Assembly (NCBI RefSeq): GCF_044324875.1
Contig: NZ_CP172185.1
DNA length: 64,000 bases
DNA from: Escherichia coli
Lineage (GTDB): Bacteria; Pseudomonadota; Gammaproteobacteria; Enterobacterales; Enterobacteriaceae
Direction: 5' to 3' (one strand)
In this document: positions 1-64,000 of the stretch, in pieces
How positions within the stretch are numbered: position 1 is the first letter of the stretch
Layout: every line of letters begins with the position of its first letter
The notes under the pieces: model-generated
Databases searched by the model: none
What the model was told of the DNA's origin: nothing
What the model saw: only the letters and a program-made list of their open reading frames with translations
Made by a program: the position numbers and the translations under genes

Positions 1-713
1 TCTGGTCGTTGTCTGTTATCCCTGACCACCATTGTTTTTGGCATTGTGAGTCTGATTCCGGATGTATGGCACGGTCGTTTTTTGCCGTATGCCTGCGTGC
101 CTGTGTTCAGTTCAGAGCAATTAACTCATCCGGCATGGAGAATTCCTGTGTGTAATGCGGTAAGAAATGACTGACATGCATGTTATATGTGAAGGGGCGT
201 GAGACGACATAATCAGTATGGTTGTTCTTCTGGTTGTAAAACGCGTTCGTTTTCCGGGATAGATGACGACGAAGTTAACTGACGAATAGGATGTTCCTGA
301 TGGTCTTTTCAGGGAGCGCAGATATACGGAGTAAGAAAAATAATTCCAGAGTAAGGTTGTCTGTTTTTTAACCAGTAAAGTTCCATGCCAGATGTGAAAA
401 CGGGAAACCAACATTCAGTCTGCATGGATGTCTGAAGATGTTGAGAATGTCGGATATGGTACTATATACACATATTTTACTAAGTATTTTTACTAAGCAT
501 TTCAGTAAGTGTTATACACACATTCTCACAAACAATTCTACAAGTGTTTTCATTAAGCATTGCTGTACACATTGCTTTGTATGATACACATCCCGTTTAG
601 TAAATCTTTACGTTAACTAAAATCTGTTTAATGCTGCTGTAAAACTAACCTTCCTGTTTAAGCAATCCATCTGCTATTCGATTTTGCTAATGTGACGTTT
701 AACCTTTCCTGAG

Positions 714-757
714 CTTTTGAGTTTTGAGTTTTGTGGTTTGTGGTTTGTGGTTTGTGT
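714..757. repeat. short tandem repeats: TTTTGAG x2 followed by TTTGTGG x3-4
   Basis: direct reading of bases 711-760 in an AT-rich non-coding stretch. Confidence 0.8.
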
Positions 758-1349
758 TTCGACGTTAGCATGAGAAAAGTATTTTTACGCTAAATCAACC
801 CGAACTTTCCTGAAGTAATCTGACGTTCTTTTCGATGTGCTTACGACGATTCTGTTAAACGACTTTCTGGATGTTTTGATAACGATCAGCCTGAGGTGTG
901 CATTAACGATTCCTGACGTTTTGCTTTTTCATGTAAGGTCATTGTTTTCGTCATGATGTGATTCATCTTGCATTGCGAAAGTGTGATGATTGGTTTTGGT
1001 GTTTTGTCGTGGATGCGGTTTACGTTATCGGTGGTTAAGCGTTTATGGTGTGTTGAAAAGTAACATACTCAAGATAAGAAAATCGATTCTGATGGGGATG
1101 ATCTTGTTACGACGTTATCTGTAAACAGGTTTTCAGCGTGTCATTTCGCATCCGCGATTGAGCGATGTTGTTAAGCTGCAGGTTTGATTTGCATTGTCTG
1201 GATGCGTTTCTGGTGTTTTGTTGATTCGTTTCCCTTCTGACTTTGTCGTTTTTAAATCCATTCGCTGTTGTTGTGTGTTTTTACCCTGCGTGCAGTGAAC
1301 CGCCCCGGGAATCCTGGAGACTAAACTCCCTGAGAAAGAGGTAAACAGA

Positions 1350-1676
1350 ATGACTAAAAATACTCGTTTTTCCCCCGAAGTCCGTCAGAGGGCGATTCGT
1401 ATGGTTCTGGAAAGTCAGGGCGAATATGACTCACAGTGGGCGGCAATTTGTTCCATTGCCCCAAAGATTGGCTGTACACCGGAGACTCTGCGTGTCTGGG
1501 TACGCCAGCATGAGCGGGATACCGGAGGCGGTGATGGCGGGCTCACCACCGCTGAACGTCAGCGTCTGAAAGAGCTGGAACGTGAAAATCGTGAACTGCG
1601 CCGCAGTAACGATATCCTTCGCCAGGCTTCCGCTTATTTTGCGAAGGCGGAGTTCGACCGCCTCTGGAAAAAGTGA
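1350..1676 (+). CDS. IS3-family transposase OrfA (helix-turn-helix, leucine-zipper part)
   Basis: 108-aa [26 protein letters not shown]... typical of IS629/IS3411 OrfA; ends 4 bp into orfB in the -1 frame. Confidence 0.85.
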
Positions 1677-2563
1677 TGCCACTGCTGGATAAGCTGCGTA
1701 AGCTGTACGGGGTCGGACCGGTATGCAGTGAACTACATATTGCCCCGTCAACGTATTACCACTGTCAGCAACAGCGACATCATCCTGATAAACGCAGTGC
1801 CCGTGCGCAGCGCGATGACTGGCTGAAGAAAGAGATACTGCGCGTATACGATGGGAATCATCAGGTATACGGTGTGCGTAAAGTCTGGCGTCAGTTGTTA
1901 CGGGAAGGAATCAGGGTAGCCAGATGTACAGTGGCGCGCCTCATGGCGGTTATGGGACTTGCCGGTGTTCTCCGGGGTAAAAAGGTCCGCACTACCGTCA
2001 GCCGGAAAGCCGTTGCCGCAGGCGACCGCGTAAACCGTCAGTTTGTGGCAGAACGTCCTGACCAGTTGTGGGTGGCTGATTTTACTTACGTCAGCACATG
2101 GCAGGGGGTCGTCTATGTGGCGTTCATCATTGATGTGTTTGCCGGATACATCGTGGGGTGGCGGGTCTCATCGTCTATGGAAACGACATTCGTGCTGGAT
2201 GCTCTGGAGCAGGCGTTATGGGCCCGTCGACCGTCCGGCACAGTCCATCACAGTGATAAAGGTTCTCAGTATGTATCGCTGGCCTACACACAGCGGCTTA
2301 AGGAAGCCGGATTACTGGCATCAACAGGAAGTACTGGTGACTCGTATGACAACGCGATGGCGGAGAGCATCAATGGCCTTTACAAAGCGGAGGTAATACA
2401 CCGTAAGAGCTGGAAAAACCGGACAGAAGTGGAGCTGGCCACACTCACGTGGGTGGACTGGTATAACAATCGACGATTGCTGGAAAGGCTGGGCCATATC
2501 CCACCGGCAGAAGCAGAAAAAGCTTATTATGCTTCCATCGGAAACGATGATCTGGCAGCCTGA
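1673..2563 (+). CDS. IS3-family transposase OrfB (DDE integrase-like catalytic domain)
   Basis: 296-aa ORF with rve-type catalytic region (WVADFTYV..., HSDKGSQY..., DNAMAES); -1 frame relative to orfA. Confidence 0.85.
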
Positions 2564-2677
2564 GTTCACAGATAAAACACTCTCCAGGAAACCCGGGGCG
2601 GTTCACAGGTTTGTCTTTTCGTTCGTAGGGGATTCATTCGCGATTGGCGTTGCGCAATGGTGGGATACGGTAAAGTT

Positions 2678-2722
2678 TTACCGCAGTGATTAATGATGTG
2701 AAGTCAATCCAAATCAATGGAG
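2678..2722 (+). promoter_or_regulatory. conserved 5' leader motif TTACCGCA-TG-TTAATGATGTGAA...GTCAA upstream of a YagK-family gene (copy 1)
   Basis: near-identical motif recurs at 9602-9645 upstream of another YagK-like gene. Confidence 0.45.
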
Positions 2723-2732
2723 ATCTCTCATC

Positions 2733-3464
2733 ATGAACCAACCAATACACAATGCTTACTGGTTATCCCGTTTTGACAGCCTGCTCGACAGTGCCCTGGC
2801 GCAACACCGTGCCGTCTCGTTCATCCGGGTGGATTTACGGTTTCCTGAGTATATGCCTGCCACCATCATGGACTCCGGGCCGGATTCAGCGGTGATTTCC
2901 CGTTTTTTCGCCTCCCTGAAAGCCAAAATTCAGGCTTACCAGCAGCATAAGCGACGTACCAGTCAGCGTGTGCATGCAACCAGCCTGCGTTATTTCTGGT
3001 GCCGGGAGTTCGGAGAGGAAGAAAACAGGAAACATTATCACGTGATATTACTGCTCAACAAAGATACCTGGTGCTCGCTCGGGGATTTCAGCGAACCATC
3101 TTCGCTGGCGGCGATGATCCAGGAGGCATGGTGCAGCGCTCTGCATCTTGAGCCCTGGCAAGGCGATGGTCTGGTCCATTTTTCCAGGTGGAAGCCTTTT
3201 CGTAAACCAGCATCGTCTGATGCCCGTCCTTCTTCCGGTGACACCCCTTTGTCGGGTGGATGTTCTGATACCAGGAAGGCTGCAGACAAAAAGCCGGGTG
3301 AAGCCGCTGTTCTCTGGATCAAGCGTGGTGATGTGGCAGCGATGCAGAAAGCCCGGAAAAGAGCCCGTTATCTCGTGAAAAATCAAACGAAGCAGCATGA
3401 CGGTTCTGGTCAACGTAATTATGGTTGCAGCCGTGGGCCGGGGCGTCTGCTGGATGGCAGGTGA
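2733..3464 (+). CDS. YagK/YfjJ-family protein (inovirus Gp2-like, prophage-associated)
   Basis: 243-aa ORF with VSFIRVDLRFP and HYHVILLLNKD signature segments recalled from CP4 prophage YagK/YfjJ proteins. Confidence 0.6.
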   Translation: MNQPIHNAYWLSRFDSLLDSALAQHRAVSFIRVDLRFPEYMPATIMDSGPDSAVISRFFASLKAKIQAYQQHKRRTSQRVHATSLRYFWCREFGEEENRKHYHVILLLNKDTWCSLGDFSEPSSLAAMIQEAWCSALHLEPWQGDGLVHFSRWKPFRKPASSDARPSSGDTPLSGGCSDTRKAADKKPGEAAVLWIKRGDVAAMQKARKRARYLVKNQTKQHDGSGQRNYGCSRGPGRLLDGR

Positions 3465-3974
3465 AGTCTGTAAAACGGTATCCGGTGCCAGGGGGGGGAT
3501 ATCACGGTAAGGGCGTCAGCCAACGTCTTTCGCTCGTATTCTGATAACCCGTCCTGAAGTCATGTATCTGCTTCCATTCTCATGTTCATATTTCTCTGAC
3601 GCTTTCACTGTCTGTCATCGGAAGTACCGATTTATTTTGGTGCTGCGCACTTACGGCCATTCACGGAAGAGGATTGTGGTGAACAGTAGGAGTCTGGCTG
3701 CTGGCGAGGGAAGGTTCAGGACTGGTATGGGGTTTAGTGCTGGAGGATGACTTTGAATCCCGGATTGACCAGTGAGGGGGCAGTGAGAGGATGCTCTGGT
3801 GTAACAGGTCTGGATTACAAAATATAAAACCGGTTGTACACTCGTAACGGGTAAAAGGATACGGGCAATAACACGTGGTACCCGGTGAGACTGGCTCTTG
3901 TATCACATTACCGGGAATATTCTGGCAGGTGAAATGTTCTGATAAGAATCATCCTGAGGGAGGATACAACGGAT

Positions 3975-4427
3975 ATGAACGTTATTGACAGCCGCATTCG
4001 TGATGTGAAATTTGGTGAAAATGTGAAAGTCGTCATGCCAGTAAACCTCTATGAATGTGAACTGGGGGATGATGTTTTTATCGGTCCCTTTGTGGAAATA
4101 CAGAAGGGATGCATCATTGGCAACCGGAGCCGAATTCAGTCCCACAGTTTCATCTGTGAGAACGTCATTTTAGGTGATGCCTGTTTCATCGGTCATGGCG
4201 TAACTTTTCCTAATGATCTGTTTAAGTGTGGTGGTCCCGATACCTCTGCAGAAAGCTGGATACGCATCGTATTAGGTAACACTGTAACAGTGGGTAGTGG
4301 AGCGACCATTTTAACAACAGAAATTTGCAGTGGAGCTGTGATTGGTGCTGGTAGTGTGGTTACAAAGCCCGTGCTGGTAAAAGGCGTGTATGCGGGTAAT
4401 CCGGCCAGACTTTTGAGAACGCTTTAA
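3975..4427 (+). CDS. hexapeptide-repeat (left-handed beta-helix) acyl/acetyltransferase
   Basis: 150-aa ORF with repeated [LIV]G-x-x-x-x hexapeptide pattern (IGNRSRIQSHSFI, IGHGVTF, VGSGATI, IGAGSVV). Confidence 0.6.
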   Translation: MNVIDSRIRDVKFGENVKVVMPVNLYECELGDDVFIGPFVEIQKGCIIGNRSRIQSHSFICENVILGDACFIGHGVTFPNDLFKCGGPDTSAESWIRIVLGNTVTVGSGATILTTEICSGAVIGAGSVVTKPVLVKGVYAGNPARLLRTL

Positions 4428-4678
4428 TTATTGAATCCAATATTAAACCAGACAGACAGTAAACATAATACTGTTCCGGATATCGCTTGCCGCAGGAACC
4501 TCCTTAACATTCAGGAAAATAAAGCTTTTATTGCTGCTATGTACCATAAGAGACAGAAGTAATTGATTTACCAGTATTACACCTGTTGAAGCTATGGTTA
4601 TTCACCTTTTATTTTTTGAGCAGCGTATTTATACTTCCCGGAGCATTGTTTAAATATAATCGCCCGGGATTGATTCGT

Positions 4679-5584
4679 ATGGCTCTTGAACAGGAAATCG
4701 CAAACCTTGTAAACGAGTTTGTCGCGGCTGGTCGTCCATCCTGTCGTGACCAGACCTTTGATGAACGCCGTGCCGGATATATCGCAAGTACTGCTCTGGC
4801 CGGCGATACAGAAACCCGCGTAAACATCAGTGATGTGATTATTGACGATGTTTTATTGCGCATATTTTCGCCTTTAAACGATGATGGGGTGTTATCCGCA
4901 ATTGTCTATTATCATGGTGGCTGTTTTGTCAGTGGTGGTTTTGTAACCCATGATAATCAGTTGCGACAGCTTGCTTTCCTGAGCGGTTGTCGTGTCATTG
5001 CTGTACAATATCGATTAACGCCGGAACATATTTATCCTGCGGCACATGACGATGCTGAACATGCCGCTAATATTGTGTGGCAACACGCAGAAATGTTGAA
5101 AGTTGATCGCAACAGAATAACGTTAATGGGGGATAGCGCTGGGGGACATCTTGCACTGATAACAGCACTGCGGGTTAAAAACATCGGTCAGTGGTTACCG
5201 CGAAAATTAATACTTATTTACCCTATGCTGGATGCCACAGCATCATGTGATAGTTACAAATTAAACGGTAGTGACTATGTGCTGACAGCAGACACGTTTC
5301 TTAGTGGTTATGAGGCTTATTTTTCCGGTCAGGATTTAGAACATCCGGAAGTGAGTCCATTATTCAGGAATGATTTCAATGGGTTACCACCTGTTCATGT
5401 CATCACAGCGGAATATGACCCATTACGCGATGAAGGTGAGGAACTGTTTTCCCGTATGATTCAACAAGGAGTAAAGTGTACCGCCCAGCGTTATCTCGGT
5501 GTCATTCACGGTTTTTTCCAGCTTGGCGGCATTAGCCAGACAGCCCGTAATCTGATGCAGGATATTTGTGGGATTGTTAAATAA
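4679..5584 (+). CDS. alpha/beta-hydrolase esterase/lipase (Aes-like)
   Basis: HGGG-type oxyanion motif (YYHGGCF) and GDSAGG nucleophile elbow; start placed at first ATG after a TTG-initiated hydrophobic leader. Confidence 0.65.
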   Translation: MALEQEIANLVNEFVAAGRPSCRDQTFDERRAGYIASTALAGDTETRVNISDVIIDDVLLRIFSPLNDDGVLSAIVYYHGGCFVSGGFVTHDNQLRQLAFLSGCRVIAVQYRLTPEHIYPAAHDDAEHAANIVWQHAEMLKVDRNRITLMGDSAGGHLALITALRVKNIGQWLPRKLILIYPMLDATASCDSYKLNGSDYVLTADTFLSGYEAYFSGQDLEHPEVSPLFRNDFNGLPPVHVITAEYDPLRDEGEELFSRMIQQGVKCTAQRYLGVIHGFFQLGGISQTARNLMQDICGIVK

Positions 5585-5830
5585 TCACGTAACAAGCAGC
5601 TACAGGTAAATTAGCTGAGCATGCATCCATCATTTGTCGCTGCGATGCCAGACTTCCGGATGCTCATATGTTGTTTTACTTTTGTCAGCATAAATGCTGC
5701 GTCGGGACTGGTGAATGGAGATAAGCCATTTTATTATCGACGTCAGAGAACATACTCACAATGTCGGTATGTTTCTGAAATTAAGGGTAAGTTTTGCGCT
5801 GATTACAGTATGCGAAGGAGATCTGGCACA

Positions 5831-7423
5831 ATGAATCCCGCTTATATGCAATCCCCCCATTTCCCGGCAGATTTAACATACAGATTATTTCCTCGTAAGC
5901 TTGCGTATCTCATTGACGACTTATATGAAAGTACCCAACTTCCGCTGGATCTCATTTTTAATACTGTACTGGCAACGCTCTCACTCTCCTGTCAGTCATT
6001 GGTTGACGTTGTTCATCCTCACACCAACATGCCGGAACCCTGCTCACTTTATCTGTTGACAATCGCAGAGCCAGGCGCGGGAAAAACAACGATAAACAGA
6101 CTGGTGATGAACCCCTGTTACGACTTTGCCGATCGACTCATTCAACAATACGAAGAGAGAAACAAAGATTATAAAACTGAACTACAGATCTGGAATACCC
6201 GACAGAAAGCTCTTTCTGCCAGTTTAAGAAAGGCTATTAACCGGGGGTATCCGGGAGAACAGGAAGAAGAGGCGCTGCGTAATCACGAAAGAAATAAACC
6301 GACACGTCCGGTTCGACCGAATTTTATCTATGAAGATGTTTCACTTAAAGCGCTTGTGGAAGGACTCAACGAGCATCCGGAGGCGGGAGTTATTTCTGAT
6401 GAAGCGGTAACTTTTTTCAGAAGCTATCTGAAAAATAGTCCTGGTCTGTTGAATAAAGCATGGAGTGGACAACCGTTTGATTTTGGACGGGCTGACGAGA
6501 AATATCATATCACTCCACGCCTGACATTTTCGCTAATGTCCCAACCGGATGTTTTTACGGCTTATATAAATAAAAATGATGTACTGGCCAGGGGAAGCGG
6601 ATTTCTTTCCCGGTTTCTGTTCAGTCAGGTTGTAAGTTCTTCCTGGATACGTGATTATACGAGAGGTGAGTTCAGAACAATACCAACCCTGGAGAATTTT
6701 CATAAAAAGATTAACGGATTTCTGTTAAGCCATAACATTAATTCCCCCGGCATGAGCACCGAAAGGAAGACATTAAAACTTGCGAAGAAAGCGTTGGGGG
6801 AGTGGCAGGAAAACCAGAGTAAGATTGAAAGCAAAGCGCTTGCAGGAGGGGAGTGGGAACACATCAGAGATATTGTTCTGAAAGCAGGTTCTAATATACT
6901 GAGGATAGCGGGTTTATTCACCTTCTATGGCAATAAAGATGCTGAGGAAATTGAATCAATTGCGCTTTTTAACGCCATGCATCTCATGGACTGGTATCTG
7001 GAGGAGGCAAGCGCAATATTTTATCCCATGTCTGAGCGACGCCAGTTTGAGCAGGATGCCTGTGAACTGTATGCATGGATTATGACCCGAATCAGGCAGA
7101 ATAACTGGTGTGCTATCAGGAAAACAGATATTGAAAGATATGGTCCCAATCGACTGAGAAGAGCAGAAAAGCTTACACCTGTACTCAATCAGTTAATTGC
7201 TCAGAATTATTTCTGTATCATCAAAATGCGCTCGCATCAGGCACTTTATGTTTCTGTTCGTAACAATAATGGTTACCTCCTTCCTTTCGGCACAATGTCT
7301 TACGAACCGTTTGATGTTGTACCCTCCTTGTATAGTCATAATGCGAAAATATATCCCGTTAATATTCCACCGGAATTAATCCAGTCATTTGCGTTACCTT
7401 TTTCAGCCTATAACTTATTCTGA
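5831..7423 (+). CDS. P-loop NTPase, DUF3987/YfjI-like (P4 primase-associated helicase-like protein)
   Basis: Walker A AEPGAGKTT; RBS GGAG 10 nt upstream of ATG 5831; architecture recalls CP4-57 YfjI. Confidence 0.5.
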   Translation: MNPAYMQSPHFPADLTYRLFPRKLAYLIDDLYESTQLPLDLIFNTVLATLSLSCQSLVDVVHPHTNMPEPCSLYLLTIAEPGAGKTTINRLVMNPCYDFADRLIQQYEERNKDYKTELQIWNTRQKALSASLRKAINRGYPGEQEEEALRNHERNKPTRPVRPNFIYEDVSLKALVEGLNEHPEAGVISDEAVTFFRSYLKNSPGLLNKAWSGQPFDFGRADEKYHITPRLTFSLMSQPDVFTAYINKNDVLARGSGFLSRFLFSQVVSSSWIRDYTRGEFRTIPTLENFHKKINGFLLSHNINSPGMSTERKTLKLAKKALGEWQENQSKIESKALAGGEWEHIRDIVLKAGSNILRIAGLFTFYGNKDAEEIESIALFNAMHLMDWYLEEASAIFYPMSERRQFEQDACELYAWIMTRIRQNNWCAIRKTDIERYGPNRLRRAEKLTPVLNQLIAQNYFCIIKMRSHQALYVSVRNNNGYLLPFGTMSYEPFDVVPSLYSHNAKIYPVNIPPELIQSFALPFSAYNLF

Positions 7424-8202
7424 AATAAACCAACACAGATGAAACGAAAAAAAACAACATTCATTCGAAGGTTGGTGGTAAGGAGTTTGCATATCCTGCA
7501 TCTGTGCAAATATTCACCAGTTATGGGGCGCGAACGAAAATTTCTCTGAAAAAATCGCTACGGTAGCAACAGTAGCAGCACATGCACCATGTCTGTTATT
7601 TGATTTTGTTTTCATAATGACCTGTTGTCAAAGCTGATTGAATACAGGAGTGTGCGCACTGGTGGAAGAGTGGCTTTCGTTTTTGGTTATTCGAAAGAAA
7701 ATCGAAATATTGTTTTTAACATAGCTGAAGCTAATCATATAACCATATTTTTTGAGTTTTTATATATAACTTTGTTTGATTCTTGTCGTAATGAGTGCTG
7801 GCGTATATGACGATGTCGCTCTCTTTCTGAATAACGAAAGGTTATCAGTCTTTTACTGACAAGAGATGCTGTTCAGGTTTCAATGGGAGATTGAAGAAAA
7901 ACGATTTGATATTTTCCGTGAGAGAATGTCTTGTCAGGTTCATATTCATAACGGATAATTTCTTATTTTCACTCATCAGACATGGATAATTTTAATTTAG
8001 GTTTATTACTATAATTAGTATCTGTTCCTTTATTTTTATCCATCTATCCCTTTATTTTTCATCTATCTATCCTTTTATTATTAGTATCTGTATTTTTATT
8101 ATTGGCATCTGTCTATTTATTTTTATCATTCTCTCCTCTCTGTCTTTACTCTCATTGCTCTTACTCTCATTCTGTTATTTCTACTCGTGTTATCGTGTTC
8201 AC

Positions 8203-8234
8203 TCTATCACTCTATCACTCTATCACTCTATCAC
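8203..8234. repeat. 8-bp tandem repeat TCTATCAC x4 inside a ~300-bp low-complexity AT-rich tract
   Basis: direct reading of 7980-8260. Confidence 0.8.
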
Positions 8235-8985
8235 TCTATCCATCTCTCAATCATAACGATTGTCACTCATATGATACTCAGCCATGTTATTTTCTACTGC
8301 TCTGCTGAGCTTATCTGTCTGTTCTCATCTTCAGTGAAACAGCACCTGATTTTACTCTTATCCATCATGAACTGTCTTTGTTCAACGATGATGGTATGTC
8401 TGATATGTGTTAACCATTTTGATGGGTATCGTTGATTATCCGATGGTTAAGCTTCGATAAGGTTATCCATAGAACAGTGTGGGGTAAGCAACATGATCCC
8501 TGATGATATTTGTTCCGTGTTGTCTTGTTGTTTAAGCGACAGGAAATATGTCAATGGCATGTTTTATTCTGCTGCCGTGAGCCATGCATGTTCTGAAGAA
8601 CAGATTGAATGAGCGCATGTGAGTTTATTACGTTGGCCTTGTACACGTTTTTTTTAGAACCACTGAGAGCAAGTTTGTAGTTTATGATGCTATTGGTCGT
8701 AATATGTTTCTTGAACTTTTGATCGTGGGTTTTTATCTCGTATTTTTCAGCATTTCTCGGTGTTGTATTGCGTCGATATTTTCTTTATTCCCGTTAATAT
8801 CATCTCGTCAGTGTCCATTCCTTTCATCACAATGCGTATCGTTAATAATCTGTTGTATCCATCCGCCTACAGCATGCCTGATAAATACCGTCTGTCAGTT
8901 ATTACCGTTTTAGATCTGATTATGAGCGAAGGTATTCATTCGCTGACAGAACTTAAAACGTCATTAACTTACAGGAGTTATCAGC

Positions 8986-9552
8986 ATGCCTCAGTCTTAC
9001 ACACCAGACTGGTTTTTTACCGCCTTACTTGACCATCACATCGATCAAATGATGGCTCGCTATTCCTGTCTGCGGGCCTTACGGATGGATTTCTTCTACA
9101 GGAAAGAGACGCCTGATTTCTTACAACCTGATCACCGCTGGCTTGAATTGCAGTTGCGTATGCTGCTGGACCAGGTTGAACGGTTTGAAAATATGGTTGG
9201 TTTCTTCTGGGTGATTGAATGGACGGCTGATCATGGTTTTCATGCGCATGTGGTTTTCTGGATCGATCGTCAGAGGGTGAAAAAAATATATCCCTTTGCG
9301 GAGCGGATAACCGAATGCTGGCGGGCTATTACGTATAACTGTGGTTCGGCGCACCGCTGTACATACCAGCCGCATTATGCATACAACATCAACATTCCCG
9401 TGCGCCACAACGATCCTGAAAGCATCGATAATATTCGCGGTGCCCTGCATTATCTGGCGAAAGAAGAGCAAAAAGACGGACTGTGTGCATACGGCTGCAG
9501 CGAAGTGCCTGAACGTCCTGCTGCAGGGCGACCACGCAAGCTTCACGTCTGA
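8986..9552 (+). CDS. YagK/YfjJ-family protein (inovirus Gp2-like)
   Basis: 188-aa ORF, LRMDFFYRKE and FHAHVVFWIDR segments parallel to the 2733 ORF. Confidence 0.55.
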   Translation: MPQSYTPDWFFTALLDHHIDQMMARYSCLRALRMDFFYRKETPDFLQPDHRWLELQLRMLLDQVERFENMVGFFWVIEWTADHGFHAHVVFWIDRQRVKKIYPFAERITECWRAITYNCGSAHRCTYQPHYAYNINIPVRHNDPESIDNIRGALHYLAKEEQKDGLCAYGCSEVPERPAAGRPRKLHV

Positions 9553-9601
9553 AGCTTAAACCCTGAACCTCCGCACCTGGAAACAAGCCATCGGTAAAAA
9601 C

Positions 9602-9645
9602 TTACCGCATTGCTTAATGATGTGAACCGAAGTCAACGGAGTTCA
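9602..9645 (+). promoter_or_regulatory. conserved 5' leader motif (copy 2) upstream of YagK-like gene 9791
   Basis: TTACCGCATTGCTTAATGATGTGAACCGAAGTCAACGGAG matches the 2678-2722 motif. Confidence 0.45.
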
Positions 9646-9790
9646 TTCACCCTGAATGTTCTTTCCTGATATTCCCGCTCAGCGTCGGTTCTTCACCTGT
9701 TCCATCAACCTCATCCGCAGCCTGTAACCCGTCAGCCCATCCATCCCCGGGCAGGACGCGTTGTGGGCTGCGCATAACGGAGCATATCCT

Positions 9791-10366
9791 ATGAATGCTT
9801 TCCCTTATTTCGACGACAGCATGGCCCCCTTCTGGCCTTCGTATCAGAACAAAGTTATTGGCGTTCTTGACCGTGCGCTGCGTGAGCAGTCCGGCTCCCG
9901 GATACGTCGTATCCTGCTTCGTCTGCCGTGGGAACCCGATAACACCTTCAGCAGCCGCAGGACCTGGTTCGGTATGGCCTTTATTGAAACCGTCAGCGAC
10001 CTGATGAATGCAACCCCCGGACGTGACCTCTGCTGGCTCCTGACACGTCATCCTGAAAAGCCGGAATACCACGTGGTGCTGTGCGTCAGGCAGGAGTATT
10101 TCGACGGCCCTGAACTGGATCGGCTGATTCTGGATGCCTGGAGCAACGTGCTGGGCTTCGCCTCACCGGGGGAAGCGGCACCGTATCAGAAGCAGATTAC
10201 CCGGGATGTGCTGCTGGATCCCCGTTCACCGGACTGCGAGGAACTGTTCAGAGACCTGATCTGGGCGTTCAGTGATTTCGCACGTGATCGCCGGGGGGTA
10301 TACGATCCGGAAGCCCGTCACCTCGCCGGTAATCCCTGGTATCCCGGATCAGCAGGACGGCGCTGA
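9791..10366 (+). CDS. YagK/YfjJ-like protein (divergent paralog)
   Basis: RIRRILLRLPWEPD and EYHVVLCVRQEY segments analogous to YagK signature; ATG 9791 follows the conserved leader. Confidence 0.45.
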   Translation: MNAFPYFDDSMAPFWPSYQNKVIGVLDRALREQSGSRIRRILLRLPWEPDNTFSSRRTWFGMAFIETVSDLMNATPGRDLCWLLTRHPEKPEYHVVLCVRQEYFDGPELDRLILDAWSNVLGFASPGEAAPYQKQITRDVLLDPRSPDCEELFRDLIWAFSDFARDRRGVYDPEARHLAGNPWYPGSAGRR

Positions 10367-10430
10367 ACATCATGTTCAGCCGTTCCCCCGAACTTACACA
10401 TCCTTCCATTTCACCGAGGATATTCCGACC

Positions 10431-10664
10431 ATGTTGAGCACAACAACATCCCACGACAGCGTATGGTTGCGTGACGACGATCCCCTGATCGACATGATTT
10501 TCATCACCAGTTTCACCGGCATGACCGACAAATGGTTCTACCAGCTGATGAGCGAAGGCAGGTTCCCGAAGCCCATCAAACTGGGCCGCAGCAGCCGCTG
10601 GTACAGAAGCGAAGTGGAGCAGTGGATGCAGCAGCGCATCGAAGCATCACGGGGAGAAGCATGA
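10431..10664 (+). CDS. AlpA-family phage transcriptional regulator (small HTH protein)
   Basis: 78-aa ORF; FTGMTDKWFYQLMSEGRFPKPIKLGRSSRWYRSEVEQWM matches the AlpA pattern (FPKPxKLG...W...EV..W). Confidence 0.7.
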   Translation: MLSTTTSHDSVWLRDDDPLIDMIFITSFTGMTDKWFYQLMSEGRFPKPIKLGRSSRWYRSEVEQWMQQRIEASRGEA

Positions 10665-10845
10665 AAGGTATTGTGATACCGGTTCGCTGGCAATGTGCAA
10701 ACTGCCGGCGCTGGTATTGTGGTAATCCCCCCTGCCCCTGGTGCTGGCGACCTGCTGCACCGTCTGTCATTCCTCATCCTTCGCTGTAACAGGCATCGTA
10801 CCGGTGCCGGCGTGCTTTCCTGTGCACCGGCACCGGTTCAGAAAC

Positions 10846-11382
10846 ATGCAAAGAGAGCAAATCGTGCAGATAACCGAAACCGTACTTTCAGAGCCGGTGG
10901 AAATCCGGCGTTTTATTCAGCAGGCGGTGGATCACTGGCCGCGTCTGCTGGCCGTTCAGTTCACACTTCATTCAACAGGAGGAAATTGTGACGGGAGGCA
11001 GATTCATGCGTTTTACTGGGCATTTTACCGACAGCTGAATCAGCGAAGCCATACCGGATATCCGTTACTGCCGGTGGTGCTACGCTGGCTGCGGGAAACG
11101 ACAGAAAGCACAGACAGCACCGGGATACGCTGTCTGTTGCTGATCAGCCAGGATCTCATTTGCCCACCAGGATCCGGAATGACGTCTGATGACGCTGATT
11201 CGCACCTTGTGGCGTTACTGCAGCAGGCCGGCACCACACTCACGGCAGAAGGGCACTGTACGGTGGTATGCTGTTACAGGGTGGTGCGTGCAGCCACACC
11301 TGAAGGCGCTGAGTCACTCACGGCATTCAGAAACGCGTGCCTTTCGTTGGCCAGGCCCGTGATGGCCGGCATCATCCGCTAA
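10846..11382 (+). CDS. hypothetical protein, possibly another YagK/YfjJ-like paralog
   Basis: ORF immediately upstream of the helicase; weak resemblance (LAVQFTLH, IRCLLLISQD); start chosen at internal ATG 10846. Confidence 0.3.
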   Translation: MQREQIVQITETVLSEPVEIRRFIQQAVDHWPRLLAVQFTLHSTGGNCDGRQIHAFYWAFYRQLNQRSHTGYPLLPVVLRWLRETTESTDSTGIRCLLLISQDLICPPGSGMTSDDADSHLVALLQQAGTTLTAEGHCTVVCCYRVVRAATPEGAESLTAFRNACLSLARPVMAGIIR

Positions 11383-11508
11383 GCAACATGATGTATCCCG
11401 GTTCAGCCGCTGAAACCGGCTCCTTCAGCAGCAGACCGGTATGAGGTTGTTCCCCCGGACATTCCTTCGTAGAATCCGTGCTGTGTTCGTACTTCCGGAG
11501 CCGTCGCC

Positions 11509-14354
11509 ATGAAAATCTGTCTTTACCATACCCTGAATCCTGAAACGATCCCGGGCTATAAAAAGTTTGCGCAGGCCATTGAGGCAGATAATTTCGCGCA
11601 GGCGGATGTGCGTAAAATTGATACTAATCTCTACCGGGCACGCCTCAGTATCCGGGATCGGTTGTTGTTTTCACTTTACCGTTACCGTGGTGAGACGGTC
11701 TGCCTGGTACTGGAATATCTGCGTAACCATGCTTACCACACGTCACGTTTTCTGCGCAGGAATGTGGTGATCGACGAGGCGCGGCTGCAGCTGCAACCGG
11801 TGCCGGATCCGGCAGATGCAGACGCCGGTACACTGACGTATCTCAACCCCACTCACGGGCGTTTTCACTACCTGGATAAAATGCTCTCTTTTGATGATGA
11901 CCAGCAGGCGCTGTATGAACATCCGATGCCACTGGTGATTGTCGGCTCCGCCGGCAGCGGAAAGACGGCACTGTTACTGGAGAAAATGAAGCAGGCCGGG
12001 GGCGATATTCTGTATCTCAGCCTTTCGTCATTTCTGGTGGAAAAAGCCCGCACACTCTATCACGCATCTGGTGAAGAACATGACGGGCAGACCATTGATT
12101 TTCTGTCGCTGAGCGAGTTTCTGGAAACCCTGCGCATTCCGGAAGGGCGGGAGGTGACGTTCAGTGCGTTCAGCAACTGGCTGCCCCGCAACCGGACCAC
12201 CGCTGCACTGGGCTCTGGCCATACCCTGTATGAGGAATTTCGTGGTGTCATTGGTGCCGTTGCTTCTGACAACGGACCGCTGTCCCGGGAGGCGTATCTG
12301 TCGCTGGGAGTACGTCAGTCACTTTATGATATGGATGACCGTCCGGCGGTTTACGCCCTGTTTGAGCGTTATGTTGCATGGCTGAAACAGTCGCGTCAGT
12401 ATGACAGTAATCTTCTCAGCCACCAGTACCTGCCACTGGCCGGGCACCGTTATGATGTGGTTTTTGTGGATGAAGTGCAGGATATGACGCCTGTGCAGCT
12501 GCGGCTGGTTCTGAAAACCCTGCGTCATCCCGGTCAGTTTGTACTCTGCGGCGATGCCAATCAGATAGTTCATCCCAGCTTTTTTCCTGGAGTGCCCTCA
12601 AAAGCCTCTTTTTCCGGCAGCAACAGAACGAGGCTGCCGTGAATATTCTGCAGGCGAATTACCGTAACGGGCACCATGTCACCGCACTGGCTAACCGGCT
12701 GCTCAGACTTAAACTGGCCCGGTTCAGTGCCATTGACCGGGAAAGTCACCATTTTGTCAGAAGCTGCGGGCAGACGGAAGGCACCATCAGGCTGCTGGAA
12801 GACCGGGAAGCCACCCGCCATGAGCTGAACAGCAAAACCTCCCGCTCAAACCGTGTGGCGGTGATTGTGATGCAGCCGGAGCAGAAAGCACAGGCCCGGC
12901 GCTGGTTCAGTACACCGCTGGTTTTTTCGGTTCAGGAAGTGAAGGGGCTCGAGTACGAAACGGTGATCCTGTACAACATGGTCAGCAGTACCCGTAAGGC
13001 ATTTGATGATATCTGCGAAGGGATCAATCCGGCAGATCCTGAGGGTGAGGTGCGTTATGCCCACCCCCGGGACCGGCAGGATCGTTCAGCAGAAATCTAC
13101 AGGTTTTTCACCAACGCGCTGTATGTTGCGCTCACCCGTGCCACGCACAACGTGTACCTTGTTGAGCAGGAGGTGGCCCATCCGCTGTGGTCCCTGCTGG
13201 CCCTCACGCATCATGAAACGCAACTGGAGCTGCAGGAAGAGATTTCCAGCCGTGATGAGTGGCAGAAAACCGCTCACCTGCTGGAAAAACAGGGGAAGCA
13301 GGAGCAGGTGGACACCATCCGCAGTATGATCCTGCAGGAGTCAGAAGTACCGTGGCAGATCTTCAGCGCAGAGGATGCGCGGCAGTGGAAACAGCAGATC
13401 CTCAGCGGGACGGCGGACAAAGCCACGAAACTGCAGGCGCTGGAATACAGCCTGATTTATTCCCTGTTTCCGCTGTATAATGCGCTGTACCGGGAAGATT
13501 TTAAGCCCACAAGGCAGCCCCGGACCCGGAGCCAGCAGTTACTGGAGCAGAAGTATTTTCGTCCCTACTCAGTGAATAATCCGGTCGCCGTGCTGAGGGA
13601 TATTGAACGTTATGGTGTTGATCACCGCTCGCCGTTTAATCTTACGCCGCTGATGCTGGCAGCCCGGGCGGGGAACACGGCGCTGGTTCAGTTGCTGCTG
13701 GATCGTGGTGCCGATCCCACGCTGACGGCAAATGACGGGCTGGCGGCGTATCATCATGTTCTGTCAGCGGCGGTCAGCACGCCCCGTTATGCGCAGCAGA
13801 AGGGGGCACAACTCTATGCCTTGCCGGGACCGGAAAGCCTGTCACTGCAGGTGGAAGGGCGGCTTGTCAAACTGGACAACCGGCAGATGGCAATGTTTCT
13901 GGTGATCCTGATGCAGGCATTGTTTTACACGCATCTGGGGAATGCTCTGGTTTTTTCAGAAGCCTTCAGTGCGGCACGACTGGCAGAGTGTGTCGCCCAC
14001 TTTCCTGAAGCCCTGCTGCCGGAACGCCGCAGGCGGAGGAATTATATCAGCAGCCAGCTTTCTCAGCATGAAGTTAACAGCAAGAACCCTTATGGAAAAA
14101 AGCTGTTTCTGCGACTGAGGCATGGTCAGTATATTCTTAATCCGGGGCTGAAAATCAGGCAGAATGACGGGTGGTACCCGGTTTACGACTTGCAGTCACC
14201 GGAAGATCTCGGTCATGATTTACAGACGTATCTGCAGGACATGCCCCCGTACATTCTGGAGATTCTGGGGGGCAGGAAGGATGTTTACGAACAAAGTAAG
14301 GGGTCTGTCGGATACTGGGTGGCGATGATCCGCCGTCACAGTGGTGAGCCGTAA
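11509..14354 (+). pseudogene. UvrD/Rep-like SF1 helicase with C-terminal ankyrin repeats, split by a frameshift in a T6 tract (12580-12585)
   Basis: Walker A GSAGSGKT, motif II VFVDEVQD, motif III CGDANQ in frame 1; downstream NYRNG, ALTRATH motifs and ankyrin repeat (LTPLMLAARAGNTALVQLLLDRGADP) in frame 3; adding one T restores one ORF of about 947 aa. Confidence 0.7.
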
Positions 14355-14422
14355 TGTTCCGCACTGCGCGGATATCCTGAAACATGTTCTGTTAATGTTA
14401 CCTGGTTCAGAAGAGATAAACA

Positions 14423-15412
14423 GTGAGCAGCAGGAAAGAGAAAAATACGCCCACGCCGCATGATGCCGCCTTCAGGGCGTTTATGGCCTCAGCAGAGGTG
14501 GCCCGTGATTTTGTTGAACTGCATCTTCCGGCGGAATACCGGCAGTTGTGTGATCTGTCGACGCTGCGGCTGGAGCCCTGTACCTTTGTGGACCAGGATC
14601 TGAAACAGTATGCGTGCGATGCGCTGTTCAGCATGAAGACCGTCAGCGGTGAGGAGGGGTATATTTATTGCCTCGCGGAACACCAGAGTACGGAAAACGC
14701 GTTTATGGCGTTCAGGATGCTCAGATATGCGGTGGCGGCGATGCAGCGTCACTTTGAACAGCACCATGAGCTGCCGCTGGTGATCCCGCTGTTATTCTAC
14801 CACGGTGAGCGGAGCCCGTACCCGTACAGCATGAACTGGCTGGAGTGTTTCAGAAATCCGGAACTTGCTGCTAAAATCTACACCAGACCGTTCCACCTGG
14901 TGGACGTGACGGTACTGGATGACGATGAGATAATGCAACACCGCCGAATGGGGGCACTGACGCTGCTGATGAAACACAGCCGCAGCCGCGACATCATGCT
15001 GCAGATGGACAGGCTGGTTCAGCTGATACAGACTTCACTGAATGAAGAGCTGGCGAAGGCTCTGTTCCACTATCTGCTGAACGGCAGTGAACATGTGACG
15101 GTAAGGTTTTTGCAGACGCTGGCGGAGCGGCTGCCACAGCATGAGGGCAACATAATGACACTGGCTGAACAACTGAAGCAGGAAGGGGAAGTCAAGGGAT
15201 TTGAGCGCGGTATTGCCCAGGGTATGGAGCGCGGTAAGCTAGAAGGCAGAATGGAAGGCAGAATGGAAGGCCGTGCCGAAGGGCGACTCGAAGGACAACT
15301 GGAAGGCAAACTGGAAACGGCGCGTAATATGTTGGCTGAAGGAATGGGGCTTCAGACCATCATGAAAATCACGGGATTGAGTGAAGAACAGCTGAAAAAA
15401 ATCAGCCACTGA
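14423..15412 (+). CDS. Rpn-family recombination-promoting nuclease / putative transposase (YhgA-like, PD-(D/E)xK)
   Basis: 329-aa ORF; N-terminal PHDAAFRAFMASAEVARDF pattern and C-terminal EG(R/K) low-complexity repeats typical of E. coli Rpn proteins. Confidence 0.7.
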   Translation: MSSRKEKNTPTPHDAAFRAFMASAEVARDFVELHLPAEYRQLCDLSTLRLEPCTFVDQDLKQYACDALFSMKTVSGEEGYIYCLAEHQSTENAFMAFRMLRYAVAAMQRHFEQHHELPLVIPLLFYHGERSPYPYSMNWLECFRNPELAAKIYTRPFHLVDVTVLDDDEIMQHRRMGALTLLMKHSRSRDIMLQMDRLVQLIQTSLNEELAKALFHYLLNGSEHVTVRFLQTLAERLPQHEGNIMTLAEQLKQEGEVKGFERGIAQGMERGKLEGRMEGRMEGRAEGRLEGQLEGKLETARNMLAEGMGLQTIMKITGLSEEQLKKISH

Positions 15413-15885
15413 AGCATTGAGGCGTGATGTATAGCACGCCTCGTTCTGTCTGACAGTATTTTGTTTCCTGTGTATTTGGTCGTTTCAGGTCAACCTTTGT
15501 CGGGAGCCTGGCGTTGGTACCTGCTGAGGAAAGAGGGAACTGGACGCAGAGTGACAGTCTGCGAATTGCAGGAAGAGGATGCGAAAGTGTTCGCTTCTTC
15601 CATTGTGTCCCTGATTTAAATTCGGATACTCAAATCTGAAGCGGTGACTCGTATACGTGTGAGTCACCGGGACTACCGCTTGAGTGATGAAAAATAGTCG
15701 TGTTAACGCAAAGCTGAAGTGACACATCTTATTTCAGCGAATGCGTTTGACCGCCTTACTATACACTTTTGAGCATTCTCTTTTCCTGACGGAAACCACG
15801 AAGACGACAATCTTCTCGTCTATAACCTGATATACAAGGCAAAAAACCGTCAAGAGCAGGAGCAGGCGGTCCGCCAGACAGTCCA

Positions 15886-16206
15886 TTGCATAAGGCTATC
15901 AGCTATATCCTGAAACGACCTGATGAGCTGTGCCGTTTTCTGGATGATGGCTCTGTGCCACCGGACAACAATATCTGCGAACGAGCCATCCGCCCGGTCA
16001 CGCTGGGGCGAAAGGCATGGTTATTCGCAGGCTCGCTGATGGCCGGCAAACGCGCGGCACAGATAATGAGTCTTCTGGAAACAGCAAAGCGTAATGGTCT
16101 GGAGCCACATGCCTGGCTGACGGACGTACTGACGCGCCTGCCGGAGTGGCCTGAGGACCGACTGGCTGAGCTGCTGCCTCTTGAGGGATTTACCTTCTCC
16201 GGGTGA
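15886..16206 (+). pseudogene. IS66-family transposase TnpC, C-terminal fragment
   Basis: 106 aa with DNNICERAIRPVTLGRKAWLFAGS, parallel to the C-terminus of the intact TnpC at 23005-24543; no N-terminal part or companion orfs. Confidence 0.75.
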
Positions 16207-16324
16207 CACAACACCTGCCGTCAGGTCTTTGCACACCGGGCCATGGCCTGCTGTCGGGCGTTGAGCGCCTGACAGCGGGTTATTGAGAAAGTCAGTCACC
16301 ATGCGCCTGGCTGACAGTCAGGAC

Positions 16325-16545
16325 CTGCACGTCAGCGCCTCCCTTACCCTGGTCAGGACTTCACTGCCTGCCACAAACTCCCGTGTCAGTACTTCGCGGC
16401 CTGACGCGCTCACCCTACTCAGTCCTTCAGAGCCCGCCTCCGGTACCTGGCAAGGCAGACGCCGGGGCGCAATAAAATAAATCAACCATCGCAGGGCGGC
16501 GATCATTCGCAACAACCGCTGATGACGAGCCCAGAAACGTGTCAA
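16325..16545. repeat. copy A of a ~220-bp diverged non-coding repeat (second copy at 22395-22625)
   Basis: about 75 percent identity to 22395-22625, shared core AATAAAATAAATCA-CCATCGCAGGGCG-CGATCATTCGCA and paired internal direct repeats CCCTGGTCAGGACTTCAC / CCGTGTCAGTACTTCGC. Confidence 0.6.
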
Positions 16546-16554
16546 GACGATTTC

Positions 16555-16689
16555 ACCGGAACCGTTTACCCCAAGCAGAGCGGCAATAGATCCGCCTGGT
16601 ACTGTGAAGGATGCATCGCGCAGTGCTTTCTGCCCGTTTCGCCAGGTGACAGTAACGCCATTAACGACAATACCCGCAGATTGCATCAT
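16555..16689 (-). pseudogene. sitB: sitB 5' fragment (ABC transporter ATPase, truncated inside the Walker A motif)
   Basis: first ~45 codons resemble SitB-type ATPase (SFTVPGGSIAALLGVNGSG) then diverge into repeat A; start overlaps sitA stop. Confidence 0.6.
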
Positions 16690-17603
16690 TACTTCTCCCT
16701 TTTCCCGGCTTTAATTCCCTGCACCAGCGTACTGGTAGTAACCTTCAGAAGGTCGATATACGTAGGTACCGGGCCGTTTTCTGTGCTCAGGGAATCGACA
16801 TAGAGCACACCGCCGTAGTGTGCGCCGGTTTCACGCGCAACCTGACGCGCTGGTTTATCGGAAACCGTACTCTCACTAAATACCGCTGGGATATTATTTT
16901 TCTTCACTATATCAACCACTTTACGTACCTGCTGGGGTGTTCCTTGTTGATCGGCATTTATCGGCCACAGATAAAGCTCTTTTAGCCCCAAATCGCGTGC
17001 GAGATAAGAAAAAGCCCCTTCACTGGTGACCATCCATCTTTTATTCTCAGGGAGTTCAGCAATCTGCTTACGCAGGGGGGCAAGGGTTTGGGTAATCTTG
17101 GCTTTATAAGTATCGGCATTACGTTGGTATGTTTTTGCATTTGCCGGATCGTATTTTATCAACGCATCGCGAATATTATCGACGTAAATCAAAGCATTAT
17201 CTGGCGACATCCAGGCATGAGGGTTAGGTTTTCCCTCGTAGGGGCCTTCGGTGATCCCTACTGGCGTCACACCCGAAGAGACAATCACTTCTGGAACACC
17301 ACTGAGATGCTGGTAAAAGCGCTGGAACCACAATTCCAGATTCATACCGTTGGCGAGAATCAGTTGTGCCCCCTGCGCACGTTTAATATCGCCAGGGGTA
17401 GGCTGATACTCATGAATTTCTGCACCGGGCCTGGTTATGGATGAGACTTCTGCAGCATCTCCAGCCACGTTTTTGGCCATATCTGCGATGATGGTAAATG
17501 TTGTAATGACCTTGAATTTTTCAGTTGCACTCGCCTGAAATGCTATCGAGCAGGTGAGGGCGAGGCACCCCAGGAGCATGGTTACTTTTTTTATTGAGTG
17601 CAT
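16689..17603 (-). CDS. sitA: SitA, periplasmic Mn/Fe-binding protein of the SitABCD ABC transporter
   Basis: 304-aa ORF with signal peptide; recognised as the SitA/cluster A-I metal-binding protein family. Confidence 0.8.
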   Translation of the reverse strand: MHSIKKVTMLLGCLALTCSIAFQASATEKFKVITTFTIIADMAKNVAGDAAEVSSITRPGAEIHEYQPTPGDIKRAQGAQLILANGMNLELWFQRFYQHLSGVPEVIVSSGVTPVGITEGPYEGKPNPHAWMSPDNALIYVDNIRDALIKYDPANAKTYQRNADTYKAKITQTLAPLRKQIAELPENKRWMVTSEGAFSYLARDLGLKELYLWPINADQQGTPQQVRKVVDIVKKNNIPAVFSESTVSDKPARQVARETGAHYGGVLYVDSLSTENGPVPTYIDLLKVTTSTLVQGIKAGKREK

Positions 17604-17635
17604 AATTCAGTACCTATAGTGAGTAAAATTAGAAC

Positions 17636-17657
17636 AAACATAGCAACGGCTATGTTT
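17636..17657 (-). promoter_or_regulatory. MntR operator (palindrome AAACATAGC-AACG-GCTATGTTT) in the sitA promoter
   Basis: perfect inverted repeat matching the E. coli MntR box, 33 bp upstream of the sitA start. Confidence 0.7.
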
Positions 17658-17682
17658 TATAGCATAAGCTATACACAATGCA

Positions 17683-17697
17683 AATGATTATCATTAG
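17683..17697 (-). promoter_or_regulatory. Fur box-like site (AATGATTATCATTAG) in the sitA promoter
   Basis: 13 of 15 match to the core of the Fur consensus GATAATGATAATCATTATC. Confidence 0.55.
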
Positions 17698-18237
17698 TAA
17701 TTCAGACCCCAACACAGGCATTAGGTTGTTTCCTGCTGGCGATGTGGTATTGAGGAAAAGCGTAGGACAGATATCAGGCTTTGAAAGTAAGTGTTAAGTT
17801 AAGCGAACGCCGTATTGACGCTTATTTATTGGTGAGTACTACGTTCCATGGCAGGAGTTCGTCATATAGACGATTATCTCAGTAAACATATTTATCCCTC
17901 CTGATAATTGTCTTTAATGATATGTTTTTATTCTTTTTGAAATAACTCACAAAATGATAATCAGGTCTACACAGAAATGTGATACACATCTTGTTTTTTA
18001 AAGAAGAAAAATGACATTGCTCACATATTTATCTGGGTTTATATAAATAATGTAATTATTGTGAAAAGTAACTATTTGATTTTTAAGTATATATTCGCAA
18101 ATCAAATTAGTTAATATTTCAGAGAAATTAGAAGATCTTCACATTTATAAAATCAGAATGTGATTTTTATCTCGGTTTATTACTTGATGATAAAGTATTA
18201 AAGGTTTTAAATATTATGTTTGTATAGGAGTACAATT

Positions 18238-18696
18238 TTGGATATCTATTTTGACGACAGTTTGCTATCCCTGAATCAGAATTTTACATCTCCAGAAGAT
18301 GGTATTCGTTATGCAGGTGAATTATTGCAGAAATCAGGAGCCTGTACATCTGATTATATTGAAGAAATGATCCACACATATCACGAATTTGGCCCAGTTA
18401 TTGTTCTGGATAATGGTGTGGCGATGCCTCATGCTCGACCAGAAAAGGGAGGATTAAAAAGTGCTTTCTCTGTGGTAGTAACAGAATTTCCAGTGATATT
18501 TCATCATCAGGAGTTTGATCCGGTGAATGTCATTATTGCCATCTGTGCCATAGACTCAGATACACATATTCATCTTATTCAGATTGTAGCTGATTTAATT
18601 GAAAGAAATATTGCGTCTTATGTGAGAAATAGTAGCAAAGAGCAGGTCTTATATTTTATCCAGAAATCAATAGAGAGGACGTTATGCTTAAAATAA
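18238..18696 (+). CDS. PTS EIIA component, ascorbate/mannitol-type (PTS_EIIA_2)
   Basis: active-site region GVAMPHARPEKG; start uncertain (TTG 18220 or TTG 18238 after RBS TAGGAG). Confidence 0.65.
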   Translation: MDIYFDDSLLSLNQNFTSPEDGIRYAGELLQKSGACTSDYIEEMIHTYHEFGPVIVLDNGVAMPHARPEKGGLKSAFSVVVTEFPVIFHHQEFDPVNVIIAICAIDSDTHIHLIQIVADLIERNIASYVRNSSKEQVLYFIQKSIERTLCLK

Positions 18697-18965
18697 GAAC
18701 TGTATGCGGCAATGGGATTGGTAGTTCATTAATGGCAGCGAATAATGTTAAAAAAATTTGTGAGGAAATGGGCATAAAAGCAGATGTAGCCTCGGTCGAT
18801 TTTGCTAACGCAGTTGGGGAAAATGCTGATCTGTATATCACTGTTAAAGAGTTTGCCTCACAATTTCCATCTCAGTATAGAGTCGCTGTGATCCGTAGTT
18901 ATGTACATAAGGTGAAAATTGAAGAGGATGTTAAAGATACTTTACAGAAACTGAGTCAATTCTGA
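18684..18965 (+). CDS. PTS EIIB component (UlaB/SgaB-like)
   Basis: 93-aa ORF with N-terminal CGNGIGSS phospho-cysteine motif. Confidence 0.7.
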   Translation: MLKIRTVCGNGIGSSLMAANNVKKICEEMGIKADVASVDFANAVGENADLYITVKEFASQFPSQYRVAVIRSYVHKVKIEEDVKDTLQKLSQF

Positions 18966-18985
18966 TATTTTACAGGGGGTATATT

Positions 18986-20380
18986 ATGACATCAATTCTT
19001 TTAACTCTTACAGAAATCTTCAGTCAACCAGCCTTCCTTATGGGGATTATTTCTTTGGCTGGATTACTGTCATTACGTTCGCCACTTAATAAATTACTAA
19101 CTGGTACACTGAAACCAATCCTCGGTTATTTAATGTTGAGTGCAGGTGCCGGTGTGATTGTTTCAAATTTAAATCCTCTGGGTGGTATTATCGAAGCTGG
19201 ATTTAATATAAGAGGCGTTATACCTAATAATGAAGCGATCGTATCAGTAGCTCAGAAATTACTTGGTGTGGAAACCATGAGCATTTTATTGCTCGGATTT
19301 ATTTTTAATCTTGTCATTGCACGATTTACTAAATATAAGTACATATTTTTAACAGGACATCATTCATTCTTTTTAGCGTGCTTATTTTCTGCGGTATTAC
19401 AGGCTGCGCATTTTAGTAACGGGGAATTGGTCATTATAGGCGGTTTCCTGCTGGGAGCATGGTCTGCGATTTCTCCAGCAATCGGGCAACGTTATACCAG
19501 ACGAGTGACTGAGGATGGAGGGATTGCCATGGGACACTTTGGCTCCTTGGGTTATTATCTGTCAGCCTGGATTGCAGCGAAAGTTGGTAAAGCAGACACA
19601 TCATTTGCTGATACTGAAATTTCTGAAAAATGGGGCTTCCTGCGTGATACCACAGTGACTACCGGTATTGTAATGGTTGTTATTTATCTGGTATGCAGTA
19701 TTGTTGCTGGTTCCGCATATATCAGTACAATTACCGAGCAGAATCTGGTGACCTTCTCCATCCTGTCCGGTCTACAGTTTGCGGTAGGAGTTGCTATTGT
19801 CTACAGTGGTGTGCGTTTAATCCTAGGCGATCTTGTCCCCGCATTTCAGGGGATTAGCCAGAAACTGATACCGAACTCAATTCCGGCTGTTGACTGTGCG
19901 GTATTCTTCACTTTCAGTCCTACTGCAGTGGTGATTGGCTTTATCTGTTCTTTTTTAGGTGGCCTTGTTGGTATGTTGATACTGGGGGGGGTTGGTATGG
20001 CGCTGATTATCCCTGGCATGGTTCCGCACTTCTTCTGTGGTGGTACCTCTGGTGTATTTGCAGATAAGCTTGGAGGTAAAAAAGGTTGTATTATTGCGTC
20101 GTTTATTGGCGGTATTTTCCTCGCTTTTTTACCCGCAATGTTGTTACCTGCACTGGGAAATCTCGGTTTTGAAAACAGTACCTTTGCAGACTTTGACTTC
20201 GCTGTATGGGGGATTGTTATCGGTGAGGCCTTTACTCACTTCGGACAAATTGCTGTTTATATTATTTGTGCTGTTATGAGCCTGGTATTACTGATCCCGT
20301 TTGCTTTTAAATCCATAAAAGTTGTAGGAAATACAATGAGCTATGAAGAGTTAACGAAAAAAGATTATGCTGACAAGTAA
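18986..20380 (+). CDS. PTS EIIC permease (UlaA/SgaT family)
   Basis: 464-aa polytopic membrane protein directly after EIIB; RBS AGGGGG. Confidence 0.7.
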   Translation: MTSILLTLTEIFSQPAFLMGIISLAGLLSLRSPLNKLLTGTLKPILGYLMLSAGAGVIVSNLNPLGGIIEAGFNIRGVIPNNEAIVSVAQKLLGVETMSILLLGFIFNLVIARFTKYKYIFLTGHHSFFLACLFSAVLQAAHFSNGELVIIGGFLLGAWSAISPAIGQRYTRRVTEDGGIAMGHFGSLGYYLSAWIAAKVGKADTSFADTEISEKWGFLRDTTVTTGIVMVVIYLVCSIVAGSAYISTITEQNLVTFSILSGLQFAVGVAIVYSGVRLILGDLVPAFQGISQKLIPNSIPAVDCAVFFTFSPTAVVIGFICSFLGGLVGMLILGGVGMALIIPGMVPHFFCGGTSGVFADKLGGKKGCIIASFIGGIFLAFLPAMLLPALGNLGFENSTFADFDFAVWGIVIGEAFTHFGQIAVYIICAVMSLVLLIPFAFKSIKVVGNTMSYEELTKKDYADK

Positions 20381-20414
20381 ACACAATATTAGTGTAAAGT
20401 ATTAAGGAGTTGTT

Positions 20415-21386
20415 ATGGCTATAATTACTATAGGACTATCCTGTTTTGACCAGTTTTTTTATATAAACAGATGGCCAAAAGAGAATACTAAAAACTTTTC
20501 CTGTGATTTTATTGAAAGTGGTGGCGGCCCCTGTGCCAATGCAGCATGGTTGCTGGGTTTATGGGGCGAGTGTGTGTACTTCTCAGGCCATCTACAAAAC
20601 GATATCTATGGACAGAAAATTATAGATGAGTTTCATGATGTTGGAGTAAATACAGATTATGTGATTTTCAATAATCAAATGCTTACACCGCTGGCATCTA
20701 TACTAGTGAATCAATTAAATGGTTCAAGAACGATTATAACACGCAAACAGAATTATCCCCCACGAATGACATTTGAAGAAAAGCTGAAAATAGATGAATT
20801 GATTACACATCTGACATATGATGATAAAAAGGAAGTTATTACAATATTAATTGACGGCCATGAACCTGAGTTGAGTGAATATATTATACAGCGAATGCCA
20901 GATGCCCGAGTCGTGATGGACGCAGGCTCTCTTCGGGAGAGTAATTTAAATCTGGCTAAATACACAGACTATCTGGTTGCCAGTGAAAACTTTGCCTGTG
21001 AACTATCTGGAATTGAAAAATTTACATCTGATATACAGTTAAACGAAGCTTTAACAGAACTTAATAAATTGTCCCGAGGTCAGCCCTTTATTACTCTTGG
21101 TGAGAGAGGATGTGCATATCTGAAGAATGGAATACCTACAATATCACCAGCTTTTATTTGTAATGCAATCGATACAACAGGTGCCGGTGATGTTTTTCAT
21201 GGTGCTTTTACGTATGGTGTTCATTACAACTGGCATATTGATAATATTATTTTGTTTGCCAGTCTGGCTGCAGCTATTTCTGTTGAAAAAAAAGGTGTCC
21301 GCGAATCCATACCTGATTTAGCTGATGTCCATAATGCTATAAATCAATATGAAAGAAGTAGAGAAAAATACTTTACTTCATTTTAA
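20415..21386 (+). CDS. PfkB-family carbohydrate kinase
   Basis: 323-aa ORF with DTTGAGDVFHGAF motif. Confidence 0.7.
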   Translation: MAIITIGLSCFDQFFYINRWPKENTKNFSCDFIESGGGPCANAAWLLGLWGECVYFSGHLQNDIYGQKIIDEFHDVGVNTDYVIFNNQMLTPLASILVNQLNGSRTIITRKQNYPPRMTFEEKLKIDELITHLTYDDKKEVITILIDGHEPELSEYIIQRMPDARVVMDAGSLRESNLNLAKYTDYLVASENFACELSGIEKFTSDIQLNEALTELNKLSRGQPFITLGERGCAYLKNGIPTISPAFICNAIDTTGAGDVFHGAFTYGVHYNWHIDNIILFASLAAAISVEKKGVRESIPDLADVHNAINQYERSREKYFTSF

Positions 21387-21409
21387 GTTATACACAAGCA
21401 AGAGGAAAT

Positions 21410-22276
21410 ATGATGTTAGTTTCTATAGAGAATATGCTTAATCGTGCCCTTGTACATCAGTACGCAGTTGGTCAGTTTAATATCAATAACCTGGAGTGGA
21501 CAGGTACTGTGTTAAATGTTGCACAAAAATTACGTTCTCCGGTTATTTTAGGCGTCTCCGGTGGCACTATAAAACATATGCTTGGGCTGAAATGTATTCA
21601 CGATATTGTTGTTAACGCAATGGAATTCCTGGAAATAGATGTGCCGGTGGCTTTACATCTTGATCACGGTCAGTCTTATGAGGCTTGTGAGGCGGCAATT
21701 AAAGCAGGTTTCAGCTCAGTAATGTTTGACGGTTCACATATGCCTTTTGCCGAAAATCTGGCAATAACAAAACGTCTGGTGAAGTATGCCCATCGTCGGG
21801 GAGTATCTGTGGAAGCAGAGCTAGGCACGATTGCAGGAAGTGAAGATGGCATTGTTAATTCCCGAGTGATTTATGCAGATCCTACAGAATGTAAGCAACT
21901 TGTTGAGGAGACAGGAGTGGATTGTCTGGCTGCAGCACTTGGTTCCACACATGGATTATATAAAGGAAAAGCAAAACTCGGTTTTGCGGAAATGGAACAT
22001 ATATCACAGTTGGTAAAAGTACCCCTGGTACTTCATGGGGGCACAGGTATTTCAGATACGGATATGAAAAAAGCTATTTCACTTGGCACAGCAAAAATCA
22101 ATGTTAATACCGAAAATATGTATGCGTGGTGTTTGTCAGTGAAAGAACAGTTTGAACATAAGGGGGAACATGATATTAATGATCCCCGAAAAGTTATTAC
22201 GAAAGGATTGCAGCCAGTTGCAGAACGAGTGGCAGAACGAATGAGCCTGTTCGGCTCTGTTGGACAGTCCCTCTGA
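21410..22276 (+). CDS. class II ketose-bisphosphate aldolase (GatY/KbaY/Fba family)
   Basis: 288-aa ORF with N-terminal QYAVGQFNINNLE and metal-ligand region LHLDHG. Confidence 0.7.
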   Translation: MMLVSIENMLNRALVHQYAVGQFNINNLEWTGTVLNVAQKLRSPVILGVSGGTIKHMLGLKCIHDIVVNAMEFLEIDVPVALHLDHGQSYEACEAAIKAGFSSVMFDGSHMPFAENLAITKRLVKYAHRRGVSVEAELGTIAGSEDGIVNSRVIYADPTECKQLVEETGVDCLAAALGSTHGLYKGKAKLGFAEMEHISQLVKVPLVLHGGTGISDTDMKKAISLGTAKINVNTENMYAWCLSVKEQFEHKGEHDINDPRKVITKGLQPVAERVAERMSLFGSVGQSL

Positions 22277-22394
22277 ACTGTTACAGTTTCCTGCAGGTCG
22301 TCATTCATTCAGGCAATCTGCAGGATTGAACTATATTAGACATCCAGGAATAATTCCCTTCCACAGGGGGCACGGAGGATTGAAATTGCACTGA

Positions 22395-22625
22395 ATGGGG
22401 AATTTGTTAACGTCGCCCTTACCATGGTCAGGATTTCACGCCCTGTTACAAACACTCGTGTCAGTATTTCTTGGCCCTATTCAGTACTCCTCACTACCTG
22501 CCAACGACACCGCTAGGAAAAACGCCCGCGTGTAATAAAATAAATCAGCCATCGCAGGGCGCCGATCATTCGCATGCATCGCTGATGACGCGCCCAAACA
22601 AGCGTCAAGATGAGTTAACCTGAAC
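22395..22625. repeat. copy B of the ~220-bp diverged repeat
   Basis: aligned by eye to 16325-16545; lies between the convergent aldolase gene and the lsrK remnant. Confidence 0.6.
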
Positions 22626-22631
22626 AATTCG

Positions 22632-22968
22632 TTATAAGCCCGGTGCCTTCCACAAAGAAGTTGTCAACCCGTGATCGACCAAGCTCAACTGTTCCTGATA
22701 TACAGCCCGCCATTTTTCGAGCAATTCCTGATAAAGCTCATGTTTTCTTTTGTCCGGAACATGCTACCTTTCCCAGCTCACCAGGCATTCTCCCGTTTCG
22801 TCCATAGATGAGTAGATACCTGCCCCTACACCAGCAGCAATCGCACAGCCCAGTGCCGTTGCCTCTTTGACTACAGGAACATTAACTGGTAGCCCTGACA
22901 CATCAGCCAGAATCTGGCTCCAGAGTTCTCCTTTTGCACCACCTCCCGCAAATACCAGAGATGAAGGG
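22632..22968 (-). pseudogene. lsrK: lsrK (autoinducer-2 kinase, FGGY family) 3' end, distal piece, separated from the rest by the IS66 insertion
   Basis: reverse-strand translation ...[47 protein letters not shown]...[13 protein letters not shown]. Confidence 0.65.
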
Positions 22969-23004
22969 TAAGCGTACAGCGAGGGCCGTATTGACGGGGA
23001 TGTG

Positions 23005-24543
23005 TTATTCAGCTGGCAGTGCTATGCGCCACGGAAGCAGTTCGCTGACCCGGTTGACCGGCCAGTCTGCTATGACGCCAAGCACATGGCGAAGGTAGCT
23101 TTCTGGATCCACGTCATTCAGTTTGCACGTCCCTATCAGGCTGTACAGTAGCGCTCCCCGCTCACCACCATGGCCAGAGCCGAAGAACAGGAAGTTTTTA
23201 CGACCCAGACTTACCGCCCGCAGGGCATTTTCAGCGATGTTGTTGTCGATTTCCACCCAGCCATCGTTCGCATAGTACGTCAGTGCCGGCCACTGGTTAA
23301 GTGCGTACGCGAACGCCTTCGCCAACTCTGAGTGTCGCGACAGGGTCTTCATCTTTTCACGCAACCAGCTTTCCAGGGATTTCAACAGCGGTTTCGTTTT
23401 TCGCTGACGTTCAGCAAGCCGCTGCTCTGCCGGCATTCCCCTTATATCCGCCTCTATGGCGTACAACTGACCGATCTGCTCCAGGGCTTCTTCCGTCAGT
23501 GCTGACGGGATGCGGACGTGCACATCGTGGATCTTTCGGCGGGCATGAGCCCAGCAGGCAGCTTCCGTTATCCCACCATTGCGATACAGCTCGTTGAACC
23601 CGGCGTACGCATCCGCTTGCAGCACACCGCTGAAGCAAGCAAGATGAGTCTGCGGATGGATGCCTTTTCTGTCCGGGCTGTAAGCGAACCACACTGCAGG
23701 TGCCAACGCTGACCCGGCATTGCGGTCATCACGAACATACGCCCACAACCGCCCGGTCTTCGTCTTCTTATTACCCGGCATCAGTACCTGGACCGGGGTA
23801 TCATCGGCATGGAGTTTGCCGTCAGTCATGACATAGCCATGAAGCGCCTCTTCCAGCGGAGACAGCAGCCGGCAGCATGCATCCACCCAGCCCGACAGCA
23901 GTGAACGGCTCAGCTCCACACCTTGCCGGCCGTATATTTCTGACTGGCGATACAGCGGGGTGTGCTCTGCATACTTCGAGGTCAGCACGCGGGCCAGCAG
24001 CCCCGGTCCGGCGATACCCCGCTCGATGGGCCGCGAAGGTGCAGGTGCCTGCACGATGGCATCGCACTGAGTACAGGCATGTTTTTCCCGTACCGTCCGG
24101 ATAACCCGGAAGGCGCTACGCATCAACTCCAGCTGTTCGGCGGTATCCTCGCCCAGATAGCTCAGTGAACCGCCGCAGTTCGGGCAGCACGGCGCCGCAG
24201 GCAACAGTCGCTTTTCGTCACGGGGTAGTGATTCAGGGAACGGCTTACGGATGCGGGTCTGACGCAACGGACGCTGTACTGCCGGGTCATACACCCTACC
24301 AGTCAGCGTATCGCTCTCTTTCTGAAGCCGGTTCAGATCGGCTTCCATTTGTGCGATACGGCGGGAGACTTTTTCGGAACGACTGCCGAAGTTCATCCGG
24401 CGGAGTTTATCCAGCTGCGCCTGCAGATGGTCTATTTCGCGCTCCCGGTTGCTCAGCTTTTCCTGCAGGGCGTGGATCAGCGCTTCCTGTTCGGCCAGGC
24501 GCTGTTTCAGCAGGAAGATGTCGTCAGAAGAGATGTCGTTCAT
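23005..24543 (-). CDS. IS66-family transposase TnpC
   Basis: 512-aa ORF with zinc-finger-like CCPNCGG and C-terminal [12 protein letters not shown] segment. Confidence 0.85.
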
Positions 24544-24592
24544 AAGCCCGTATTTTACCGGGCTTATTCTGTGACAACCAGGATAAAGAGAT

Positions 24593-24940
24593 TTACAGCA
24601 TGGTCAGGGAGGTCAGCAGCCGCTTAGGCTGTCGCCAGTCGATACCTTCCAGCAGCATCGCCAGCTGCGCCTGTGTAAGGAACACTTTGCCATCACGGGC
24701 TGACGGCCAGGCGAAGCGCCCACGCTCCAGCCGTTTGGTCAGGAGGCACAGTCCGTCACCGGTGGACCACAGCAGTTTAACCTGACTGCCGCTGCGGCCC
24801 CGGAAAATGAAAACATGGCCGGACATGGGATCGTCTTTCAGCGCCGTCTGTACTTTCGCAGCCAGGCCGTTGAAGCCATTTCTCATATCGGTGATACCGG
24901 CAACCAGCCAAATTTTGGTCCCGGAAGGTAAAGGGATCAT
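24593..24940 (-). CDS. IS66 Orf2 (TnpB)
   Basis: 115-aa [33 protein letters not shown]... typical IS66 Orf2. Confidence 0.85.
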
Positions 24941-25338
24941 CGCTTCAGTTCCTGTATCAGCAGAGTCAGGAGCTTTTCGCTGACATTGCCATTGAAGCGG
25001 AGCGTCCCGTGCCGGAACGTTACCTCACAGCTGATACTGAGGGTTTCCGGGTCCTCTGCGAGCGATTCTGGCTGTTCGGCAGCTGCATCGAGAGTCACAG
25101 GAAGTAGCTGGGGGCTCTCTGAAGAAGGTAATAGCAGCTTTCCCTCGCGCCATTGTTGTCGCCATTTGAACAACAGATTGGCGTTAATGCCATTTTCAAG
25201 AGCAAGTTTTGAGATGGATATCCCGGGTTCACAGGAGGCAGCAACGAGCTGCTGTTTAAATTCGGGAGGATAATTAGGGCAGCCTTTTCGCCTGCCGGGA
25301 GTCACATTTTTCTGCATATCTGACACTTTGGTTCCCAC
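24937..25338 (-). CDS. IS66 Orf1 (TnpA)
   Basis: 133-aa ORF overlapping Orf2 start by 4 bp. Confidence 0.8.
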   Translation of the reverse strand: MGTKVSDMQKNVTPGRRKGCPNYPPEFKQQLVAASCEPGISISKLALENGINANLLFKWRQQWREGKLLLPSSESPQLLPVTLDAAAEQPESLAEDPETLSISCEVTFRHGTLRFNGNVSEKLLTLLIQELKR

Positions 25339-25409
25339 TACTTATTTGGTGGACACCACTTTGTCTAATTCGTCAGATTCTGACCAGACGGTTCAGGCTG
25401 TACGCTTAC

Positions 25410-25666
25410 GATGAAGGATGGATCCCTGTAAAATCAGCAATCTGCGACAAATTACATGTTGAAACAATGGCTGCATTCTCTTCCAAGGCGCGAAACAAAG
25501 TTGCCTTATTACATTTTTCCGGATCGATCGACAGGTTTAGAAATGAAGGAGCCGCGTGGTACCAACTTTTGAAACGCATCCTGTCAGAGAATATCGGCAT
25601 CACTCCCCATGCTCCTGCTGGTACACGGGAAGCCATTTCCTCCAGTAGTGTATAAGTATCGACTCC
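25410..25666 (-). pseudogene. lsrK: lsrK internal piece (5'-truncated); continues across the IS66 insertion
   Basis: [42 protein letters not shown]... matches the C-terminal third of LsrK; no N-terminal two-thirds present. Confidence 0.6.
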
Positions 25667-25670
25667 CAGA

Positions 25671-25714
25671 CTGCAAAATCGCATCGTGTTCGATCGCCGA
25701 TTCGCATCGCATCC
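25671..25714. mobile_element. solo terminal fragment of an IS21-family element
   Basis: CTGCAAAATCGCATCGTGTTCGATCGCCGATTCGCATC resembles the multi-repeat terminus of the IS21-family element at 33380-33431. Confidence 0.5.
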
Positions 25715-25821
25715 CCTTACCCACAAGTTGAAATAGTAGTATTGTATTGATAAATCATAAATTTTTATGGAGGGGTTATGGATAACTGGATTACTCAGGA
25801 ATTCAAATCGCTGGATACAGG

Positions 25822-26240
25822 GTAAGCGGCTCGCCAGAACCGTATTGATATTTACTGAGAGGTCAGATCAACTTTCCAGGGCAACAGATCGCGTACCCGG
25901 TTTGCCGGCCAGTCCTGGATATGCTCAATAACGTAACGCAGCCATTTTTCTGGCTCCACATTGTTCAGACGGCATGTGCCGATCAGTGAGTACAACACCG
26001 CCGCATGTTCGCCACCGCTGTCGGAACCCGCGAAGAGCCAGTTTTTCCGGCCTACGGCCACTCCCCGTAAGGCGTTCTCTGCGATGTTGTTGTCGATTTC
26101 CGCCTGACCATTATGCAGTACACGTTCAGCGCATCCCACTGTTTCGGCAGGCATGCGAACGCTTTTACTGTATCCGGGTGACGCGACAGTGTTTTCATCT
26201 GTTGCTGTATCCAGTCATACTACGCCAGCATCATTGGTAG
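25822..26240 (-). mobile_element. IS66-family remnant: terminal repeat plus frameshifted tnpC 3' fragment
   Basis: GTAAGCGGCTCGCC terminus at 25822; ORF 25852-26154 with [23 protein letters not shown]; upstream homology continues in another frame. Confidence 0.65.
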
Positions 26241-26306
26241 CACCTGGGCTTTTTTTGCCGCAGGCGCTGGTTCGCAGACTACTAAAATAATACGCGGTTT
26301 TTCATT

Positions 26307-27539
26307 TTACGGACGGGCAGCCAGAAGACACAGTTGAAATGCCACATTATACGATTCCTCAAAGGATTTTAGAGGTAGAAACTCAAATATGGAGTGAAAA
26401 TTATGTGCGCCAGTAAAAAAATTAGGCGTCAAAATTCCTCTGGCTGACAGAACTGCACCATCAGTTCCACCACGCATTGGTATCGGTTTTGGTGTAATTC
26501 CCAGCATATTCATGGACTCAAAGAGTAGATCTACAGCACGTCTGTCTTTGTTTAAAGCATTACTAATATTGCTGTAGATATCAGTGATCGTGAACTCAAC
26601 CCTGGCTGTCGGATATCGGGAAGATATTTTATGTGCAACAGCAGCAATCTGTTGTTTTCTGCGAGTAAAACTGGATTGATCAAAATCACGTATACTTGCC
26701 TGTAACACAGCATTACTTTGTCCGGCATTCATACCATTGAACCAGATATAACCTTCACGACCAGCGGTATTCTCCGGTGTTTCAAGGCGATCAAATTCAT
26801 TTATGTAATCACAGGCCATCAGTAATGGATTAACTAATACATTTTTTGCAGACATCGGATGTGCCGTTACACCAGTAAAACGGATCTCTGCAGATGCAGC
26901 GTTAAAGTTTTCATAAACAATCTCTCCTGACTCGCAACAGTCAATTGTCCAGGCAAAGTCAACAGAAAAACGTTGTAAATCAAGAGACTTAGCTCCACGC
27001 AAGCCTGTTTCCTCATCAGGGACAAATGCAACCACAATATCACCATGCTGATGTTCTGAGGTCAGATTCTCCAGCATAGTCATCACTACCGAAACAGCGG
27101 CTTTATTATCAGCCCCTAGTACACTTGTTCCGTCGCTGAAAATAATGTCTTCCCCCCGATATTTCAGAATTTCGGGATGCTCTTTGACCCGCAGCCAGAT
27201 ATCTTTTTCTGCATTGAGACACAAATCTTCACCTGTAAATTTCAAAATTTGTGGATGAATATCCGGAGATAAACCAACATCTACTGTATCAATATGAGTA
27301 ATGAAACCAATTCGAGGCGCACCCGGAATATTACCTTTTTTCACCGCGGTGACCGTTGCATGCTCATCAACAATAATATCGTCCATATCCAGCAACGCCA
27401 GTTCATCTGCAAGTGTCCGGGCCATCTCATACTGTCCTTGTGTGGACGGAAGGGATGCTGAATTTGGGTCACTCTGGCTACTGATTGAAAGGTAGCGAAA
27501 GAAACGTTGGATTAATTGACTGCTTAATGGGGAGTACAT
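26307..27539 (-). CDS. peptidase T-like tripeptidase (M20B family)
   Basis: motifs GADNKAAV, PDEETGLRGA, RGGTDGA parallel to PepT. Confidence 0.7.
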   Translation of the reverse strand: MYSPLSSQLIQRFFRYLSISSQSDPNSASLPSTQGQYEMARTLADELALLDMDDIIVDEHATVTAVKKGNIPGAPRIGFITHIDTVDVGLSPDIHPQILKFTGEDLCLNAEKDIWLRVKEHPEILKYRGEDIIFSDGTSVLGADNKAAVSVVMTMLENLTSEHQHGDIVVAFVPDEETGLRGAKSLDLQRFSVDFAWTIDCCESGEIVYENFNAASAEIRFTGVTAHPMSAKNVLVNPLLMACDYINEFDRLETPENTAGREGYIWFNGMNAGQSNAVLQASIRDFDQSSFTRRKQQIAAVAHKISSRYPTARVEFTITDIYSNISNALNKDRRAVDLLFESMNMLGITPKPIPMRGGTDGAVLSARGILTPNFFTGAHNFHSIFEFLPLKSFEESYNVAFQLCLLAARP

Positions 27540-27657
27540 AACTTTTCCTTCTTTTTTTGTGTTATGAGGTGAATGCAATACGCATTTAATGTTATTTATT
27601 AATCTGTAACCGATGCGGATTCATCACTCCATATTGTCAAAGAAAACAGGAAAAGTC

Positions 27658-29250
27658 ATGGTAAGAAGATTAGCGACTATTGCACCGTTACTGGTTGCGT
27701 TGGGTGTAAGCTCAACTGTTTATGCAAAGACACTGGTTTACTGCTCTGAAGGCTCACCTGAGAGTTTTAATCCTCAGCTTTATACTTCGGGGACCAGTGT
27801 TGATGCAAGTGCTGTTCCGGTGTATAACCGACTGGTTGATTTTAAGGTGGGCACTACTGTGCTGGTTCCCAGCCTGGCTGAACGATGGGAAATCAGTGGT
27901 GACGGGAAAGCATATACTTTTTATCTGCGTAAAGGCGTTAAATTTCACAGTAATAAATACTTTACTCCAACGCGAGAGTTTAATGCTGATGATGTTATTT
28001 TTTCATTTATGCGCCAGAAGGATCCTGGTCATCCATATCACCAGGTTTCTGGTGGAACGTATTCTAATTTTGAAAGTCTGGAATTCAGTTCACTCATAAC
28101 CAGTATCGACAGAGTTGATGATCATACAGTTCGCTTTAATCTTTCACATCCGGAGGCTCCCTTTATTGCTGATTTAGCCTGGTATTTTGCTTCTGTTTTA
28201 TCCGCTGAATATGCTGATGCTATGCTTAAAGCCGGAACACCTGAACGGGTTGATATGAATCCAATTGGGACAGGGCCATATCAACTCAAACAATATCAGA
28301 AAGATTCGCGTATTTTATTTACGGCTTTTGATGATTACTGGGAGGGGAAAGCAAAACTGGAACGCATTGTTTTCAGTATCACACCAGATTCCTCAGTGCG
28401 TCTGGCTAAACTGGAGAAAAATGAGTGTCAGGTGATGCCGTTTCCTAATCCATCAGATCTTTCCAGAATCAAAAAAAATCCGGCTCTTAAATTGATGAGT
28501 AAAGCCGGACTTAATACAGGTTTTCTTGCTTTCAATACGCAAAAAGCTCCTCTGGATAATGTAAAAGTTCGTCAGGCACTGGCAACAGCAATTAATAAAA
28601 ATGCCATTATAGATGCTGTATTTCAGGGGACTGGTAGTGCTGCTAAAAATCTGCTGCCACCAGGAGTATGGAGTGCAGACAGTGAATTGAAAGATTATGA
28701 ATATGATCCAGAAAAAGCCAGATCATTGCTAAAAGAAGCTGGTTTTGATAATGGAATGACTATTGATCTTTGGGCGATGCCAGTTCAACGCCCTTATAAC
28801 CCAAACGCTAAACGAATGGCCGAAATGATTCAGGCTGACTGGGCAAAAGTGGGAGTAAAAACAAACATTATCACTTTTGAATGGGGGGAATATCTTAATC
28901 GTATAAAGAACGGAGAGCATCAGGCTGCGTTGATGGGATGGACAACCGCAACAGGTGATCCTGATAATTTTTTTGGTCCACTCTTTACCTGCACTTCTGC
29001 TAACGGTGGTTCTAATTCCGCGAAGTGGTGCTACAAACCTTTCGATGAAATTATTTCTCAGGCTAAAGTAATAACTGATCAGGAAAAACGAGCAGTGCTC
29101 TATAAAAAAGCACAACAGATGATGCATGAACAAATACCAGCGGTGATGATTGCACATTCCACCATTTTTGAACCAATACGCAGTGAAGTCACAGGTTATG
29201 AAATAGATCCATTTGGTAAACATATTTTTTATCAGGTTGATATAAAATAA
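27658..29250 (+). CDS. ABC transporter periplasmic substrate-binding protein, family 5 (DppA/OppA-like peptide-binding)
   Basis: signal peptide plus SBP_bac_5-like length and composition; no permease or ATPase genes adjacent. Confidence 0.65.
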   Translation: MVRRLATIAPLLVALGVSSTVYAKTLVYCSEGSPESFNPQLYTSGTSVDASAVPVYNRLVDFKVGTTVLVPSLAERWEISGDGKAYTFYLRKGVKFHSNKYFTPTREFNADDVIFSFMRQKDPGHPYHQVSGGTYSNFESLEFSSLITSIDRVDDHTVRFNLSHPEAPFIADLAWYFASVLSAEYADAMLKAGTPERVDMNPIGTGPYQLKQYQKDSRILFTAFDDYWEGKAKLERIVFSITPDSSVRLAKLEKNECQVMPFPNPSDLSRIKKNPALKLMSKAGLNTGFLAFNTQKAPLDNVKVRQALATAINKNAIIDAVFQGTGSAAKNLLPPGVWSADSELKDYEYDPEKARSLLKEAGFDNGMTIDLWAMPVQRPYNPNAKRMAEMIQADWAKVGVKTNIITFEWGEYLNRIKNGEHQAALMGWTTATGDPDNFFGPLFTCTSANGGSNSAKWCYKPFDEIISQAKVITDQEKRAVLYKKAQQMMHEQIPAVMIAHSTIFEPIRSEVTGYEIDPFGKHIFYQVDIK

Positions 29251-30349
29251 CAGGTGTAAGCTCCGTCTGTGACGTCTGGTGATAGTTGTCCAGTCTGGTA
29301 ACAATAGCGTCCATCTATACAGATGGACGCGAATGATGAATTTTCAGACAACAAGATATTGATGGTTTTCGTTTTTATCTGCCCGACGCATTACGTCTAA
29401 TATTCGAAGAACAATTATCTGTCTGGTTAATCGCTCATCAGTCAGGGCTAAGTCATTTCACCATCACGATTTCTTTTAACGATTACCCGAATGAGCAAAG
29501 TGAGGATGATGCCATGACGCAGGTCAGAGCGACCAGCACCGCGACAATTAATAAAACAGGAAGGCTGCGCGTTTCAGACAGTGATGTCAACATAAACTAT
29601 CAGTAACGTTAACTGCATCAGAAGCACAAGTATGGATTTTGCCATTGTGCAGAACGACTTGTCCATGGGAAATAATAAATTTAATAAAAAAAGAAAGATA
29701 TGGTTGCAAATAGTATAATATCCCGGGCAACGATCCTGATTTTCTCAATACATGTTTTCCTCACGTATTTGTTCTTCAAAGAGCAATCAGCATCTGTTAC
29801 TGAATGGTTGTTATAAGCATTAAAAGAATAACGGGAAGTCGGTGACGTGGGGATATGTCGCGTGTTGAATTATACAAAGGGCCGACATCTTCATGGTGTC
29901 GGCCAGTCATAAGTGCCAGATATTAACCGTCAGTTACAGGGGGTAACCGCAGGAAACAGGCTACGCTCCGGGTAACGGGTTATCAATAGTTACTTATTTG
30001 CTTAATTTAATTAATTTTGTTCTGCGTCATTGCGTTTCCTTACTGGTATAAATAATGATCGATTGCTTTTCGCATGAGCATCAGAATTTGTCGTAATTTG
30101 AGGTACTGTCGCTGCACATGCAGGAATATGGTTCTGTCAGCGACAGATTGCCGTTGCTGACCGGAATGTTCAGGCTGGATGGTGATATTACAACTGATAT
30201 TGCTGTGCTGATGGCAGAATGGTAAACGTTAAGTGCGCGTTCCAGGCAATGAAGGCAAACACGTCATGACAGCAACGCAAAACAAACCAAGAACGCGCAG
30301 TATTTTTTATCCCGAATGAAAGCGATTGTCCATATCCGGTAATAAATAT

Positions 30350-30601
30350 TCAGCAGTATGTAAAGTGCGGTTTGCCCGGCTCTGGTGGAAGGGGCTCCAG
30401 ATACACATCATCAACAAACACACACGGGAAGTTATCCACCGGGCAGCCTGCACGGTCAGCCATATCCCGCAGCGTCACACTGTGCTTCGCGACATCAATA
30501 AACACAACATCCGGTTCCATTTCATCGGGGATTCGCGTTGCGTGATGCATGATGCGATGGACTGAAGGGCAGTGCCGGTAACCAAAAACACGTATACGCA
30601 T
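30350..30601 (-). CDS. glutaredoxin-like small protein (putative)
   Basis: 83-aa ORF MRIRVFGYRHCPS... with a glutaredoxin-like beta1-CPxx layout; weak. Confidence 0.3.
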   Translation of the reverse strand: MRIRVFGYRHCPSVHRIMHHATRIPDEMEPDVVFIDVAKHSVTLRDMADRAGCPVDNFPCVFVDDVYLEPLPPEPGKPHFTYC

Positions 30602-30891
30602 GATGTACCTCCTGGTTGCAGGGTGACTGTATCATCAGACCTTATCATGCGTTTAAAAAATGTCCGGCAACTCACACTTTTCGGTAAGGAGGTGGCTATT
30701 ACTGCAAATGATGATGTCTCGGTTTTTATTTTTTATTCAATATTTTCATCCTGTTATTGTTATTATGTTTGTCCATACCCTGTGTGGTTCCCTGCGTATT
30801 CCGCTCTATTCGATCACGGATTGGCATCGAAGTCCGATCAGCGATTCGCATCCATTCGATCAACCGGGAACTTAACTTTTTCTACCGCTTT

Positions 30892-31647
30892 TTAACGCGT
30901 TTTTTCGCTGCTTTCCACTACCGGGGGATTTTTCCTCAGTGACTCTCCCTGAAGGACCACTCGGTGTGAGTTATGTACCAGTCTGTCCAGGATGGCATCT
31001 GCTGTTGTTGGGTTCTCCATCAGACCATGCCATTTATCTACCGGGAACTGGCTTACCACTATCGTGCTGCTTTGTCCGTAACGATCCTCTATGAGCTCCA
31101 GAAGGTCATTACACTGGGCGTTACTTAACTGTTCCAGCCCCAGATCGTCCAGGATTAGAACCTGTATTTTTTGCAACTGTTTCAGATATTTCAGCCAGCT
31201 GCCATCAACACGTCCCTGAGCCAGTTGTTCCAGTAATCGCCCGGTTCTACAGTACCGGACGCTGTGTTTCTGTCGACATGCCTGTTCGCCCAGCGCATTG
31301 GCTATCCAGCTCTTGCCACATCCTGTCGGACCGGTTATCAGCAGGTTTTTCCTGTGGGTTATGTAGTGGCCGTTCAGCAGTTCTCTCATCTGTTCAGCCC
31401 GCAGACCTCTTGAGGCCGGATAGCGCAGCCCTTCCGGTGTTGCCTGGTATTTCAGGCCGGCATTTTTTCTCAACCGTGCCACACGGCTGTTTTCCCTGCT
31501 CAGAAGCTCGTCATCAACCAGCAGCGTCAGCCTTTCCTCGAACGACAGTTCGTCGTAGGTCTGAGGCGTTTCCCGCTGCCGTATCAGGCTCCCGGCCATC
31601 GCCGGGAGTTTCAGTTGGGTCAGTTTGTTTAACAGGTTATCACTCAT
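30892..31647 (-). CDS. IS21-family helper ATPase IstB
   Basis: Walker A GPTGCGKS, Walker B ILDDLG; start placed at MSDNLL inside the longer listed ORF. Confidence 0.8.
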   Translation of the reverse strand: MSDNLLNKLTQLKLPAMAGSLIRQRETPQTYDELSFEERLTLLVDDELLSRENSRVARLRKNAGLKYQATPEGLRYPASRGLRAEQMRELLNGHYITHRKNLLITGPTGCGKSWIANALGEQACRQKHSVRYCRTGRLLEQLAQGRVDGSWLKYLKQLQKIQVLILDDLGLEQLSNAQCNDLLELIEDRYGQSSTIVVSQFPVDKWHGLMENPTTADAILDRLVHNSHRVVLQGESLRKNPPVVESSEKTR

Positions 31648-31663
31648 ACTGTTGTTCCTTCTG

Positions 31664-41870: not shown

Positions 41871-43043
41871 AAAATTTCCTATTTAAAGGTCAGGTGTTAA
41901 TGCTGACATGCGATTTTGAGACGTATAAATAGTCCTTGTCTATTATATTCTTATCAATTTTATTTTCAATGTTTTTATCTTCTTTTTATACACTCTTAAA
42001 AAGAACCGATTTTATTACCTGAGCATGTAATGTAAAAGTATATGTGTGATGATTAAAGTTTTTATCCTTATTTTTCCTGTAAGGACGAGCTTTCCGTGGT
42101 TGCTGTTCTCGTATGTATGCGGGGTATTACTTTCACTAATGGTTAAAATTCTTTCCTTCCGGTTAAAGCATTCATGTGTTTGTATTTTTCTTTGCTATTT
42201 GTTTTTTAGTACAGAATTTAATTAGTGTGGTTGTGATTTTTGTTGATATCACCACGCGCATTTTATATGAAATAGCCACATAACTTTCAACAAAATATAA
42301 AAATAAAATTATGCTATAGTAAACAACAGATTTTTATGTTTATGAAAGATGACCACTTTTTTAATTTGACTGAATTTTTTAAGATGCTTTTGAGTTGTGA
42401 AATATATTTTTCTTTATTGCTTTTTGGAATGTTGACGGGGCGTAGTTATGATTAATATAACAGAAGTTTCAGGAACGCTTTTTTCTTTTAAATGCCTGCG
42501 CATGACTTGTTCAATAATGTGTTTTCATCATATTTTTTTGGCATCAATACAATAATTAAAGATATAACGTTAAAATATTATTTATTGGCTTTTCCTGATG
42601 GAGTAAAAACAAATGTAACAACTAACTGCATGATAAATAAGTAGAATGGTCAGTATCATGTATATTATTTGGGTATAAGTGGTATTTGTAAAGAATCAGT
42701 TGTGTTACTCCGGAATATATCTCTTTGAGAGAGCAGAAGTGAAACAGATATTCTCTTGAAAGTATTGCATTATCGTTACCGTTTTTATATCAGAGGCTGA
42801 AAATACGTATTTTTATAAACAGGGTGGAGGCATTTTTGTGTTATGTATGGATTTTCAAACCGGGTGAATCATCCAGACAGGTAATAATATAATAAGAAAT
42901 GTTGCTGCCAGGCTAAAACAGGAACGTGTACTTCTGTGAAAATGTTGATGCGAAGCTACCATTATTTGGGGTAGGGTATCTTCGCTCATCAGATGATATT
43001 GAATATGGTCGCCTGAAATCAGAAATTAAAAAATACAAATGGT

Positions 43044-43070
43044 AGTTAACTCCCCACCAACCGCTGTGGT
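43044..43070 (-). terminator. perfect 11-bp stem / 5-nt loop hairpin downstream of the integrase gene
   Basis: CCCCACCAACC-GCTGT-GGTTGGTGGGG; T-rich sequence follows on the minus strand after a ~20-nt gap. Confidence 0.45.
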
Positions 43071-43087
43071 TGGTGGGGGGGGATGGC

Positions 43088-44281
43088 TTATTTCGTTTGT
43101 ACGTTTTTCTCCATAAGTGAATCAATGTAATCAGCGTACCACTGCATCATTTCACGACGTCCATCGAGATACAGGGCATGATTATAGGTACCCCTGATGG
43201 AGTTTTTATCCACATGCGCTAACTGCATTTCAATCCAGGCAGAATTAAAGCCCTGTTCGTGCAGAATTGTGCTCATTGTGTGACGAAAACCATGGCCGGT
43301 TGCTCTGCCATCGTAACCGATGCGTTTTAGTACCATATTGATGCTGGCTTCACTCATCGGTTTGTTAACATCGCAACGTCCGGGGAATATAAGGCGATAC
43401 TGCCCGGTAAAACGATGCAATTCCTGCAGCAGTGAAATGGCCTGGCGTGACAGAGGAACAATATGATGCCTGCGCATTTTCATTCGCTCTTCAGGGATAT
43501 GCCAGAGTGCGTTGTCAGAATCAATTTCTGACCATTCGGCCAGCCGCAATTCAATCGTTCTGAGTCCGGTCAGCATCAGCAGGCTCGTCGCCATACGGGT
43601 GACAGGACTGCCATGATAGTCAGCGAGCTTCCGGAGAAAAACAGGAAGTTCATCCGCTCTCAGATGGGGAAAATGTGCGGTTTTTGGTGCCGCCAGCGTA
43701 CTGGTCAGTTCTGATGCAGGATTGACAGTGGCACGTCCTGTGGCAATGGCATAACGGAAAATCTGATTGCAGTATTGACGGACCTTGCGTAATTTTTCCA
43801 GAGAGCCACGTTTTTCAATACGACGCAAAATCTCCAGCATTTCCAGCGGGAGGATATCAGTCACGCTCCGGTTGCTCAGATACGGGAAAACGTCTTTATC
43901 CAGCGCTTCCAGTACGCTTCTGGCGTAACTGTCAGACCATGATAAAGATTTATGATGATGCCATTCCATTGCGAGAGCATGAAAGGTGTTGGTGACAGAG
44001 ATTTTCTGAGAGAGTTTTTCCCTTCGCTTCTTTTCACCGGGATCTCCACCCTCGGATATAATTTTTCGTGCATCGTCGCGTCTGGTTCTGGCTTCAGCAA
44101 GGGAGACGTCAGGATAGACGCCGAGGGACAGTTTTTTCTCCTTTCCTGCTGTTCTGTACTTAAGGCGCCAGTAGCGTGCTCCCGTGGTTTTTACCAGCAG
44201 ATATAAACCACGTTCATCAGAAAGTTTATAATCTTTGTCTTTAGGTCTTGCCGTTTCGACCTGTCTGGCTGTAAGTGCCAT
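43088..44281 (-). CDS. P4-type tyrosine integrase
   Basis: N-terminal LTARQVETARPKDKDYKLSDERGLYL arm-binding domain; catalytic R...HxxR...Y region (GHGFRHT, RGTYNHA). Confidence 0.85.
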   Translation of the reverse strand: MALTARQVETARPKDKDYKLSDERGLYLLVKTTGARYWRLKYRTAGKEKKLSLGVYPDVSLAEARTRRDDARKIISEGGDPGEKKRREKLSQKISVTNTFHALAMEWHHHKSLSWSDSYARSVLEALDKDVFPYLSNRSVTDILPLEMLEILRRIEKRGSLEKLRKVRQYCNQIFRYAIATGRATVNPASELTSTLAAPKTAHFPHLRADELPVFLRKLADYHGSPVTRMATSLLMLTGLRTIELRLAEWSEIDSDNALWHIPEERMKMRRHHIVPLSRQAISLLQELHRFTGQYRLIFPGRCDVNKPMSEASINMVLKRIGYDGRATGHGFRHTMSTILHEQGFNSAWIEMQLAHVDKNSIRGTYNHALYLDGRREMMQWYADYIDSLMEKNVQTK

Positions 44282-44457
44282 ATGGGGGCCCCTTAAACTG
44301 ACCGAACACAATGAGCCCCCAAATGTGCCCCCATTTAATGCTTGATTCAGGGGGTGTTCAATAGAATTCGGTGGAGTTCAAAATGTCCGGAACGATTATA
44401 AATCAGTGATTATACATGAATTTCGTGGAGTGCGGGGGATGTGTGTAGAAGTGAAGG

Positions 44458-44510
44458 TGGTGCCCTGACTCGGAATCGAACCAAGGAAACGGGGATTTTC
44501 AATCCCCGTG
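44458..44510 (-). tRNA. partial tRNA-Phe (3' 53 nt: anticodon stem-loop GAA through CCA); attachment-site repeat, not a complete gene
   Basis: minus strand CACGGGGATTGAAAATCCCCGTTTCCTTGGTTCGATTCCGAGTCAGGGCACCA; 3 mismatches to E. coli tRNA-Phe; no acceptor/D-arm 5' half upstream. Confidence 0.7.
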
Positions 44511-44558
44511 CCATAATTGGCTGTGTCAGTTGGTTACACACCATTGAGGTGTGTACTA

Positions 44559-45437
44559 ATGAAAATACTGCCCGTTGTCTCCACAAAAGGTGGCGAAGGT
44601 AAATCAACACAATCCGCAAACCTGGCTGGTTTTCTCGCCGATGCAGGTATCCGTACCCTGCTGATTGACGGAGATCATGCTCAGCCCACGGCAAGCAACA
44701 TCTTTCCGCTGACATATGAAGCGTCAGCCGGTCTTTTTGAGTTGCTGATGCGCACGGCTGACCTCAGTCATCCCGATAACATCATTTCCCGCACGGCTAT
44801 CGACGGACTCGATCTGATAGTCTCCAATGACCCTCATGAGCAGTTAAAAACTGCGATGCTTCACGCCCCGGATGGTCGTCTGCGCCTCCGGAATGTCCTG
44901 CAGCATCCGCTTTTTCTGAACAACTACGATGTCATTGTAGTTGATTCTCAGGGAGCACGTTCTGTCATGCTCGAAATGATTGTGCTGTCGGCCACTGATT
45001 CGGTTGTCGGGATGGTCAATCCGGTACTCCCTGATGTGCGCGAGTTTATTCGGGGCACTGTCAATGTTATGGAGAACCTGCTGCCTTACCGGGAGCTGGG
45101 GATACCCCTGCCGAAAGTACGCACGCTGGTTAACTGCATGGATTATACGGCACTGGCCAGGAAGACGCTGGATGAGCTGGCCGGAATTATTCAGACCGGT
45201 CGTTACAGCAGACAGTTACCTGAAGGTGCGGTTTCCCTTCTTTCCACACAGATTTACGACCTGAATATTTACAAGCAGGGGCATGCGGCTGGTCAACCCG
45301 TACATCGTCTCGAAAAAGAATCCACACGTCGCAGTGATTCCGCGCTTGTCACGATGCACAGCCTGGCCTGTGAACTCTTTCCTGAGTGGAAACAGGCGTT
45401 TGACGGGCTGCTGGCGAACGGGGGAATACGTCAGTGA
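44559..45437 (+). CDS. ParA/Soj-family partition ATPase (ICE left-end gene)
   Basis: deviant Walker A KGGEGKST at N-terminus. Confidence 0.8.
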   Translation: MKILPVVSTKGGEGKSTQSANLAGFLADAGIRTLLIDGDHAQPTASNIFPLTYEASAGLFELLMRTADLSHPDNIISRTAIDGLDLIVSNDPHEQLKTAMLHAPDGRLRLRNVLQHPLFLNNYDVIVVDSQGARSVMLEMIVLSATDSVVGMVNPVLPDVREFIRGTVNVMENLLPYRELGIPLPKVRTLVNCMDYTALARKTLDELAGIIQTGRYSRQLPEGAVSLLSTQIYDLNIYKQGHAAGQPVHRLEKESTRRSDSALVTMHSLACELFPEWKQAFDGLLANGGIRQ

Positions 45438-45504
45438 TTCAGGTTAAGCGAGAACCATGCAGCTCCGTTACCCTGGCTTATGGACGTTATCAATACCGGA
45501 CAAT

Positions 45505-46020
45505 ATGACGAGAAGGATTAACCCTATGAATAACAGCAGCAATACCACAACCCGTAATACGCTTTCACCCGTTGAGTCAGCCTGTCATGCCTTACTGGAT
45601 TTTATTGCCCGGGAAGTTTTTGAGAATAAAGCACCGGAAGAGGACGTCAGGGAACGTTGCAAAGTATTTACAGCGCTGCTTAACGAAGGATTTAAAGCCC
45701 TGCTTGATGAGGCAGGGCTGAATCTGTCAAACCTTCGTAAACAGTGTGAGGAACTGGAATCTCAGATAACCAGACTTGATTCTCAGTCCGATGCTATTTG
45801 TCGCAGAGGTGCTCAAATTGAACGCTTCATTGGTCACCATTTACCTTTTTTCGATTTGAACAAAGTTTTTGATACTGCCAGTCAGTCATGTGAACCAGCG
45901 CCTTCTCCGGCTCAGTCGGCTGTGTCCAGTAGTCAGCCCAGTAATCTGTCAGAGCAAGGGACATCTCAGCGGGTGTCATCTGTTCAACCGTTGCAGGGAG
46001 CCAGTGATGTTGATGAATAA
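45505..46020 (+). CDS. hypothetical ICE protein
   Basis: ORF with low-complexity Ser/Gln tail; start uncertain. Confidence 0.35.
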   Translation: MTRRINPMNNSSNTTTRNTLSPVESACHALLDFIAREVFENKAPEEDVRERCKVFTALLNEGFKALLDEAGLNLSNLRKQCEELESQITRLDSQSDAICRRGAQIERFIGHHLPFFDLNKVFDTASQSCEPAPSPAQSAVSSSQPSNLSEQGTSQRVSSVQPLQGASDVDE

Positions 46021-46378
46021 GAGCAAACTTAACGGCTTGTTGAACGCTGATACTGTTATCGTCCAGAAAAAACCAGCGGCGGCTGTTAATCAGCCAGTGT
46101 CCGAGCCAGCAAAGTCGGTAAGCGAGCTTCCGGTCAGCTCCGGGAAAGATTTCTGTTCCCTGGTCAAAGAAGGTTTTGCACCGTTCCACATCGTCGGTGC
46201 TCATACCTCCGACTTTCCAGTTTTCATAATATTTTGCCATGTTGCCATCCTCATCATGGTTGTTATCAATGCCGGACGGCAGTTGCTGATGATTTGTGTT
46301 CATAAGGTATTTCTCTTCGTAAACATGTTGATTATGAGCGCAAATATGCTGTACGTACCTTCTGACCGGGGTCGGCAA
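45827..46378 (-). CDS. hypothetical protein (antisense-overlapping candidate)
   Basis: 183-aa Trp-rich ORF overlapping the 3' end of 45505-46020; only one of the two is likely fully real. Confidence 0.3.
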   Translation of the reverse strand: MPTPVRRYVQHICAHNQHVYEEKYLMNTNHQQLPSGIDNNHDEDGNMAKYYENWKVGGMSTDDVERCKTFFDQGTEIFPGADRKLAYRLCWLGHWLINSRRWFFLDDNSISVQQAVKFALIHQHHWLPATVEQMTPAEMSLALTDYWADYWTQPTEPEKALVHMTDWQYQKLCSNRKKVNGDQ

Positions 46379-46511
46379 ACTTACCGGTCGGAAAATGTAC
46401 AGAAAGTTATGGGCCTTTTATGCCCTGCAACTGTTCGTCCGGCACCCGTTTTCGTTTTTTTGCATGGTGGGTTTGCTGTGAAACAGGCTCCGTTTGCCCG
46501 GGAGGTGGCGT

Positions 46512-47900
46512 ATGTCTGAACGCTATATTCCACGCTCCGTTGATGCAGAGCAGGCCGTGCTGGGCGGCCTGATGCTCGATAATGAACGCTGGGATGAGGT
46601 GGTACTGATGCTCCGGGGGGAGGATTTTTCTCTGGCCGCACACCGGGTGATATTCCGCACCATGTCAGAGCTGGCAACCAGCGGTCAGCCGTTCGACCTC
46701 ATCACGCTGAGTGAGCATATTGAGAAAACAAACAATATTGAGGCACTGGGTGGTTTCGCTTATCTGGCTGAACTCAGCAAAAATACGCCTTCTGCAGCCA
46801 ATATTATCGCTTATGCCCGTATTGTTGCTGAAAAGAGCATGCTGCGTCAGTTGCAGGAGACGGGGAATGCGCTGATTACGGATGTGGCCGCACCGGATGC
46901 GACACCACGCACTGTTCTTGAATCCGCTGAACGTCGGCTCTTTTCACTTTCACAGACTGGCATGTTGCATGAGCGATGTGAAGTCAGTCTCACCTCGGCT
47001 ATGGAGCTGGCGCTGCGTCAACTGGAAGAGGGACTGAACGCCGGCGGGATGACGGGCACGCCCACGGGATTTGATGAACTGGATGAGATGACCTGTGGTC
47101 TGCAGCCCGGCGACCTCATTCTTCTGGCTGCACGCCCGTCTATGGGGAAAACAGCGCTGGGCCTTACCTTCTGTCTTAATGCCCTGTGTAACCGGACCGA
47201 TGAAACGGTATTTCTTTTCAGTATCGAAATGTCCCGGGAGCAGCTGATTCTGCGTGTCCTGTCAATGCTCTCCAGGGTGGAGCTGACACGTCTTCGCAGC
47301 AGCATGATGGATGATGAAGAGTGGGCGAGAGTCACGGCAACCATGGGACGCTTCATGAATGAAGCGTCATTCATCGGAGATGGAAACCGCCTGATAATTG
47401 ATGACACCTCCTTCCAGACGCCGTCATCGCTGCGTGCCAGCGCCCGTCGTTATGTCCGTCTGTATGGCAGACCTTCCCTGATAATGGTTGATTACCTCCA
47501 GCTGATTCGTTCTCCGGACCAGGAGAACCGAACGCAGGAAATTGCGGAAATATCCCGCGCCCTTAAGGCGTTAGGTAAAGAGCTGGGATGCCCGGTACTG
47601 GCACTGTCTCAGCTTAACCGTCAGGTGGAGCAGCGGGCGGATAAGCGCCCCAATAACGGTGACCTGCGTGATTCCGGGGCGCTGGAGCAGGATGCTGACC
47701 TCATTATGTTTATTTACCGTGATGAGGTTTATAACTCTGGCACGCTGGATAAGGGCGTTGCTGAAATCATTGTGAGCAAACAGCGGCAGGGGCCAACCGG
47801 AACGATACGGGTGAACTTCGACGGCCGCTACACCCTGTTTTCACCGTTTGAACGTGGATGGAATTTTGACCGTGCCGGAGGAAATGCGTATGTCAATTAA
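46512..47900 (+). CDS. DnaB-like replicative helicase
   Basis: N-terminal DAEQAVLGGLMLDNERW, Walker A GKTALGLTF, RecA-like C-terminal domain. Confidence 0.8.
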   Translation: MSERYIPRSVDAEQAVLGGLMLDNERWDEVVLMLRGEDFSLAAHRVIFRTMSELATSGQPFDLITLSEHIEKTNNIEALGGFAYLAELSKNTPSAANIIAYARIVAEKSMLRQLQETGNALITDVAAPDATPRTVLESAERRLFSLSQTGMLHERCEVSLTSAMELALRQLEEGLNAGGMTGTPTGFDELDEMTCGLQPGDLILLAARPSMGKTALGLTFCLNALCNRTDETVFLFSIEMSREQLILRVLSMLSRVELTRLRSSMMDDEEWARVTATMGRFMNEASFIGDGNRLIIDDTSFQTPSSLRASARRYVRLYGRPSLIMVDYLQLIRSPDQENRTQEIAEISRALKALGKELGCPVLALSQLNRQVEQRADKRPNNGDLRDSGALEQDADLIMFIYRDEVYNSGTLDKGVAEIIVSKQRQGPTGTIRVNFDGRYTLFSPFERGWNFDRAGGNAYVN

Positions 47901-49539
47901 ACGAAATCATTCCGTTGATCTGGGAGCTGCCATCATGCAACCGGGCCGTCAGACCAGCACGACGGGTAACGTGGTGGCGCTGGGGGAAACACCGATGATT
48001 CTGACGCTGGATCAACTGCGCCCCAACCCGGATAACCCGAGGACCACGCGTAATCCCCGGTACGACGATATTAAAAGTTCAATTTTCTCCCGTGGACTGG
48101 ATACGGTGCCCAAAGTCACCCGGATACCTGAGAGTGAGCCGGATATCTATATTTTCAGCGATGGTGGTAACACGCGATATCAGATCCTGAAAGAGCTGTG
48201 GGAGGAGACCGGCGATCAGCGTTTCTATCGTATTCATGTGCTTTTCAAGCCATGGCCGGGACGGCTTCAGTGCGTCATTGGTCACCTGGCTGAGAATGAA
48301 GTCAGGGGCGAACTGACGTTTATTGAAAAGGCCCGGGGTATCCATAACGCCCGGATGATTTATGAGGAGTCGATGCAGCGAACCGTGACGATCAGGGAAC
48401 TGGCGTCACTGCTGACGGATGAAGGACTTCCGGTAAGCCACTCATCTGTCAGCAGGATGGAGCATACTCTGAAATATCTGTATCCGTGGATCCCCGATCT
48501 TCTGGAATCAGGATTAGGAAGACCGCAGATCAATTCACTGTTGTCTCTCCGGCAGGATGCGGAACGCATCTGGGGACAGTTTGCGGTGGCAACAGAGAAC
48601 GGGGCGGATTTTGACCGCGTGTTTGGTGAATGCTGCAGCAAATTCAATTCACCGGAGCTCTGGTCACTGGAGATGTTCCGGGATGAGCTGATTGGTGATC
48701 TGCTGAAAGCGTTACCACATCCGGTGCTGGATTATGACCGCTGGTTGCTTGAACTGGATCCGCGGGAGCGTAACCGACGTCACCATTTTGGCGAACCTGA
48801 GCCGGTGCTCATTCCCGCAGACAGTGATGCGATGCCAGAGCCTGCGACTGACGGTGTGTCGGCAGTGACGGCGGAGAAGAACAGCGGAAGGGAGCAGTCT
48901 GTGATTTCCGCACCGGCTGACCATGACACAGTCATGAATACGGAGCAATCCCCGGCTGGAAAGGCGGAGAGTTCAGTTATCGAACAACGCGAAGAACGCC
49001 GTAGAAAGGAAGTCCAGCCGGATATGTATGGTGGTGAAGAAACATACAGCGGCGATTACGAAGAGGATGGCGATACCCGTGATGCTGCGGATCTGCCGGT
49101 AACGTCACCGGAAGAGGGGGCTCAGCAGAGCAGCGGTGAAATATTCAGTGAGCCGGTATTCAGTGTTGGTGAACTGGATGATATCGAATATCTGCAGAAT
49201 GAGGCATTTCACCTGGCATGGGAGCTGGCGTCACACACAGGCTGTGTCGATGAGCTGGCTATGGACAGGGAAAGCGAACTGTCTGCGGGATTCGGCGCGG
49301 CAGAGGCGAATTGTTCTCCGGTCATGGCATTTCTTGTCAGGCTGACCGGTGAGGAGGTTCTGCGGGTTAATCCGGTTTCTCTTGATGCACTGATGATTGG
49401 TGGCAGTACTGAAGAAGAGCCACCACTGCTGGATGATGAGCATGCCGGGAAGTTACTCCGTCTGCTTGGGGTGTTGCGTCGTCTGCGGGGGCTGCAGCGC
49501 CAGGTGGAAGAAGAGAACGTGGAGGGGCGTGATGAATAA
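47884..49539 (+). CDS. ParB-like nuclease-domain protein (ICE ParB family)
   Basis: ParB N-terminal-domain-like region (LRPNPDNPR) then long acidic C-terminal half. Confidence 0.6.
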   Translation: MRMSIKRNHSVDLGAAIMQPGRQTSTTGNVVALGETPMILTLDQLRPNPDNPRTTRNPRYDDIKSSIFSRGLDTVPKVTRIPESEPDIYIFSDGGNTRYQILKELWEETGDQRFYRIHVLFKPWPGRLQCVIGHLAENEVRGELTFIEKARGIHNARMIYEESMQRTVTIRELASLLTDEGLPVSHSSVSRMEHTLKYLYPWIPDLLESGLGRPQINSLLSLRQDAERIWGQFAVATENGADFDRVFGECCSKFNSPELWSLEMFRDELIGDLLKALPHPVLDYDRWLLELDPRERNRRHHFGEPEPVLIPADSDAMPEPATDGVSAVTAEKNSGREQSVISAPADHDTVMNTEQSPAGKAESSVIEQREERRRKEVQPDMYGGEETYSGDYEEDGDTRDAADLPVTSPEEGAQQSSGEIFSEPVFSVGELDDIEYLQNEAFHLAWELASHTGCVDELAMDRESELSAGFGAAEANCSPVMAFLVRLTGEEVLRVNPVSLDALMIGGSTEEEPPLLDDEHAGKLLRLLGVLRRLRGLQRQVEEENVEGRDE

Positions 49540-50263
49540 TGATGCAGCACGTCAGGAGCAACTGATTAAACGGATAAGAAAACTGCTGGCGCTGAGCCGG
49601 AATAACAGTAATCCACATGAGGCAGGTCAGGCTCTTTCCCGCGCACAGGCGCTGATGCGGAAGCATGGTATCACCGAACTGGATGCTGATATTTCGGTGA
49701 TAAAAACCTCATCATCAAAGGGAGCACCGTCAGAAGCGGAAAAAGTTCCGGTATGGATGGGGCGTCTTATGAATGTTGTTGCAGGGGCATTCGGATGCCA
49801 TACATACCTGGACTGGCGTATCACAACCGGAGGATACTGGCGGCGGATTGTCACATTTTATGGTTTTGGGGAGCGTCCGGTTGTGGCTGCGTATGCCTTT
49901 GATGTTCTCTGCCGGCAGATGCAAAAGGCGACAAAAGAGTATCTCTCAACCCAGAGCCGGAAATTAAAACACTCAACCCGTCGTGCAAGAGCTGCGATGT
50001 TTCGTGACGGCTGGGTTTATGGGGTGCGTGATGTGGTGGATGCATTCCGGCTCACGGAAGATGAGACGCGTGTAATGAATACGTGGCTGCAGAACCAGCA
50101 ATTTGAGGGAATGGTCGTCTTCCGGGAGGTAAAGGACTGCCATGGCGGTGACCATGCACGCTGGCAGGGATACAACGAGGGGAAAAAGGCAACGCTGAAT
50201 CACGGTGTTGGTTCCCGGGATCTGAGACCGGAAAGCCTGATATCGGGCGGAGGTGAGGTATGA
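49532..50263 (+). CDS. hypothetical ICE protein
   Basis: start overlaps parB-like stop; conserved ICE backbone position. Confidence 0.45.
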   Translation: MNNDAARQEQLIKRIRKLLALSRNNSNPHEAGQALSRAQALMRKHGITELDADISVIKTSSSKGAPSEAEKVPVWMGRLMNVVAGAFGCHTYLDWRITTGGYWRRIVTFYGFGERPVVAAYAFDVLCRQMQKATKEYLSTQSRKLKHSTRRARAAMFRDGWVYGVRDVVDAFRLTEDETRVMNTWLQNQQFEGMVVFREVKDCHGGDHARWQGYNEGKKATLNHGVGSRDLRPESLISGGGEV

Positions 50264-50838
50264 GTAACAACTTATCACAGGCCACCAACGGGCTGTTGAT
50301 GCAACTGGTGATGGATCTCAAGAGTGGCTATCTGCGGCGATGTGAAGCGCTGGGGCTTTCCCGGGAAGAAATGCAGATGCTGCAGGGGCTGAGCATTGAA
50401 GAAATTCACTATCTGTCAAATTCAGAAGTGTCGGTGCTGCGGCTGGATATTAACCACAACAATCTTGTGCGCATGTTGCAGCAGGCGCGGACTGAACAGA
50501 AACGTCTGCAGCGAATCGATCGCGCTCTGGCGCTGGGTGGGTCTATCGAACTCATGGCGTTTTATTTTGGTCTTTCCAGCGTGGATGTGGCTGCGCGGCG
50601 TCGTATCTCCGGTATTGATGTTCGTCCCGGAAGGGGGATCACCCTGAGTGACGATGAGAATTCTGAACTCTGGCGGTTGTGGCAGAAAGCCGGGATCAAT
50701 GATGTGGAGAGTGTGGATGGGCTGGATGTCATGATGCTTTGTGCTGAACAGATGAACATTCCACTGACGGCCATCTGGCATGCCGTCAGAGGGTGGCATA
50801 CAACCGGAAATCCGGATCAGGTAAGGAGTGCGTCATGA
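50260..50838 (+). CDS. pathogenicity-island replication protein, STY4526/YPO1902-like (assignment by gene order and recollection)
   Basis: 192-aa ORF translationally coupled to neighbours. Confidence 0.4.
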   Translation: MSNNLSQATNGLLMQLVMDLKSGYLRRCEALGLSREEMQMLQGLSIEEIHYLSNSEVSVLRLDINHNNLVRMLQQARTEQKRLQRIDRALALGGSIELMAFYFGLSSVDVAARRRISGIDVRPGRGITLSDDENSELWRLWQKAGINDVESVDGLDVMMLCAEQMNIPLTAIWHAVRGWHTTGNPDQVRSAS

Positions 50839-51083
50839 AGATGACAGAACTGGTTCCCGGAGTGCTGACAAGTCCGGGCGTCCCTCCCACCAGTCAGCGT
50901 AAGGCGGTTGAACTGGTCAATCGCTTCCGTCGTGGAGAGCGGAATTATCATGAACTGAAGGAAAGAGGATTTGGTTATTTCAAGATTGATGTTGGTCCTG
51001 ACTGGCGGTTACTGAGCCGGAATAAAGGGCTGACCTGGGCCCTGTTGAGTCATGAACGATACAACAACATGAGACTGAAGTGA
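50835..51083 (+). CDS. small hypothetical protein
   Basis: ATG 50835 preceded by AAGGAG. Confidence 0.4.
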   Translation: MKMTELVPGVLTSPGVPPTSQRKAVELVNRFRRGERNYHELKERGFGYFKIDVGPDWRLLSRNKGLTWALLSHERYNNMRLK

Positions 51084-51092
51084 GGTGGAAAG

Positions 51093-51350
51093 ATGAGTAA
51101 TGCAGCAAGACTCCAGCTGGGTTTTTCTCCGTTTTCAAAAACTATCGTGCTGGCAAAAATGCGTAATCTTGACGACGGAACCAGTCTTCGTGTCGGTAAT
51201 GATCCCGGTCGCGATGTAACCAATGAGGCGGCTCAGCTTGTCTGGCATCTGGTCATGGCAGAAGGTGGTGAAATTATGTGGGAAATGGACGATGGCTCCC
51301 GCATGGTGCTGAAGGCTGAAAGTCAGGAGGCAACCAGTGAGCAAGATTAA
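51093..51350 (+). CDS. small hypothetical protein
   Basis: 85-aa ORF. Confidence 0.35.
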   Translation: MSNAARLQLGFSPFSKTIVLAKMRNLDDGTSLRVGNDPGRDVTNEAAQLVWHLVMAEGGEIMWEMDDGSRMVLKAESQEATSEQD

Positions 51351-51945
51351 CTACCAGGCACTGCGTGAGGCGGCAGAGCAGGCAATGCATGACGACTGGG
51401 GATTTGACACGGATCTTTTCCATGAGCTGGTAACACCATCGATTGTGCAGGCACTGCTGGATGAACGGGAAGCCCAAAGCAAACACGTAGCTGAACTGGA
51501 GGCTAATTTATCGGCGATGACCGAAGACCACCAGAAAGCGACTGAGTCAATTAAGCAGGCTGATTCGGCTGTTAAGTTGGCACACGAGACGTTTTCGGCG
51601 CTGGCGGCGGAGAATGCAAAGCTGAAGAAGTTCTGCAAAGACGCTGCATTCGATGCCGATTACGAAGCAGAGTCAGGTATGGAGCGTGGTGGATTCAGTG
51701 ATGCGCTTAACGAAATCAAAATCACAGCCACCGACGCTTTCCTGGCTGAAGTACGGGCGCAGGGGGTGGATGCTGCTATAGACGCTGCAAAAAATCTGGT
51801 GGCTCAGGAATATGAGTATAAGGATTTCAAAGCGGCGCAGAGTGATTGCTGTATGTTTCCTGGTTCAGACCTGGTAGGGAAGGTTGAAATGACCGAGTGG
51901 TTAGTTGACTTTGCCGCAGAGCTTCGCAAAGGAGGCAACCAGTGA
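51337..51945 (+). CDS. hypothetical protein (N-terminal KINYQALREAAE module)
   Basis: shares N-terminal module with the next ORF. Confidence 0.45.
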   Translation: MSKINYQALREAAEQAMHDDWGFDTDLFHELVTPSIVQALLDEREAQSKHVAELEANLSAMTEDHQKATESIKQADSAVKLAHETFSALAAENAKLKKFCKDAAFDADYEAESGMERGGFSDALNEIKITATDAFLAEVRAQGVDAAIDAAKNLVAQEYEYKDFKAAQSDCCMFPGSDLVGKVEMTEWLVDFAAELRKGGNQ

Positions 51946-52256
51946 ACAAGATTGACTATCAGGCACTGCGTGAGGCGGCAGAAGCAATAAAAATAGCAGC
52001 CACACCACAAAAATTGCTGGCATTTCGTATGAAAGTCACACCTCAGGTTGTGCTGGCGCTGCTGGATGAGCTGGAAACCAAAGAAGAACAGCGAGCTAAC
52101 TTGCAGGGACCAGAAGGATTGATTAAAGCAGTGCGCTTCTATGAACAGGTTAAGCGTGAAAATCCGCCAGTCGAAACCGGAGTATGGAAAGACGCTGTTG
52201 ACTGGGTGCTCAAAGAGGCTTGCCAGGCTGTAAACATTGGCATCAAAGGAGAGTGA
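51942..52256 (+). CDS. hypothetical protein (paralogous N-terminal module; C-terminal module duplicated at 53322-53513)
   Basis: MNKIDYQALREAAE... and ...PEGLIKAVRFYEQVKRENPPVETG. Confidence 0.45.
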   Translation: MNKIDYQALREAAEAIKIAATPQKLLAFRMKVTPQVVLALLDELETKEEQRANLQGPEGLIKAVRFYEQVKRENPPVETGVWKDAVDWVLKEACQAVNIGIKGE

Positions 52257-52258
52257 GA

Positions 52259-52750
52259 GTGCAGATTTCACCGGTTACTCTTCGTGTTGCGAAGGCGTTT
52301 ATATCCAGACATCACCGACACAATAAACCCCCGGTGGGGCATAAATTCAGCATTGGTCTGAGAAATGATGCCGGAGAATTGATAGGTGTGGCGACAGCCG
52401 GTCGACCTGTAGCACGACATTTGGATGATGGATTAACGCTTGAAGTAAATCGCACATGTACCACAGGAGAACGCAACGCTAACAGCGCGCTTTATGGTGC
52501 TGTCTGGCGGGCAGCAAAAGCTATGGGTTATCAACGTTGTATTACGTACACCCGGGCAGATGAATCAGGAGCATCTCTTCGCGCAACTGGTTTTGTTCGT
52601 GTGAAAGAGCTTCCTCCAAGAAAAAGCTGGGCGGAATCAAGCGTCGCCCTGCGGAGTAAACGCGATCCAGTCGGAAACGGTGGTGTTCCTCGTGTGCTCT
52701 GGGAAATCAGGAGAATGAGTACCACTGGTATTCGCATCAAAGGAGAGTGA
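52259..52750 (+). CDS. hypothetical protein
   Basis: GTG start just after previous stop; ends with GIRIKGE. Confidence 0.4.
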   Translation: MQISPVTLRVAKAFISRHHRHNKPPVGHKFSIGLRNDAGELIGVATAGRPVARHLDDGLTLEVNRTCTTGERNANSALYGAVWRAAKAMGYQRCITYTRADESGASLRATGFVRVKELPPRKSWAESSVALRSKRDPVGNGGVPRVLWEIRRMSTTGIRIKGE

Positions 52751-52751
52751 T

Positions 52752-53267
52752 ATGGCGTTAACACACCACGAACTCTGTCAGATTGCGTACAAGTTCCTTA
52801 AGCGCAACGGGTTCAAGGTTTGCTTTCATGACCGCTTTATAGCTGTAACCAGTACCGGAGAACAGCCAGATGCTATGGGATTCAGAAATTCAGCATCATG
52901 CCTGATAGAGGCGAAGTGTTCTCGTGCTGACTTGTTGGCAGATAGAAAAAAGCGTTTCCGTAAAAATCCCTCACTTGGCATGGGCGACTGGCGATTCTTT
53001 ATTAGTGAGCCGGAAATTATTTCAGTTGAGGATTTACCTCCCGGCTGGGGATTACTTCACGTTGTTAACGGAAGAGTACGGAAAGTACATGGATGGCCCA
53101 GGGGTAATTGCTGTTGGGGTAATCCTGACGATAAGCCATTTACTGGGAATAAGCAGGTTGAATGCGATTACATGTTATCTGCATTAAGGCGCATGGAGCT
53201 AAGAGGACACCTTAATGAAATATATGACGGTGTAATTGTTAATAAGAAAGAAGGAAACGCAGCATGA
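52752..53267 (+). CDS. hypothetical protein, possible PD-(D/E)xK nuclease-like
   Basis: D...E-x-K arrangement (QPDAMGF ... IEAKCS); inference only. Confidence 0.35.
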   Translation: MALTHHELCQIAYKFLKRNGFKVCFHDRFIAVTSTGEQPDAMGFRNSASCLIEAKCSRADLLADRKKRFRKNPSLGMGDWRFFISEPEIISVEDLPPGWGLLHVVNGRVRKVHGWPRGNCCWGNPDDKPFTGNKQVECDYMLSALRRMELRGHLNEIYDGVIVNKKEGNAA

Positions 53268-53321
53268 CCACTTTAACCGACAAAGAACTAATTAAAGAAA
53301 TCAGAGAGCGAATACCCCGCC

Positions 53322-53513
53322 TTGCCAGCGTCGGTAGTGCCTGAAGGACTGGTTAAAGCAGTGCGTTTCTATGAACAGGTAAAGCGTGAGAATCCGCCAG
53401 TCGAAACCGGAGCATGGAAATACGCTGTTGACTGGGTATTACAGGAAGCATGTCAGGCTGTTCATTGGTGCCGACAGATATCAGCCCTTCAGGAACAGGA
53501 GAATCATTCATGA
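53322..53513 (+). pseudogene. partial duplicate of the C-terminal module of ORF 51942-52256
   Basis: about 85 percent nucleotide identity to 52113-52240; lacks the N-terminal module. Confidence 0.4.
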
Positions 53514-53725
53514 GAAAAATCAGTGGAATGTTGAATCTGGAGAAGGCCAGGATGCAGTTGCGTGTTTTGTTATCTGGACCTGTTCCTGCAATCACTCCGA
53601 TGGCGCATGCCGTGGCAATAAAAGTTGTGCTTGATGCTCTGGATGCGAGTGAGCGGAGGGTGGCTGAACTGGAACAGGTCTGCACTGCCGCGGGTATTCG
53701 TATCAAAGGGGAACAAGTGAAATGA
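53510..53725 (+). CDS. small hypothetical protein
   Basis: RBS AGGAG before ATG 53510; ends GIRIKGE-like. Confidence 0.35.
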   Translation: MRKISGMLNLEKARMQLRVLLSGPVPAITPMAHAVAIKVVLDALDASERRVAELEQVCTAAGIRIKGEQVK

Positions 53726-53943
53726 AACGGAAAATGCAGACAATTTCGGGTCCTGTGATTATCGACAGTAATGAGGTGACACAGTTTTACCCGGACCATG
53801 AAAGTGGAGGGGAACTCACCGCTGTTGAGTACCTTGCTGACGGGGGAAGAATCACCGCGAGGGTGAGGCACTCTTTTTATCAGGTTGCTGCGGCACTTGC
53901 CGGGGCATGGCGTGCGGATGATGCATCAAAAAGCGGTGGGTGA
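53722..53943 (+). CDS. small hypothetical protein
   Basis: 73-aa ORF. Confidence 0.3.
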   Translation: MKRKMQTISGPVIIDSNEVTQFYPDHESGGELTAVEYLADGGRITARVRHSFYQVAAALAGAWRADDASKSGG

Positions 53944-54203
53944 GGACTGTGCCGGAATGATTGTCTGTTCCGAAGCTGCTGAGCCGCGACATAAATTTTT
54001 TATGTTGCGGTGAAGCAGCCGACAAACGAAGAGCGTCAGCGTATCAACAGTTAAGGAAAATATCTTCTGAAGCCGGACGCGACAGTCAGTCCGGTGGTGC
54101 TCGTGTGGTGAAGTGTTTAGCCTGCATCTTTGACAGGGTTCAGTTATAAGCATTTCGGAAACCGTTCCCCGGGGCAGTCTGCCGGGATTTAAGGAGTTTA
54201 TTT

Positions 54204-55469
54204 ATGGCGCTACCTGCAGAAAGCCTTATTGCGCATACGCTCAGAAAAATGAAGGCCAGCATGGCAGAGAAAGCCAGTCGTGAGGACGGGAGGATACGCA
54301 GTGGGCTGTTGTTTACCGGCAATGTTCACGATTCGTATCCCCGCAGGCTGTTGCTGGATACGCGCCTTTCTCCCCTTGATAAAACTGCGTGGATGATGAT
54401 TCGTCTGCATGCCCTGAATAATGAGGGCGCAGTATTTCCGACGTACGATGAACTGCAGTTACAACTGGCATCTCCCGGGCGCGGGAAGGCGTCCCGTGAA
54501 ACAGTGAGCCGGGTGCTGACAATGCTGCGGCTTACGGGCTGGCTGAGTCTGTGTAAGCGGGTCAGGGATGAAAAAGGGCGGGTCCGGGGGAATATTTACG
54601 CCCTGCATGATGAGCCACTGACCTGCTGTGATGCAGAAAAGTTTGACCCACGATACCTGGATATGGTTCTGGATACTGTGAGCAGGAGCCGGAACAAGAC
54701 AATCCGGCACACAGCCAGTGAAGTGCTCAGTGATATCAAAAATGAGCCCGGTATGCGGCATTACCACAGCCATATCACTCTGTTTGAATCGCGTATGGGG
54801 GCAGCACAGACACCTGGTCAGCTGGCGGCGCGTCAGCGGGTGAACCCGATGGTGAATGAAAACACAGGCAGAGAGAGTGGTTCGGATTCCGTACATACCC
54901 CTGCACCTGTCGTGCAGGTAAACGAACTCAGTGATCCATTAATCGAACTCAGTGAAAAACAGGAAATGAGCCCACTCAGTTCGGATTCCGTACTGCCTGA
55001 AAAATCAGCAACTTATTACTCGGTTCGGAAACCGAACAATTACGTACGTAATATCACACACAGTGTGATTAAAAATACGTACGTATTGCCTGAGTCGGTG
55101 AAATCGCAAATCAGCGCAGAAGACACGGACATGCTGACAAAACAACTGCAGGCGTTGCCGGAAGAACTGGCAGGTAGTGTGCTGAGCAGCCTGTTACAGA
55201 TGCTCAGCAAAAACACGCTCCAGAATCCGGTTGGCTGGATGCTGGCTGTGATGAAACTTGCGCGTGAGGGACGTTTTAATACGCCGGATATGTCCGTGCA
55301 TGAATCCCGGTCGCCAGCCCGTGCACCATATCAGCCTGTGTACAACCGTGATGAACGTGAACGTCGTCGCGGGAAAGTGGCGTCACCTGAAACGGTGAGC
55401 AACATTGTCGCAGAATTCCGGGCCAGCCTGAAACGTGCAAATGCTGCCCGTCTGGCGGCGCGTGTGTGA
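54204..55469 (+). CDS. ICE/pathogenicity-island replication initiator-like protein (STY4528-like)
   Basis: 421-aa ORF immediately followed by an iteron array. Confidence 0.5.
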   Translation: MALPAESLIAHTLRKMKASMAEKASREDGRIRSGLLFTGNVHDSYPRRLLLDTRLSPLDKTAWMMIRLHALNNEGAVFPTYDELQLQLASPGRGKASRETVSRVLTMLRLTGWLSLCKRVRDEKGRVRGNIYALHDEPLTCCDAEKFDPRYLDMVLDTVSRSRNKTIRHTASEVLSDIKNEPGMRHYHSHITLFESRMGAAQTPGQLAARQRVNPMVNENTGRESGSDSVHTPAPVVQVNELSDPLIELSEKQEMSPLSSDSVLPEKSATYYSVRKPNNYVRNITHSVIKNTYVLPESVKSQISAEDTDMLTKQLQALPEELAGSVLSSLLQMLSKNTLQNPVGWMLAVMKLAREGRFNTPDMSVHESRSPARAPYQPVYNRDERERRRGKVASPETVSNIVAEFRASLKRANAARLAARV

Positions 55470-55483
55470 TGGTTAAAAGTCAA

Positions 55484-55803
55484 TCTATGGCGCTACTGGC
55501 ACCATAGTACAAAAAATAAGCGATGGTGCCACTGGCACCATAGTACAAAAAATGAGCGATGGTGCCACTGGCACCACGGTATAAAAAATGAGCGATGGTG
55601 CCACTGGCACCACGGTATAAAAAATGAGCGATGGTGACGCTGGCACCATAGTACAAAAAATAAGCGATGGTGCCACTGGCACCACGGTACAAAAAATAAG
55701 CGATGGTGCCACTGGCACCATAGTACAAAAAATGAGCGATGGTGCCACTGGCACCATAGTACAAAAAATGAGCGATGGTGCCACTGGCACCATAGTATAA
55801 AAA
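55484..55803. repeat. iteron array: ~9 tandem 36-bp units each containing palindrome GGTGCC-ACT-GGCACC
   Basis: period 36 bp measured between successive GCGATGGTGCC starts (55520, 55556, 55592...). Confidence 0.85.
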
Positions 55804-55935
55804 CGAACGCAATTCATACGCTCAATCCCGTTAATTTTAAAAGGTTCAAATCTGTTTTCCTGTTGTTGTTAATCCGGTTCTTTCTGACGATCTCACACTC
55901 AACTGGTGTTATTTCTGGTACTGAGTGGAGGTCAT

Positions 55936-56616
55936 ATGACTGATGAGAAAAAGACTGAACCTGGCGTGTTAAAAAGCTCCCTGACAATTAATATTCACAC
56001 TTATTACGCTATTCGGTTGTGGAACGGTCGCAAGCCTGAGACTGGTGCTGATAAGTCGGAACGTCGGCGCAGGATCATTGGCATGCCCGGGGTTATTTCC
56101 CGTGCGGGTATCGCAACAAAAGATTCTGAGAACAATAATCCGTGGGCGGATGAATTTTTGTTCAGCCTTGAGGAAAAGCTGAATCACTCAAAGCAAAAGA
56201 TTAATGACCTGGTTGAGCAGTTAAATGATGTTTTACGGGATGTGCCAGGGGATATTTGTATTTCTGAAATATCATCAACCAGTCCAGTAAATATTGGTGT
56301 GCACAGTCGTTCACCTCTTGGTTACAAATGTGTATGGCTGCTTGTCGGGTACGATGAACTGGTGCTTAAAGCCTTTCAGGCTTTCCACTATGGACTGATT
56401 GCCCGATCACGTCGTGATGAAATACTTAATGCCGGAGGGCATGCTGTACGTCAGATTTGTGCTCTTGCCCAGGGATATAAAACTGTACCTGCAACGAGGG
56501 GTGATATTTCTTCTGGCTCACAAAAAGGAAAAGATGCGATCAGCCGCTATGGCATGCCTGATCCTGACATCCTTACCGGGAAGAAACGGTCCTCCTTTTC
56601 TGCACCGCTGAAATAA
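55936..56616 (+). CDS. conserved ICE protein (PFL_4669-like, putative)
   Basis: ORF immediately upstream of topB as in SPI-7/PFGI-1-type ICEs. Confidence 0.4.
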   Translation: MTDEKKTEPGVLKSSLTINIHTYYAIRLWNGRKPETGADKSERRRRIIGMPGVISRAGIATKDSENNNPWADEFLFSLEEKLNHSKQKINDLVEQLNDVLRDVPGDICISEISSTSPVNIGVHSRSPLGYKCVWLLVGYDELVLKAFQAFHYGLIARSRRDEILNAGGHAVRQICALAQGYKTVPATRGDISSGSQKGKDAISRYGMPDPDILTGKKRSSFSAPLK

Positions 56617-56628
56617 TCTGGTAACTCT

Positions 56629-58647
56629 ATGCGTCTCTATTTATGTGAAAAACCTTCACAGGCCGCTGATATAGCCAGAGTACTTGGGGCTGCCAGACGT
56701 GGTGATGGTGCGATTGAAGGTAAGGACTTTGTTGTGACCTGGGCCTTTGGTCACTTGCTGGAGCAGGCGCCACCGGAGGCGTATGGTGAACAGTTTGGCA
56801 GCCCCTGGAAAATTGACGTTTTGCCGGTCTTTCCTAAACAGTGGAAGATGGTGGTGAAGGATAATGTCGGGAAGCAGTTTAATGTGATCAGCCGCCTTCT
56901 CCGTAAGACTGATGAAGTGGTGATTGCCACTGACGCCGATCGTGAAGGCGAAATTATCGCAAGGGAACTGCTGGATTATTGTGGTTATACCGGCGTTGTG
57001 CGCCGTCTCTGGCTGTCCGCACTGGATGAGAGCAGTATCAGGGAGGCGCTGGACAGAATACTGCCCGGAGAGGAGACCGAGAAGTTATATGAAGCCGGTA
57101 AGGGACGCAGCCGGGCTGACTGGCTGACGGGGATCAACCTGACGCGTCTGTATACCCTGAAAGCCAGGGGGTGTGGTGTGTCCGGCGTCCTCTCTGTTGG
57201 CAGGGTGCAGACGCCCACGCTTGCGATGGTGGTCAGACGGGACGCGGAAATAAAAAATTTTATTCCGGTACCTTACTGGCAACTGTATCTCTGGCTGGAG
57301 AAGGATAATGTGCGTTTTCGTACCACCTGGATTGCGGCAGCGCAGTACTGCGATACTGAAAAACGGTGTGTGAATGTGCAGGCGGCAACAGCCGTCCTGT
57401 CACAGTGTCGTCAGGCAGGTGTTGCTGTTGTCAGGGATGTCAGCAGCAGACGGGAGAAAAAGCAGCCTCCGCTGTGTTTTTCGCTCGGAACGTTGCAGGA
57501 GGTCTGTTCGCGCAAATTTGGCCTCGGAGCGCAGGCTGTTCTTGATATAGCCCAGTCGCTGTACGAAAAGCATAAGGCGACAACATATCCGCGTACAGAT
57601 TGCGGTTATCTGCCGGTATCAATGCACAAAGAAGTGCCTGACGTACTGGCGGCGCTGGAAAAAACCGATCCGGATATTGCCACGGAGCTGGCAAAACTCA
57701 GTCCTGATATTGTGTCGGGGATCTGGAACGACAGGAAGATCACCGCGCATCATGCGATAATCCCCACCCGTCAGCCGTTTAATATTGTGGCGCTGAGTGA
57801 TAATGAGCTTAAGGTGTACCGGTTAATTCGTCAGCATTATCTGGCTCAGTTTTTACCCATGCAGGAGTCGGATGTCACAGAGGCCACATTTCTTGTTGCG
57901 GGGCAGTTGTTCGGAACGCGGGGACGGGTGGAGGTTGTCAGGGGATGGCGTGCGCTTTTTGTGTCAGATTCGGCGGGAGAGGAAGAGGATGTTGCAGACG
58001 ATGAGCAGGCGATGCCCCTTCCCGTACTGGCAAAAGGTGATGAATGTCGTCCTGCTGAAGCTGAACTCAAAGAGATGCAGACCACGCCACCACGTCATTA
58101 TACGGAAGGCACGCTGATTGCGGCGATGAAAAATGCTGCGGGTATGGTGAGTGATCCGGCACTGAAAAAAGTGTTACGCGAAAATGCGGGGCTGGGTACT
58201 GAAGCGACCCGCGCAGAAATACTGGAAACGTTGTTCACCCGCAAATATATCGAGAAGCAGGGTAAGCATATCCGTGCCACGCAACTGGGGGCGGAGCTGA
58301 TAGCGGGATTGCCGGAGGCGCTGACCAGTCCGGGAACAACGGCGCTGTGGGAACAGGCTCTGGATGATATTGCACAGGGTAAACTGTCACTGTCGTCATT
58401 TATGGAGAAGCAGAAACAGTGGCTTAACCACCTGGTGGCCGGTGCAAGGCAGCAGCCACTGCAGATCACGGCACCGGTTACGCCTGCATGCCCTCTTTGC
58501 AGGGGAAGAATGCGGAAGGTGAAGATGAAAAGCGGGAAAGGGGAATTCTGGAGTTGTCAGCGTTATCCGGAGTGTAAGGGAGTGATTTCAGAGCAGAAAC
58601 CGACATCCGGGAAACGGGGCGGCAGAAAAATTAAAAAGCGTGGATGA
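56629..58647 (+). CDS. topB: DNA topoisomerase III
   Basis: Toprim N-terminus (LYLCEKPSQA), catalytic Tyr region, C-terminal zinc ribbon CPLCRG...CQRYPEC. Confidence 0.85.
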   Translation: MRLYLCEKPSQAADIARVLGAARRGDGAIEGKDFVVTWAFGHLLEQAPPEAYGEQFGSPWKIDVLPVFPKQWKMVVKDNVGKQFNVISRLLRKTDEVVIATDADREGEIIARELLDYCGYTGVVRRLWLSALDESSIREALDRILPGEETEKLYEAGKGRSRADWLTGINLTRLYTLKARGCGVSGVLSVGRVQTPTLAMVVRRDAEIKNFIPVPYWQLYLWLEKDNVRFRTTWIAAAQYCDTEKRCVNVQAATAVLSQCRQAGVAVVRDVSSRREKKQPPLCFSLGTLQEVCSRKFGLGAQAVLDIAQSLYEKHKATTYPRTDCGYLPVSMHKEVPDVLAALEKTDPDIATELAKLSPDIVSGIWNDRKITAHHAIIPTRQPFNIVALSDNELKVYRLIRQHYLAQFLPMQESDVTEATFLVAGQLFGTRGRVEVVRGWRALFVSDSAGEEEDVADDEQAMPLPVLAKGDECRPAEAELKEMQTTPPRHYTEGTLIAAMKNAAGMVSDPALKKVLRENAGLGTEATRAEILETLFTRKYIEKQGKHIRATQLGAELIAGLPEALTSPGTTALWEQALDDIAQGKLSLSSFMEKQKQWLNHLVAGARQQPLQITAPVTPACPLCRGRMRKVKMKSGKGEFWSCQRYPECKGVISEQKPTSGKRGGRKIKKRG

Positions 58648-58847
58648 TGATTACATGCTTTTTTTTATTTGTTAAAGTGCATACGCTTTGATGCGTACCC
58701 TGCTGACCACAGTAAAGAGCGGGCAGCTCTTCGGTCCGGTGATCGGCTCTACACACCAGCTGGATCACAAGGCGCATAAACTCCGTGAAAACCGCGCCGG
58801 GAGAAATCCCCGGAGACTGATGAGATAAACTACAGGGCTGGTAACCC

Positions 58848-58880
58848 CGGGCACCGTTTTTACGGTGCCCTTTTTATTTT
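58848..58880 (+). terminator. Rho-independent terminator
   Basis: CGGGCACCG-TTTTTA-CGGTGCCC followed by TTTTTATTTT. Confidence 0.7.
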
Positions 58881-58927
58881 GGTATTGACTTTCTTTGTGT
58901 GAGCTTTAAATATGGCAGGGCTAACTT

Positions 58928-59110
58928 GTCGCTCCGGCGACCACCAATGTTCCATAGTGGCCTGTGAGGAACGCCTTCGGGTGGCCCATGTCGCTTCAGC
59001 GACCACCAATGTTCCATGTGGCCTGTGAGGAACGCCTTCGGGTGGCCCACGTCGCTCCGGCGACCACCAATGCTTCATCTGACCTGTGAGGAGCGCCTTC
59101 GGGTGGTCAG
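58928..59110. repeat. three tandem ~61-bp repeats
   Basis: GTCGCTCCGGCGACCACCAATGTTCCAT-GTGGCCTGTGAGGAACGCCTTCGGGTGGCCCA x3 with a few substitutions. Confidence 0.8.
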
Positions 59111-59357
59111 TTTTACACCTCCTGAGCCTGAAAGGAGCTGTGCGTACTGAAGGGATATATTCCCGGAAGTACGGGCAAATCTGCACACCTTTGAGAGCAG
59201 ATGTCACTGCGGTTTTCCGTGATGATGAAGGCTTTTTTTACTGCACAGACAGCCGGAAATTCAGCTGATTCCGGCATCCCCGACGGGAACTATCACTCCC
59301 GTCAGGGCTGGTGATGTTCTCCGTCATATCTTTTTTTCACTCCATGGAGAAATCATC

Positions 59358-59822
59358 ATGTCTGCAACTAACTCTACTTCTGCAAAAACTGAATACTTCA
59401 ACCTGACCATGAAAGGTCTTGGGTATCTCAGCAATGTACGTCAGGTTAACCATCAGAACGGTTCGTTCCTCAGCTGTGTGATTAACGCACTGAGTGGACC
59501 AACGGACAATCCGTCCTATACGCGTTTTGATGTTACGGTTGCCGGTAAAGAGGCGACCACCCTGATCTCCCGCTGCCAGAAAGCAGTGGATGAGGACCGC
59601 AAGGTACTGCTTGGTTTTACGTTAAGCAACCTTGCCACCGACATTTTCACCCTGAACAAGGGGGAGCATGCCGGTGAGCAACGCGTCAGCCTGAAAGCCC
59701 GCCTGATCAAGGTGGACTGGATAAAAATAGGCCAGGAGCAGGTCTATAAGGCTGAAAAAGCGGAGTCCCAGCCACCGAGCCATGGCACCACAAAACGTGA
59801 ATACGCAGAAGACTCCTTCTGA
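59358..59822 (+). CDS. conserved ICE protein (STY4534-like, putative)
   Basis: 154-aa ORF downstream of the 61-bp repeats. Confidence 0.4.
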   Translation: MSATNSTSAKTEYFNLTMKGLGYLSNVRQVNHQNGSFLSCVINALSGPTDNPSYTRFDVTVAGKEATTLISRCQKAVDEDRKVLLGFTLSNLATDIFTLNKGEHAGEQRVSLKARLIKVDWIKIGQEQVYKAEKAESQPPSHGTTKREYAEDSF

Positions 59823-59921
59823 TCGCGTATTTTTCTCACTGCCTCCCTGATAAAGAAAACAGACCACCATCAGGGAGGTCTGTTTTCTTATTGTGTTTAC
59901 TGAACTTTAAGGAAACAAATT

Positions 59922-60125
59922 ATGACTTCTACAAACGGTATTCTCGCAGCTGCGGCAGGTTATACATTACCTCTGGAAATACTCAAAAGTGGGCGCGGAT
60001 ATTATATTGGCACTCAGTGTTGTGAGGGGCCGGTATCCCGTGAATCAGAAGAGTATTTCAAAAAATATGAGCAGGCTGAGCGGGCGCTGAAAAATGGCAC
60101 CTGGACACAACGTCATGCCTGGTAA
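59922..60125 (+). CDS. small hypothetical protein
   Basis: 67-aa ORF with good spacing to ssb. Confidence 0.35.
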   Translation: MTSTNGILAAAAGYTLPLEILKSGRGYYIGTQCCEGPVSRESEEYFKKYEQAERALKNGTWTQRHAW

Positions 60126-60137
60126 TGAGGAGGTGCT

Positions 60138-60695
60138 ATGGCTTCACGTGGCGTAAACAAAGTTATCCTGATAGGACATCTGGGGCAGGATCCGGATATC
60201 CGGTATTTCCCCAATGGCGGTGGCGTTGTGGCGAATCTGTCACTGGCGACCAGCGACACCTGGCGGGATAAACAGAGCGGTGAAATGAAGGAAGTCACTG
60301 AATGGCACCGCGTTGTTCTCTATGGAAAACTGGCTGAAGTTGCCTGCGAGTACCTGCATAAGGGGTCGCAGGTGTATATAGAAGGCCAGCTTAAAACCCG
60401 TAAATGGTTTGACCAGCAGAATGGTGTGGACCGTTATTCAACTGAGGTTGTTGTGGGCGTGAATGGTGTCATGCAGATGCTGGGTTCATCGCGTCAGCAG
60501 GGCGCTTCCGGTAATGGTGCTTCAGCACCGGCACAAGGGGGCCAGGGACAGCCGCCGAAGACGACCGGACAGACTGGTCGTGCTACCCGGACAACTTCAA
60601 CAGGTAATGGTGCTCCACCTGTGGACTTTGACGATGATATCCCCTTTATGGGGATCGGGTATGGCATGGAACGGCGAATTATTCATGCCATGTAA
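60138..60695 (+). CDS. ssb: single-stranded DNA-binding protein with 15-aa extension past the canonical DDDIPF tail
   Basis: OB-fold N-terminus, Gly/Gln-rich linker, DFDDDIPF followed by [15 protein letters not shown]. Confidence 0.8.
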
Positions 60696-60741
60696 TATTA
60701 ACCATGGGGCGATACGCCCCACTTTTTTATCCGGAGGTTAC

Positions 60742-61734
60742 GTGAGTGAAAAAGTTAACAAAATCACTATGATTCATGACGGGGCGTTAAAGAAGACGCT
60801 TGAAGATCCCGCAGCAGTAAGGGACTTTCTTGAACAGGTCTTGACACACGATCAGATATCCCGCTGTAATCTTGATACAATAGAAGTTGAAAAGAATTCG
60901 TTCGTGACGGAAAGTTTGCGTCAGCATGCCTGTGATGTTTTGATCAGCATGAAGACAAACGACGGCAGGGACGGATACATTTATACCTTAATCGAGCACC
61001 AGAGTTCGCCGGATAAATTCATCCCGCTGCGTATGATGCGATATATCCTGGCTGTAATGGAGCAACATGTTGAAAAGCATAAGTGTGCACCTGTGGTGAT
61101 CCCCGTGCTGTTTTATCATGGTGCAGTGCGGCCATATCCGTATCCGCTGAACTGGGTGGATTGTCTGGATGACCCGGAGTACGGACGTGAGATTTATGGC
61201 GAGTCAAAGCCATTCAGTCTGGTGGATGTCAGTACGCTTGATGATGATGAAATTGAGCAGTATCGCCGGATGGCGGCGCTGATGTACACCATGAAGTCCG
61301 GAACTCAGGGTGATTTGATTGAGCTGATTGGTAAATCGATCACACTGACGGATAAGTATGGCAGCAGCGTTCACCTGAATACGGTGCTTACTTATCTGAT
61401 GGAACTTTACCAGATGGATGTTGCTGAACTTTTTGAAGCAATATCCACACACTATCCCAGCCACAAGGGGGTGATTATGACGATAGCGGAACAACTGGAA
61501 GAGAAAGGCCTTGAGAAAGGCCGTGCTGAAGGTCTTGCTGAAGGCCGTGCTGAAGGCCGTGCTGAAGGTCTTGCTGAAGGTCTTGCTGAAGGCCGTGCTG
61601 AAGAGCGTCAAAAAGCGCTTGCAGAAACCTATGCATCTGTCCGTCGCATGAGTGATATGGGGATGTCAACAGAAGTTATTAAGCAAGCTCTTCAGCTTTC
61701 TGATGAACAGATTCAGGAAGCGCTTAATAATTAA
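60742..61734 (+). CDS. Rpn-family recombination-promoting nuclease / putative transposase (second paralog)
   Basis: GTG start after GGAGG; parallel to 14423-15412 incl. C-terminal (AEG[RL])n repeats. Confidence 0.7.
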   Translation: MSEKVNKITMIHDGALKKTLEDPAAVRDFLEQVLTHDQISRCNLDTIEVEKNSFVTESLRQHACDVLISMKTNDGRDGYIYTLIEHQSSPDKFIPLRMMRYILAVMEQHVEKHKCAPVVIPVLFYHGAVRPYPYPLNWVDCLDDPEYGREIYGESKPFSLVDVSTLDDDEIEQYRRMAALMYTMKSGTQGDLIELIGKSITLTDKYGSSVHLNTVLTYLMELYQMDVAELFEAISTHYPSHKGVIMTIAEQLEEKGLEKGRAEGLAEGRAEGRAEGLAEGLAEGRAEERQKALAETYASVRRMSDMGMSTEVIKQALQLSDEQIQEALNN

Positions 61735-61924
61735 CCTCACATCGTAATGATGTGGCAGAGCGCGACTGATGCGTCAGAATGCGTGATGCCCTGTGAACAC
61801 AGCGCCTGCCATTGTGCAGGCGTTTTTTTTGTCAACCGGAAATCAGTTGTTCATTGAGCCTCCCCTCACTTCTTCTGCAAATTGACCTCTGACTTTATCA
61901 CTTCACTGCAGAGGTAATTCCCTG

Positions 61925-64000: not shown

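Follow-up and report, generated by a model that had tools for sequence, protein, structure and literature searches.

What a long stretch of AT-rich DNA without a convincing gene does in the chromosome of Escherichia coli is the question raised by positions 1-1295 of the DNA analysed here, a stretch of 64,000 nucleotides referred to below as the window. The first-pass annotation had described these positions as 1.3 kb of AT-rich DNA lacking a convincing ORF and containing heptamer tandem repeats, and had suggested that they could be a degraded gene, a curved regulatory region or an uncharacterised RNA. The description is borne out by the composition of the region, which has a G+C content of 39.8% against 47.9% across the whole window (about 60% and 52% A+T, respectively), and by its ORFs, which stay below 100 aa on both strands. 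The longest ORF within 1-1295, counting both strands, is 97 aa (121..414, minus strand). Base shuffles of the same positions gave a median longest ORF of 71 aa, with values below 100 aa in 88% of the shuffles, so the ORF content is at the level of random sequence. The plus strand of 337-1295 is rich in T and G (AT skew -0.24, GC skew +0.14), and this strong asymmetry of T over A and of G over C is left unexplained by the interpretation of the region as an intergenic spacer given below.

Position 1295 is the insertion point of a mobile element and no natural boundary. The element, an IS629-like member of the IS3 family 1310 bp in length (1296..2605, plus strand), starts with TGAACCGCCCCGGGAATCC at 1296, and the inverted copy of this end finishes at 2605. 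It shows all the attributes of the IS3 family, including terminal inverted repeats (TGAACCGCCCCGGG ... CCCGGGGCGGTTCA), a 3-bp target-site duplication, CAG, read from the sequence (left copy 1293..1295, right copy 2606-2608), and two overlapping ORFs (1350-1676 and 1673-2563) with a frameshift pseudoknot, the latter detected as a full-length match to the Rfam ALIL family at 1631-1747 (116 bits, E 7.6e-31). By its terminal sequence, we take the element to be IS629. When the IS and one copy of CAG are removed, a sequence of 1419 nt remains, which aligns end to end with positions 8001-9470 of locus L001 of E. coli IMT16316, immediately before a gene that carries the annotation 'inovirus Gp2 family'. 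An empty site was found in L018, a metagenomic contig with nearly the same allele and the closest relative found of the window allele, where the junction is read straight through (...GCGTGCAGGTTTGTC...). The intergenic spacer thus measures 1.42 kb; its distal nine-tenths are positions 1-1295, and it resumes beyond the IS at 2609-2732.

As was found by a megablast search, a related spacer is present in 1815 of 5426 complete E. coli genomes. The matches lie at 2419 places, with no more than five per genome, and are almost all chromosomal, with 78-87% identity; matches to plasmids were three in number and weak. No full-length match at 95% identity or above was found among the complete E. coli genomes, and the four best places at 90% identity or above are apparently short partial matches. 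Among approximately 100,000 species-representative genomes, an exact 22-mer taken from the most conserved block was met in one alone, on a MAG contig that looks misbinned, so the spacer sequence appears to be essentially confined to E. coli/Shigella.

Sixteen E. coli loci, picked across the whole match ranking, were fetched. In all 16, the spacer lies directly upstream of a 732-nt gene of the Gp2 family on the plus strand. The spacer core, whose distal part occupies 337-1295 of the window with a mean pairwise identity of about 0.70-0.92, was found in each of these loci and in four metagenomic contigs, always upstream of a Gp2-family gene. The genes to the left of the spacer in the fetched loci, all on the minus strand and in a part of the island that the window does not reach, encode a YfjP-type GTPase and, at a greater distance, WYL/HTH, DUF905, DUF932, antirestriction, JAB, DUF987 and CbeA/CbtA proteins. 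One or two variable hypothetical genes and then 1.5-2.8 kb without a convincing gene separate this left block from the Gp2 gene. This arrangement is that of the backbone of E. coli integrative islands of the CP4-57 / SRL-PAI type, to which the spacer belongs.

In distant relatives, the divergent order GTPase(-)/hypothetical(-) ... Gp2(+)-AlpA(+) is kept around spacers of 281-1105 nt, which are unrelated in sequence to that of E. coli. The region upstream of the homologous genes is only 281-407 nt long in Serratia, Enterobacter and Morganellaceae, and 152 nt long in the case of K-12 yfjJ. ORF-free AT-rich gaps of 1.1-1.7 kb recur in the neighbourhood in Rouxiella, Enterobacter and Serratia; they contain no E. 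coli spacer sequence and are not always located beside the Rep-like gene. The literature searched, on YfjJ/YagK/inovirus Gp2, on DUF3987/YfjI and on the hexamer repeat as an MLVA locus, yielded no description of the spacer.

An alignment of 17 spacer alleles, including that of the window, was used to calculate identities in 50-nt bins. The left arm of the spacer (1-336) is variable: it can be aligned in L001, L002, L004, L011 and L015-L017, solely alleles with a left neighbour of the 289-aa minus-strand family, and unrelated sequence takes its place in the other alleles. From approximately position 337 to the start codon of the Gp2 gene, the sequence is homologous in every aligned allele. Beyond approximately 760, two deeply divided allele classes, A and B, can be distinguished, with obvious mosaicism. 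From 2664 rightwards, E. coli LH50-c matches the window at 98.3% identity, yet this strain carries a different spacer allele. An ORF of 531 nt (177 aa, minus strand) replaces approximately 1020-1290 in L005, L011, L013 and L014, and a deletion of about 19 nt around 565-583 is found in L009 and L011-L013. Together with the insertion of IS629, these changes show that disruption of the distal spacer is tolerated.

Over the 17 loci, pairwise identity in the Gp2-family gene averages 0.936 (0.952 at codon positions 1+2 and 0.904 at position 3). The corresponding values for the spacer are 0.45-0.60 at 1-350, 0.84-0.92 at 400-800, 0.76-0.87 at 800-1050 and 0.64-0.76 at 1050-1350, and 0.96-0.99 is reached only in the last 70-95 nt or so before the ATG. 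A comparison of the bin identities with the value of 0.904 at third codon positions indicates that most of 1-1295 changes about as fast as the synonymous sites of its neighbour, or faster. Conservation at or above that of synonymous sites is seen in a block at approximately 440-700 and in the proximal 95 nt; purifying selection is clearly indicated only for the proximal module, which lies beyond the coordinates 1-1295. It was also observed that about 1 kb of apparently unconstrained DNA has been retained in every sampled allele, despite the deletional bias of bacterial genomes.

It seems, with a probability slightly better than even, that positions 1-1295 are an intergenic control spacer within a CP4-like island, repeat-prone and for the most part free of constraint. 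Such a spacer would be placed between two divergently oriented gene blocks of an island similar to CP4-57 / SRL-PAI. Judging by this position, its functional content would be regulatory and would consist of a constrained promoter/operator in the last 95 nt or so before the Gp2 start, with a distal promoter-like block at 441-468 as perhaps a second regulatory part. The remaining length would be AT-rich filler of the sort that xenogeneic silencers such as H-NS usually coat, and the expansion of the heptamers in the window would be a neutral length polymorphism. Several observations speak against this interpretation: sigma-70-like sites are not overrepresented, the high-affinity H-NS motif and phased A-tracts are missing (see below), and the retention of about 1 kb of seemingly neutral DNA in all sampled alleles, like the strand asymmetry, is not accounted for.

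The promoter/operator would be contained in the 124 nt of the spacer that follow the IS (2609..2732, plus strand). This proximal part includes a palindrome, CGGTAAAGTTTTACCG (2668-2683), the sequence TTAATGATGTGAA 3' of it (2690-2702) and a GGAG ribosome-binding site (2719-2722). The palindrome and TTAATGATGTGAA, about 35 nt together, occur again at 9591-9626, upstream of another ORF of the island, and a related string, GGTAATG..TATGRA..AATCAAC.GGAG, is found before the homologue of the Gp2 gene in Enterobacter, Rouxiella and Morganellaceae. From the recurrence of the module before a second island gene and the presence of its relatives before the Gp2 gene elsewhere, we infer that it is the promoter/operator of the Gp2 gene itself.

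The degraded gene envisaged by the first-pass annotation received no support from three lines of evidence. Six-frame translations of the spacer with stops masked produced no Pfam match at E<=1 and no PHROGs match at E<=0.1. A tblastn search with Enterobacter proteins from the syntenic position found no match in the 17 spacer alleles (best E 2.5). The ORF lists of four alleles (the window, L001, L006 and L016) contain no ORF of at least 100 aa in homologous spacer sequence, and the 177-aa ORF of the four alleles mentioned above is an insertion, foreign to the spacer proper. Some alleles carry minus-strand 'hypothetical proteins' of 57-82 aa in RefSeq; these are low-complexity translations, and the frame of the 82-aa ORF is broken in the window by indels of 13, 34, 13 and 13 nt. 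Positions 1-1295 carry no recognisable protein-coding content.

A spacer that is wholly functionless, being the remains of one or several eroded ancient genes or filler hitch-hiking with a successful island, is rather unlikely, but it would account for the near-neutral divergence over most of the length, for the shuffle-like ORF content and for the toleration of the IS insertion, gene insertions and deletions. The purine excess of the minus strand and the short low-complexity ORFs on it would also fit a long-dead minus-strand gene. Such a gene is not easily reconciled with the absence of residual protein similarity in all frames or with the lack of frame conservation of the 82-aa ORF in the window, and the conservation of the block at 440-700 and of the proximal 95 nt speaks against a complete lack of function. 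This explanation may overlap with that of an intergenic control spacer, in which most of the length is filler as well.

The proposal of an uncharacterised RNA received no support from Rfam, folding energies or covariation. A search of 1-1295 against Rfam 15 on both strands gave no match even at E<=10, the ALIL pseudoknot within the IS being the one strong hit. Sliding-window MFE z-scores on both strands remained within +/-2, except at 441-560 (z -3.1/-2.5), where the fold depends on a 9-bp inverted repeat (442-450/520-528) that is not kept in other alleles; this candidate was rejected. A sliding RNAalifold analysis with column shuffles flagged 337-457 alone. In this stretch, the consensus structure amounts to an invariant 5-bp stem, CATGC/GCATG, in which three G-U variants occur; none of the 10 pairs predicted at 337-457 shows a compensatory change. 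A T-loop hairpin at 355-376 was also rejected, its stability being no better than that of shuffles in eight of ten alleles. Positions 1-1295 contain no detectable structured RNA.

A putative promoter-like block, TTGAGA ... TG-n-TACTAT(ATA), is located at 441..468 on the plus strand; it is conserved, and a strict sigma-70 scan did not call it. The sequence TTGAGAATGTCGG is identical in 15 of the 17 alleles, with TTGCTAATGTCGG in L012 and L013, and TGnTACTAT is retained in both allele classes. The arrangement TTGAGA-N13-TACTAT, with TACTAT after TG, could be a rightward extended -10 promoter. The spacer shows no enrichment of sigma-70-like sites (1 found vs 2.9 expected in the window, 3 vs 5.3 in L001). 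A promoter-like site on the minus strand (1125-1098) was set aside, being retained in class-A alleles only.

If the plus strand were transcribed from the block at 441-468, a long U-rich leader or non-coding RNA controlling the Gp2-family gene might result. Besides the conservation of the TTGAGA / TGnTACTAT block, this idea draws on the T/G-rich and C-poor plus strand, which would make a poor Rho substrate, and on the lack of an intrinsic terminator between the block and the Gp2 gene in the window and in L001. The idea is very unlikely, given the empty Rfam search, z-scores that are shuffle-like save at 441-560, where the inverted repeat is unconserved, and an RNAalifold consensus that amounts to the invariant 5-bp stem with zero compensatory pairs. 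In addition, the Gp2 gene has its own highly conserved proximal module, and both IS629 and the insertion of the 531-nt ORF would break such a leader.

Tests of curvature were negative as well. The 10-11 bp phasing of A/T tracts is not significant, being equalled by 8-34% of shuffles, and the high-affinity H-NS motif tCGwTwAATT is absent from 1-1295 at up to one mismatch; curved DNA serving as a nucleation site of H-NS was rejected on these grounds. Of the curved regulatory region proposed earlier, the curvature thus falls away, and a regulatory intergenic role stands as the most plausible one.

The heptamer tandem repeats that had drawn attention to the region are present as an array with the structure (TTTTGAG)2 TTTTGTG (GTTTGTG)3 at 715..759, recognised by Tandem Repeats Finder with period 7, 6.4 copies, 92% matches and a score of 55. 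Other repeats accompany it. The same program found a 13-nt tandem repeat, TTTTACTAAGYAT, with 2.2 copies at 475-502, which is included in a degenerate array of modules of about 50 nt (TATACACRYAT ... TTTTACTAAG) at 467..595, delimited by Tandem Repeats Finder and a repeat-family search. A 17-mer, GTTTAGTAAATCTTTAC, is present as a single copy at 595..611, and one unit of the hexamer TGATGG, a variable-number repeat elsewhere, is found at 1090..1095.

Repeat tract lengths were taken between conserved flanks in 21 spacer copies. The 16 E. coli alleles have a heptamer tract of 14-16 nt. It measures 35 nt in the three metagenomic copies L019-L021, 49 nt in the window itself and 56 nt in L018; in units, this means two in most alleles vs about four to seven in the window and its closest metagenomic relatives. 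The two-unit alleles of the 16 E. coli loci read TTTCGAG TTTCGAC or TTTTTGTG TTTTAGT. The tract of L018 is (TTTTGAG)4 TTTTGTG (GTTTGTG)2, and the rest of this allele is almost identical to the window over 457-950, so that 2+4 units in the window stand against 4+3 in L018 between near-identical flanks. The array of 50-nt modules occupies 62-161 nt and comprises one to four modules across the alleles. The 17-mer is present in three tandem copies in L002, in two in L021 and in one in the other alleles. Among class-A alleles, the hexamer TGATGG has one unit in L009 and L018, two in L002, L003, L019 and L020, three in L001, four in L008 and six in L010 and L021; in class-B alleles, it is not present as a repeat.

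At least four repeat loci of the spacer (heptamer, hexamer, 17-mer and 50-nt module) thus differ in copy number from allele to allele, and these four crowd into about 650 nt. The differences are what slipped-strand mispairing would produce, in agreement with the earlier suggestion that heptamer tracts can slip. The comparison of repeat numbers between isolates, which had been recommended in the first-pass annotation together with a search for an ordinary disrupted gene, revealed neither an invariant number nor such a gene. The dispersed direct repeats noted at the same time are real as well, exceeding the first-order Markov expectation: TTCCTGA occurs three times (0.10 expected), GACGTT five times (0.52), and TACACA and TTAAGC four times each (0.18 in both cases). 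Taken singly, each of them is only borderline once corrected for the number of k-mers tested.

A tract of this kind might be a contingency locus, in which slippage toggles a neighbouring gene and causes phase variation. Polymorphism between close relatives, as expected of a phase-variable locus, is indeed observed, since the unit number differs even between the window and the near-identical allele L018. The location of the tract is not that of a switch: it lies outside any ORF with a conserved frame, has no recognisable -35/-10 elements around it and is about 250 nt from the sole promoter-like block and about 670 nt from the Gp2 start in the uninterrupted spacer. Most alleles, moreover, have two units, too few for high-frequency slippage, and phase variation is extremely unlikely here. 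Since neither a conserved ORF nor a pair of promoter elements encloses the tract, its length polymorphism is regarded as presumably neutral, and not as a switch.

The nature of the gene that adjoins the spacer suggests another role for the repeats. The Gp2 / YagK-YfjJ family gene (2733..3464, plus strand) encodes a protein of 243 aa with a predicted HUH Rep-like nuclease fold. The protein matches PF23343 REP_ORF2-G2P, retains the RVDL, HxH and YxxK motifs and was modelled with an HUH nuclease/origin-binding fold, as revealed by fold comparison; a sequence search against the sequences of solved structures gave no match. Characteristically, HUH Rep proteins bind short direct repeats beside their nick site, and the origin is usually found next to the rep gene, as in RCR plasmids, parvoviruses, geminiviruses and the Ff intergenic region. 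The spacer could accordingly be imagined as a cis-acting origin (a double-strand origin or an oriT-like site) for this protein, with the repeats as iterons and a nick site nearby, so that the excised island could replicate by a rolling-circle mechanism or be mobilised as single-stranded DNA.

As expected of such an origin, the spacer adjoins a rep gene whose HUH and catalytic Tyr motifs are intact. Upstream of a second Gp2-like gene of the window (8986-9552) there is likewise an AT-rich spacer, 1.5 kb long, which contains 22-nt and 8-nt tandem arrays. Kinship between the two spacers was considered and rejected: the second one (7424-8985) shows no similarity to the first, and just the 35-nt operator-like module recurs. 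Several features of the spacer itself speak against an origin. Conserved iterons were not found, the arrays ranging from absent or single-copy, in some cases throughout whole allele classes, to six or seven units; nor was a conserved nick sequence or a conserved hairpin with compensatory changes. The spacer evolves at an approximately neutral rate, homologues of the gene elsewhere have the short upstream regions given above, and IS629 parts the gene from the entire distal spacer. The palindrome, the one constrained element, recurs before an unrelated ORF, which makes it operator-like. An origin at this place is therefore quite improbable. More doubtful still is a wider version, according to which the spacers before both HUH Rep-like genes would be origins, the CP4-like 'cryptic prophage' islands of E. 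coli would replicate by rolling circle or be mobilised in single-stranded form, and the variable repeats would be fast-evolving iterons setting Rep specificity or incompatibility among co-resident islands.

The region is real, widespread and unannotated, but otherwise ordinary, and as it stands it matters little. Annotation pipelines put dubious 'hypothetical proteins' of 57-82 aa into it. The four closely spaced variable repeats, present in about one-third of complete E. coli genomes, could be of use for typing or could be a nuisance in assembly. If it were true that the HUH Rep-like protein acts on the spacer, widespread CP4-like islands would possess a mechanism of replication or transfer that has so far not been assigned to them.

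Several known systems bear comparison with this region. With the AT-rich regulatory regions of horizontally acquired islands that H-NS silences, it shares an A+T content of about 60%, a location in an acquired island and a place between divergent gene blocks; unlike them, it lacks phased A-tracts and the high-affinity H-NS motif. It also resembles the non-coding VNTR loci of E. coli of the type used in MLVA, having units of 6, 7, 13 and 17 nt whose copy number depends on the strain, and differs from the usual loci of this type in that four are packed in about 650 nt of a single island spacer; no published typing locus matching the repeats was found in the literature. A large non-coding region with direct repeats upstream of a Gp2-like gene recalls the Ff gene II intergenic region and the iteron origins of pMV158. 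The resemblance is positional only: unlike those origins, the spacer has neither a conserved nick-site hairpin nor conserved arrays and diverges at a near-neutral rate, and homologues of the gene in other genera lack a long upstream region. The control regions of CP4-57 / SRL-PAI (alpA-yfjI-yfjJ) are similar in their gene content, with YfjP-type GTPase, DUF932, antirestriction and CbtA/CbeA genes on the left and YagK/YfjJ, DUF3987 and AlpA-type genes on the right, and they too are AT-rich and unannotated. In contrast to CP4-57 of K-12, where the gap before yfjJ is 152 nt, the spacer described here extends over 1.4-2.8 kb and contains many variable tandem repeats.

The first spacer, the AT-rich non-coding DNA at 1-1295 and 2609-2732, is interrupted in the window by an intact-looking IS629-like element of the IS3 family (1296-2605), which carries an ALIL frameshift pseudoknot and is flanked by a 3-bp target duplication, CAG. 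In L018, a metagenomic contig with the closest related allele found, the insertion site is empty. In four E. coli alleles (L005, L011, L013 and L014), the equivalent of window ~1020-1290 is substituted by about 1 kb of flanking DNA and a 177-aa ORF, WP_000778605.1, which has no annotated function and lies on the minus strand (L005 4788-5318). RefSeq also lists 'hypothetical proteins' of 57-82 aa on the minus strand of the spacer in three E. coli loci (L001 9118-9366, L004 5007-5180 and L008 3348-3596). Their translations are of low complexity, and the reading frame is not kept in the window; they are probably false gene calls.

A module made up of the palindrome CGGTAAA-N2/3-TTTACCG and, after it, TTAATGATGTGAA is present in two copies, at 2668-2702 and 9591-9626, preceding the Gp2-family gene (2733-3464) and the ORF 9761-10366, respectively. 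L001 (strain IMT16316) shows this pairing as well. The module looks like an operator or promoter common to both genes and serving an island regulator. Window 2664-9600 is 98.3% identical to E. coli LH50-c (L030), which carries another spacer allele to the left of 2664. By this comparison, a putative breakpoint of recombination falls at the operator-like palindrome or close to it.

A second AT-rich, ORF-poor spacer (7424-8985; 36% G+C, AT skew -0.21) has a DUF3987/YfjI-family gene (5621-7423) on its left and the second Gp2-like gene (8986-9552) on its right. Within it are a ~22-nt tandem array of about five units (8019-8129) and an 8-nt array, TCACTCTA x5.2 (8199-8240). The second spacer has no sequence in common with the first, and the Rfam search with it gave no credible match. 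Its counterpart in LH50-c is likewise without annotation.

Further downstream, two overlapping ORFs, one with the UvrD-helicase N-terminal part (11509-12642) and the other with UvrD_C and ankyrin repeats (12639-14354), look like a single helicase gene broken by a frameshift; the LH50-c equivalent is annotated as frameshifted.

Related islands of Enterobacter, Serratia and Rouxiella also contain stretches without ORFs between the GTPase-side genes and the Gp2-AlpA genes (L022 2217-3902, L024 1343-2765 and L028 3896-5000), with 37-39% G+C; none of them resembles the E. coli spacer in sequence. These stretches are 1.1-1.7 kb long, whereas the gap at the corresponding place in Morganellaceae is just 407 nt.

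Follow-up and report, generated by a model that had tools for sequence, protein, structure and literature searches.

IS629 is reportedly an element from Shigella sonnei, described by Matsutani and Ohtsubo in 1990, and the apical loop-internal loop (ALIL) frameshift pseudoknot is said to have been defined in IS3411, by Mazauric et al. in 2008. By the ISfinder convention, isoforms of an insertion sequence (IS) share >95% nucleotide and/or >98% amino-acid identity. Rump et al. treated IS1203 and IS3411 as isoforms of IS629, and retained the name IS629 for subtypes that are 4–5% apart (PMC3271280); IS629 duplicates 3–4 bp of its target (PMC3271280). The organization of orfA and orfB around a −1 frameshift has been documented, and in IS1203 the OrfAB frameshift product is the transposase, while excision is IEE-dependent (bioRxiv 10.1101/2023.06.07.543989). 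Elsewhere in the IS3 family, hybrid promoters, co-transcription and an outward −35 element in the right inverted repeat (IRR) have been reviewed (PMC9330008).

The element described here occupies positions 1296–2605 (+ strand) of a 64-kb window, by which we mean the whole stretch of 64,000 nt of Escherichia coli DNA that was analysed (contig NZ_CP172185.1), and it is a complete insertion sequence of the IS629 group, IS3 family. With IS629 (the copies in Stx2_499, BP-4795 and pCP301) it shares a length of 1310 bp, identical terminal bases, near-identical left (IRL) and right inverted repeats, the common layout of a 108-aa orfA and a 296-aa orfB, and a 3-bp duplication, but its nucleotide identity to these copies is only 95.3–96.0%, so that it represents a distinct subtype and not the reference sequence. 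Length, architecture and ends are likewise those of IS1203/IS1203v of E. coli O111:H− and O157:H7, an IS629 isoform and the relative that has been studied by experiment, from which the window copy differs in having G instead of A at IRL position 14; PGAP does not give the name IS1203 to the window subtype. At the end of orfA the window copy reads AAG TGA, whereas the compared IS629/IS1203 copies have AAA followed by TGA or TAA. The likeness to IS3411, compared via the Rfam ALIL model, consists of a full-length match to that model at the orfA/orfB overlap. IS911 resembles the window element in its OrfA and OrfAB products generated by a −1 frameshift, its DDE transposase, its TG...CA ends, its 3–4 bp duplication and, presumably, copy-out-paste-in transposition through a circle, but it uses another slip motif and another stimulator.

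An IS629-group element with intact ends

The window element aligned base for base and without indels, from one terminus to the other, to the intact copies annotated as IS629 and IS1203 with which it was compared, the pCP301 copy carrying a 4-bp internal deletion. Its termini, TGAACC...GGTTCA, are imperfect inverted repeats with the 5'-TG...CA-3' pattern of the IS3 family: IRL (1296–1320, + strand; TGAACCGCCCCGGGAATCCTGGAGA), which starts with 5'-TG, is complementary to the 25-bp IRR (2581–2605, − strand), which ends in CA-3', at 23 of 25 positions. These were the sole matches to IRL or IRR in the 64-kb window when up to three mismatches were allowed, and 100 shuffles gave none. The ends also coincide with those of the GenBank mobile_element 'IS3 family IS629' in phage Stx2_499 (LC567824), which is exactly 1310 bp long with a duplication of AGG. 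Alignment to IS629, which the initial annotation had named as the test of its ends and target duplication, was thus run against annotated IS629 copies, and it bore out the description of an exact 1310-bp element with intact ends; all the numbers given there were correct, including the 127 nt (2606–2732) between the element and the ATG at 2733 of a YagK-like gene. On either side the element is flanked by CAG (1293–1295 and 2606–2608). Since a 3-bp match between the flanks alone has a chance of 1/64, IS-free (empty) sites were sought, as described below.

Nucleotide identity was 95.0% to IS1203 on pO157 and 95.7%, 96.0% and 95.3% to the IS629 copies in Stx2_499, BP-4795 and pCP301 respectively. 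The deduced OrfAB was 97.0% identical to two intact IS629 copies and 96.0% identical to IS1203, with 12–16 residue differences from the named IS629/IS1203 proteins. These values, 95.0–96.0% for nucleotides and 96.0–97.0% for OrfAB, lie at the ISfinder isoform threshold. Because subtypes 4–5% apart are treated as IS629 (PMC3271280), an element that is 95.0–96.0% identical to annotated IS1203 and IS629 copies is accurately called 'IS629-like', the wording used from the outset, and these comparisons place it as a separate subtype on the border of the isoform range.

Coding capacity and predicted frameshifting

orfA (1350–1676, + strand) encodes a 108-aa helix-turn-helix (HTH) DNA-binding protein (Pfam HTH_Tnp_1, E = 1.8e-12), the exact sequence of which was found on at least 1000 contigs. 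orfB (1673–2563, + strand), in the −1 frame, encodes the DDE catalytic domain (Pfam rve, 3.5e-27; HTH_21, 1.2e-17), with the catalytic triad D136, D195 and E231 specified by the codons at 2078–2080, 2255–2257 and 2363–2365, and with a lysine at +7 from the glutamate, as in the IS3 family. An ORF in frame 0 followed by one in frame −1, with a predicted frameshift signal where they overlap, is also the IS3-family layout, and OrfAB matched NCBIfam NF033516 at 363.7 bits (cut-off 160) over profile positions 1–369 of 369.

At the orfA/orfB overlap, the segment 1631–1747 (+ strand) matched the ALIL pseudoknot model of Rfam (RF01497), a frameshift stimulator, over its entire length (1–117 of 117) with 116.2 bits, compared to a gathering score of 50. 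Four Watson–Crick pairs and one G-U pair can form between loop 1 of this structure (GUUCG) and the second hairpin's internal loop (CGGAC), and the loop bases are identical in all the aligned IS629/IS1203 copies. The −1 frame is open from 1610, and we infer that slippage occurs at UUUU (1637–1640, + strand), which is U_UUU when read in frame with orfA, 5 nt ahead of ALIL stem 1; this placement follows the NCBI annotation convention and the position of the Rfam model. The 404-aa OrfAB fusion predicted for this site is exactly an NCBI multispecies 'IS3 family transposase', found on 33 contigs. A distal candidate, A_AAG beside the orfA stop codon, was rejected because its fusion is absent from a collection of 15 billion proteins, while the UUUU fusion is recorded, and because ALIL stem 1 lies upstream of A_AAG. 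Judged by these features, the copy looks transposition-competent.

The element would then work as follows. OrfA, with its HTH, would be translated from 1350, and some of the ribosomes would slip by −1 on UUUU, stimulated by the downstream ALIL pseudoknot, to produce the 404-aa OrfAB DDE transposase. If the IS911 paradigm applies, OrfAB would make a circular copy with abutted ends (copy-out) that is subsequently pasted in with a duplication of 3–4 bp. We simulated such an IRR-CAG-IRL circle, in which the best candidate for a junction promoter was TTCACA-15-AATCCT; this candidate is unconvincing, and a junction promoter was rejected.

Spread of the subtype

Copies at least 99% identical to the window element were found in 826 records of complete E. 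coli genomes. Among those listed, the contexts are unrelated (a fimbrial usher, a phage baseplate gene, a phosphoethanolamine transferase and a NikB relaxase plasmid), which indicates that the subtype is mobile. A copy on an IncHI2 plasmid of Salmonella Heidelberg is 99.92% identical, being one base apart (IS position 491: T in the window, G in the plasmid copy) by a synonymous change (CCG to CCT). Copies one synonymous base apart were found across many E. coli and Salmonella replicons, and no 100% identical copy was present in the complete genomes or plasmids searched.

Empty sites and the insertion target

In other E. coli, alleles without the IS have the sequence ...GCGTGCAG|GTTTGTC..., in which CAG occurs once. 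In the IS-free E. coli 23CRST013 the junction is ...CCCTGCGTGCAG|GTTTGTCTTTT..., again with a single CAG, and the window flanks joined by one CAG aligned to this allele as a single colinear block with 93.6% identity over 1950 nt. Among 5,426 complete E. coli genomes, 880 contain the reconstructed 206-bp empty site as an unbroken homologue, at up to 97.1% identity; no IS-free allele of the exact lineage was found, the nearest empty sites being 95–97% identical. Since the colinear IS-free alleles carry one CAG, the event is, on these alignments, a simple transposition that duplicated 3 bp of the target. The comparison with an IS-free allele that the initial annotation had proposed as a check thus upholds its reading of the two CAG copies as a target-site duplication.

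The spacer that received the insertion, part of an E. coli genomic island, is AT-rich (33–43% GC) and poor in ORFs. In related genomes, GTPase-family, DUF932 and antirestriction genes precede the YagK/YfjJ gene, which is followed by genes for an acyltransferase, a hydrolase, YfjI, an HTH regulator, a UvrD-like helicase and an Rpn nuclease. In the window, this YagK/YfjJ-family ('inovirus Gp2 family') gene of 243 aa (2733–3464, + strand) is co-oriented with the IS and separated from it by the 127-nt spacer (2606–2732, + strand), in which the native upstream sequence is kept, colinear with the IS-free alleles. Its product matched Pfam PF11726 (YagK_YfjJ_C) with 127.2 bits (gathering score 25.8, E = 8e-37) and REP_ORF2-G2P with 30.9 bits, and the PGAP names of its homologues agree with 'inovirus Gp2 family'; a search with the NCBIfam HMMs gave no match.

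On the minus strand, an open stretch of 85 codons runs over the empty site (2609–2637 joined to ~1136–1295), and an 82-aa 'hypothetical protein' is annotated in the homologous DNA of LH50-c and BEN5202. We considered and rejected a disrupted minus-strand gene: the similarity is divided between frames, the closest IS-free allele (95% identical) lacks the ORF, and no ORF conserved across the insertion point was found. Given the split-frame similarity and the absence of the ORF from that allele, this stretch is probably not a gene and the insertion target probably non-coding.

Several other features of the island and window were observed. Upstream of the IS, within the AT-rich spacer, TTTTGTG is repeated 6.4 times in tandem at 715–759, and the alignment to a sister genome (see below) breaks and overlaps at 710–766, at this repeat, which suggests that its copy number varies. 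Compared to E. coli LH50-c, the island segment 2664–17864 is 99.1% identical over 15 kb, but only 93% over the first ~945 bp (the YagK-like gene, 2664–3608), and at most 85% to the left of it; by this comparison the YagK-like gene is at a mosaic or recombination boundary. Two overlapping ORFs, 11509–12642 and 12639–14354 (+ strand; 377 and 571 aa), have as their counterpart in the 99%-identical island of LH50-c what is annotated there as one frameshifted UvrD-helicase-domain pseudogene. Judged by its position, a 304-aa ORF (16689–17603, − strand) appears to be the counterpart of sitA. A truncated sit ATP-binding gene comes after sitA in LH50-c, with IS66 and transposase fragments in the flanks, an arrangement that suggests a decayed sitABCD iron/manganese transporter cluster at an island junction. 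Lastly, two adjacent matches to the Rfam STAXI RNA, at 58927–59049 and 59050–59233 (+ strand; 61.6 and 66.3 bits, gathering score 40.5), have surroundings that resemble an SPI-7-type integrative island, with ParB, an island DnaB helicase, topoisomerase III and a tyrosine recombinase.

The insertion in its clone

In the sequence collection, 69 blocks contain the 243-aa downstream protein in exactly this form. The sister assembly GCA_027274645.1, one long contig of 5.8 Mb, carries the IS at this very site, flanks included, as well as the T at IS position 491; between it and the window there are two substitutions and the loss of one base within a run of A, differences taken to be sequencing errors. 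Six more draft contigs with the identical downstream gene (~13–14 kb) start at window position 2608, 2495, 2395 or 1955, and all six examined stop inside the IS or at its edge, as short-read assemblies break at repeats. The junction at the sit cluster probably explains why draft contigs of ~13–14 kb end near there. Because the sister assembly has the insertion and six contigs stop in or at the IS, the insertion is fixed in a clone and predates the spread of that clone. The initial annotation had called it recent, with which the intact ends, ORFs and duplication are compatible, but they give no date for the event, and the insertion is common to the clone, along with its private T491; what is claimable on age is the absence of decay since insertion, nothing more.

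Predicted effect on the YagK/YfjJ gene

The initial annotation had envisaged that an outward promoter, or disruption of the native one, could alter expression of the gene at 2733. A scan for sigma-70-like promoters scoring at least 9/12 found none on either strand in 1100–2900. In a looser scan (at least 7/12), the retained 127 nt gave weak candidates only, such as TTGCGC-15-TAAAGT, and there was no candidate that spanned the insertion point in the reconstructed empty allele or that made use of the IS end. The IS end and the duplication together read TTCACA, five of the six bases of a TTGACA −35 element, and no usable −10 hexamer was found 15–19 nt from it. A hybrid or outward promoter was rejected on these results, there being no sigma-70-like site and the weak candidates neither including the IS end nor spanning the empty site. 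A literature search likewise found no outward promoter specific to IS629. Upstream of YagK-like genes, conservation is widest in the final ~96 nt, a block located downstream of the insertion point, and it extends across that point in about half of the homologous loci.

Between the end of orfB (2563) and the ATG at 2733, no terminator-like site was seen on the + strand. With the IS and the gene co-oriented and no such site between them, read-through from the IS into the 2733 gene is possible, and is the sole mechanism that the sequence leaves. Most likely, the insertion would have little or no effect on the 2733 gene beyond this possible weak read-through, a putative neutrality that we read from weak promoter scans.

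IS629-group insertions were also seen at YagK-like genes in four other genomes: ~75 nt upstream of the gene in BEN5202, with a duplication of CAA; within the gene in NRZ105019 and 13TMH22, with duplications of GTC and ACC respectively; and within the gene in DXMF6-3R, without a duplication and with an adjacent deletion. In locus coordinates, these four lie at 1501–2808 of L016, 1675–2984 of L017, 3940–5249 of L002 and 2645–3954 of L018. Including that of the window, there are five independent insertions, all at different positions, four of them with their own 3-bp duplication and the fifth with the adjacent deletion. A rough expectation is ~2 (31,408 IS places in 28 Gb and ~2,115 loci of ~860 bp), compared to the ~5–6 seen in a search biased toward co-oriented cases; the difference is not significant, and enrichment of IS629 at YagK-like loci was rejected. 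The other insertions may mark a hot spot or simply a tolerant target.

Discussion

We consider it highly probable that the window records the transposition of a full-length IS629-group element into an island spacer, 124–127 bp upstream of the YagK/YfjJ-family gene, with duplication of CAG, and that this copy looks competent, is fixed in a clone and likely has little or no effect on its neighbour. A rival to simple insertion is that two copies of the IS recombined by homology, or that the element forms one end of a composite transposon. In its favour, many E. coli hold several IS629-type elements (the median is 4 places in genomes that have any); yet the matching 3-bp duplication and the colinearity of both flanks with IS-free alleles in one alignment give such an origin a negligible probability, and a composite transposon or second copy was rejected, the 64-kb window having no other IS629 end anywhere. 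An immobile relic, seemingly intact yet inactive and inherited vertically, would be in keeping with the fixation of the insertion in the clone, with the single copy in the window and with the private substitution at IS position 491. That substitution, however, is synonymous, OrfAB is identical to that of copies at many sites and replicons, and every functional signal is intact, which makes a relic quite improbable.

A regulatory insertion, in which expression of the YagK/YfjJ gene is altered by transcription that starts in the co-oriented IS or reads through it, or by relief of silencing once the gene is set apart from its AT-rich upstream region, could account for fixation in the clone, although fixation requires no selection. 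It would be in line with the common strand of IS and gene, the lack of a + strand terminator-like site in 2563–2733, the AT-rich left flank (33–43% GC), the splitting by the insertion of a stretch conserved in 880 genomes and the TTCACA at the junction, five-sixths of TTGACA, outward −35 elements being known to come from IS3-family IRRs (PMC9330008). We nonetheless regard it as unlikely, as TTCACA lacks a −10 element at 15–19 nt, no promoter of at least 9/12 occurs in 1100–2900, the IS splits no candidate for a native promoter, and the literature search yielded no outward promoter for IS629. Given the five independent insertions, YagK/YfjJ genes or their leaders might be a preferred or selected target of IS629-group elements, in which case the co-oriented window insertion would rewire or silence a Rep-like island gene instead of being neutral; this strikes us as highly improbable.

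The element is an ordinary one: a very common mobile element of E. coli, complete and apparently functional, in an island rich in mobile DNA. For the lineage that carries it, the IS explains why short-read assemblies break 125 bp upstream of the YagK-like gene, and the insertion together with the private T491 provides a clean clonal marker, usable in typing of the IS-printing kind. If the Rep-like gene at 2733 were driven by read-through from the IS, this would be a minor case of IS-mediated rewiring, and, as an intact copy, the element is a possible source of further rearrangements.

Follow-up and report, generated by a model that had tools for sequence, protein, structure and literature searches.

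A backbone module that is carried by about a third of complete Escherichia coli genomes, and that probably belongs to a common CP4-like AlpA/YfjI family of genomic islands, contains three YagK/YfjJ paralogs whose divergence is ancient and, probably, a fourth one. We named these genes O1 to O4; O3 and O4 have lost the catalytic residues that O1 and O2 retain. A nearly invariant element of approximately 70 nt occurs twice in the module, at the start of O1 and upstream of O3, and on balance we infer that it is a cis-regulatory leader shared by these two genes, to which a putative common factor would bind.

The module and its YagK/YfjJ paralogs

The window, that is, the whole stretch of 64,000 nt of E. 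coli DNA that was analysed, contains the following features:

2668–2735, plus strand: leader copy 1, adjoining and including the O1 ATG (2733)
2733–3464, plus strand: O1, YagK/YfjJ ("inovirus Gp2 family") HUH-type protein, 243 aa
3975–5584, plus strand: cargo between O1 and YfjI, outside the core module (Pfam)
3975–4427, plus strand: hexapeptide acyltransferase, cargo (Pfam)
4679–5584 (NCBI start), plus strand: alpha/beta hydrolase, cargo (Pfam)
5831–7423, plus strand: YfjI-family (DUF3987) protein (PF13148, 254.9 bits; start from the annotation of locus L001)
7424–8985: AT-rich non-coding stretch, 33–39% GC, with tandem arrays
8019–8129: tandem array of 21–23-nt units within the AT-rich stretch
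8199–8240: tandem array of TCACTCTA (5.2 copies) within the AT-rich stretch
8986–9552, plus strand: O2, divergent YagK/YfjJ or "inovirus-type Gp2" protein, 188 aa
9576–9656, plus strand: leader copy 2, whose conserved block begins CCTGGAAACA
9791–10366, plus strand: O3, 191-aa orphan, probably a degenerate YagK/YfjJ paralog
10431–10664, plus strand: AlpA-family helix-turn-helix protein (PF05930, 41.6 bits)
10661–10789, plus strand: small Cys-rich ORF, 42 aa, CxxC...CxxC; its ATG shares bases with the stop codon of alpA (ATGA)
10846–11382, plus strand: O4, degenerate YagK/YfjJ paralog, 178 aa (172 aa from GTG 10864)

All four ORFs reported in the earlier note are present at these coordinates, and NCBI annotates the same set in an E. 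coli locus with 98.7% identity, where, however, O4 is given a start at GTG 10864 in place of ATG 10846. The presence of an AlpA gene and a YfjI (DUF3987) gene within one module, both identified through Pfam, agrees with the CP4/P4-like context that the note had proposed. YfjI is an optional gene that is absent, along with O2, from a compact form of the module (locus L039). The cargo genes are missing from most E. coli module copies, such as locus L002, which also has a gap of ~1.5 kb resembling the AT-rich stretch. In L002, the counterpart of the small Cys-rich ORF is annotated as a hypothetical protein. In a CP4-57/P4-like element, the AlpA and DUF3987 genes would lie beside a tyrosine integrase at a tRNA or tmRNA gene; no integrase was found within the 1–14.4 kb part of the window, and the remainder is made up of other island sequences in a mosaic. 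What we take, from its terminal repeat, to be an IS629-like element ends near position 2605, ~62 nt 5′ of leader copy 1.

O1 is a full member of the YagK/YfjJ family. It matches PF11726 (YagK_YfjJ_C) with 127.2 bits and is the only one of the four proteins above the gathering cut-off, a whole-protein score of 25.8 bits; it also passes PF23343 ("Replication-associated protein ORF2/G2P") with 30.9 bits against a cut-off of 27.8, matches K-12 YfjJ at an E-value of 7e-25 and is named "inovirus Gp2 family protein" in the NCBI annotation. The DUF3296 search that the earlier note had proposed, DUF3296 being the former name of PF11726, thus recovered O1, but O2 remained below the cut-off with 23.0 bits, and O3 and O4 gave no hit to this or any other Pfam family (E ≤ 0.01), nor O3 to NCBIfam.

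O2 also falls slightly under the PF23343 cut-off, and some of its relatives (49–89% identity) do exceed the PF11726 cut-off. Alignment of O2 with the O1 family by hhalign yielded a probability of 95.9% (E = 5e-9, 177 columns), and the structure model of O2 is confident, with a predicted Rep-nuclease fold whose closest structural matches are HUH Rep nucleases (AAV Rep, parvovirus NS1 and SIRV1 ORF119). The HUH motif is H101-Y-H103 in O1, where both histidines are nearly invariant (family alignment A3), and H86-A-H88 in O2, where it is conserved across the O2 family. The YxxK motif reads Y213-L-V-K216 in O1 (A3) and Y156-L-A-K159 in O2, with an invariant tyrosine and lysine in both cases, as judged in the alignments A3, A4 and A10. 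Profile comparison, both motifs and the Rep-fold model support O2 as a YagK/YfjJ homolog, and in their motifs and predicted fold, YagK/YfjJ proteins are like the HUH enzymes that nick single-stranded DNA, among them the gene II protein (gpII) of filamentous phages and viral Rep proteins. O1 and O2, in which the His-x-His that binds metal and the tyrosine of YxxK are kept, are presumably active nickases.

Orthologs in other Enterobacterales link O4 to the family at the level of sequence profiles (hhalign 96–98%). The O4 family aligned with the O1 family at a probability of 98.4% (E = 5e-15), and still at 95.8% (E = 7e-9) once all Pfam-positive bridging sequences had been removed; the score of 61.4 compares with a maximum of 18.1 in 40 column shuffles, and reciprocal jackhmmer searches also connect O4 and O1. 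Relatives of O4 are rare (29 among 1.8 billion cluster representatives), its Serratia counterparts exceed the PF11726 cut-off (42.5 and 32.1 bits), and an E. coli ortholog is named "YagK/YfjJ domain-containing protein" by NCBI. Where O1 has HYH, O4 has G-I-R, with arginine as the family consensus at the second histidine position, and the catalytic tyrosine is missing from O4 and its family.

O3, an orphan nearly confined to E. coli, all its identified homologs being E. coli-type, aligned with the O1 family over 111–112 columns with an hhalign score of 38.0 (P = 3.8e-5, ~71% probability), ~9 sd above 100 column shuffles (mean 14.0, sd 2.7, maximum 24.6; reversed alignment 10.2); with an 84-sequence O1 family, the probability rose to 83.6% (P = 8e-6). 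By profile, O3 is nearer to the O1 family than to the O2 or O4 families, for which hhalign was insignificant. Because the match to the O1 family is by profile only, we consider this homology (71–84% probability) probable rather than proven. It is quite unlikely that O3 is unrelated, its weak match being due to chance or convergence and the paralogs numbering three instead of four: such a reading would fit the lack of Pfam and NCBIfam hits, of pairwise similarity to the other three proteins and of significant alignment with the O2 and O4 families, as well as an unusable AF2 model (pLDDT 38.7), but the excess over shuffled columns, the expected alignment register (HYH/EYH; AWCSAL/AWSNVL), a score of +8.3 bits with the O1-family HMM compared to −1.7 for AlpA and YfjI as controls, and a predicted helix/strand order that agrees with the O2 model all argue against it, and the leader common to O1 and O3 is independent evidence of common descent. 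O3 has E92-Y-H94 where O1 has HYH, and H177 at the position of the catalytic tyrosine, which varies between Y, H and C among E. coli variants and lies in a low-confidence part of the alignment.

Pairwise BLASTP among O1–O4 revealed nothing significant, and because of this, the YagK-like signature blocks that were earlier described as shared are visible at the profile level only. The identification of the four genes as YagK/YfjJ paralogs nevertheless holds, through Pfam for O1 and profile matches for O2 and O4, with O3 as a probable case. More than 1,000 complete E. coli genomes share the fixed gene order O2-O3-AlpA-O4; the linkage of O2, AlpA and O4-like genes extends to Serratia, Klebsiella, Salmonella, Citrobacter and other genera, and in 30 of 34 loci of other genera the AlpA gene is linked to O2 homologs. 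Because the paralogs have diverged past pairwise detection, their order is fixed and the linkage recurs in other genera, we regard them as an old and stable gene set and not as the product of a recent amplification; the recombination-driven amplification that the earlier note had suggested is not supported.

Conservation and position of the leader element

Copy 1 of the element is present in 1,894 and copy 2 in 1,876 of 5,426 complete E. coli genomes, and no annotated feature lies beneath copy 2. The pattern TTACCGCANTGNTTAATGATGTGAA has exactly two matches in the 64 kb (2678–2702 and 9602–9626) compared with none in 100 shuffles. The repeat comprises 35 nt at 86% identity, or ~70 nt if one 5-nt indel is allowed. 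In copy 1, a short hairpin-like CGGTAAA/TTTACCG is followed by the core TTAATGATGTGAA (2690–2702), GTCAA and GGAG (2719–2722); in copy 2, the same core (9614–9626) and GGAG (9638–9641) precede an indel-rich spacer that extends to O3. The 13-nt core is non-palindromic and invariant in every copy examined, and the hairpin-to-core distance is 8–9 nt.

Copy 1 is nearly invariant among five aligned E. coli loci and 20 distinct metagenome variants, whereas the sequence 5′ of it is strongly diverged in the same loci, with many indels. Likewise, the block of copy 2 is nearly invariant in six regions, and the spacer that follows it is rich in indels, with lengths that are not multiples of three; in L039, the spacer is very different and the motif has just 2 mismatches over 25 nt. 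The element is genuine and, as judged from these alignments, is under selection, being far better conserved than the adjacent non-coding DNA. It is not a general YagK/YfjJ feature, because it is absent at K-12 yfjJ and from 30 of 30 non-E. coli loci examined.

The earlier note had placed a leader ahead of the genes at 2733 and 9791. Both copies are real, but copy 2 is not adjacent to the latter gene: it lies 165 nt upstream of O3 and ends ~135 nt before the O3 ATG, and O3 has its own GGAG at 9779–9782. Because of this distance and of the indel-rich spacer in between, copy 2 is not the ribosome-binding site of O3. The similarity between the copies spans the hairpin to the O1 ATG position and then stops, and the O3 start (AACGGAG-N10-ATGAAT) resembles that of O1, which fits a duplication of the leader together with the gene start. 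A terminator-like hairpin is located 3′ of O1 in L002 and L039, and the compact form L039, without O2 and YfjI, still has copy 2 with O3; each leader copy thus heads a unit.

Proposed role of the element

A common regulator that acts on the shared leader, as first suggested in the earlier note, is a reasonable proposal for an element that is better conserved than the neighbouring non-coding DNA. According to this proposal, the duplication behind the O1 and O3 lineages would have taken the leader along with the 5′ part of an O1-type gene, and selection would then have kept the leader almost unchanged (the copies are ~85% identical) while the O1 and O3 proteins drifted to ~18% identity. That O3 is closest by profile to the O1 family matches the pairing by leader. 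The leader would head the two units [leader-O1-terminator-like hairpin] and [leader-spacer-O3-alpA-small ORF-O4], and one trans-acting factor would couple their expression through this putative binding site. Candidates for such a factor are an island DNA-binding protein, namely AlpA or a dead paralog, or a factor binding the mRNA leader, and O3 and O4, which flank alpA, most likely act as non-catalytic DNA-binding or regulatory subunits.

Several observations speak against a cis-regulatory leader. A scan for canonical sigma-70 promoters (−35 and −10 hexamers at 16–18 nt spacing) revealed none, on the gene strand or the opposite one, within the two copies or in the sequence 5′ of them, the gene strand having been scanned in the window and in L002; a promoter there, if any, would be non-canonical or activator-dependent. 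There was no Rfam 15 covariance-model match for the leader in a search of 2400–11800 up to E = 1; the lone match in this region, to a snoRNA inside O2, is due to chance. RNAalifold predicted a weak structure (−6.2 kcal/mol) in which none of 14 pairs showed a double change, the hairpin-arm substitutions in 49 distinct variants are uncompensated, and single-sequence folding z-scores range from −2.2 to +0.1. The core is also not palindromic, unlike typical operators, and ~135 nt of unconstrained sequence between copy 2 and O3 would be odd for a translational leader.

The lack of promoter and RNA-structure signals would be expected of a DNA site, and the main alternative, though an unlikely one, is that the copies are recognition or nick sites of O1 and O2. 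A round would begin at one copy and end at the following one, so that the segment in between would be released or replicated as a single-stranded circle, and the island would thus contain a small rolling-circle unit. O1 and O2 combine the HUH fold with catalytic motifs that are intact, and the short hairpin followed 8–9 nt on by an invariant non-palindromic 13-mer resembles the hairpin plus single-strand core layout of HUH nic regions, as in relaxases; in filamentous phages, the plus-strand origin lies just upstream of gene II. The copies are in direct orientation, O1 is always bracketed, and the content between them varies like a cassette from ~0.94 to ~10.2 kb across contigs. However, the breakpoints of compact and long forms lie ~100 nt after O1 and ~20 nt after O2 and not at the repeats, an inter-repeat segment with motif-defined ends was not found as a unit, plasmid matches are few and fragmentary, phage matches are nil, and IMG/VR gave one hit only. 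Furthermore, most copy-1 variants have mismatches between the arms of the hairpin, and modules with O2 and O4-like genes in other genera do not have the repeat. Because the similarity between copies extends over the ribosome-binding site and the place of the start codon, it points to the 5′ end of a gene rather than to an origin. More doubtful still is the extended version in which the bracketed segment (O1, or O1, cargo, YfjI, AT-rich repeats and O2) is a rolling-circle unit under the control of O3, O4 and AlpA.

Least probable is a functionless relic of duplication, gene conversion or partial copying that looks conserved owing to recent island spread: its confinement to the E. coli-type module and the lack of promoter, Rfam family and covariation would suit it, but the block is nearly invariant between strongly diverged flanks (5′ of copy 1 and 3′ of copy 2), the coding DNA around the copies is merely 77–88% identical between module variants, and the ~85% identity of the copies contrasts with ~18% for the downstream proteins.

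Comparison with known systems

The literature treats the YagK/YfjJ family as uncharacterised, with no experimentally known function, even though a large proportion of E. coli genomes encode such proteins. The analysis offers three handles: the catalytic motifs and predicted fold that the family has in common with rolling-circle nickases, the constant set, in the commonest island backbone, of two intact and two catalytically dead copies around alpA, which suggests a nuclease-plus-regulator arrangement, and an invariant 13-nt core within the ~70-nt element as a candidate binding site marking two genes. As an operator or a nick site, the element would help to account for the excision, replication or silencing of these very common islands; if the rolling-circle unit were true, it would give YagK/YfjJ proteins a function and place a replicon within an island in a third of E. 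coli genomes. If it is neither, there is still a gain in annotation, as two "hypothetical proteins" are placed in a superfamily.

gpII and the HUH Rep nucleases resemble O1, which passes PF23343, and O2, through its structural matches and both motifs. Unlike them, the proteins are short (188–243 aa), with neither a helicase nor another additional domain, and unlike gpII, O1 and O2 are genes of a chromosomal island without phage matches, for which nicking is predicted and an origin was not identified. For the proposed role of O3 and O4, a functional precedent may be found in the origin-binding domains of SV40 large T antigen and papillomavirus E1, which have an HUH-derived fold without an active site and bind DNA sequence-specifically; these domains are eukaryotic viral and helicase-fused, unlike O3 and O4, and the analogy is one of function only.

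In Pseudomonas tmRNA-associated genomic islands, an inovirus Gp2-like protein, to which no function was assigned, AlpA and RadC are recurrent core genes, and in three elements alpA is located immediately 3′ of the Gp2-like gene (PMC12595487). This adjacency recalls the linkage of O2/O4-like genes to alpA in 30 of 34 enterobacterial loci; the Pseudomonas islands differ in host genus and integration site, and no paralog set, dead copies or leader were described for them (PMC12595487). A close counterpart is the E. coli K-12 prophage CP4-57, whose YfjJ belongs to the family of which O1 is a full member and O2 and O4 are profile homologs, and in which a yfjJ-type gene also lies beside alpA and a yfjI-type gene. 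K-12 yfjJ is without the leader element, and two of the copies described here are without catalytic residues. The gene order in CP4-57 is alpA-yfjI-yfjJ, with a single copy, whereas the present module has four copies and the order O1-(cargo)-yfjI-O2-O3-alpA-O4.

Gene order of the module and its surroundings

The genes of interest lie in the window's first 14.4 kb, all on the + strand. They include four YagK/YfjJ-type (HUH/Rep-like) genes, O1 to O4, and two copies of a leader element:

1350-2563, +, orfA/orfB of an IS629-like IS3-family element; the transposase ORFs stop at 2563
2668-2735, +, leader copy 1, which takes in the O1 ribosome-binding site and start codon
2733-3464, +, O1
3975-5584, +, acyltransferase and alpha/beta hydrolase
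5831-7423, +, YfjI/DUF3987 gene
7424-8985, AT-rich non-coding stretch of 1.56 kb (33-39% GC), strongly strand-skewed, between YfjI and O2
8986-9552, +, O2
9576-9656, +, conserved block of leader copy 2, from 24 nt past the O2 stop to ~135 nt before the O3 ATG
9791-10366, +, O3
10431-10664, +, AlpA-family gene
10661-10789, +, 42-codon Cys-rich ORF (MKGIVIPVRWQCANCRRWYCGNPPCPWCW...); its start and the alpA stop overlap as ATGA
10846-11382, +, O4
11509-14354, +, UvrD-like helicase with C-terminal ankyrin repeats, split into overlapping ORFs (11509-12642 and 12639-14354)

Going by the IS629 inverted repeat, the right end of the IS629-like element would lie near 2605, leaving ~62 nt between the element (1350-2605) and leader copy 1 downstream. 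The insertion has replaced the native O1 upstream region, so that any natural O1 promoter has probably been lost in this strain. The acyltransferase/hydrolase pair forms an insert between O1 and YfjI that most E. coli modules lack; the hydrolase DNA has a 77%-identical match on Pantoea agglomerans megaplasmids. The AT-rich stretch, matched by a gap of like size in other E. coli module copies, contains tandem arrays of 21-23-nt units (8019-8129) and of TCACTCTA (5.2 copies at 8199-8240) and could be an iteron-type origin or an H-NS-silenced region. The ATGA overlap suggests translational coupling between alpA and the Cys-rich ORF, which looks like a zinc ribbon; in the E. coli locus L002 the counterpart of this ORF bears the label 'hypothetical protein'.

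The window comes from an E. coli chromosome. In E. coli strain LH50-c, 8.9 kb of the module is present at 98.7% identity to the window, and the helicase/ankyrin gene is marked as frameshifted there. At least part of this 8.9-kb region occurs in 2,122 of 5,426 complete E. coli genomes, mostly at 80-90% identity. NCBI names O1 'inovirus Gp2 family protein', O2 'inovirus-type Gp2 protein' or 'YagK/YfjJ domain-containing protein', and O3 'hypothetical protein'; O4 is also a 'hypothetical protein', in some genomes a 'YagK/YfjJ domain-containing protein'. Because a stretch of lsr and PTS-ascorbate genes amid IS elements (16.5-36 kb) and a match to an SPI-7-type integrative element (~36000-61000; ParB, island-type DnaB helicase, STY4528-family replication protein, topoisomerase III, integrase) share the window with this module, the window is a mosaic of several islands.

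Relationship of the four YagK/YfjJ-type proteins

The earlier note had proposed that O1, O2, O3 and possibly O4 are paralogs, yet BLASTP found no significant similarity between any pair of them. Because pairwise BLASTP was uninformative, we tested paralogy by profiles. An NCBIfam search with O1-O4 gave zero matches, and the O1- and O2-family profiles matched no PDB sequence. In Pfam, the anticipated family DUF3296 (PF11726) was recovered by O1 at 127 bits, which makes its membership unambiguous, and O1 also passed the cut-off of PF23343 (the ORF2/G2P replication-protein family). O2 fell narrowly below both cut-offs (23.0 vs 25.8 bits for PF11726 and 26.6 vs 27.8 bits for PF23343), while O3 and O4 had no Pfam match.

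The O2 family, which ranges over Escherichia, Enterobacter, Citrobacter, Salmonella, Klebsiella, Serratia and Xenorhabdus, aligned with the O1 family over 177 columns (95.9% probability, E 5e-9). O4 has just 29 relatives among 1.8 billion cluster representatives, but O1 and O4 recover each other by iterative search, whichever is the start. In loci of other genera recovered via O2, the genes at the O4 position are matched by both O1 and O4, and two Serratia counterparts of O4 pass PF11726. The O4 and O1 families matched with 98.4% probability (E 5e-15); when every Pfam-positive bridging sequence was dropped, the match stood at 95.8% (E 7e-9) with a score of 61.4, against a maximum of 18.1 in 40 column shuffles. 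In the other genera O2 and alpA are neighbours in either order, one or two O4-like genes often come next, and O3 is absent.

For O3 the case is weak: its detectable relatives are, fragments apart, all E. coli-type at ≥70% identity, and NCBIfam, like Pfam, held no match. An AlphaFold (AF2) model built on this shallow all-E. coli alignment reached a pLDDT of 38.7 and was left out of the fold search. The cleaned O3 alignment nevertheless matched the O1 family over 112 columns with a score of 38.0 (P 3.8e-5), compared with a mean of 14.0 (sd 2.7, maximum 24.6) for 100 column shuffles and 10.2 for the reversed alignment. Against an 84-sequence O1 family the probability rose to 83.6% (P 8e-6), and a plain HMM of that family gave O3 +8.3 bits vs -1.7 for AlpA and YfjI. 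The aligned blocks (...LRLP/...DLRFP, EYHVVL/HYHVIL and DAWSNVL/EAWCSAL for O3/O1) fall in the same register that had been read by eye beforehand. O3 is probably homologous to the YagK/YfjJ family, and by profile its nearest relative is the O1 family. The paralogy claim thus holds for O1 by Pfam and for O2 and O4 by profile comparison, and is probable by profile comparison for O3, with pairwise BLASTP lending it nothing.

In the profile alignments, E92-Y-H94 of O3 and G-I-R of O4 stand opposite the HYH motif; at the second His the consensus of the O4 family is Arg. In the C-terminal alignment, which is of low confidence, the catalytic Tyr of O1 is set opposite O3 H177 (10319-10321), and O4 and its family have no Tyr at that position. 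The O3 'SDFARD' string was rejected as an equivalent of the Tyr motif, since hhalign sets the Tyr opposite H177. Several E. coli variants have Tyr at O3 residue 177 and others Cys (homologs P0004-P0011), against His in the window, so the position appears unconstrained and looks like a recently released or still drifting site. Judged by these alignments, O3 and O4 are without the HUH catalytic residues, with low confidence in the C-terminal mapping.

A duplicated leader element and its possible role

The motif noted earlier ahead of O1 and O3 is real and exceeds random frequency, its pattern occurring exactly twice in 64 kb and never in 100 shuffles. The ungapped repeat spans 35 nt at 86% identity; allowing one 5-nt indel, the similarity extends over ~70 nt and ends at the position of O1's ATG. 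The shared stretch takes in, in order, a short hairpin-like CGGTAAA/TTTACCG, the 13-nt core TTAATGATGTGAA, GTCAA, GGAG and the O1 ATG position. The statement that it precedes O3 holds loosely: copy 2 lies upstream but ends ~135 nt before the O3 ATG, and O3 has a GGAG of its own (9779-9782).

In six copy 2 regions, taken from islands with 77-88% identity in their coding DNA, the block is nearly invariant, whereas the spacer that follows it carries many substitutions and is non-coding, because its indel lengths are not multiples of three. For the same reason, and because most variants have CTG at that point, a leader peptide after copy 2 (short ORF, ATG 9656) was rejected. Copy 1 shows the same contrast with its upstream flank. 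The core is identical in 12 of 12 copies from annotated and genome-collection loci. Of 5,426 complete E. coli genomes, about 1,880 carry each copy, with copy 2 always in DNA that has no annotation. A metagenome scan yielded 46 genuine examples of copy 1 and 46 of copy 2, representing 20 and 29 distinct sequences respectively; as it demanded the exact core, it is informative for the flanks only. IMG/VR held a single copy. The string TGAAGTCA, which follows the core in copy 1, recurs at 3555-3562, ~90 nt past the O1 stop, and is kept in the E. coli loci L002 and L039. With 10 occurrences in the window vs 8.3 expected, GAAGTCA is not enriched and was dropped as a recurrent site.

The motif did not recur in related elements. 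It is absent from K-12 yfjJ (CP4-57), and in 30 loci of other genera the best local alignments scored no higher than shuffled motifs; one borderline match, in locus L011, does not adjoin a YagK-type gene. In two related Serratia loci, L009 (9855-9880, 10671-10696) and L012 (3472-3497, 4279-4304), the O2 homolog and the degenerate paralog that comes next are each preceded by a copy of a 26-nt direct repeat, 73-77% identical and sharing AGCACTCCCTT. This repeat could be a comparable shared leader or a coincidence; it was dropped as evidence, since 4 kb should contain an 11-mer seed repeat by chance.

The module occurs in two forms. In the compact form the copies are 934-942 nt apart with O1 alone between them (L039 and 8 of the 12 metagenome contigs holding both copies, among which it is thus the commoner); in the long form (the window and 4 of 12 contigs) 6.8-10.2 kb separate them, with YfjI, the AT-rich region, O2 and in some cases cargo in between as well. 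L039 (7301-7560) differs from the long-form L002 (5749-5932 and 9889-9944; compare 3500-3585 in the window) by a 3.96-kb indel comprising YfjI, the AT-rich region and O2. Its breakpoints lie ~100 nt past the O1 stop, just beyond a terminator-like hairpin, and ~20 nt past the O2 stop, away from the repeats, and copy 2 goes with the O3 side. Both carry short similar strings by eye (CCTGAAG..., ...GCTTCC). In this picture the element stands at the head of each of two units: leader-O1-hairpin and leader-spacer-O3-alpA-small ORF-O4.

Because the element includes a ribosome-binding site and start-codon position, O3's real start resembles O1's, and O3 is nearest the O1 family, the simplest history would be that an O1-type gene and its leader were duplicated in tandem long ago. 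The proteins are now ~18% identical and the leader copies ~85%, implying that the leader sequence itself has been under selection. Rfam has no family for the element, covariation was not seen, and changes in the hairpin arms are uncompensated, so that a structured RNA was rejected; no sigma-70 consensus was found on the gene strand at either copy, nor any sigma-54 or sigma-28 pattern by eye. From the lack of a sigma-70 consensus, an Rfam family and compensatory changes, the constraint seems to be on primary sequence, that is, on a putative binding site.

We favour, at close to even chances, a shared cis-regulatory site (DNA or mRNA leader) that would couple the O1 unit with the O3-alpA-O4 unit; the dead paralogs or AlpA would be candidate binders. 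The main rival, that the intact HUH proteins recognise or nick the copies, fits direct repeats that always bracket O1, but we consider it unlikely: the indel breakpoints are not at the repeats, other genera have no equivalent repeat, and the inter-repeat unit was not found on its own, with few, fragmentary plasmid matches and zero phage matches, so that its independent mobility was rejected. A functionless relic is more improbable still, fitting poorly with the contrast between the conserved block and its diverged flanks.

Comparison with known systems

PF11726 and its Gp2-like annotation are already known, and full-text searches on the family turned up only gene lists and annotations, with no function. 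One recent paper places a Gp2-like gene next to alpA in the core of Pseudomonas tmRNA islands, likewise with no function assigned (PMC12595487). What appears to be new here is the placement of O3, and of O4 (hypothetical in most annotations), in the YagK/YfjJ superfamily as putative catalytically dead copies; the fixed arrangement of two live (by their motifs) and two dead genes around alpA; and the duplicated leader element. These observations are of moderate interest as they stand and would be of considerably more if the element proved to be an HUH target. Whereas CP4-57 of K-12 has one yfjJ, behind alpA-yfjI and without the leader element, the module described here has four paralogs and the leader element twice.

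Follow-up and report, generated by a model that had tools for sequence, protein, structure and literature searches.

A gene-free candidate control region upstream of a YagK-like gene in CP4-like islands of Escherichia coli: constrained elements and a tentative model of a silenced leader

Rho favours RNA that is C-rich, G-poor, unstructured and untranslated over about 80 nt or more, and H-NS targets horizontally acquired AT-rich DNA. In the transposase mRNAs of IS10, IS50 and IS200, fold-back inhibition hairpins conceal the ribosome-binding site from read-through transcripts. HUH rep genes carry Rep-binding repeats upstream, and filamentous phages have their origin between genes, immediately ahead of gene II.

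Here we compare these systems with a gene-free gap of 1.56 kb (7424-8985) in a 64-kb stretch of E. coli DNA, which was analysed at its full length and is called the window below. The gap resembles rut regions and loci under H-NS/Rho silencing in that its spacer is long and probably untranslated and contains a tract that is C-rich and G-poor (32 C vs 6 G per 100 nt) and unstructured on the sense strand, the DNA is AT-rich and part of an island, no intrinsic terminator lies upstream, and composition is kept rather than sequence. It differs from them in that T, like C, is abundant in the tract, the spacer of a paralogous gene in the same island is GT-rich, and an anti-termination signal such as ops is absent. 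As in IS10, IS50 and IS200, a strongly conserved and very stable predicted hairpin has an upstream arm that would base-pair with the Shine-Dalgarno sequence and start codon of a gene on a mobile element, although there is no covariation here and no internal promoter is identifiable for a hairpin-free native transcript.

Locus, zones and distribution

The gap is bordered on the left by a YfjI-family (DUF3987) gene (5621-7423, plus strand; Pfam PF13148, E=1.8e-75) and on the right by a YagK/YfjJ (“inovirus Gp2”-type) gene of 188 aa (8986-9552, plus strand), assigned from Pfam, motifs and RefSeq product names; both flanks had been named correctly in an earlier note made from the sequence alone. 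The Pfam matches of the right-hand gene to REP_ORF2-G2P (E=7.5e-6) and YagK_YfjJ_C (E=8.3e-5) are both slightly under the gathering score, and its translation contains the sequences GFHAHVVFW (an HUH-like motif) and HYLAKE (a YxxK motif). Sequence comparison linked this protein to no solved structure, and searches with PADLOC and NCBIfam gave no match for YfjI or either Gp2-like protein. GC content is 0.29-0.40 across 7424-8985 and 0.42-0.60 in the flanks. The AT richness described earlier extends over the whole gap, whereas the low complexity ascribed to the full 1.5 kb is confined to about 330 nt (7980-8310), the remainder being ordinary AT-rich non-coding DNA. No terminator-like site was found between 7424 and 8756. 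We read the gap as non-coding DNA, plausibly with a control function, rather than as a gene remnant.

Five zones make up the gap: I (7424-7960), II (7961-8017), III (8017-8250), IV (8251-8860) and V (8861-8985). Outside the repeats, the constrained parts are an AT block, a set of TATCCAT boxes and a hairpin at the gene start. Zone I is a non-coding 3′ flank with more G than C that is inherited together with yfjI; it is found only alongside that gene, with 82-86% identity vs 89-92% for the gene itself, and its indels are not multiples of three. Zone II, on the plus strand, is a near-invariant AT block with the core TTTTAATTTAGGTTTATTACTATAATTA (7990-8017), which occurs once in the window and includes a perfect TATAAT (8010-8015) with a poor -35. 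The block is invariant in a BLAST-derived alignment of five sequences, and its core is kept in independently collected loci, even where the left flank has been replaced. The block, with a perfect -10 and essentially no -35, was not called by a consensus promoter scan, which weighs against the model proposed below; we regard it as a candidate promoter, operator or protein-binding site.

Zone III is described in the next section. Zone IV, on the plus strand, is an AT-rich, unstructured spacer with short conserved blocks of up to 35 nt that drifts at approximately the synonymous rate (divergence 0.125-0.16, compared with 0.08-0.145 for synonymous positions in the neighbouring gene). Its consensus RNA fold is about 0 kcal/mol on both strands, and more than 300 nt of it are deleted in some variants. 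The plus-strand zone V, the 125 nt before the YagK-like start codon, is a strongly constrained leader (divergence 0.02-0.04) that evolves four to five times slower than synonymous sites. A long imperfect hairpin is predicted at 8872-8990, its upstream arm (8872-8912) pairing with the ribosome-binding site and AUG of the YagK-like gene, with a single-sequence fold of -41.2 kcal/mol (z = -4.55) and a consensus fold of -26.8 kcal/mol with 38 pairs. The alignment contains 11 one-sided GC-to-GU changes and no compensatory pairs, and two variants have lost 13 nt of the hairpin; the absence of compensatory changes and the deletion both count against control through this structure.

The TATCCAT boxes form an array of six at 7982-8862 (7982-7988 on the minus strand; 8037, 8237, 8359, 8464 and 8856 on the plus strand), which holds six of the nine copies present in 64 kb, and none of 5000 local shuffles reached six copies. 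Across loci, density is 4.57 per kb inside the region vs 0.12 per kb outside (38-fold). The heptamer is the top recurrent 7-mer, is present in at least three copies in 30 of 31 variants, and is conserved at homologous positions. The boxes are probably sites for a DNA-binding protein. Candidate readings were rejected by inspection: if TTATCCAT is read as a DnaA box, the boxes depart from TTATCCACA at its two best-conserved 3′ positions, and sites for HipB (TATCC-N8-GGATA), LexA, IHF, Fur or AggR/Rns-type regulators, compared by eye with the boxes and the block, misfit in spacing or orientation.

The region is unannotated and is carried at least in part by 1565 of 5426 complete E. coli genomes (~29%), a single genome having the ~1-kb region at as many as five sites, and it fronts the most conserved regulatory genes (YagK-like and AlpA-like) of pathogenicity-island-type elements. 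In homologs the gap is likewise gene-free and measures 0.65-1.6 kb. The spacer is ~970-1000 nt long in most variants and shortened by large deletions in some (651-nt variants), and IS elements are frequent within it in carrier loci. Zones II-V are always attached to the YagK-like gene, behind several upstream contexts that include divergently oriented genes. The yfjI gene is not an obligatory partner, with other genes at its position in about half of related loci. The unit 7961-8985 moves with its downstream genes among CP4-like pathogenicity islands, whatever lies upstream. This right two-thirds of the gap may well regulate, from their 5′ side, the YagK-like (Gp2/HUH-type) gene and the hypothetical-protein and AlpA-like genes that come after it, a reading in which our confidence falls a little below even.

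Species-representative genomes scanned with the YagK-like protein gave two loci only, and a distant homolog in Budvicia has a long AT-rich, gene-free upstream region from which the CT-rich tract is absent. Exact-pattern scans of viral contigs gave no match, and the spacer is absent from the part of O157 Sakai SpLE1 covered (1,400,001-1,450,000). Two K-12 elements considered as equivalents were dropped: in CP4-57 only 150 bp separate yfjI from yfjJ, and this short region upstream of yfjJ is without boxes, and in CP4-6 the region upstream of yagK is also short and without boxes.

The pyrimidine-rich tract and its tandem repeats

Zone III, on the plus strand, is a hypervariable, pyrimidine-rich and G-poor tract with a recurrent TCACTC/TTACTC motif. 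The segment 8111-8310 shows the highest C-minus-G excess of the window, at +26 per 100 nt against a mean of -3.7 (sd 7.9) for the whole stretch, and the 30-32 C vs 6-7 G per 100 nt over 8121-8310 are the extreme of the 64 kb. Likewise, 14 of the 15 lowest-G intervals of 100 nt in the window lie inside 7981-8300 (5-7 G per 100 nt). The RNA of 8017-8316 is unstructured (fold z = -0.82).

Among the 31 variants, the 200 nt after the AT block contain 3-11% G, 19-30% C and 65-77% pyrimidine, and the tract is 70-284 nt long in the 29 variants where it is delimitable. Divergence in zone III reaches 0.22-0.26, with massive indels. Despite 22-50% divergence and complete sequence turnover, the G-poor tract occupies a constant place and orientation in every variant, and in unbiased loci it always lies ~900-990 nt upstream of the start codon. 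Judged from these comparisons, what relatives conserve in the tract is its composition and not its sequence. In addition, substitutions towards G in zone III are two to three times rarer than their strand-symmetric counterparts, a difference drawn from small counts in a poorly alignable region, and zone IV has no such asymmetry. The spacer upstream of a paralogous Gp2 gene of 243 aa holds a GT-rich repeat and is not rut-like.

The tandem repeats that first drew attention to the gap are real. Tandem Repeats Finder recovers an 8-bp repeat, TCACTCTA, at 8199-8240 on the plus strand (period 8, 5.2 copies, 100% matches), which is the TCTATCAC iteration of the earlier note in another register. The iterations described there as CATCTATCC-type correspond to plus-strand repeats of 21-23 bp (ATCTRT...TTTATTTTT) in about five copies at 8019-8129, resolved as a 23-bp unit (2.9 copies, 8019-8083) and a 21-bp unit (2.7 copies, 8073-8129). 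The 21-23-bp repeats are private to this lineage, and their columns consist of 94% gaps in other variants of the alignment. The 8-bp array numbers five copies here vs 11 in the near-identical allele of E. coli LH50-c (NZ_CP100500.1, 968057-969704), which is 99.9% identical over 7963-8985, and is absent from every other variant. The restriction of the repeats to this allele and one close relative, together with the difference between five and 11 copies, identifies both repeat types as recent, unstable replication-slippage expansions private to these two alleles.

The 8-bp array, with its perfect head-to-tail copies and copy-number polymorphism between close relatives, has the properties of a VNTR. 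It resembles VNTR/MLVA-type and contingency loci in the perfection of its tandem copies and in their varying number among near-identical alleles; unlike contingency repeats, it lies outside a coding region and outside a promoter spacer, and for this reason no on/off switch is evident. The conspicuous repeats are an unstable by-product; more can be learned from the invariant block, the TATCCAT boxes and the gene-start hairpin.

Candidate silencing of the leader and possible neutral drift

We tentatively propose, giving the idea not quite an even chance, that the gap controls the yagK-like/alpA module from the 5′ side and is silenced via its composition, through Rho loading and H-NS. The AT block would act as promoter or operator, and rightward transcripts would start at the block or arrive by read-through from cargo upstream, which lacks an intrinsic terminator. 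Such RNAs would open with a 150-300-nt unstructured, C-rich, G-poor stretch, an ideal Rho entry site; the rightward direction is assumed from gene orientation, and the tract would be rut-like if transcribed that way. Rho would terminate the long untranslated AT-rich leader and H-NS would coat it, leaving the YagK/AlpA module silent and insulated. Specific control could come from a protein bound at the TATCCAT boxes, plus opening of the gene-start hairpin. It is the C-rich, G-poor and unstructured transcript start that leads us to suggest a leader terminated by Rho and coated by H-NS. If the repeat tract matters by its composition alone, this would explain the freedom of its sequence and length.

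Across the 31 variants, the tract has the composition expected of a rut region (at least ~80 nt of C-rich, G-poor sequence) and is free of stable RNA structure, and the AT richness of the entire gap suits H-NS and makes the nucleoid-protein silencing suggested in the earlier note plausible. DNA curvature, which the earlier note had put forward as a check on binding by a nucleoid protein, turned out negative for the repeat tract, which falls at the 11th-60th percentile of the window in a wedge-model prediction. Curvature and phased A-tracts are unremarkable over the repeats, and predicted curvature falls in the lowest 5% of the window only at 7706-7826 and 8606-8726. The RfaH ops element GGCGGTAGNNTG was also considered and dropped; its sole gap match with at most two mismatches, at 7661-7672 (GGTGGAAGAGTG), breaks the conserved CGGTAG core, and matches across the window are at chance level (44 observed vs 40 expected). 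Against the Rho model, G-poor composition could persist merely by slippage copying CT-rich units, and neither the Budvicia homolog, which is without the CT-rich tract, nor the GT-rich spacer of the paralogous Gp2 gene shares the proposed signal.

A different account, which we consider possible but doubtful, makes most of the gap functionless. All but the promoter-proximal block and the last 125 nt ahead of the YagK-like gene would be neutral AT-rich filler; it is similarly doubtful, in our view, that slipped-strand mispairing makes and deletes the CT-rich repeats while composition is inherited and not selected. Because zone IV is near-neutral, parts of it are deleted in some variants and IS elements are frequent in the spacer, much of this DNA may be functionless. 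Divergence equals or slightly exceeds the synonymous level in zone IV and is faster in zone III, the large deletions extend to the 651-nt variants, the repeats are lineage-specific and variable in copy number, and the distant Budvicia homolog does without the CT-rich tract, all of which fit neutral filler. However, the G-poor tract retains its position and orientation in all variants, substitutions towards G are depleted in zone III only, the enriched TATCCAT boxes stand at homologous positions, and spacer length stays close to its usual value in most variants, which together argue against drift as the whole explanation.

Replication, transfer and coding alternatives

Whether the region is a silencer or insulator, or instead a replication or transfer site, matters for the biology of these elements, as the answer would clarify how islands stay quiet and how they move. 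We regard as improbable the proposal that the gap is a cis-acting platform for the HUH (Gp2-like) protein or a helper conjugation machinery, serving as a rolling-circle origin or an oriT-like site. Equally improbable are its component claims that TATCCAT is an initiator-binding repeat, that the AT block or the gene-start hairpin is the nicking or unwinding site, and that the paralogous Gp2 gene would use an array of its own, TAAGTGTT. The resemblance to filamentous-phage gene II origins and HUH rep genes is that iterated boxes, an invariant block and a long inverted repeat lie directly upstream of a Gp2/HUH-type gene, in which an HUH-like motif, a YxxK motif and low-scoring Pfam matches to Rep/G2P are seen. 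The paralogous 243-aa gene also stands behind a long gene-free stretch of AT-rich DNA, in which a different box type, TAAGTGTT, recurs in about seven copies.

Unlike the filamentous-phage origin, however, the region is about five times longer and mostly neutral sequence, where HUH origins usually span less than 200 bp vs 1 kb here. We know of no nick consensus for the YagK-like/Gp2 family, and neither a nick-site consensus nor a GC-rich stem is recognisable in the gap. At blastn sensitivity there is no similarity to plasmid oriT/oriV or to phage; plasmid matches numbered 12 of 72,556, all of them island fragments, and phage matches were none. Several carriers have a frameshift in their YagK-like gene, and the short, box-free regions upstream of K-12 yfjJ and yagK likewise argue against an origin. 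In favour of this reading, a 2026 preprint (bioRxiv 10.64898/2026.01.13.699239) reports oriT mimics, unaccompanied by a relaxase, on many pathogenicity islands of E. coli. If the HUH/oriT reading were true, CP4-like islands regarded as “immobile” would be able to spread by rolling-circle or oriT-like means.

It is very unlikely that the gap holds an unannotated gene for a small RNA or small protein. The conserved blocks of zone IV, some 20-37-codon ORFs that keep their position, and a 36-codon upstream ORF (8922-9032) overlapping the YagK start could suggest one, but these ORFs are without a Shine-Dalgarno sequence, vary in length among variants and change mostly non-synonymously, and no conserved ORF in the gap extends beyond 20-37 codons. 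Conserved RNA structure is absent from 8250-8860 on either strand, and there is no convincing terminator. Rfam gave nothing in the gap at the gathering threshold over the whole window and nothing relevant at E<=1 on 7000-9500, the sole match in Rfam 15 being a chance-level snoRNA within the YagK-like gene. The PapR sRNA, being located outside the pap island, was dropped as a candidate.

A replication origin of the PICI/SaPI type, at which the helicase-like DUF3987 protein YfjI would bind repeats and melt AT-rich DNA, deserves still less credence and is largely refuted by the linkage data. The arrangement is similar in that, within a chromosomal island, a DUF3987 gene is followed by short repeats and AT-rich DNA. 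Unlike in such origins, the repeat tract is not gene-adjacent but begins ~590 nt past the yfjI stop codon, and other alleles that carry yfjI, with ~91-92% DNA identity in that gene, do not have the repeats. The tract and block stay with the downstream gene in the roughly half of loci where yfjI is absent, no conserved pair of iteron sets flanks an AT-rich core, and zone I, the sole yfjI-linked part, is without iterons.

The suggestion in the earlier note that the gap might be a decayed protein-coding gene can be practically discounted: although the gap is long and holds several ORFs of 60-90 codons, five gap ORFs gave nothing significant in Pfam, NCBI annotation of the best 60 E. coli records shows neither gene nor pseudogene under the match, homologs contain no intact gene here and are separated by numerous indels of lengths not divisible by three, and the ORFs are by-products of stop-poor, CT-rich sequence. 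An intact gene in homologs, which that note had named as a refuting observation, was thus looked for and not seen. The ORFs at 8102-8308 and 8187-8435, whose only Pfam match is to DUF2418 at a non-significant E=0.14, encode peptides rich in Leu, Ser and Ile, as that note described, and also in Tyr and His, from TTG or GTG starts. Returning to the favoured reading of the gap as a silenced leader, we observe that the spacer sits directly to the right of a cargo-swapping slot, whose cargo includes candidate anti-phage genes.

Gene content and composition of the gap

The gap at 7424-8985, bordered on the left by the DUF3987/YfjI gene (5621-7423; Pfam E=1.8e-75) and on the right by a 188-aa YagK/Gp2-like gene (8986-9552), is non-coding. 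An earlier note had described a 1.5-kb low-complexity, AT-rich tract with 8-bp tandem repeats between these two genes; its position and AT-richness are confirmed (GC 0.29-0.40 in the gap vs 0.42-0.60 in the flanks), and low complexity holds for ~330 nt and not for the rest of the claimed 1.5 kb. Open reading frames in the gap, which use TTG or GTG starts, indeed translate to Leu/Ser/Ile/Tyr/His-rich peptides and have no significant Pfam match. The suggestion of a decayed gene is rejected given this result, frame-breaking indels, the lack of a conserved reading frame, and the lack of annotation in homologs. Instead of an intact gene, annotated homologs have an equally gene-free gap of 1.1-1.6 kb, and among the best 60 E. 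coli records, NCBI annotation shows nothing in the ~1 kb upstream of the YagK-like gene. Searches of the gap for known RNA families (Rfam) returned none, and a reading as an RfaH ops element was dropped because ops is absent from the gap.

Tandem Repeats Finder recovered the 8-bp repeats (TCACTCTA x5.2, 8199-8240, 100% matches) as well as the related longer iterations, a 23-bp unit x2.9 (8019-8083) and a 21-bp unit x2.7 (8073-8129). DNA curvature, the check proposed for this tract, was computed as a wedge-model prediction; the predicted values over the repeats are ordinary (11th-60th percentile of the window), and curvature therefore does not single the tract out. Base composition does deviate, far beyond chance: the largest C-over-G excess in the 64-kb window falls at 8111-8310 (+26 per 100 nt, against a mean of -3.7 with sd 7.9), and 14 of the 15 lowest-G 100-nt windows of the 64 kb lie inside 7981-8300, with 5-7 G per 100 nt.

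Zones of the spacer and their rates of change

The window carries E. coli-like island DNA, and 64% of its first 25 kb aligns to strain LH50-c at 98.4% identity. Of 5426 complete E. coli genomes, 1565 carry at least part of the gap, at as many as five sites in one genome. Only 12 of 72,556 plasmids match, each through an island fragment; the phage sequences searched contain no match to the spacer. K-12 CP4-57 is not equivalent, as its yfjI-yfjJ gap measures 150 bp. Alignment of five BLAST-derived, and then of 31 unique, sequences delimited five zones. Additional alleles (44 loci) came from a scan of metagenome contigs in which 25 nt of the block served as the probe; since these loci were picked with those 25 nt, their invariance is circular in this set, and it was therefore rechecked on loci fetched through the YagK end only (L006, L009, L057, L058, and L060).

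Zone I (7424-7960) is found only where yfjI is present, contains indels that break the frame, and shows 82-86% identity where the yfjI gene itself shows 89-92%. The near-invariant AT block of zone II (7961-8017) has the core TTTTAATTTAGGTTTATTACTAT[A/T]ATTA, which persists when the whole left side is swapped for a sugar-kinase gene, a TIR-domain gene, or an IS3, and it includes a perfect TATAAT at 8010-8015 without a usable -35. Zone III (8017-8250) starts a few bases from this hexamer and is hypervariable both in its sequence and in its length (70-284 nt in variants where it can be delimited). Alignable AT-rich DNA follows in zone IV (8251-8860), of which >300 nt are deleted in some alleles, and zone V (8861-8985) is almost invariant. 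Where yfjI is missing, as in about half of the related loci, the block is preceded by a 288-aa, 274-aa, or 341-aa gene, or by an H-NS-like fragment; because these loci have other upstream genes, zones II-V belong to the YagK-like gene, which heads a module with an AlpA-like gene, and not to yfjI.

With synonymous sites in the neighbouring YagK-like gene as the neutral yardstick (253 pairs; pS 0.08-0.145), divergence is 0.125-0.16 in zone IV, 0.22-0.26 plus massive indels in zone III, and 0.02-0.04 in zone V, whose 125 nt thus change 4-5 times more slowly than synonymous sites. The greater part of the spacer thus drifts close to the neutral rate, and the repeat tract of zone III is a mutational hot spot. 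Constraint is limited to the block, to recurrent TATCCAT boxes, and to a hairpin in zone V. That the spacer is largely functionless is, in our judgment, unlikely.

Alignment columns at the 21-23-bp units (8065-8124) and at the 8-mer array (8205-8240) consist of 94% gaps, and both kinds of repeat are confined to the window allele and LH50-c. The latter has 11 copies of the 8-mer vs 5 here, despite 99.9% identity over 7963-8985. These repeats are slipped-strand expansions, a private and unstable variable-number tandem repeat. What is conserved is a strand-specific, G-poor composition: in all 31 variants and in the unbiased loci, the 200 nt that follow the block, read in the sense of the flanking genes, contain 3-11% G, 19-30% C, and 65-77% pyrimidine, with a recurrent TCACTC/TTACTC motif, and the G-poorest stretch always lies ~900-990 nt upstream of the start codon. 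In zone III, though not in zone IV, G-creating substitutions are 2-3 times less frequent than the strand-symmetric changes, an asymmetry that is suggestive only, as counts are small and zone III aligns poorly.

A candidate silenced control region

TATCCAT (ATGGATA) occurs six times in 7982-8862, out of nine copies in the 64 kb, while local dinucleotide shuffles predict 0.34 copies and reached six in 0 of 5000 trials. The heptamer was picked post hoc and still passes Bonferroni correction over all 7-mers (about 0.01). Positional conservation supports it as well. Among recurrent 7-mers it ranks first, 30 of the 31 variants having three copies or more; it lies in the best conserved blocks of zone IV, and its density across all loci is 4.57 per kb in the spacer vs 0.12 per kb outside. 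The copy within the block, which comes first, has the opposite orientation to the rest. Comparison with known regulators made no match.

Folding predicts that the tract is unstructured as RNA (z = -0.82), and the consensus fold of 8025-8860 is ~0 kcal/mol on either strand; no terminator-like site was found after yfjI. A long imperfect hairpin is predicted at 8872-8990 (-41.2 kcal/mol, z = -4.55), and its 3′ arm includes the Shine-Dalgarno sequence and AUG of the YagK-like gene. In the consensus fold of 16 variants, 38 pairs remain (-26.8 kcal/mol), with 11 one-sided GC-to-GU changes and zero compensatory pairs, and 13 nt of the 5′ arm are deleted in two variants. The predicted hairpin is consistent with translational control, of which the covariation is no proof.

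The region is best read as an uncharacterised example of a familiar kind, in which a long, AT-rich stretch controls a regulatory operon of an island and harbours an unstable tandem repeat; no published description of it was found in the literature. Tentatively, and with slightly less than even confidence, we propose that it acts by Rho/H-NS silencing of the YagK-like/AlpA module, as the tract resembles rut/H-NS silencers in composition. The block would be a promoter or operator, and a rightward RNA starting with, or reading into, the unstructured C>G tract would load Rho, such that the ~1-kb untranslated AT-rich leader would be terminated and H-NS-bound. Leftover transcripts may be masked translationally by the hairpin, and some factor at the TATCCAT boxes could relieve or reinforce silencing.

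A platform for an HUH-type protein, or an oriT mimic, would raise the interest of the region if true, and is suggested by HUH and YxxK motifs in the YagK-like protein, by the oriT mimics described in many E. coli pathogenicity islands (2026 preprint, bioRxiv 10.64898/2026.01.13.699239), and by a similarly long, AT-rich, gene-free stretch, bearing an iterated motif of its own, ahead of the paralogous 243-aa Gp2 gene (2733-3464). However, the spacer is long, largely neutral, and without plasmid or phage similarity, and several carriers have a frameshift in the YagK-like gene, which makes this reading improbable. The tract lies outside the class of PICI/SaPI-type origins served by YfjI, because two defining features were tested and not found; alleles whose YfjI is near-identical do not share the repeats, and loci that lack yfjI still carry the tract.

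Neighboring elements and distant relatives

The interval from the 243-aa Gp2 gene to the invariant block (3465-7960) is a variable cargo slot, with equivalents in L004, L005, L011, L017, L024, L028, L058, and L060. It holds an acyltransferase, a hydrolase, and YfjI here; in other loci its content is YfjI alone, a protein of 288 aa or of 274 aa, or an H-NS-like fragment. The 341-aa protein in L024 matches the PADLOC candidate defence family PDC-S33 (E=9.3e-119), while L058 and L060 have a sugar-kinase gene and a TIR-domain gene left of the block, with the 243-aa Gp2 gene not seen. The slot looks like a cargo or defence hotspot whose right edge is the conserved block.

The AT-rich region upstream of the 243-aa Gp2 gene (repeats at 460-600 and 717-760 in the window) includes an iteron-like array of TAAGTGTT(T) units (~7 copies in L002, 4437-4630; shorter in the window, 460-600) and a GT-rich 7-bp tandem repeat (GTGGTTT/GAGTTTT), and adjoins divergently oriented GTPase/DUF932 genes in L001 and L002. 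In the window, it is split from its gene by an IS3-family element (1350-2563) with two overlapping ORFs, an rve integrase domain, and an Rfam ALIL frameshifting pseudoknot (1631-1747, 116 bits). IS3, IS2, and IS66-family insertions recur in the YagK-side spacer or at its edge and truncate it (L007, L057, L059, and L061). In CFT073 (L007), an IS3 element lies ~320 nt from the YagK-like start, and the part of the query that still matches is its final ~185 nt (~170 nt upstream of that start).

Further right, a UvrD-like helicase (11509-14354) is split into overlapping ORFs (11509-12642 and 12639-14354, the second with ankyrin repeats), and in LH50-c the annotation treats the equivalent gene as a frameshifted pseudogene. 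The + strand at 58927-59233 carries the Rfam STAXI RNA motif in two adjacent copies (61.6 and 66.3 bits); STAXI is typical of anti-restriction/ssb "leading-region"-type parts of mobile elements. A distant YagK-like homolog in Budvicia aquatica (L010; 36% amino-acid identity) is preceded by ~1.3 kb of AT-rich DNA (3651-4983) without ORFs of at least 70 codons and without a CT-rich tract.

Follow-up and report, generated by a model that had tools for sequence, protein, structure and literature searches.

The 64,000-nucleotide stretch of an Escherichia coli genome that we analyzed (contig NZ_CP172185.1; hereafter the window) carries an inherited, decaying pseudogene of a helicase. Its reading frame was lost once, when a run of seven T's contracted to six, and the broken allele was passed down an E. 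coli lineage. The gene family to which it belongs is large, widespread, and uncharacterized. As an explanation of the locus as a whole, we somewhat favor one in which this pseudogene derives from a self-contained conflict module, with the intact protein acting in abortive infection or as a toxin.

Two halves of one gene and the origin of the break

The gene is spread over two open reading frames (ORFs) on the plus strand. The first (ORF1; 11509-12642) encodes 377 amino acids (aa), of which native residues 1-359 are followed by 18 out-of-frame residues and a TGA stop. The second (ORF2; 12639-14354) encodes 571 aa from a GTG start, and its native frame is open upstream of this codon, already from position 12586. 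The GTG (12639) and the ORF1 stop overlap as GTGA (12639-12642). Comparison of alleles placed the inactivating single-nucleotide deletion in a T6 homopolymer (12580-12585, plus strand), which a reading made from the sequence alone had already named as the point where the two frames join. Adding one T to this run yields an uninterrupted ORF of 948 aa, close to the figure of about 947 aa given by that sequence-only reading. The frameshift falls between helicase motifs III and IV, with the frame broken inside the motif III stretch.

A single ancestral gene would have been doubtful if homologs were naturally encoded by two genes, and this is not so. In a search of 5.8 billion protein clusters, we found more than 100 homologs of 935-1000 aa that are single ORFs and cover 94-100% of the repaired protein. 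An alignment of homologs further showed that the peptide at the junction, CGDxNQIVHPxFFSW, which comprises motif III and the residues just past it, is almost invariant and represents the best-conserved stretch of the whole protein. Given these single-ORF relatives and the almost invariant junction, homologs are not naturally split. ORF1 and ORF2 are two halves of one gene, and a chance join is ruled out.

To identify relatives of the broken gene, we used an exact-sequence look-up, in which ORF1, ORF2, and four intact 948-aa E. coli proteins fell into one cluster at 90% identity. All seven of the fetched loci encoding those intact proteins have seven T's (T7; AGCTTTTTTTCCTGG), where the window has six (T6; AGCTTTTTTCCTGG). 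Because intact sister alleles carry T7 at the exact site, the lesion is a T7-to-T6 contraction. Three origins had been put forward for the shifted T-tract: a pseudogene, a sequencing error, and slipped-strand phase variation. Homopolymer indels are the commonest error of long-read sequencing, which would suit a gene that is really intact and was misread or misassembled. However, T6 also occurs in the independent complete genome of E. coli LH50-c, which is 99.9% identical over 3 kb, two substitutions apart from the window; the annotation there lists the copy as a frameshifted pseudogene. In addition, 73 contigs from several sources (NCBI, ENA, and Logan public assemblies) carry the exact 377-aa ORF1 product, and 571-aa ORF2 products were found on more than 50 contigs in public assemblies. 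The chance that the missing T is an error is therefore negligible.

Phase variation would require a reversible T-run that switches a contingency gene between an ON state (T7) and an OFF state (T6) within a lineage. Intact and broken alleles indeed differ by exactly one T in the homopolymer, and each state is frequent among public E. coli assemblies. However, the nearest intact E. coli alleles are 98.2% identical to the window gene at the nucleotide level and differ from it by approximately 50 substitutions and 16 amino acids. Moreover, the T6-type ORF2 variants in the cluster all differ from the T7 allele by the same 13-14 changes. These variants represent one haplotype, which argues for a single break event. 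More distant intact alleles (83-86% identical; EC958/Eco889 and pWR100) have AGCTTTTTCTCATGG at the site (TTTTTCTCA) and lack the homopolymer, so the T-tract is not a conserved feature of the wider family. At 6-7 nucleotides, the run is also short for an efficient slippage tract. Together with the changes at invariant residues described below, these observations leave phase variation a very slim chance.

The T6 haplotype bears marks of decay. Its derived changes include L511P, R519H, and L773P, at sites where 111 homologs show either no variation or hydrophobic residues exclusively. A601V arose in the window's own sublineage, at a position that is likewise invariant or only hydrophobic in these 111 homologs, and a sister variant of the haplotype carries W889R at an invariant Trp. 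For changes derived in the T6 lineage, polarized with two outgroups, the ratio of nonsynonymous to synonymous substitutions was 1:6 upstream of the shift and 7:5 downstream, a contrast that hints at decay in the portion left untranslated and that is not significant (Fisher P = 0.15). Of the three proposed origins, it is the pseudogene that agrees with a T6 inherited in one haplotype and with decay at invariant residues.

Despite the broken frame, the split gene could be functional if ORF1 and ORF2 were translated as coupled polypeptides via GTGA and these reassembled, if the ORF1 product, with its RelE-like domain and half of the helicase, acted alone as a free toxin-like protein, or if rare transcriptional or −1 ribosomal slippage on the U-run restored a portion of the full-length protein. 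The overlap between the ORF1 stop and the ORF2 start would fit such coupling, and the upstream and downstream substitution ratios would fit constraint kept on ORF1 only. That contrast falls short of significance, however, and the residues lost through the break (360-377) lie between motifs III and IV, in the family's most conserved stretch. In addition, ORF2 is substituted at invariant positions, and neither a Shine-Dalgarno sequence nor a canonical slippery heptamer has been established. We give a functional split only a small chance and retain the reading of the window copy as a pseudogene.

Inactivation in the family is repeated and independent. The copy in RM8082 has a different single-nucleotide deletion and represents an independent break, and truncated forms are also seen in E. 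coli, Serratia, Shigella, and Piscirickettsia.

Domain order of the intact protein

The intact protein has a fixed domain order. An N-terminal RelE/YoeB-like domain and a linker precede a superfamily 1 (SF1) helicase core, which is followed by a helical hairpin, ankyrin repeats, and a C-terminal domain. The N-terminal domain spans aa 1-85 (11509-11763, plus strand). The sequence-only reading had suggested a RelE/ParE-like fold for this region. An AlphaFold2 model, which was built from 70 homologs (pLDDT of 83, pTM of 0.80), predicts a strand and a helix followed by four strands, which corresponds to the compact alpha/beta arrangement of the RelE/ParE superfamily, with N-terminal helices on a three- to five-stranded antiparallel sheet.

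Profile comparisons gave a mixed outcome. Using hhalign, we obtained a short local match to archaeal RelE (1wmi) with 48% identity over 23 columns (E = 0.0027, probability of only 11%), in which DVRK....LYRARLSIRDRLLFSL is paired with DVIKLEGTGDLDLYRARLGD-YRVIYSV of the archaeal protein. This match, together with the model topology, is consistent with the suggested fold. The other searches were negative. Pfam had no match to aa 1-128 or to the 70 homologs, RelE/ParE models included; a profile of the domain matched none of the sequences in the PDB; hhalign with YoeB gave nothing usable; and by sequence the domain did not belong to the RelE, YoeB, HigB, or ParE families of NCBIfam.

Conservation within the domain centers on a set of polar residues. 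Among 165 full-length homologs, K36, R51, H74, Y76, and F81 are invariant. Close to invariant are E69 (164 homologs) and R43 (159 homologs), as well as R45 and R80, where R or K is found in 163 and 165 homologs, respectively. In the weak 23-column alignment (probability of 11%), R43, R45, and R51 correspond to R58, R60, and R65 of archaeal RelE, which we take to be the equivalents of K52, K54, and R61 in E. coli RelE. Two motifs stand out, LYRARL (11629-11646, plus strand) and NHAY (11725-11736, plus strand), the second of which follows the last strand. NHAY appears to resemble the C-terminal RYHY of YoeB (H83, Y84), in a register for H74 and Y76 that is our own and that hhalign did not confirm. 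Domains with a RelE fold can also be non-nucleolytic, as in ParE.

A linker of lower conservation (aa 86-125; 11764-11883, plus strand; pLDDT of approximately 73) connects the toxin-like domain to a divergent SF1A core of the UvrD/PcrA type (aa 126-555; 11884-13172, plus strand), which was recognized by the Pfam models AAA_19, UvrD-helicase, UvrD_C, and UvrD_C_2. Motifs I, Ia, II (DExQD), III (GDxxQ), IV, V, and VI of the UvrD/Rep/PcrA helicases are present in order and are conserved across the family. Coordinates and Pfam agree with the earlier assignment of motifs I-III to ORF1 and of motifs IV-VI, along with the ankyrin region, to ORF2. Specifically, ORF1 contains motif I (GSAGSGKT; 11944-11967), motif II (VFVDEVQD; 12460-12483), and motif III (CGDANQIVHPSFF, with CGDANQ; 12547-12585), while ORF2 contains motif IV (LQANYRN; 12648-12668), motif V (12930-12971, with VKGLEYETV), and motif VI (13116-13163, with ALTRA), all on the plus strand. 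The best matches of the core among PDB sequences were PcrA, UvrD1, HelD, and UvrD, with E-values of only about 1e-3. The best PADLOC matches were to GajB models and were partial (E = 1e-11).

Downstream of the core, on the same strand, a conserved helical hairpin (aa 582-610) lies ahead of the ankyrin-repeat domain (aa ~621-771; 13368-13820, plus strand). An ankyrin repeat had been noticed in ORF2 before. Its presence holds, but it is not a single repeat: the domain has tandem 33-residue helix-turn-helix repeats, extends over approximately 150 residues, and is followed by a further domain of 170 residues. This conserved alpha/beta domain at the C terminus (aa ~777-945; 13836-14342, plus strand) contains a basic motif (RRKRxxYISSxLSxxE...YxxKLFxRxxxGxYxxNP) and includes the invariant W889. 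All of its matches in AFDB50 are uncharacterized members of its own family.

Distribution and genomic context of the family

To define the distribution of the N-terminal domain, we searched 1.84 billion representative sequences with phmmer and recovered 303 clusters (50% identity; E ≤ 1e-3). Among these, we found no convincing case of the domain standing alone or fused to something else; the members were either colinear with the helicase or fragments. A few long variants have an additional C-terminal module made of DUF1186 and SEC-C. In Endozoicomonas, a stand-alone gene with DUF1186 and SEC-C is located 3 kb from the helicase.

Representatives of the family are found in Gammaproteobacteria, Alphaproteobacteria, Bacteroidota, and Deinococcota, and also on cyanobacterial plasmids. 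Within E. coli, the distribution is patchy, with the locus present in 114 of 5426 complete genomes, and intact copies include that of an ST131-type strain (EC958). Plasmid copies account for 135 records, and 103 of these are the Shigella virulence plasmid pINV, from S. flexneri, S. sonnei, S. boydii, and S. dysenteriae. The pINV copy is intact and adjoins shf-capU-virK-lpxM. The remaining plasmids include those of Piscirickettsia, Polymorphobacter, Methylosinus, Cetobacterium, Deinococcus, Thermus, and cyanobacteria. Examples of intact alleles are the EC958-type WP_001545777.1, the E. coli allele EER6665371.1 with T7, and, from pWR100, WP_010921718.1. A search of 50,697 phage records gave no copy, a result that bears neither for nor against our reading of the family.

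Across approximately 12 genomic contexts, we found no conserved neighbor and no conserved antitoxin gene. In E. coli and Enterobacter, the gene is located in CP4-57-like island backbones (AlpA, YagK/YfjJ, YfjI/DUF3987, and Rpn). The sequence-only reading had pointed out that a position after AlpA and a YagK-like gene is one where defense cargo is common. This agrees with CP4-57 of E. coli K-12, where the defense genes AbpAB (yfjLK) and RnlAB occupy the corresponding slot after alpA-yfjI-yfjJ. Elsewhere, the Piscirickettsia plasmid copy is near DruA, MazEF, a RelE/ParE pair, and a SIR2 gene, and the Salmonella copy is at the edge of an integrative element. Other toxin-antitoxin neighbors were HipBA at one locus, MazE/PIN at another, and many pairs in Nitrococcus. 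Ordinary metabolic genes surround the copies in Halomonas, Pistricoccus, and Endozoicomonas, and several homologs in settings of this kind have no obvious mobile element close by. Such metabolic settings, and a defense context that is clear at only a few of the approximately 12 loci, count against the conflict reading proposed below. We also considered the 172-aa ORF upstream of the window gene (10864-11382) as a cognate antitoxin. It has no Pfam match and belongs only to the backbone of the enteric islands, with no counterpart next to homologs outside the enterics, and it was rejected in this role.

Proposed function and comparison with known systems

We tentatively propose that intact members of the family may form a new class of single-protein immunity or abortive-infection enzymes, in which the helicase with its ankyrin and C-terminal sensor would license an antitoxin-free ribonuclease of the RelE/YoeB type to act against translation. 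The helicase core, ankyrin repeats, and C-terminal domain would together serve as sensor and regulator for foreign nucleic acid or protein. The effector would be the tethered N-terminal domain, with its YoeB/RelE-like basic, His, and Tyr residues. As for mechanism, it is plausible, though by no means assured, that this sensor-controlled domain cuts RNA, probably on the ribosome. Its most likely substrate would be ribosome-bound mRNA, such that translation would stop. With no antitoxin gene at hand, restraint of the toxin domain would have to come in cis, from the remainder of the protein. Cami1 provides a precedent, as it shows that a RelE domain fused to a sensor can act in this manner. SEC-C motifs, as in SecA and YecA, bind ribosomes or SecB, so that the extension of some members hints at a link to the ribosome. 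Interruption of the frame within helicase motif III leaves the module inactive in the window genome.

Alternatively, intact members could be helicases of DNA or RNA metabolism that serve a mobile element or the host, with the RelE-fold domain as a non-catalytic adaptor. Candidate roles would be replication, recombination, plasmid maintenance, or RNA or ribosome quality control, and the adaptor would bind nucleic acid, the ribosome, or a protein. The closest sequence relatives of the core are in line with this, as they are PcrA, UvrD, and HelD, the last of which is a factor that recycles RNA polymerase. So are the location of some homologs among housekeeping genes, the stable retention of the gene on pINV in four Shigella species, and the DUF1186 and SEC-C module of some long variants. 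However, patchy presence and frequent inactivation are unlike maintenance or housekeeping genes, and no linkage to replication or partition genes is conserved. Furthermore, the invariant or near-invariant Lys, Arg, His, Tyr, and Glu residues look more like an active site than a simple scaffold. We regard a metabolic helicase as unlikely, albeit a serious alternative to the sensor-controlled ribonuclease.

If the sensor-controlled ribonuclease were correct, the family would represent a second, independent way to control a RelE-type translation toxin without an antitoxin, after Cami1, and its control would come from linking the toxin with a motor driven by ATP and with a repeat-domain sensor. 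The member on pINV in all four Shigella species could then influence phage susceptibility or plasmid competition. Whether this mechanism holds would bear on phage therapy and on the plasmid biology of important pathogens. The window copy matters only as a pointer to a family that also has an intact copy on Shigella pINV.

The sequence-only reading did not recognize the fusion of toxin, helicase, and ankyrin repeats as a named system, and our searches concur. No match to the family was found in PADLOC-DB v2, NCBIfam, or the architecture names of Pfam; PADLOC and NCBIfam returned only generic helicase and ankyrin segments. In the full-text literature, we found no description of the family and no report of phage defense or RNase activity for any member. 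The parts can be placed by fold in known superfamilies (RelE/ParE, SF1A helicases, and ankyrin repeats). It is their combination that has no match, with a putative effector and a putative NTPase sensor in one chain.

Several known systems share individual parts. Type II mRNA interferase toxins of the RelE, YoeB, and HigB group are free proteins of approximately 90 aa, whereas here the RelE/YoeB-like domain is the N terminus of a 948-aa protein with no antitoxin gene. A type II toxin-antitoxin system was rejected on the same ground, as the approximately 12 contexts gave no conserved neighbor that could be an adjacent antitoxin gene. The "RelE-like" system of Vassallo 2022 is a different protein, in which RelE is joined to a domain resembling phage sheath. 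Cami1 is a CARF-RelE ancillary ribonuclease of type III CRISPR systems whose CARF sensor binds cyclic oligoadenylate and which functions in CRISPR loci. Our family, in contrast, pairs its RelE-like domain with an SF1 helicase and ankyrin repeats and has no CRISPR link.

The SF1A motif set is shared with GajB of Gabija, PcrA, UvrD, and HelD. The match to GajB covers approximately 100 residues around motifs II-IV, out of 540-600 profile positions, with weak E-values, and the family core is compact (approximately 430 aa) and very divergent in comparison with GajB and UvrD-like helicases. Gabija itself (GajAB) was rejected, given that there is neither a GajA-like neighbor nor a full-length GajB match. 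Like the family, with its putative RNase, Nhi combines a nucleic acid-cutting domain and an SF1 helicase in one polypeptide, and the PADLOC match to it, over the helicase motifs, was weak (E = 1e-6). Nhi has a DNA nuclease domain and a helicase of a different subgroup, whereas the family has a putative RNase-like domain of RelE fold and an ankyrin domain. RNase L, which joins an ankyrin sensor to an RNase effector, is comparable by analogy only: it is eukaryotic, has a KEN/HEPN RNase fold, responds to 2-5A as activator, and contains no helicase.

Neighborhood of the helicase gene in the window and in E. coli LH50-c

Upstream of the RelE-like/SF1 helicase/ankyrin gene, the plus strand of the window encodes two tandem YagK/YfjJ (inovirus Gp2-like) open reading frames (8986-9552 and 9761-10366) followed by an AlpA-type helix-turn-helix gene (10272-10664). 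The island shows apparent decay in several of its backbone genes, and the first of the two YagK/YfjJ genes carries a frameshift annotation in E. coli LH50-c. The window is colinear with the LH50-c locus (L020) from 2664 to 17864 at 98.7 to 99.9% identity. Colinearity stops at about 17864, beyond which a single 1.25-kb block of the window (33432-34679) matches the fetched LH50-c stretch. Therefore, the window comes from a strain other than LH50-c, with a different downstream arrangement.

Genes flanking the helicase

A gene of 172 amino acids (window 10864-11382, plus strand; counterpart at L008:5363-5871) lies directly 5′ of the helicase and is kept there in all enteric loci. A Pfam scan of its product returned no match, and precomputed matches assign it to PF27752 (UCP030791). 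In the window, this gene is intact and the helicase is broken. The reverse was found in all seven fetched loci with the nearest intact E. coli helicase alleles (T7), where the 172-aa gene is split by a frameshift. This reciprocal pattern may be due to chance, because both genes are intact in loci with the more distant EC958-type alleles. Within the broken helicase, the stop codon of the first open reading frame overlaps the opening GTG of the second (GTGA, 12639-12642), so that translation of the two halves could in principle be coupled.

Directly 3′ of the helicase is an Rpn-family gene (PD-(D/E)xK, Transposase_31; window 14423-15412, plus strand), which is also its 3′ neighbor in the EC958-type and T7 loci. 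The C-terminal part of the Rpn product contains the short repeat EGRxEGRxEGRxEGRLEGQLEGKLE. A patch of debris follows (15734-15886, minus; 15886-16206, plus; 16318-17603, minus), in which the remnant of a canonical RelE/StbE toxin is accompanied by part of an IS66 transposase gene, a sitB gene that is truncated, and an intact sitA. The toxin remnant, a C-terminal piece (...VVFVVSVRKRECSKVYSKAVKRIR), has no relationship to the RelE-like domain of the helicase.

Orthologs on Shigella plasmids and an additional C-terminal module

An intact ortholog with 86% amino acid identity (WP_010921718.1) is encoded on plasmid pWR100 of Shigella flexneri M90T (L018:6938-9850). This ortholog is conserved on the Shigella virulence plasmid (103 Shigella plasmids), and a literature search on the gene turned up no paper. 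There, the helicase gene adjoins the shf-capU-virK-lpxM operon in divergent orientation. In E. coli LH50-c, a polysaccharide deacetylase/glycosyltransferase/lpxM cluster lies approximately 7 kb 3′ of the helicase.

Some long members of the family (P0155 and P0221; 1,370 to 1,394 aa) carry an added module, DUF1186 plus a SEC-C zinc motif, in their C-terminal ~470 residues. Endozoicomonas acroporae encodes a free-standing DUF1186 plus SEC-C gene (L021:13873-14922) located 3 kb from its helicase. Fused in some members and separate but nearby in this species, the module is possibly a partner connected to the helicase by a fusion-type link.

Follow-up and report, generated by a model that had tools for sequence, protein, structure and literature searches.

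Two direct non-coding repeats in a mosaic Escherichia coli island as probable right-end remnants of long-tailed IS66-family elements

Two related non-coding repeats

In a 64-kb stretch of Escherichia coli DNA, hereafter the window, two similar non-coding sequences lie in the same orientation at the two edges of a ~6-kb segment carrying sitA and PTS-kinase-aldolase genes, raising the question of what these repeats are and whether they act on the DNA that they bracket. The original prediction left two answers side by side: a functional element (recombination site, operator cluster or small RNA/peptide locus), or what is left of a recombination event by which the segment was assembled. Copy A (16325-16545) and copy B (22395-22625) are indeed same-orientation homologues, ~73-81% identical: the mean column identity is 81% in a MAFFT alignment, and a BLAST comparison of copy B with L005, which has the same sequence as copy A, yields 72.9% (225 columns, gaps counted; E = 6e-32), in agreement with the ~75% likeness first proposed. 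The predicted ~42-bp conserved core was likewise recovered, as 41 nt with 2 mismatches, reading AATAAAATAAATCA[A/G]CCATCGCAGGGCG[G/C]CGATCATTCGCA; the longest exact run shared by the two copies is 14 nt. The internal features of the repeats are as follows.

16469-16509 (copy A) and ~22530-22570 (copy B), plus strand: conserved core of ~41 nt, from the family alignment
16353-16428, plus strand: three TCAGNMCTTC motifs of copy A, starting at 16353, 16386 and 16419, corresponding to the "internal direct repeats"

The motifs of copy A are spaced by exactly 33 bp, with a single further match in the 64-kb window, and copy B displays degenerate versions at 22428, 22461 and 22481. Internal direct repeats therefore exist, but three short ones are counted per copy instead of the two announced; Tandem Repeats Finder reported no tandem array in this DNA. 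On the minus strand, the core of copy A contains a 5-bp hairpin and a T-run (16503-16488), scored as a terminator-like site.

A long tail behind an IS66-family transposase gene

The origin of the repeats became apparent by comparison with an intact element, defined from three plasmids with unrelated flanks (reference copy, L006 1906-4678). This element is 2,773 bp long and comprises tnpA-tnpB-tnpC followed by a 361-bp non-coding tail, with ends GTAATGTTCCGG... and ...CCGGAATATTAC. Its terminal inverted repeats begin with GTAA (left, GTAATGTTCCGGGGAACTCAT; right, as reverse complement, GTAATATTCCGGCGAACTCAT), and three independent insertions are flanked by perfect 8-bp target duplications (gttttctg, tcatcagc and tcttcagg). 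The reference TnpC matches NF033517 with 438.6 bits (cutoff 180, E = 2e-131), identifying an IS66-type DDE transposase, and the accessory genes tnpA and tnpB, located upstream of tnpC with ORFs overlapping at 2311-2324, encode proteins that match NF047593 (45.1 bits, cutoff 28) and NF033819 (113.6 bits, cutoff 50), respectively. A homologous tail is found directly 3' of IS66 tnpC in O157, in K-12 and in plasmids, and the TCAGNMCTTC positions are kept in the family alignment, the motif being missing from the remainder of the reference element. The nearest intact elements found are ~78% identical to the A and B sequence types, and the search returned no intact element of either type. PGAP puts no specific IS name on this long-tailed subgroup.

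The family to which both copies belong is dispersed over thousands of E. coli genomes, which disposes of the possibility that copy B is simply native sequence and copy A unique to this locus. In at least six further contexts the tail survives as a solo relic, whose extent differs from case to case. A common left limit of the E. coli matches just after the tnpC stop was considered and discarded, since it only reflected the start of the query, and mapping against the whole IS gave varied truncation points. Outside E. coli, a first core pattern had 0 matches in a collection of genomes from 100,044 species, and a second had 3 in the same collection (Phenylobacterium, Akkermansia and Balneolales), in unrelated phyla, for ~4 expected by chance.

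Most of the tail has diverged about as fast as synonymous sites: the tail of copy A is 70.4% identical to the reference, and the fourfold sites of the adjoining tnpC are 67.3% identical. Above-neutral conservation is restricted to the ~41-nt core, the best-kept part of the tail (0.93-0.94 across 10 family members), and to the terminal ~30 nt, which explains why independently decayed relics resemble each other at precisely these places. Over its last 111 tail positions, copy B is 75% identical to the reference and 80% to copy A. Taken together, these data make it very probable that the repeats derive from two related (~75% identical) members of the long-tailed IS66 subgroup, of which they are inactive right-end remnants. 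The element is of a known kind, and such leftover IS right ends are commonplace scars of mobile elements, here in an E. coli island of mosaic structure.

The two relics and their junctions

The region contains the following features.

15852-16562, plus strand: relic A of a long-tailed IS66-family IS, with the 3' part of tnpC, the tail and most of the right inverted repeat
16556-16562, strand not assigned: crossover between relic A and sitB, a 7-nt identity (CCGGAAC) within a 13/15 extended microhomology
16548-16689, minus strand: truncated sitB, N-terminal ~48 codons, to the Walker A motif; the match to intact sitB starts at 16548
17808-17865, minus strand: relic of an IS66 end, IS682/ISEc23-like, where the sitA and PTS halves meet, with sequence GTTAAGCGAACGCCGTATTGACGCTTATTT, compared with the IS682 inverted repeat
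22395-22630, plus strand: relic B, solo right end of a related long-tailed IS66-family element (positions ~2535-2770), in the fba-lsrK spacer
22632-22968, minus strand: lsrK 3' remnant, 112 codons with one internal stop, cut at 22968 by an intact IS66 element
22969-25409, minus strand: intact short-tailed, ISEc23-like IS66-family element interrupting lsrK and flanked by a perfect 8-bp duplication, GATGAAGG

The homologous element at copy A is thus larger than the repeat first noted and takes in a tnpC fragment. Relic A is collinear with positions 2057-2767 of the reference element (78% identity, E = 8e-157), and its ORF 15886-16206 corresponds to the last 106 codons of tnpC, matching positions 304-387 of the 387 of the NCBIfam IS66 transposase profile (E = 1.5e-33); PGAP labels DNA identical to relic A "IS66 family transposase, incomplete". 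As predicted, copy A abuts the truncated sitB, of which residues 1-50 match positions 1-50 of the 274 of the SitB-type profile NF011630, and which continues in frame into the antisense strand of the IS tail to form a chimeric ORF of 123 aa (16318-16689). Relic A stops 5 nt short of the IS tip, the terminal ATGAC being absent. The same IS variant carries a complete tip beside a different flank in L009 and L010, so that a three-way alignment of intact sitB, the window and this variant fixes both the IS end and the crossover into sitB. Copy A therefore does not end in a canonical transposition junction: the tip is incomplete, the junction lies in sitB microhomology and the left part of the element is absent. 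The incomplete tip marks a secondary rearrangement and is not counter-evidence to an IS origin.

Relic B contains no tnpC, and its tip is degenerate (...GAACAATTC). The relic can be aligned with copy A and with the reference tail and right inverted repeat, through ...GCGTCAAGATGAGTTAACCTGAACAATTC, and is 81% identical to the ML35 relic. Its end, at ~22630, lies 1 nt from the lsrK stop codon (complement 22632-22634), where homology to K-12 lsrK stops exactly, confirming that copy B adjoins the 3' end of the lsrK remnant. The copy B sequence occurs at one locus only, and all contigs examined that encode this LsrK (lsr/PTS locus) carry the same scar; no fuller IS emerged downstream of lsrK, the contigs with this exact LsrK all having the truncated scar. 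To the left of ~22395 no tnpC homology was detected, and positions 22277-22394 have no homologue beyond this locus. Since copy B adjoins no transposase remnant and its tip (...AATTC) is unlike the ...TTAC of the family, its origin by transposition is deduced from homology and not from a target duplication, neither remnant nor duplication having been found at its edges.

IS66 elements and relics are dense in this region, with three further IS66 pieces near the two repeats. The ISEc23-like element has only 36 bp after tnpC and hence is not the source of the repeats. The end relic at 17808-17865 is annotated by PGAP in L005 as a "transposase domain-containing protein" fragment, and E. coli matches break at 17864 and 17928, near the sitA/PTS seam.

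A history of these scars can be proposed. In an intact element, TnpC acts on two terminal inverted repeats beginning with GTAAT, insertion generating an 8-bp target duplication, and the long-tailed subgroup has ~360 bp of non-coding DNA between tnpC and the right inverted repeat. Copy A is such a tail, still joined to the last 106 codons of tnpC after loss of the remaining element, its tip having later been fused to sitB by an illegitimate crossover at the 7-nt microhomology. Copy B would be an older solo tail, from an element that landed directly after the lsrK stop codon and later lost its left part, and the relic now marks where the lsr operon meets the PTS-kinase-aldolase module.

Alternative readings and known relatives

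The direct orientation of the copies, which border accessory genes at a distance of ~6.1 kb in a region rich in IS66 elements and relics, might suggest that they terminate a composite or unit mobile element, or act as paired recombination sites, so that the 6-kb segment moves or is excised as a block. We regard this as barely conceivable. Neither the whole segment nor the joint between its sitA and PTS halves was found in any of the complete E. coli genomes (0/5,426), and each half is found without the other, and in a setting of its own, in further E. coli genomes, in disagreement with the idea of a single 6-kb unit. In strain AR_0085, the two copies are ~165 kb apart. Because both copies are right ends in direct orientation, they cannot be the two ends of one transposon; neither has a left end or a transposase, copy A is short by its 5 terminal nucleotides, and no target duplications flank the segment, for which neither usable outer ends nor movement as a unit was observed. 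Moreover, the 14-nt longest exact identity between A and B is below what efficient RecA recombination needs.

The marked conservation of the ~41-nt core relative to its surroundings, with the hairpin and T-run on the minus strand of copy A, could instead point to a cis-regulatory element or small-RNA gene that the host uses and has therefore kept at the two loci, but such a role appears very improbable. Rfam 15 covariance models gave no relevant match at E <= 1 in 15800-23000, and the fold energies of both strands are indistinguishable from those of shuffled sequences (z -1.6 to +0.3), on which grounds the small RNA was dropped. Neither repeat contains a sigma-70-like promoter, the adjoining genes (sitB and lsrK) are truncated pseudogenes here, and the repeat family travels with IS66 tnpC, not with any host gene. 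It is equally hard to sustain that the tail encodes a small minus-strand protein, antisense to tnpC, of which the repeats would be two decayed gene copies. The minus strand of the O157 copy is open for >140 codons, PGAP annotates a 47-aa hypothetical protein in the tail in several records, and a 33-nt spacing would mean 11-residue repeats. Nevertheless, variability is equal at the three codon phases (0.184, 0.168 and 0.184), with no sign of codon periodicity, the antisense ORF matches no NCBIfam family, the tail diverges at the synonymous rate, and the long frame is frameshifted in the intact, duplication-flanked reference L006 as well as in A, B, L015, L016 and L018. The phase-neutral variability, the frameshifts in intact copies and the missing family together led us to reject this protein. 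Of the two answers initially offered, the assembly relics come close to the truth, in that the repeats lie at mosaic seams, and the functional element found no support, be it as promoter, small RNA or peptide locus. We conclude that the repeats serve the intervening genes neither for regulation nor for recombination; both relics are incapable of transposition and have no joint action on the DNA that separates them.

If the repeats are IS right ends, the conserved core and terminal ~30 nt presumably serve the element itself, as a binding region for the transposase or a host factor, and possibly as an inward-facing terminator; these roles are proposed from a 4-5-bp hairpin and local conservation only. 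A bolder and rather unlikely extension is that the whole ~360-bp tail is a cis-acting module and not a mere spacer, combining the core hairpin and T-run, facing inward, with the three 33-bp-phased TCAGNMCTTC motifs. Such a candidate module could insulate the element from transcription entering through the flank, or provide phased subterminal sites for TnpC, TnpA, TnpB or a host factor and, if real, could help to explain the persistence of solo right-end tails at many island junctions (CDI, sucrose, lsr/PTS and KpLE2).

The importance of these observations lies mainly in annotation. The repeats are best described there as end relics of the IS66 family, and the 123-aa ORF at 16318-16689, which is no gene, as a sitB::IS chimera. 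The relics and the three nearby IS66 pieces reveal a patchwork produced by repeated IS66-family insertions and later deletions, and warn us not to regard sitA and the PTS operon together as one unit, be it functional or mobile. More generally, though of minor interest, the tail of one IS66 subgroup is long and for the most part neutral, with conservation in a small core.

With the IS66 family, exemplified by the tnpA-tnpB-tnpC elements IS679, IS682, ISEc8 and ISEc23 (named as in the literature and in PGAP annotations), the intact relatives of the repeats share three ORFs matching TnpA, TnpB and TnpC profiles, terminal inverted repeats starting with GTAA, 8-bp target duplications and residence in E. 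coli/Shigella plasmids and islands. They differ in the 361-bp tail after tnpC, compared with 36 bp in the ISEc23-like element of the window. MITE-like IS derivatives are similarly short, non-coding, dispersed and derived from IS ends, but neither copy has a matching left inverted repeat, the boundaries of the relics are not shared and copy B is found at a single locus; the missing left inverted repeat and the unshared boundaries led us to reject a MITE. Also related are the solo IS-end relics, such as the IS66-type fragment of K-12 KpLE2 and that of the O157 tellurite-resistance island, which belong to the same tail family and lie, with varied truncation, at the junctions of accessory modules. 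By contrast with these, the window holds two relics of differing sequence types 6 kb apart, one of which was joined to sitB by microhomology and not by transposition.

Origin of the repeats in a long-tailed IS66 element

Copies A (16325-16545) and B (22395-22625), two non-coding repeats of about 220 bp, are inactive remnants of the right ends of insertion sequences of the IS66 family. The original prediction correctly saw two homologous non-coding stretches in the same orientation, as MAFFT (81% mean column identity) and BLAST (E = 6e-32; 72.9% over 225 columns, gaps counted) alignments confirm, and their core of ~41 nt differs at two positions between copies (AATAAAATAAATCA[A/G]CCATCGCAGGGCG[G/C]CGATCATTCGCA). 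The predicted internal direct repeats exist, though they are short: copy A carries three TCAGNMCTTC motifs (16353, 16386 and 16419, spaced by exactly 33 bp), copy B three degenerate counterparts, and the motif is matched only once elsewhere in the 64-kb window. Tandem Repeats Finder detected no tandem array in the repeats.

The intact element consists of tnpA-tnpB-tnpC plus a tail, and was found on three plasmids with unrelated flanks, in one case between traX and traI. Pairwise BLAST showed that the plasmids have 2,773 bp in common and nothing beyond, and perfect 8-bp duplications (gttttctg, tcatcagc and tcttcagg) flank the three copies. In the copy taken as reference (L006 1906-4678), inverted repeats form the two ends (GTAATGTTCCGGGGAACTCAT... 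and ...ATGAGTTCGCCGGAATATTAC), and all three proteins score above the NCBIfam cutoffs for IS66 TnpA, TnpB and TnpC. Its tnpC stop lies at element position 2412, and the last 361 bp are therefore a non-coding tail internal to the IS. Right after this stop, a 17-nt inverted repeat (L006 4324-4340 / 4373-4389, 94% complementary) could form an mRNA 3' hairpin; the matching repeat in copy A's element (16213-16225 / 16268-16280) is weaker (13 nt, 85%).

Many plasmids, as well as K-12 KpLE2 and the O157 tellurite island, have homologues of the tail that start a few bases past an IS66-family tnpC stop. Among 5,426 complete E. coli genomes, 2,683 match the copy A tail, most of these matches having 60-80% identity, and 1,005 match copy B. 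Solo tails adjoin CDI immunity genes (L015, L016), sucrose operons (L017, L018) and a toxin-antitoxin relic (L014), and one is found in K-12 (L003). On the left, they reach IS positions 2364, 2365, 2561, 2393, 2664 and 2171. Two further arrangements were observed at the element's ends. In E. coli O157:H7 NE1127 (L001 6205-6505), the last 151 bp of the IS (2623-2773) are in tandem duplicate, giving two right inverted repeats in succession, as also in O111 strains (two-piece matches). In an O157-type ter island (L002 ~990-1090), the left inverted repeat is immediately preceded, just beyond the left end of the IS, by four ~22-bp direct repeats (pattern GATCAnnGTTTGGCATC).

IS66-family relics in the region and their junctions

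The region holds at least five IS66-family pieces.

IS66-family pieces in the region
15852-16562 (+): relic A, holding copy A
~17808-17865: IS682/ISEc23-like IS66-type end relic, on the seam where the sitA half meets the PTS half
22395-22630 (+): relic B, holding copy B
22969-25409 (-): intact ISEc23-like IS66 element, inverted repeats GTAAGCGTACAG... and ...CTGTACGCTTAC
25852-26154 (-): 100-aa ORF, IS66 TnpC C-terminal fragment, truncating the upstream part of lsrK

In relic A, the ORF directly 5' of copy A (15886-16206) matches the IS66 transposase profile over the profile's final 84 positions (E = 1.5e-33), and over 15852-16561 the relic follows element positions 2057-2767 collinearly, with 78% identity. 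Copy A abuts sitB, which lies on the opposite strand and is present for its first ~48 codons. The same sequence type, 97-99% identical, occurs in strains LR-31 and AR_0085, where it runs to the complete tip (...CACCGGAACATGAC) and then into a flank unlike that of the window; in relic A, sitB sequence replaces the final 5 nt of the tip. Intact sitB reads CGATTTTCCGGAAC, then CGTTTAC, and the same IS variant (L010) reads CGATTTCACCGGAAC, then ATGAC. Since the window reads as the IS variant and then continues as sitB, the crossover lies in the common CCGGAAC at 16556-16562. The joint is a secondary microhomology-type junction, not a transposition junction. A chimeric 123-aa ORF (16318-16689, minus strand), in which SitB residues 1 to ~48 are in-frame with the antisense IS tail, could be mistaken for a gene by an automatic annotator.

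Copy B is located between the aldolase gene (end 22276) and the lsrK 3' end, and its alignment to the tail begins near position 2535 and runs through the tip (...GCGTCAAGATGAGTTAACCTGAACAATTC), ending at 22630; alignment to the reference element revealed no tnpC homology to its left. The complement of the lsrK stop codon lies at 22632-22634, with 1 nt between the stop and the start of the IS tip. Homology between the island lsrK and K-12 lsrK (74.7% nt, 84% aa) stops exactly at the stop codon. Because the layout lsrK, 355-bp spacer, fba-kinase-PTS is the same in every examined contig with this exact LsrK, copy B is a fixed scar at the lsrK/PTS seam. This LsrK sequence is listed in 774 assembly-index blocks, and the PTS-kinase-aldolase-linked lsr operon is a diverged allele (L004, L020-L024 versus L025). 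Compared with the intact gene of strain EF5-18-41, the lsrK 3' remnant (22632-22967, minus strand) has an internal stop (…SWER*HVPDK…). The ISEc23-like element, with a perfect 8-bp duplication (GATGAAGG) at its borders, splits lsrK, which resumes from 25410 to ~25726, and the TnpC fragment beyond it shows no long-tail homology.

Functional readings of the repeats

The copies had been noted to bracket a ~6-kb segment, but this segment is not a unit. Its two halves match different sets of E. coli genomes, one set covering 14000-17864 (Rpn, IS66 fragment, sitB', sitA) and another 17928-22967 (PTS, kinase, fba, lsrK), and none of the 5,426 complete E. coli genomes covers their joint. In AR_0085, the two repeat types lie ~165 kb apart. 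The 63 nt directly past the seam relic (17865-17927) have no match in complete E. coli genomes. The reading as a functional element or small RNA found no support: the repeats match no Rfam family, copies A and B and the reference fold no better than shuffled sequences on either strand (z from -1.6 to +0.3), and neither copy contains a promoter-like site. A peptide locus might be suggested by a long antisense frame in the O157 copy, but frameshifts interrupt this frame in the relics and in the intact reference element, it matches no protein family, and variability in the tail is equal across the codon phases (0.184, 0.168 and 0.184), which argues against an antisense protein-coding tail.

Copy A and the reference are 70.4% identical over the tail, against 67.3% at fourfold sites of the adjacent tnpC fragment, so the tail as a whole evolves at an approximately neutral rate; in that fragment, identity is 91.5% at first, 95.3% at second and 65.1% at third positions. 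Only the core (0.93-0.94) and the terminal ~40 nt are conserved above the rest of the tail. On the minus strand, the core comprises a 4-5-bp hairpin followed by GGTTGATTTATTTT, and the copy A hairpin scored as a terminator-like site, suggesting that the core may block read-in transcription, or may bind transposase or a host factor. We conclude that copies A and B neither define, regulate nor mobilise the genes between them, contrary to the functional-element alternative of the original prediction.

IS66 right-end relics are an already known kind of element, and the long-tailed form differs from the intact ISEc23-like element of the window in having 361 bp after tnpC, whereas the latter has 36 bp.

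Follow-up and report, generated by a model that had tools for sequence, protein, structure and literature searches.

The sitA gene described here is very probably part of a decayed remnant of an island-borne sitABCD operon, cut by a rearrangement at a sequence that we call repeat A, and what is left of the operon is probably a redundant leftover. The window, by which we mean the whole 64-kb stretch of Escherichia coli DNA that was analysed, is a mosaic genomic-island region. In the account that we prefer, a rearrangement would have taken place where an old IS66-family element (repeat A) ends, replacing all that lay downstream of sitB codon 45; the Walker A lysine would thereby have been lost along with sitC, sitD, and the remainder of sitB, and a 1.2-kb piece with the promoter, sitA, and the 45 sitB codons would have stayed behind. 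Such a locus should import no metal on its own, and it is because related strains carry other sit loci that we consider the sitA remnant to be redundant.

The locus itself is made up of the following features:

16689-17603, minus strand: sitA, encoding the periplasmic Mn/Fe-binding protein of the Sit ABC importer, as an intact ORF of 304 aa.
16556-16689, minus strand: sitB remnant, comprising the first 45 codons and ending ...GVNGSG in Walker A (from alignment to intact sitB).
16318-16689, minus strand: chimeric ORF of 123 aa, in which 45 SitB residues are followed by 78 through repeat A (from the ORF list).
16556-16562, no strand: junction overlap CCGGAAC, 7 nt common to the end of repeat A and to sitB (from three-way alignments).

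An earlier sequence-only reading of this DNA had taken sitA to be intact, and the full-length reading frame agrees with this: the protein shares 98.4% identity with SitA from an intact E. coli operon (tblastn). In a comparison with proteins of known structure, the alignment with YfeA (5UXS) covers SitA residues 24-297 of 304 with an E value of 5e-124, and MntC and PsaA are likewise matched. SitA residues H64, H129, E195, and D270 align with His76, His141, Glu207, and Asp282, which are the site-1 ligands of YfeA (PMC5505154). The Pfam family ZnuA (PF01297) is on record for a protein identical to the SitA of the window. Given the full-length match and the four conserved ligands, we class SitA as a cluster A-I metal substrate-binding protein (SitA/YfeA/MntC; PF01297). 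Its N-terminus, MHSIKKVTMLLGCLALTCSIAFQASA/TEK, resembles a Sec signal with ASA at its end and is a putative export signal; the protein is most likely still exported.

The sitB start at 16689 and the stop codon of sitA share one base (TAATG). From here the window tracks intact sitB for 45 codons (MMQSAG...ALLGVNGSG), after which it reads E-I-V-L where intact SitB has K-S-T-L. The break, once aligned against intact sitABCD loci, falls between the Gly and Lys codons of Walker A, and the Lys codon and all later parts of sitB are missing; the sequence-only reading had likewise let sitB end after about 45 codons, inside Walker A, at repeat A. By the three-way alignments the last unambiguous base of sitB is 16563 and the last unambiguous base of repeat A is 16555, the very position at which that reading had begun its region. 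The 7-nt overlap between them sits in a 15-nt patch (16548-16562) at which the two parents agree at 13/15 positions. An overlap of 7 nt is not what simple transposition predicts.

The chimeric ORF is translationally coupled to sitA through the TAATG overlap and is devoid of ATPase motifs. NCBIfam PRK15056, the model for the Mn/Fe ABC ATPase, covers only its residues 1-50, for a model of 274, and scores 72 bits against a cut-off of 393; the family search of this ORF returned no match past the SitB N-terminus. Judged by the Walker A lysine, the Q-loop, the signature, and Walker B, the locus falls short of a complete SitABCD-type importer, as it holds SitB residues 1-45 only. When SitB, SitC, and SitD were run by tblastn against all 64 kb, nothing beyond the sitB remnant was found, and no SitC or SitD match in the window lay below E = 0.8, so that the claimed absence of sitC and sitD holds for the whole stretch. 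A locus whose ATPase gene breaks off at codon 45 and which lacks both permease genes is not a transporter.

What lies on the other side of the break, and at the far end of the sit piece, is as follows:

15874-16206, plus strand: C-terminal ~110 codons of an IS66-family TnpC, the N-terminus missing (from translation, PGAP, and Pfam).
16207-16562, plus strand: repeat A, 356 nt after the stop of the tnpC fragment, with a core of ~122 nt at 16441-16562.
22412-22625, plus strand: second copy of repeat A, 82% identical, in its native location with fba on one side and the 3' end of lsrK on the other.
17788-17864, minus strand: right end, 77 nt, of an ISEc23-like IS66-family element (from comparison with complete ISEc23 in L004 and L007).

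The sequence of the tnpC fragment is annotated by PGAP, in identical form, as an IS66-family transposase in L001 and L003, and the called fragment carries the Pfam domains DDE_Tnp_IS66 and DDE_Tnp_IS66_C. Repeat A also adjoins an IS66-family tnpC in strains AR_0085 and 673, and in diverged form on the pINV plasmid of EIEC, where an IS66 pseudogene and its 3' flank are 75-82% identical to the tnpC fragment plus the first 240 nt of repeat A. The AR_0085 copy of repeat A is 98.9% identical to ours, and its left flank is also that of the window (Rpn nuclease, RelE fragment, and IS66 fragment); on its other side comes an unrelated ABC ATPase gene (LivF/UrtE-like) of which only the final 33 codons are present. 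The intact island of AR_0085 has the second copy at the corresponding place. About 90 further E. coli strains have the last ~122 nt of repeat A, once per genome. Every copy loses similarity at the same base, after ...GAAC, and this common end is found in four different contexts, in two of which it adjoins truncated genes.

With moderate confidence, we take repeat A for what is probably the long region at the right end of an old lineage of the IS66 family. The canonical IS66 terminus GTAAGCG is absent from it; its end reads GTTCCGGTGAAATCGTCTTGACAC and has only GT... and the CGTNTTGAC motif in common with the ISEc8 and ISEc23 termini. Neither the E. coli genomes nor the scan of species representatives (100,044) yielded a complete copy of the lineage; in that scan the repeat core had a single match, on an E. 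coli-type contig that lies in a “Collinsella” metagenome-assembled genome and shares 99.6% identity with the O145 locus. At the window locus, the element to which repeat A would belong has lost its left end, and the 3' half of sitB beside a left IS end was absent in all 21 junction-bearing loci fetched. Since there is no canonical terminus, no complete copy, and no other half of sitB to be seen, the role of repeat A as an IS end is one that we infer.

Several other identities for repeat A were considered and set aside. As an RNA, it had nothing relevant in Rfam, either at the gathering threshold across the whole window or at E <= 1 for 16150-17900; folding of the minus strand gave z = 0.65, and the consensus fold of five copies was without compensatory pairs. 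As a tandem array, it offers a weak ~33-nt periodicity of a GTCAGGACTTCAC-like motif by eye, unsupported by Tandem Repeats Finder or the repeat finder. As a decayed ABC-ATPase gene, it was searched in six frames with NCBIfam, and the matches comprised only the last 33 residues, beyond the AR_0085 junction. An IS91-type end came into consideration because the copies end in GAAC; comparison with the IS91-family copy of pLH50-c-A gave only 10-nt chance words, and a Rep-type transposase stands beside none of the copies. The nature of repeat A is the sole point of some interest in this locus, its end being a recurrent breakpoint beside truncated genes.

The surroundings are those of an island that has been rebuilt repeatedly. 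AR_0085 carries the island intact and shows the ancestral layout: ISEc23, PTS IIA/IIB/IIC, kinase, fba, lsrK/R/ACDBFG, and further genes leading to sitDCBA, followed by an IS66 remnant, DoxX, dolP, yebF, and further genes up to an integrase. At the place of this IS66 remnant, which in intact sit islands is longer, the window has the 77-nt ISEc23-like end. Its terminal inverted repeat faces sitA, it includes the last tnpC codons, and it is cut at 17864/17865; beyond the cut comes native sequence from upstream of the PTS operon. The promoter, sitA, and the sitB remnant thus form a 1.2-kb piece between two inward-facing right ends, that of repeat A (as a putative IS end) and the ISEc23-like one. 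Elsewhere in the window, ISEc8 (22968-25409) splits lsrK with an 8-bp target duplication, GATGAAGG, and the dolP-yebF part of the island is found at 30.2-35.8 kb; the 64 kb contain no tRNA genes. Taken together, the ISEc8 insertion in lsrK, the ISEc23-like end, and the junction at repeat A indicate that IS66-family elements have reshuffled this island several times.

Two routes could lead to the junction. In the first, an element would have transposed into sitB, with the distal part lost afterward; in the second, illegitimate recombination would have taken place at the 7-nt (13/15) patch. The second route, by which the end of repeat A would have recombined with the Walker A coding sequence at a short stretch of near-identity (GTTCCGG[A/TG]AAATCG), with deletion or replacement of the intervening DNA and no IS transposition into sitB, is a serious possibility to which we nevertheless give the smaller weight. 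It draws on the exact overlap of 7 nt and the 13/15 match at the junction, and on AR_0085, which has both parents in direct orientation (repeat A at 2,796,321-2,796,670 and sitB at 2,975,180-2,976,007). The patches in that genome are direct repeats ~179 kb apart, and a deletion between them would give exactly the layout of ECCNB12-2, which runs Rpn, IS66 fragment, repeat A, sitB remnant, sitA, DoxX, and onward. However, the break coincides exactly with the natural end of repeat A, and three other contexts diverge at this same point, one of them at another truncated gene; a shared divergence point of this kind fits the terminus of a mobile element better than a random crossover. Moreover, the layout of the window, in which the PTS operon is kept beside sitA, would require further events after such a deletion.

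By whichever route sitB was cut, the control region of sitA has been left whole. It contains three elements:

17636-17657, no strand: MntR operator, a perfect palindrome AAACATAGC-N4-GCTATGTTT, 33 nt upstream of the sitA ATG.
17658-17673, no strand: second, shorter palindrome TATAGC-N4-GCTATA, directly adjoining the MntR box.
17680-17698, minus strand: Fur-box-like site ACTAATGATAATCATTTGC, upstream of the MntR box.

In the sense direction toward sitA the order is Fur-box-like site, small palindrome, and MntR palindrome. The sequence-only reading had named a perfect MntR palindrome and a Fur-box-like site, and both descriptions are apt. The MntR box has 0 mismatches and is the sole match in the window at <=3 mismatches, with 0.03 expected per window; it is unchanged in 24 sit loci, three intact operons among them. 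In the prophage-borne sit of ATCC 8739 (94% identical) it is likewise unchanged although neighbouring bases vary, and the small palindrome is kept in the loci compared, bar one base in ATCC 8739. The Fur-box-like site scores 15/19 against the 19-mer consensus and is the sole site in the window, on both strands, to reach at least 15/19. A search with the Fur consensus at <=3 mismatches does not let it pass, and “Fur-box-like” is therefore the right wording; its core, CTAATGATAATCATTT, is unchanged in every sit locus compared.

A simple sigma-70 scan upstream of sitA gave no strong promoter. Intact sit operons have the same promoter sequence, so this weak result holds for them equally. By eye, TTGCAT-16 nt-TATAAA is a candidate sitA promoter, and both operators would overlap it. 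According to a review (PMC3852070), sitABCD is repressed by MntR and Fur; a literature search with the sequence of the MntR box itself returned only unrelated papers. Because the operators in the window are identical to those of intact, working sitABCD operons, we infer that the promoter of sitA most likely remains active and subject to repression by Mn-MntR and Fe-Fur.

How long ago the operon was cut can be gauged from the sitA copies. The SitA protein of the orphan locus is identical to that of an intact sitABCD (L021), and most junction-bearing loci have sitA DNA identical to that of L021; two synonymous differences separate the sitA of the window from that of L021, and the copies as a whole differ by at most ~0.2%. 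Since the identical protein is found in an intact operon, the deletion downstream of sitB codon 45 is to be regarded as recent, and the suggestion of a recent deletion made from the sequence alone is well taken. A recent event accounts for sitA and its promoter being still identical to working copies.

The suggestion offered beside it, that of a binding protein without its transporter, is doubtful. Among 5,426 complete genomes, sitA is present in 2,355, at 1,679 chromosomal and 1,010 plasmid places. In eight of the nine complete chromosomes that bear the junction, sitA matches occur at two to three places, these being matches to sitA and not to whole operons; “orphan” is hence a term for the locus and probably does not apply to the cell. 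Three plasmids of junction-bearing strains, one from each (Br_112_kylling p1, pLH50-c-A, and pCM2-NDM), are free of sit genes in their first 50 kb. Going by the sitA counts, the cell probably holds a SitBCD elsewhere, and the remnant would then stand beside at least one working sit locus.

These same counts can be turned toward a different explanation, namely that sitA has been kept by selection as an orphan that feeds a SitBCD encoded elsewhere or buffers periplasmic Mn/Fe. If this were true, a SitBCD at another locus or on a plasmid would obtain an extra, MntR/Fur-controlled dosage of binding protein. The further sitA places in 8/9 chromosomes mean that a partner transporter may exist, and nearly every junction locus has kept sitA, the ligands, and the operators whole despite flanks that have been repeatedly rearranged. 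We nonetheless hold selection to be improbable, as copies that are at most ~0.2% apart, one of them identical in an intact operon, are too recent for intactness to show it: too little time has elapsed for an intact sitA to say anything about selection. Nor do the two split sitA calls help in either direction, as that of L011 comes from the loss of 1 nt in a G6 run, the assembly having further frameshifts too, and that of L014 is a run of N.

A decayed remnant, as we prefer to see this locus, should turn up in other genomes, and it does. The identical junction between the sitB remnant and repeat A is present in 9/5,426 complete E. coli genomes, which come mostly from chickens and in which PGAP calls the sitB piece an incomplete pseudogene, and at least 24 further contigs have the same junction. 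The exact chimeric protein of 123 aa occurs in 79 blocks of public assemblies, such as those of E. coli TA007 and TA008. The break does coincide with repeated sequence, where assemblers fail, so that one might imagine repeats collapsed or sequences wrongly joined at repeat A, and an intact sitBCD really at this place; this misassembly, which the sequence-only reading had named as what would overturn it, has next to no probability, as the junction recurs in nine independently finished genomes and at least 24 contigs of different projects, two of them longer than 5 Mb and with the exact gene order of the window, and the two repeat copies in the window (82% identity over 104 nt) are too diverged to collapse.

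The public remnants are 99.2-99.9% identical to the window across a module of 1,658 nt. Among them are ECCNB12-2, whose CQP61_RS18820 (sitA) and CQP61_RS18825 (sitB pseudogene) are the same remnant with an identical junction, and E. coli TA007, whose “sit2” protein likewise represents it. Most have DoxX-dolP-yebF upstream of sitA, as in the intact island. Unlike these, the window, L010, L011, and L014 have sitA joined to the PTS-fba-lsrK block: the gene order of the window (ISEc8, fba, PTS, sitA, sitB remnant, IS66 fragment, Rpn) recurs in all three, L010 differing from the window by 1 base in 1,658. The sit remnant is thus already annotated in public genomes and is a matter of ordinary operon decay in an IS-rich mosaic island.

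For those who survey E. coli genomes there is a practical side to this. Typing by PCR or gene presence that uses “sitA” as a marker for Sit will count the remnant as positive, although the locus encodes no transporter, and the remnant is found mostly in chicken-associated strains. The locus also serves as a textbook case of how IS-rich E. coli islands lose parts of virulence-associated operons.

It remains to place the locus among known systems. The closest of these is sitABCD, the Mn2+/Fe2+ ABC importer (reviewed in PMC3852070) of Salmonella enterica, Shigella flexneri, and APEC, with which the window has the same sitA gene and a promoter with the same operators; intact E. coli sit operons are 94-99% identical to the window sequence. 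Unlike sitABCD, the window has an ATPase gene that is cut at codon 45 and neither of the permease genes. YfeA of Yersinia pestis has its fold family and all four site-1 ligands in common with SitA. YfeA works with YfeBCD and is regulated in Yersinia by Fur alone (PMC3852070), whereas SitA in the window is without partner genes at its locus.

The promoter has its counterpart in that of mntH of K-12, which we used as the reference for the operator comparison. The layout is the same, with a Fur box that scores exactly as the sit site does (15/19), a CATAGC-type element, and, immediately before the start codon, AAACATAGC-N4-GCTATGTTT; the mntH MntR box has the half-sites of the sit box. The 4-nt spacer of the MntR box differs between the two promoters (CCGT/AACG versus AAAG/CTTT), and the element at the CATAGC place is in the sit promoter the complete small palindrome described above.

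Repeat A, which abuts the truncated sitB gene, has a core of about 122 nt that recurs both within the window and in L005 and L003, two comparison loci fetched from other genomes:

16441-16562 and 22504-22625, repeat A core in the window
4001-4121, repeat A core in L005
5235-5356, repeat A core in L003

Every copy ends in the constant ...GAAC, and the core is single-copy and intergenic in some 90 further E. coli genomes. Beyond E. coli, the sole find was one contaminant contig. Truncated ABC-ATPase genes adjoin the core in two cases, namely sitB in the window and a LivF/UrtE-like gene in AR_0085 (an E. coli genome with an intact sit island) and strain 673. An RNA-family search with the core gave no match, and no covariation was found among its copies. 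RNA-family matches did arise elsewhere in the window:

58927-59233, two neighbouring matches to the STAXI family RF01728 (61.6 and 66.3 bits)
1631-1747, ALIL pseudoknot RF01497 (116 bits)

A 61-nt direct repeat (58957-59078) overlaps the STAXI matches; the ALIL pseudoknot is an IS3-family element's frameshift signal.

A complete IS66-family element also lies in the window:

22968-25409, complete ISEc8-type element of 2,442 bp, inside lsrK

The duplicated target on either side of this element is 8 bp long, GATGAAGG (22960-22967 and 25410-25417), and the lsrK gene that it interrupts ends abruptly again at about 25671. Upstream of sitA lies a 77-nt ISEc23-like remnant, cut at 17864/17865 and joined to native DNA from upstream of the PTS operon. 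At the equivalent of window position ~17930, AR_0085 and seven other genomes carry a full ISEc23 in the same region upstream of that operon.

Farther along the window there is a repeat of another kind:

55487-55803, tandem array, 8.8 copies of the 36-nt unit ATGGTGCCACTGGCACCATAGTACAAAAAATGAGCG

The unit includes an 18-nt palindrome, and the array begins 18 nt past the stop codon of ORF 54204..55469, a pathogenicity-island replication protein of the STY4528 family. The array resembles a set of iterons from the origin of an SPI-7-type integrative element.

Within the 45 retained sitB codons, only one substitution is private to the truncated allele. All junction-bearing copies encode Leu (CTT) at SitB residue 39 (window 16575), whereas the three intact operons compared encode Val (GTT). 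In intact islands, the dolP-yebF-outer-membrane-protein block directly follows sitA-DoxX, but in the window it lies 13-18 kb from sitA (30231-30792 and 33432-35755), and an insertion of about 2.6 kb interrupts it.
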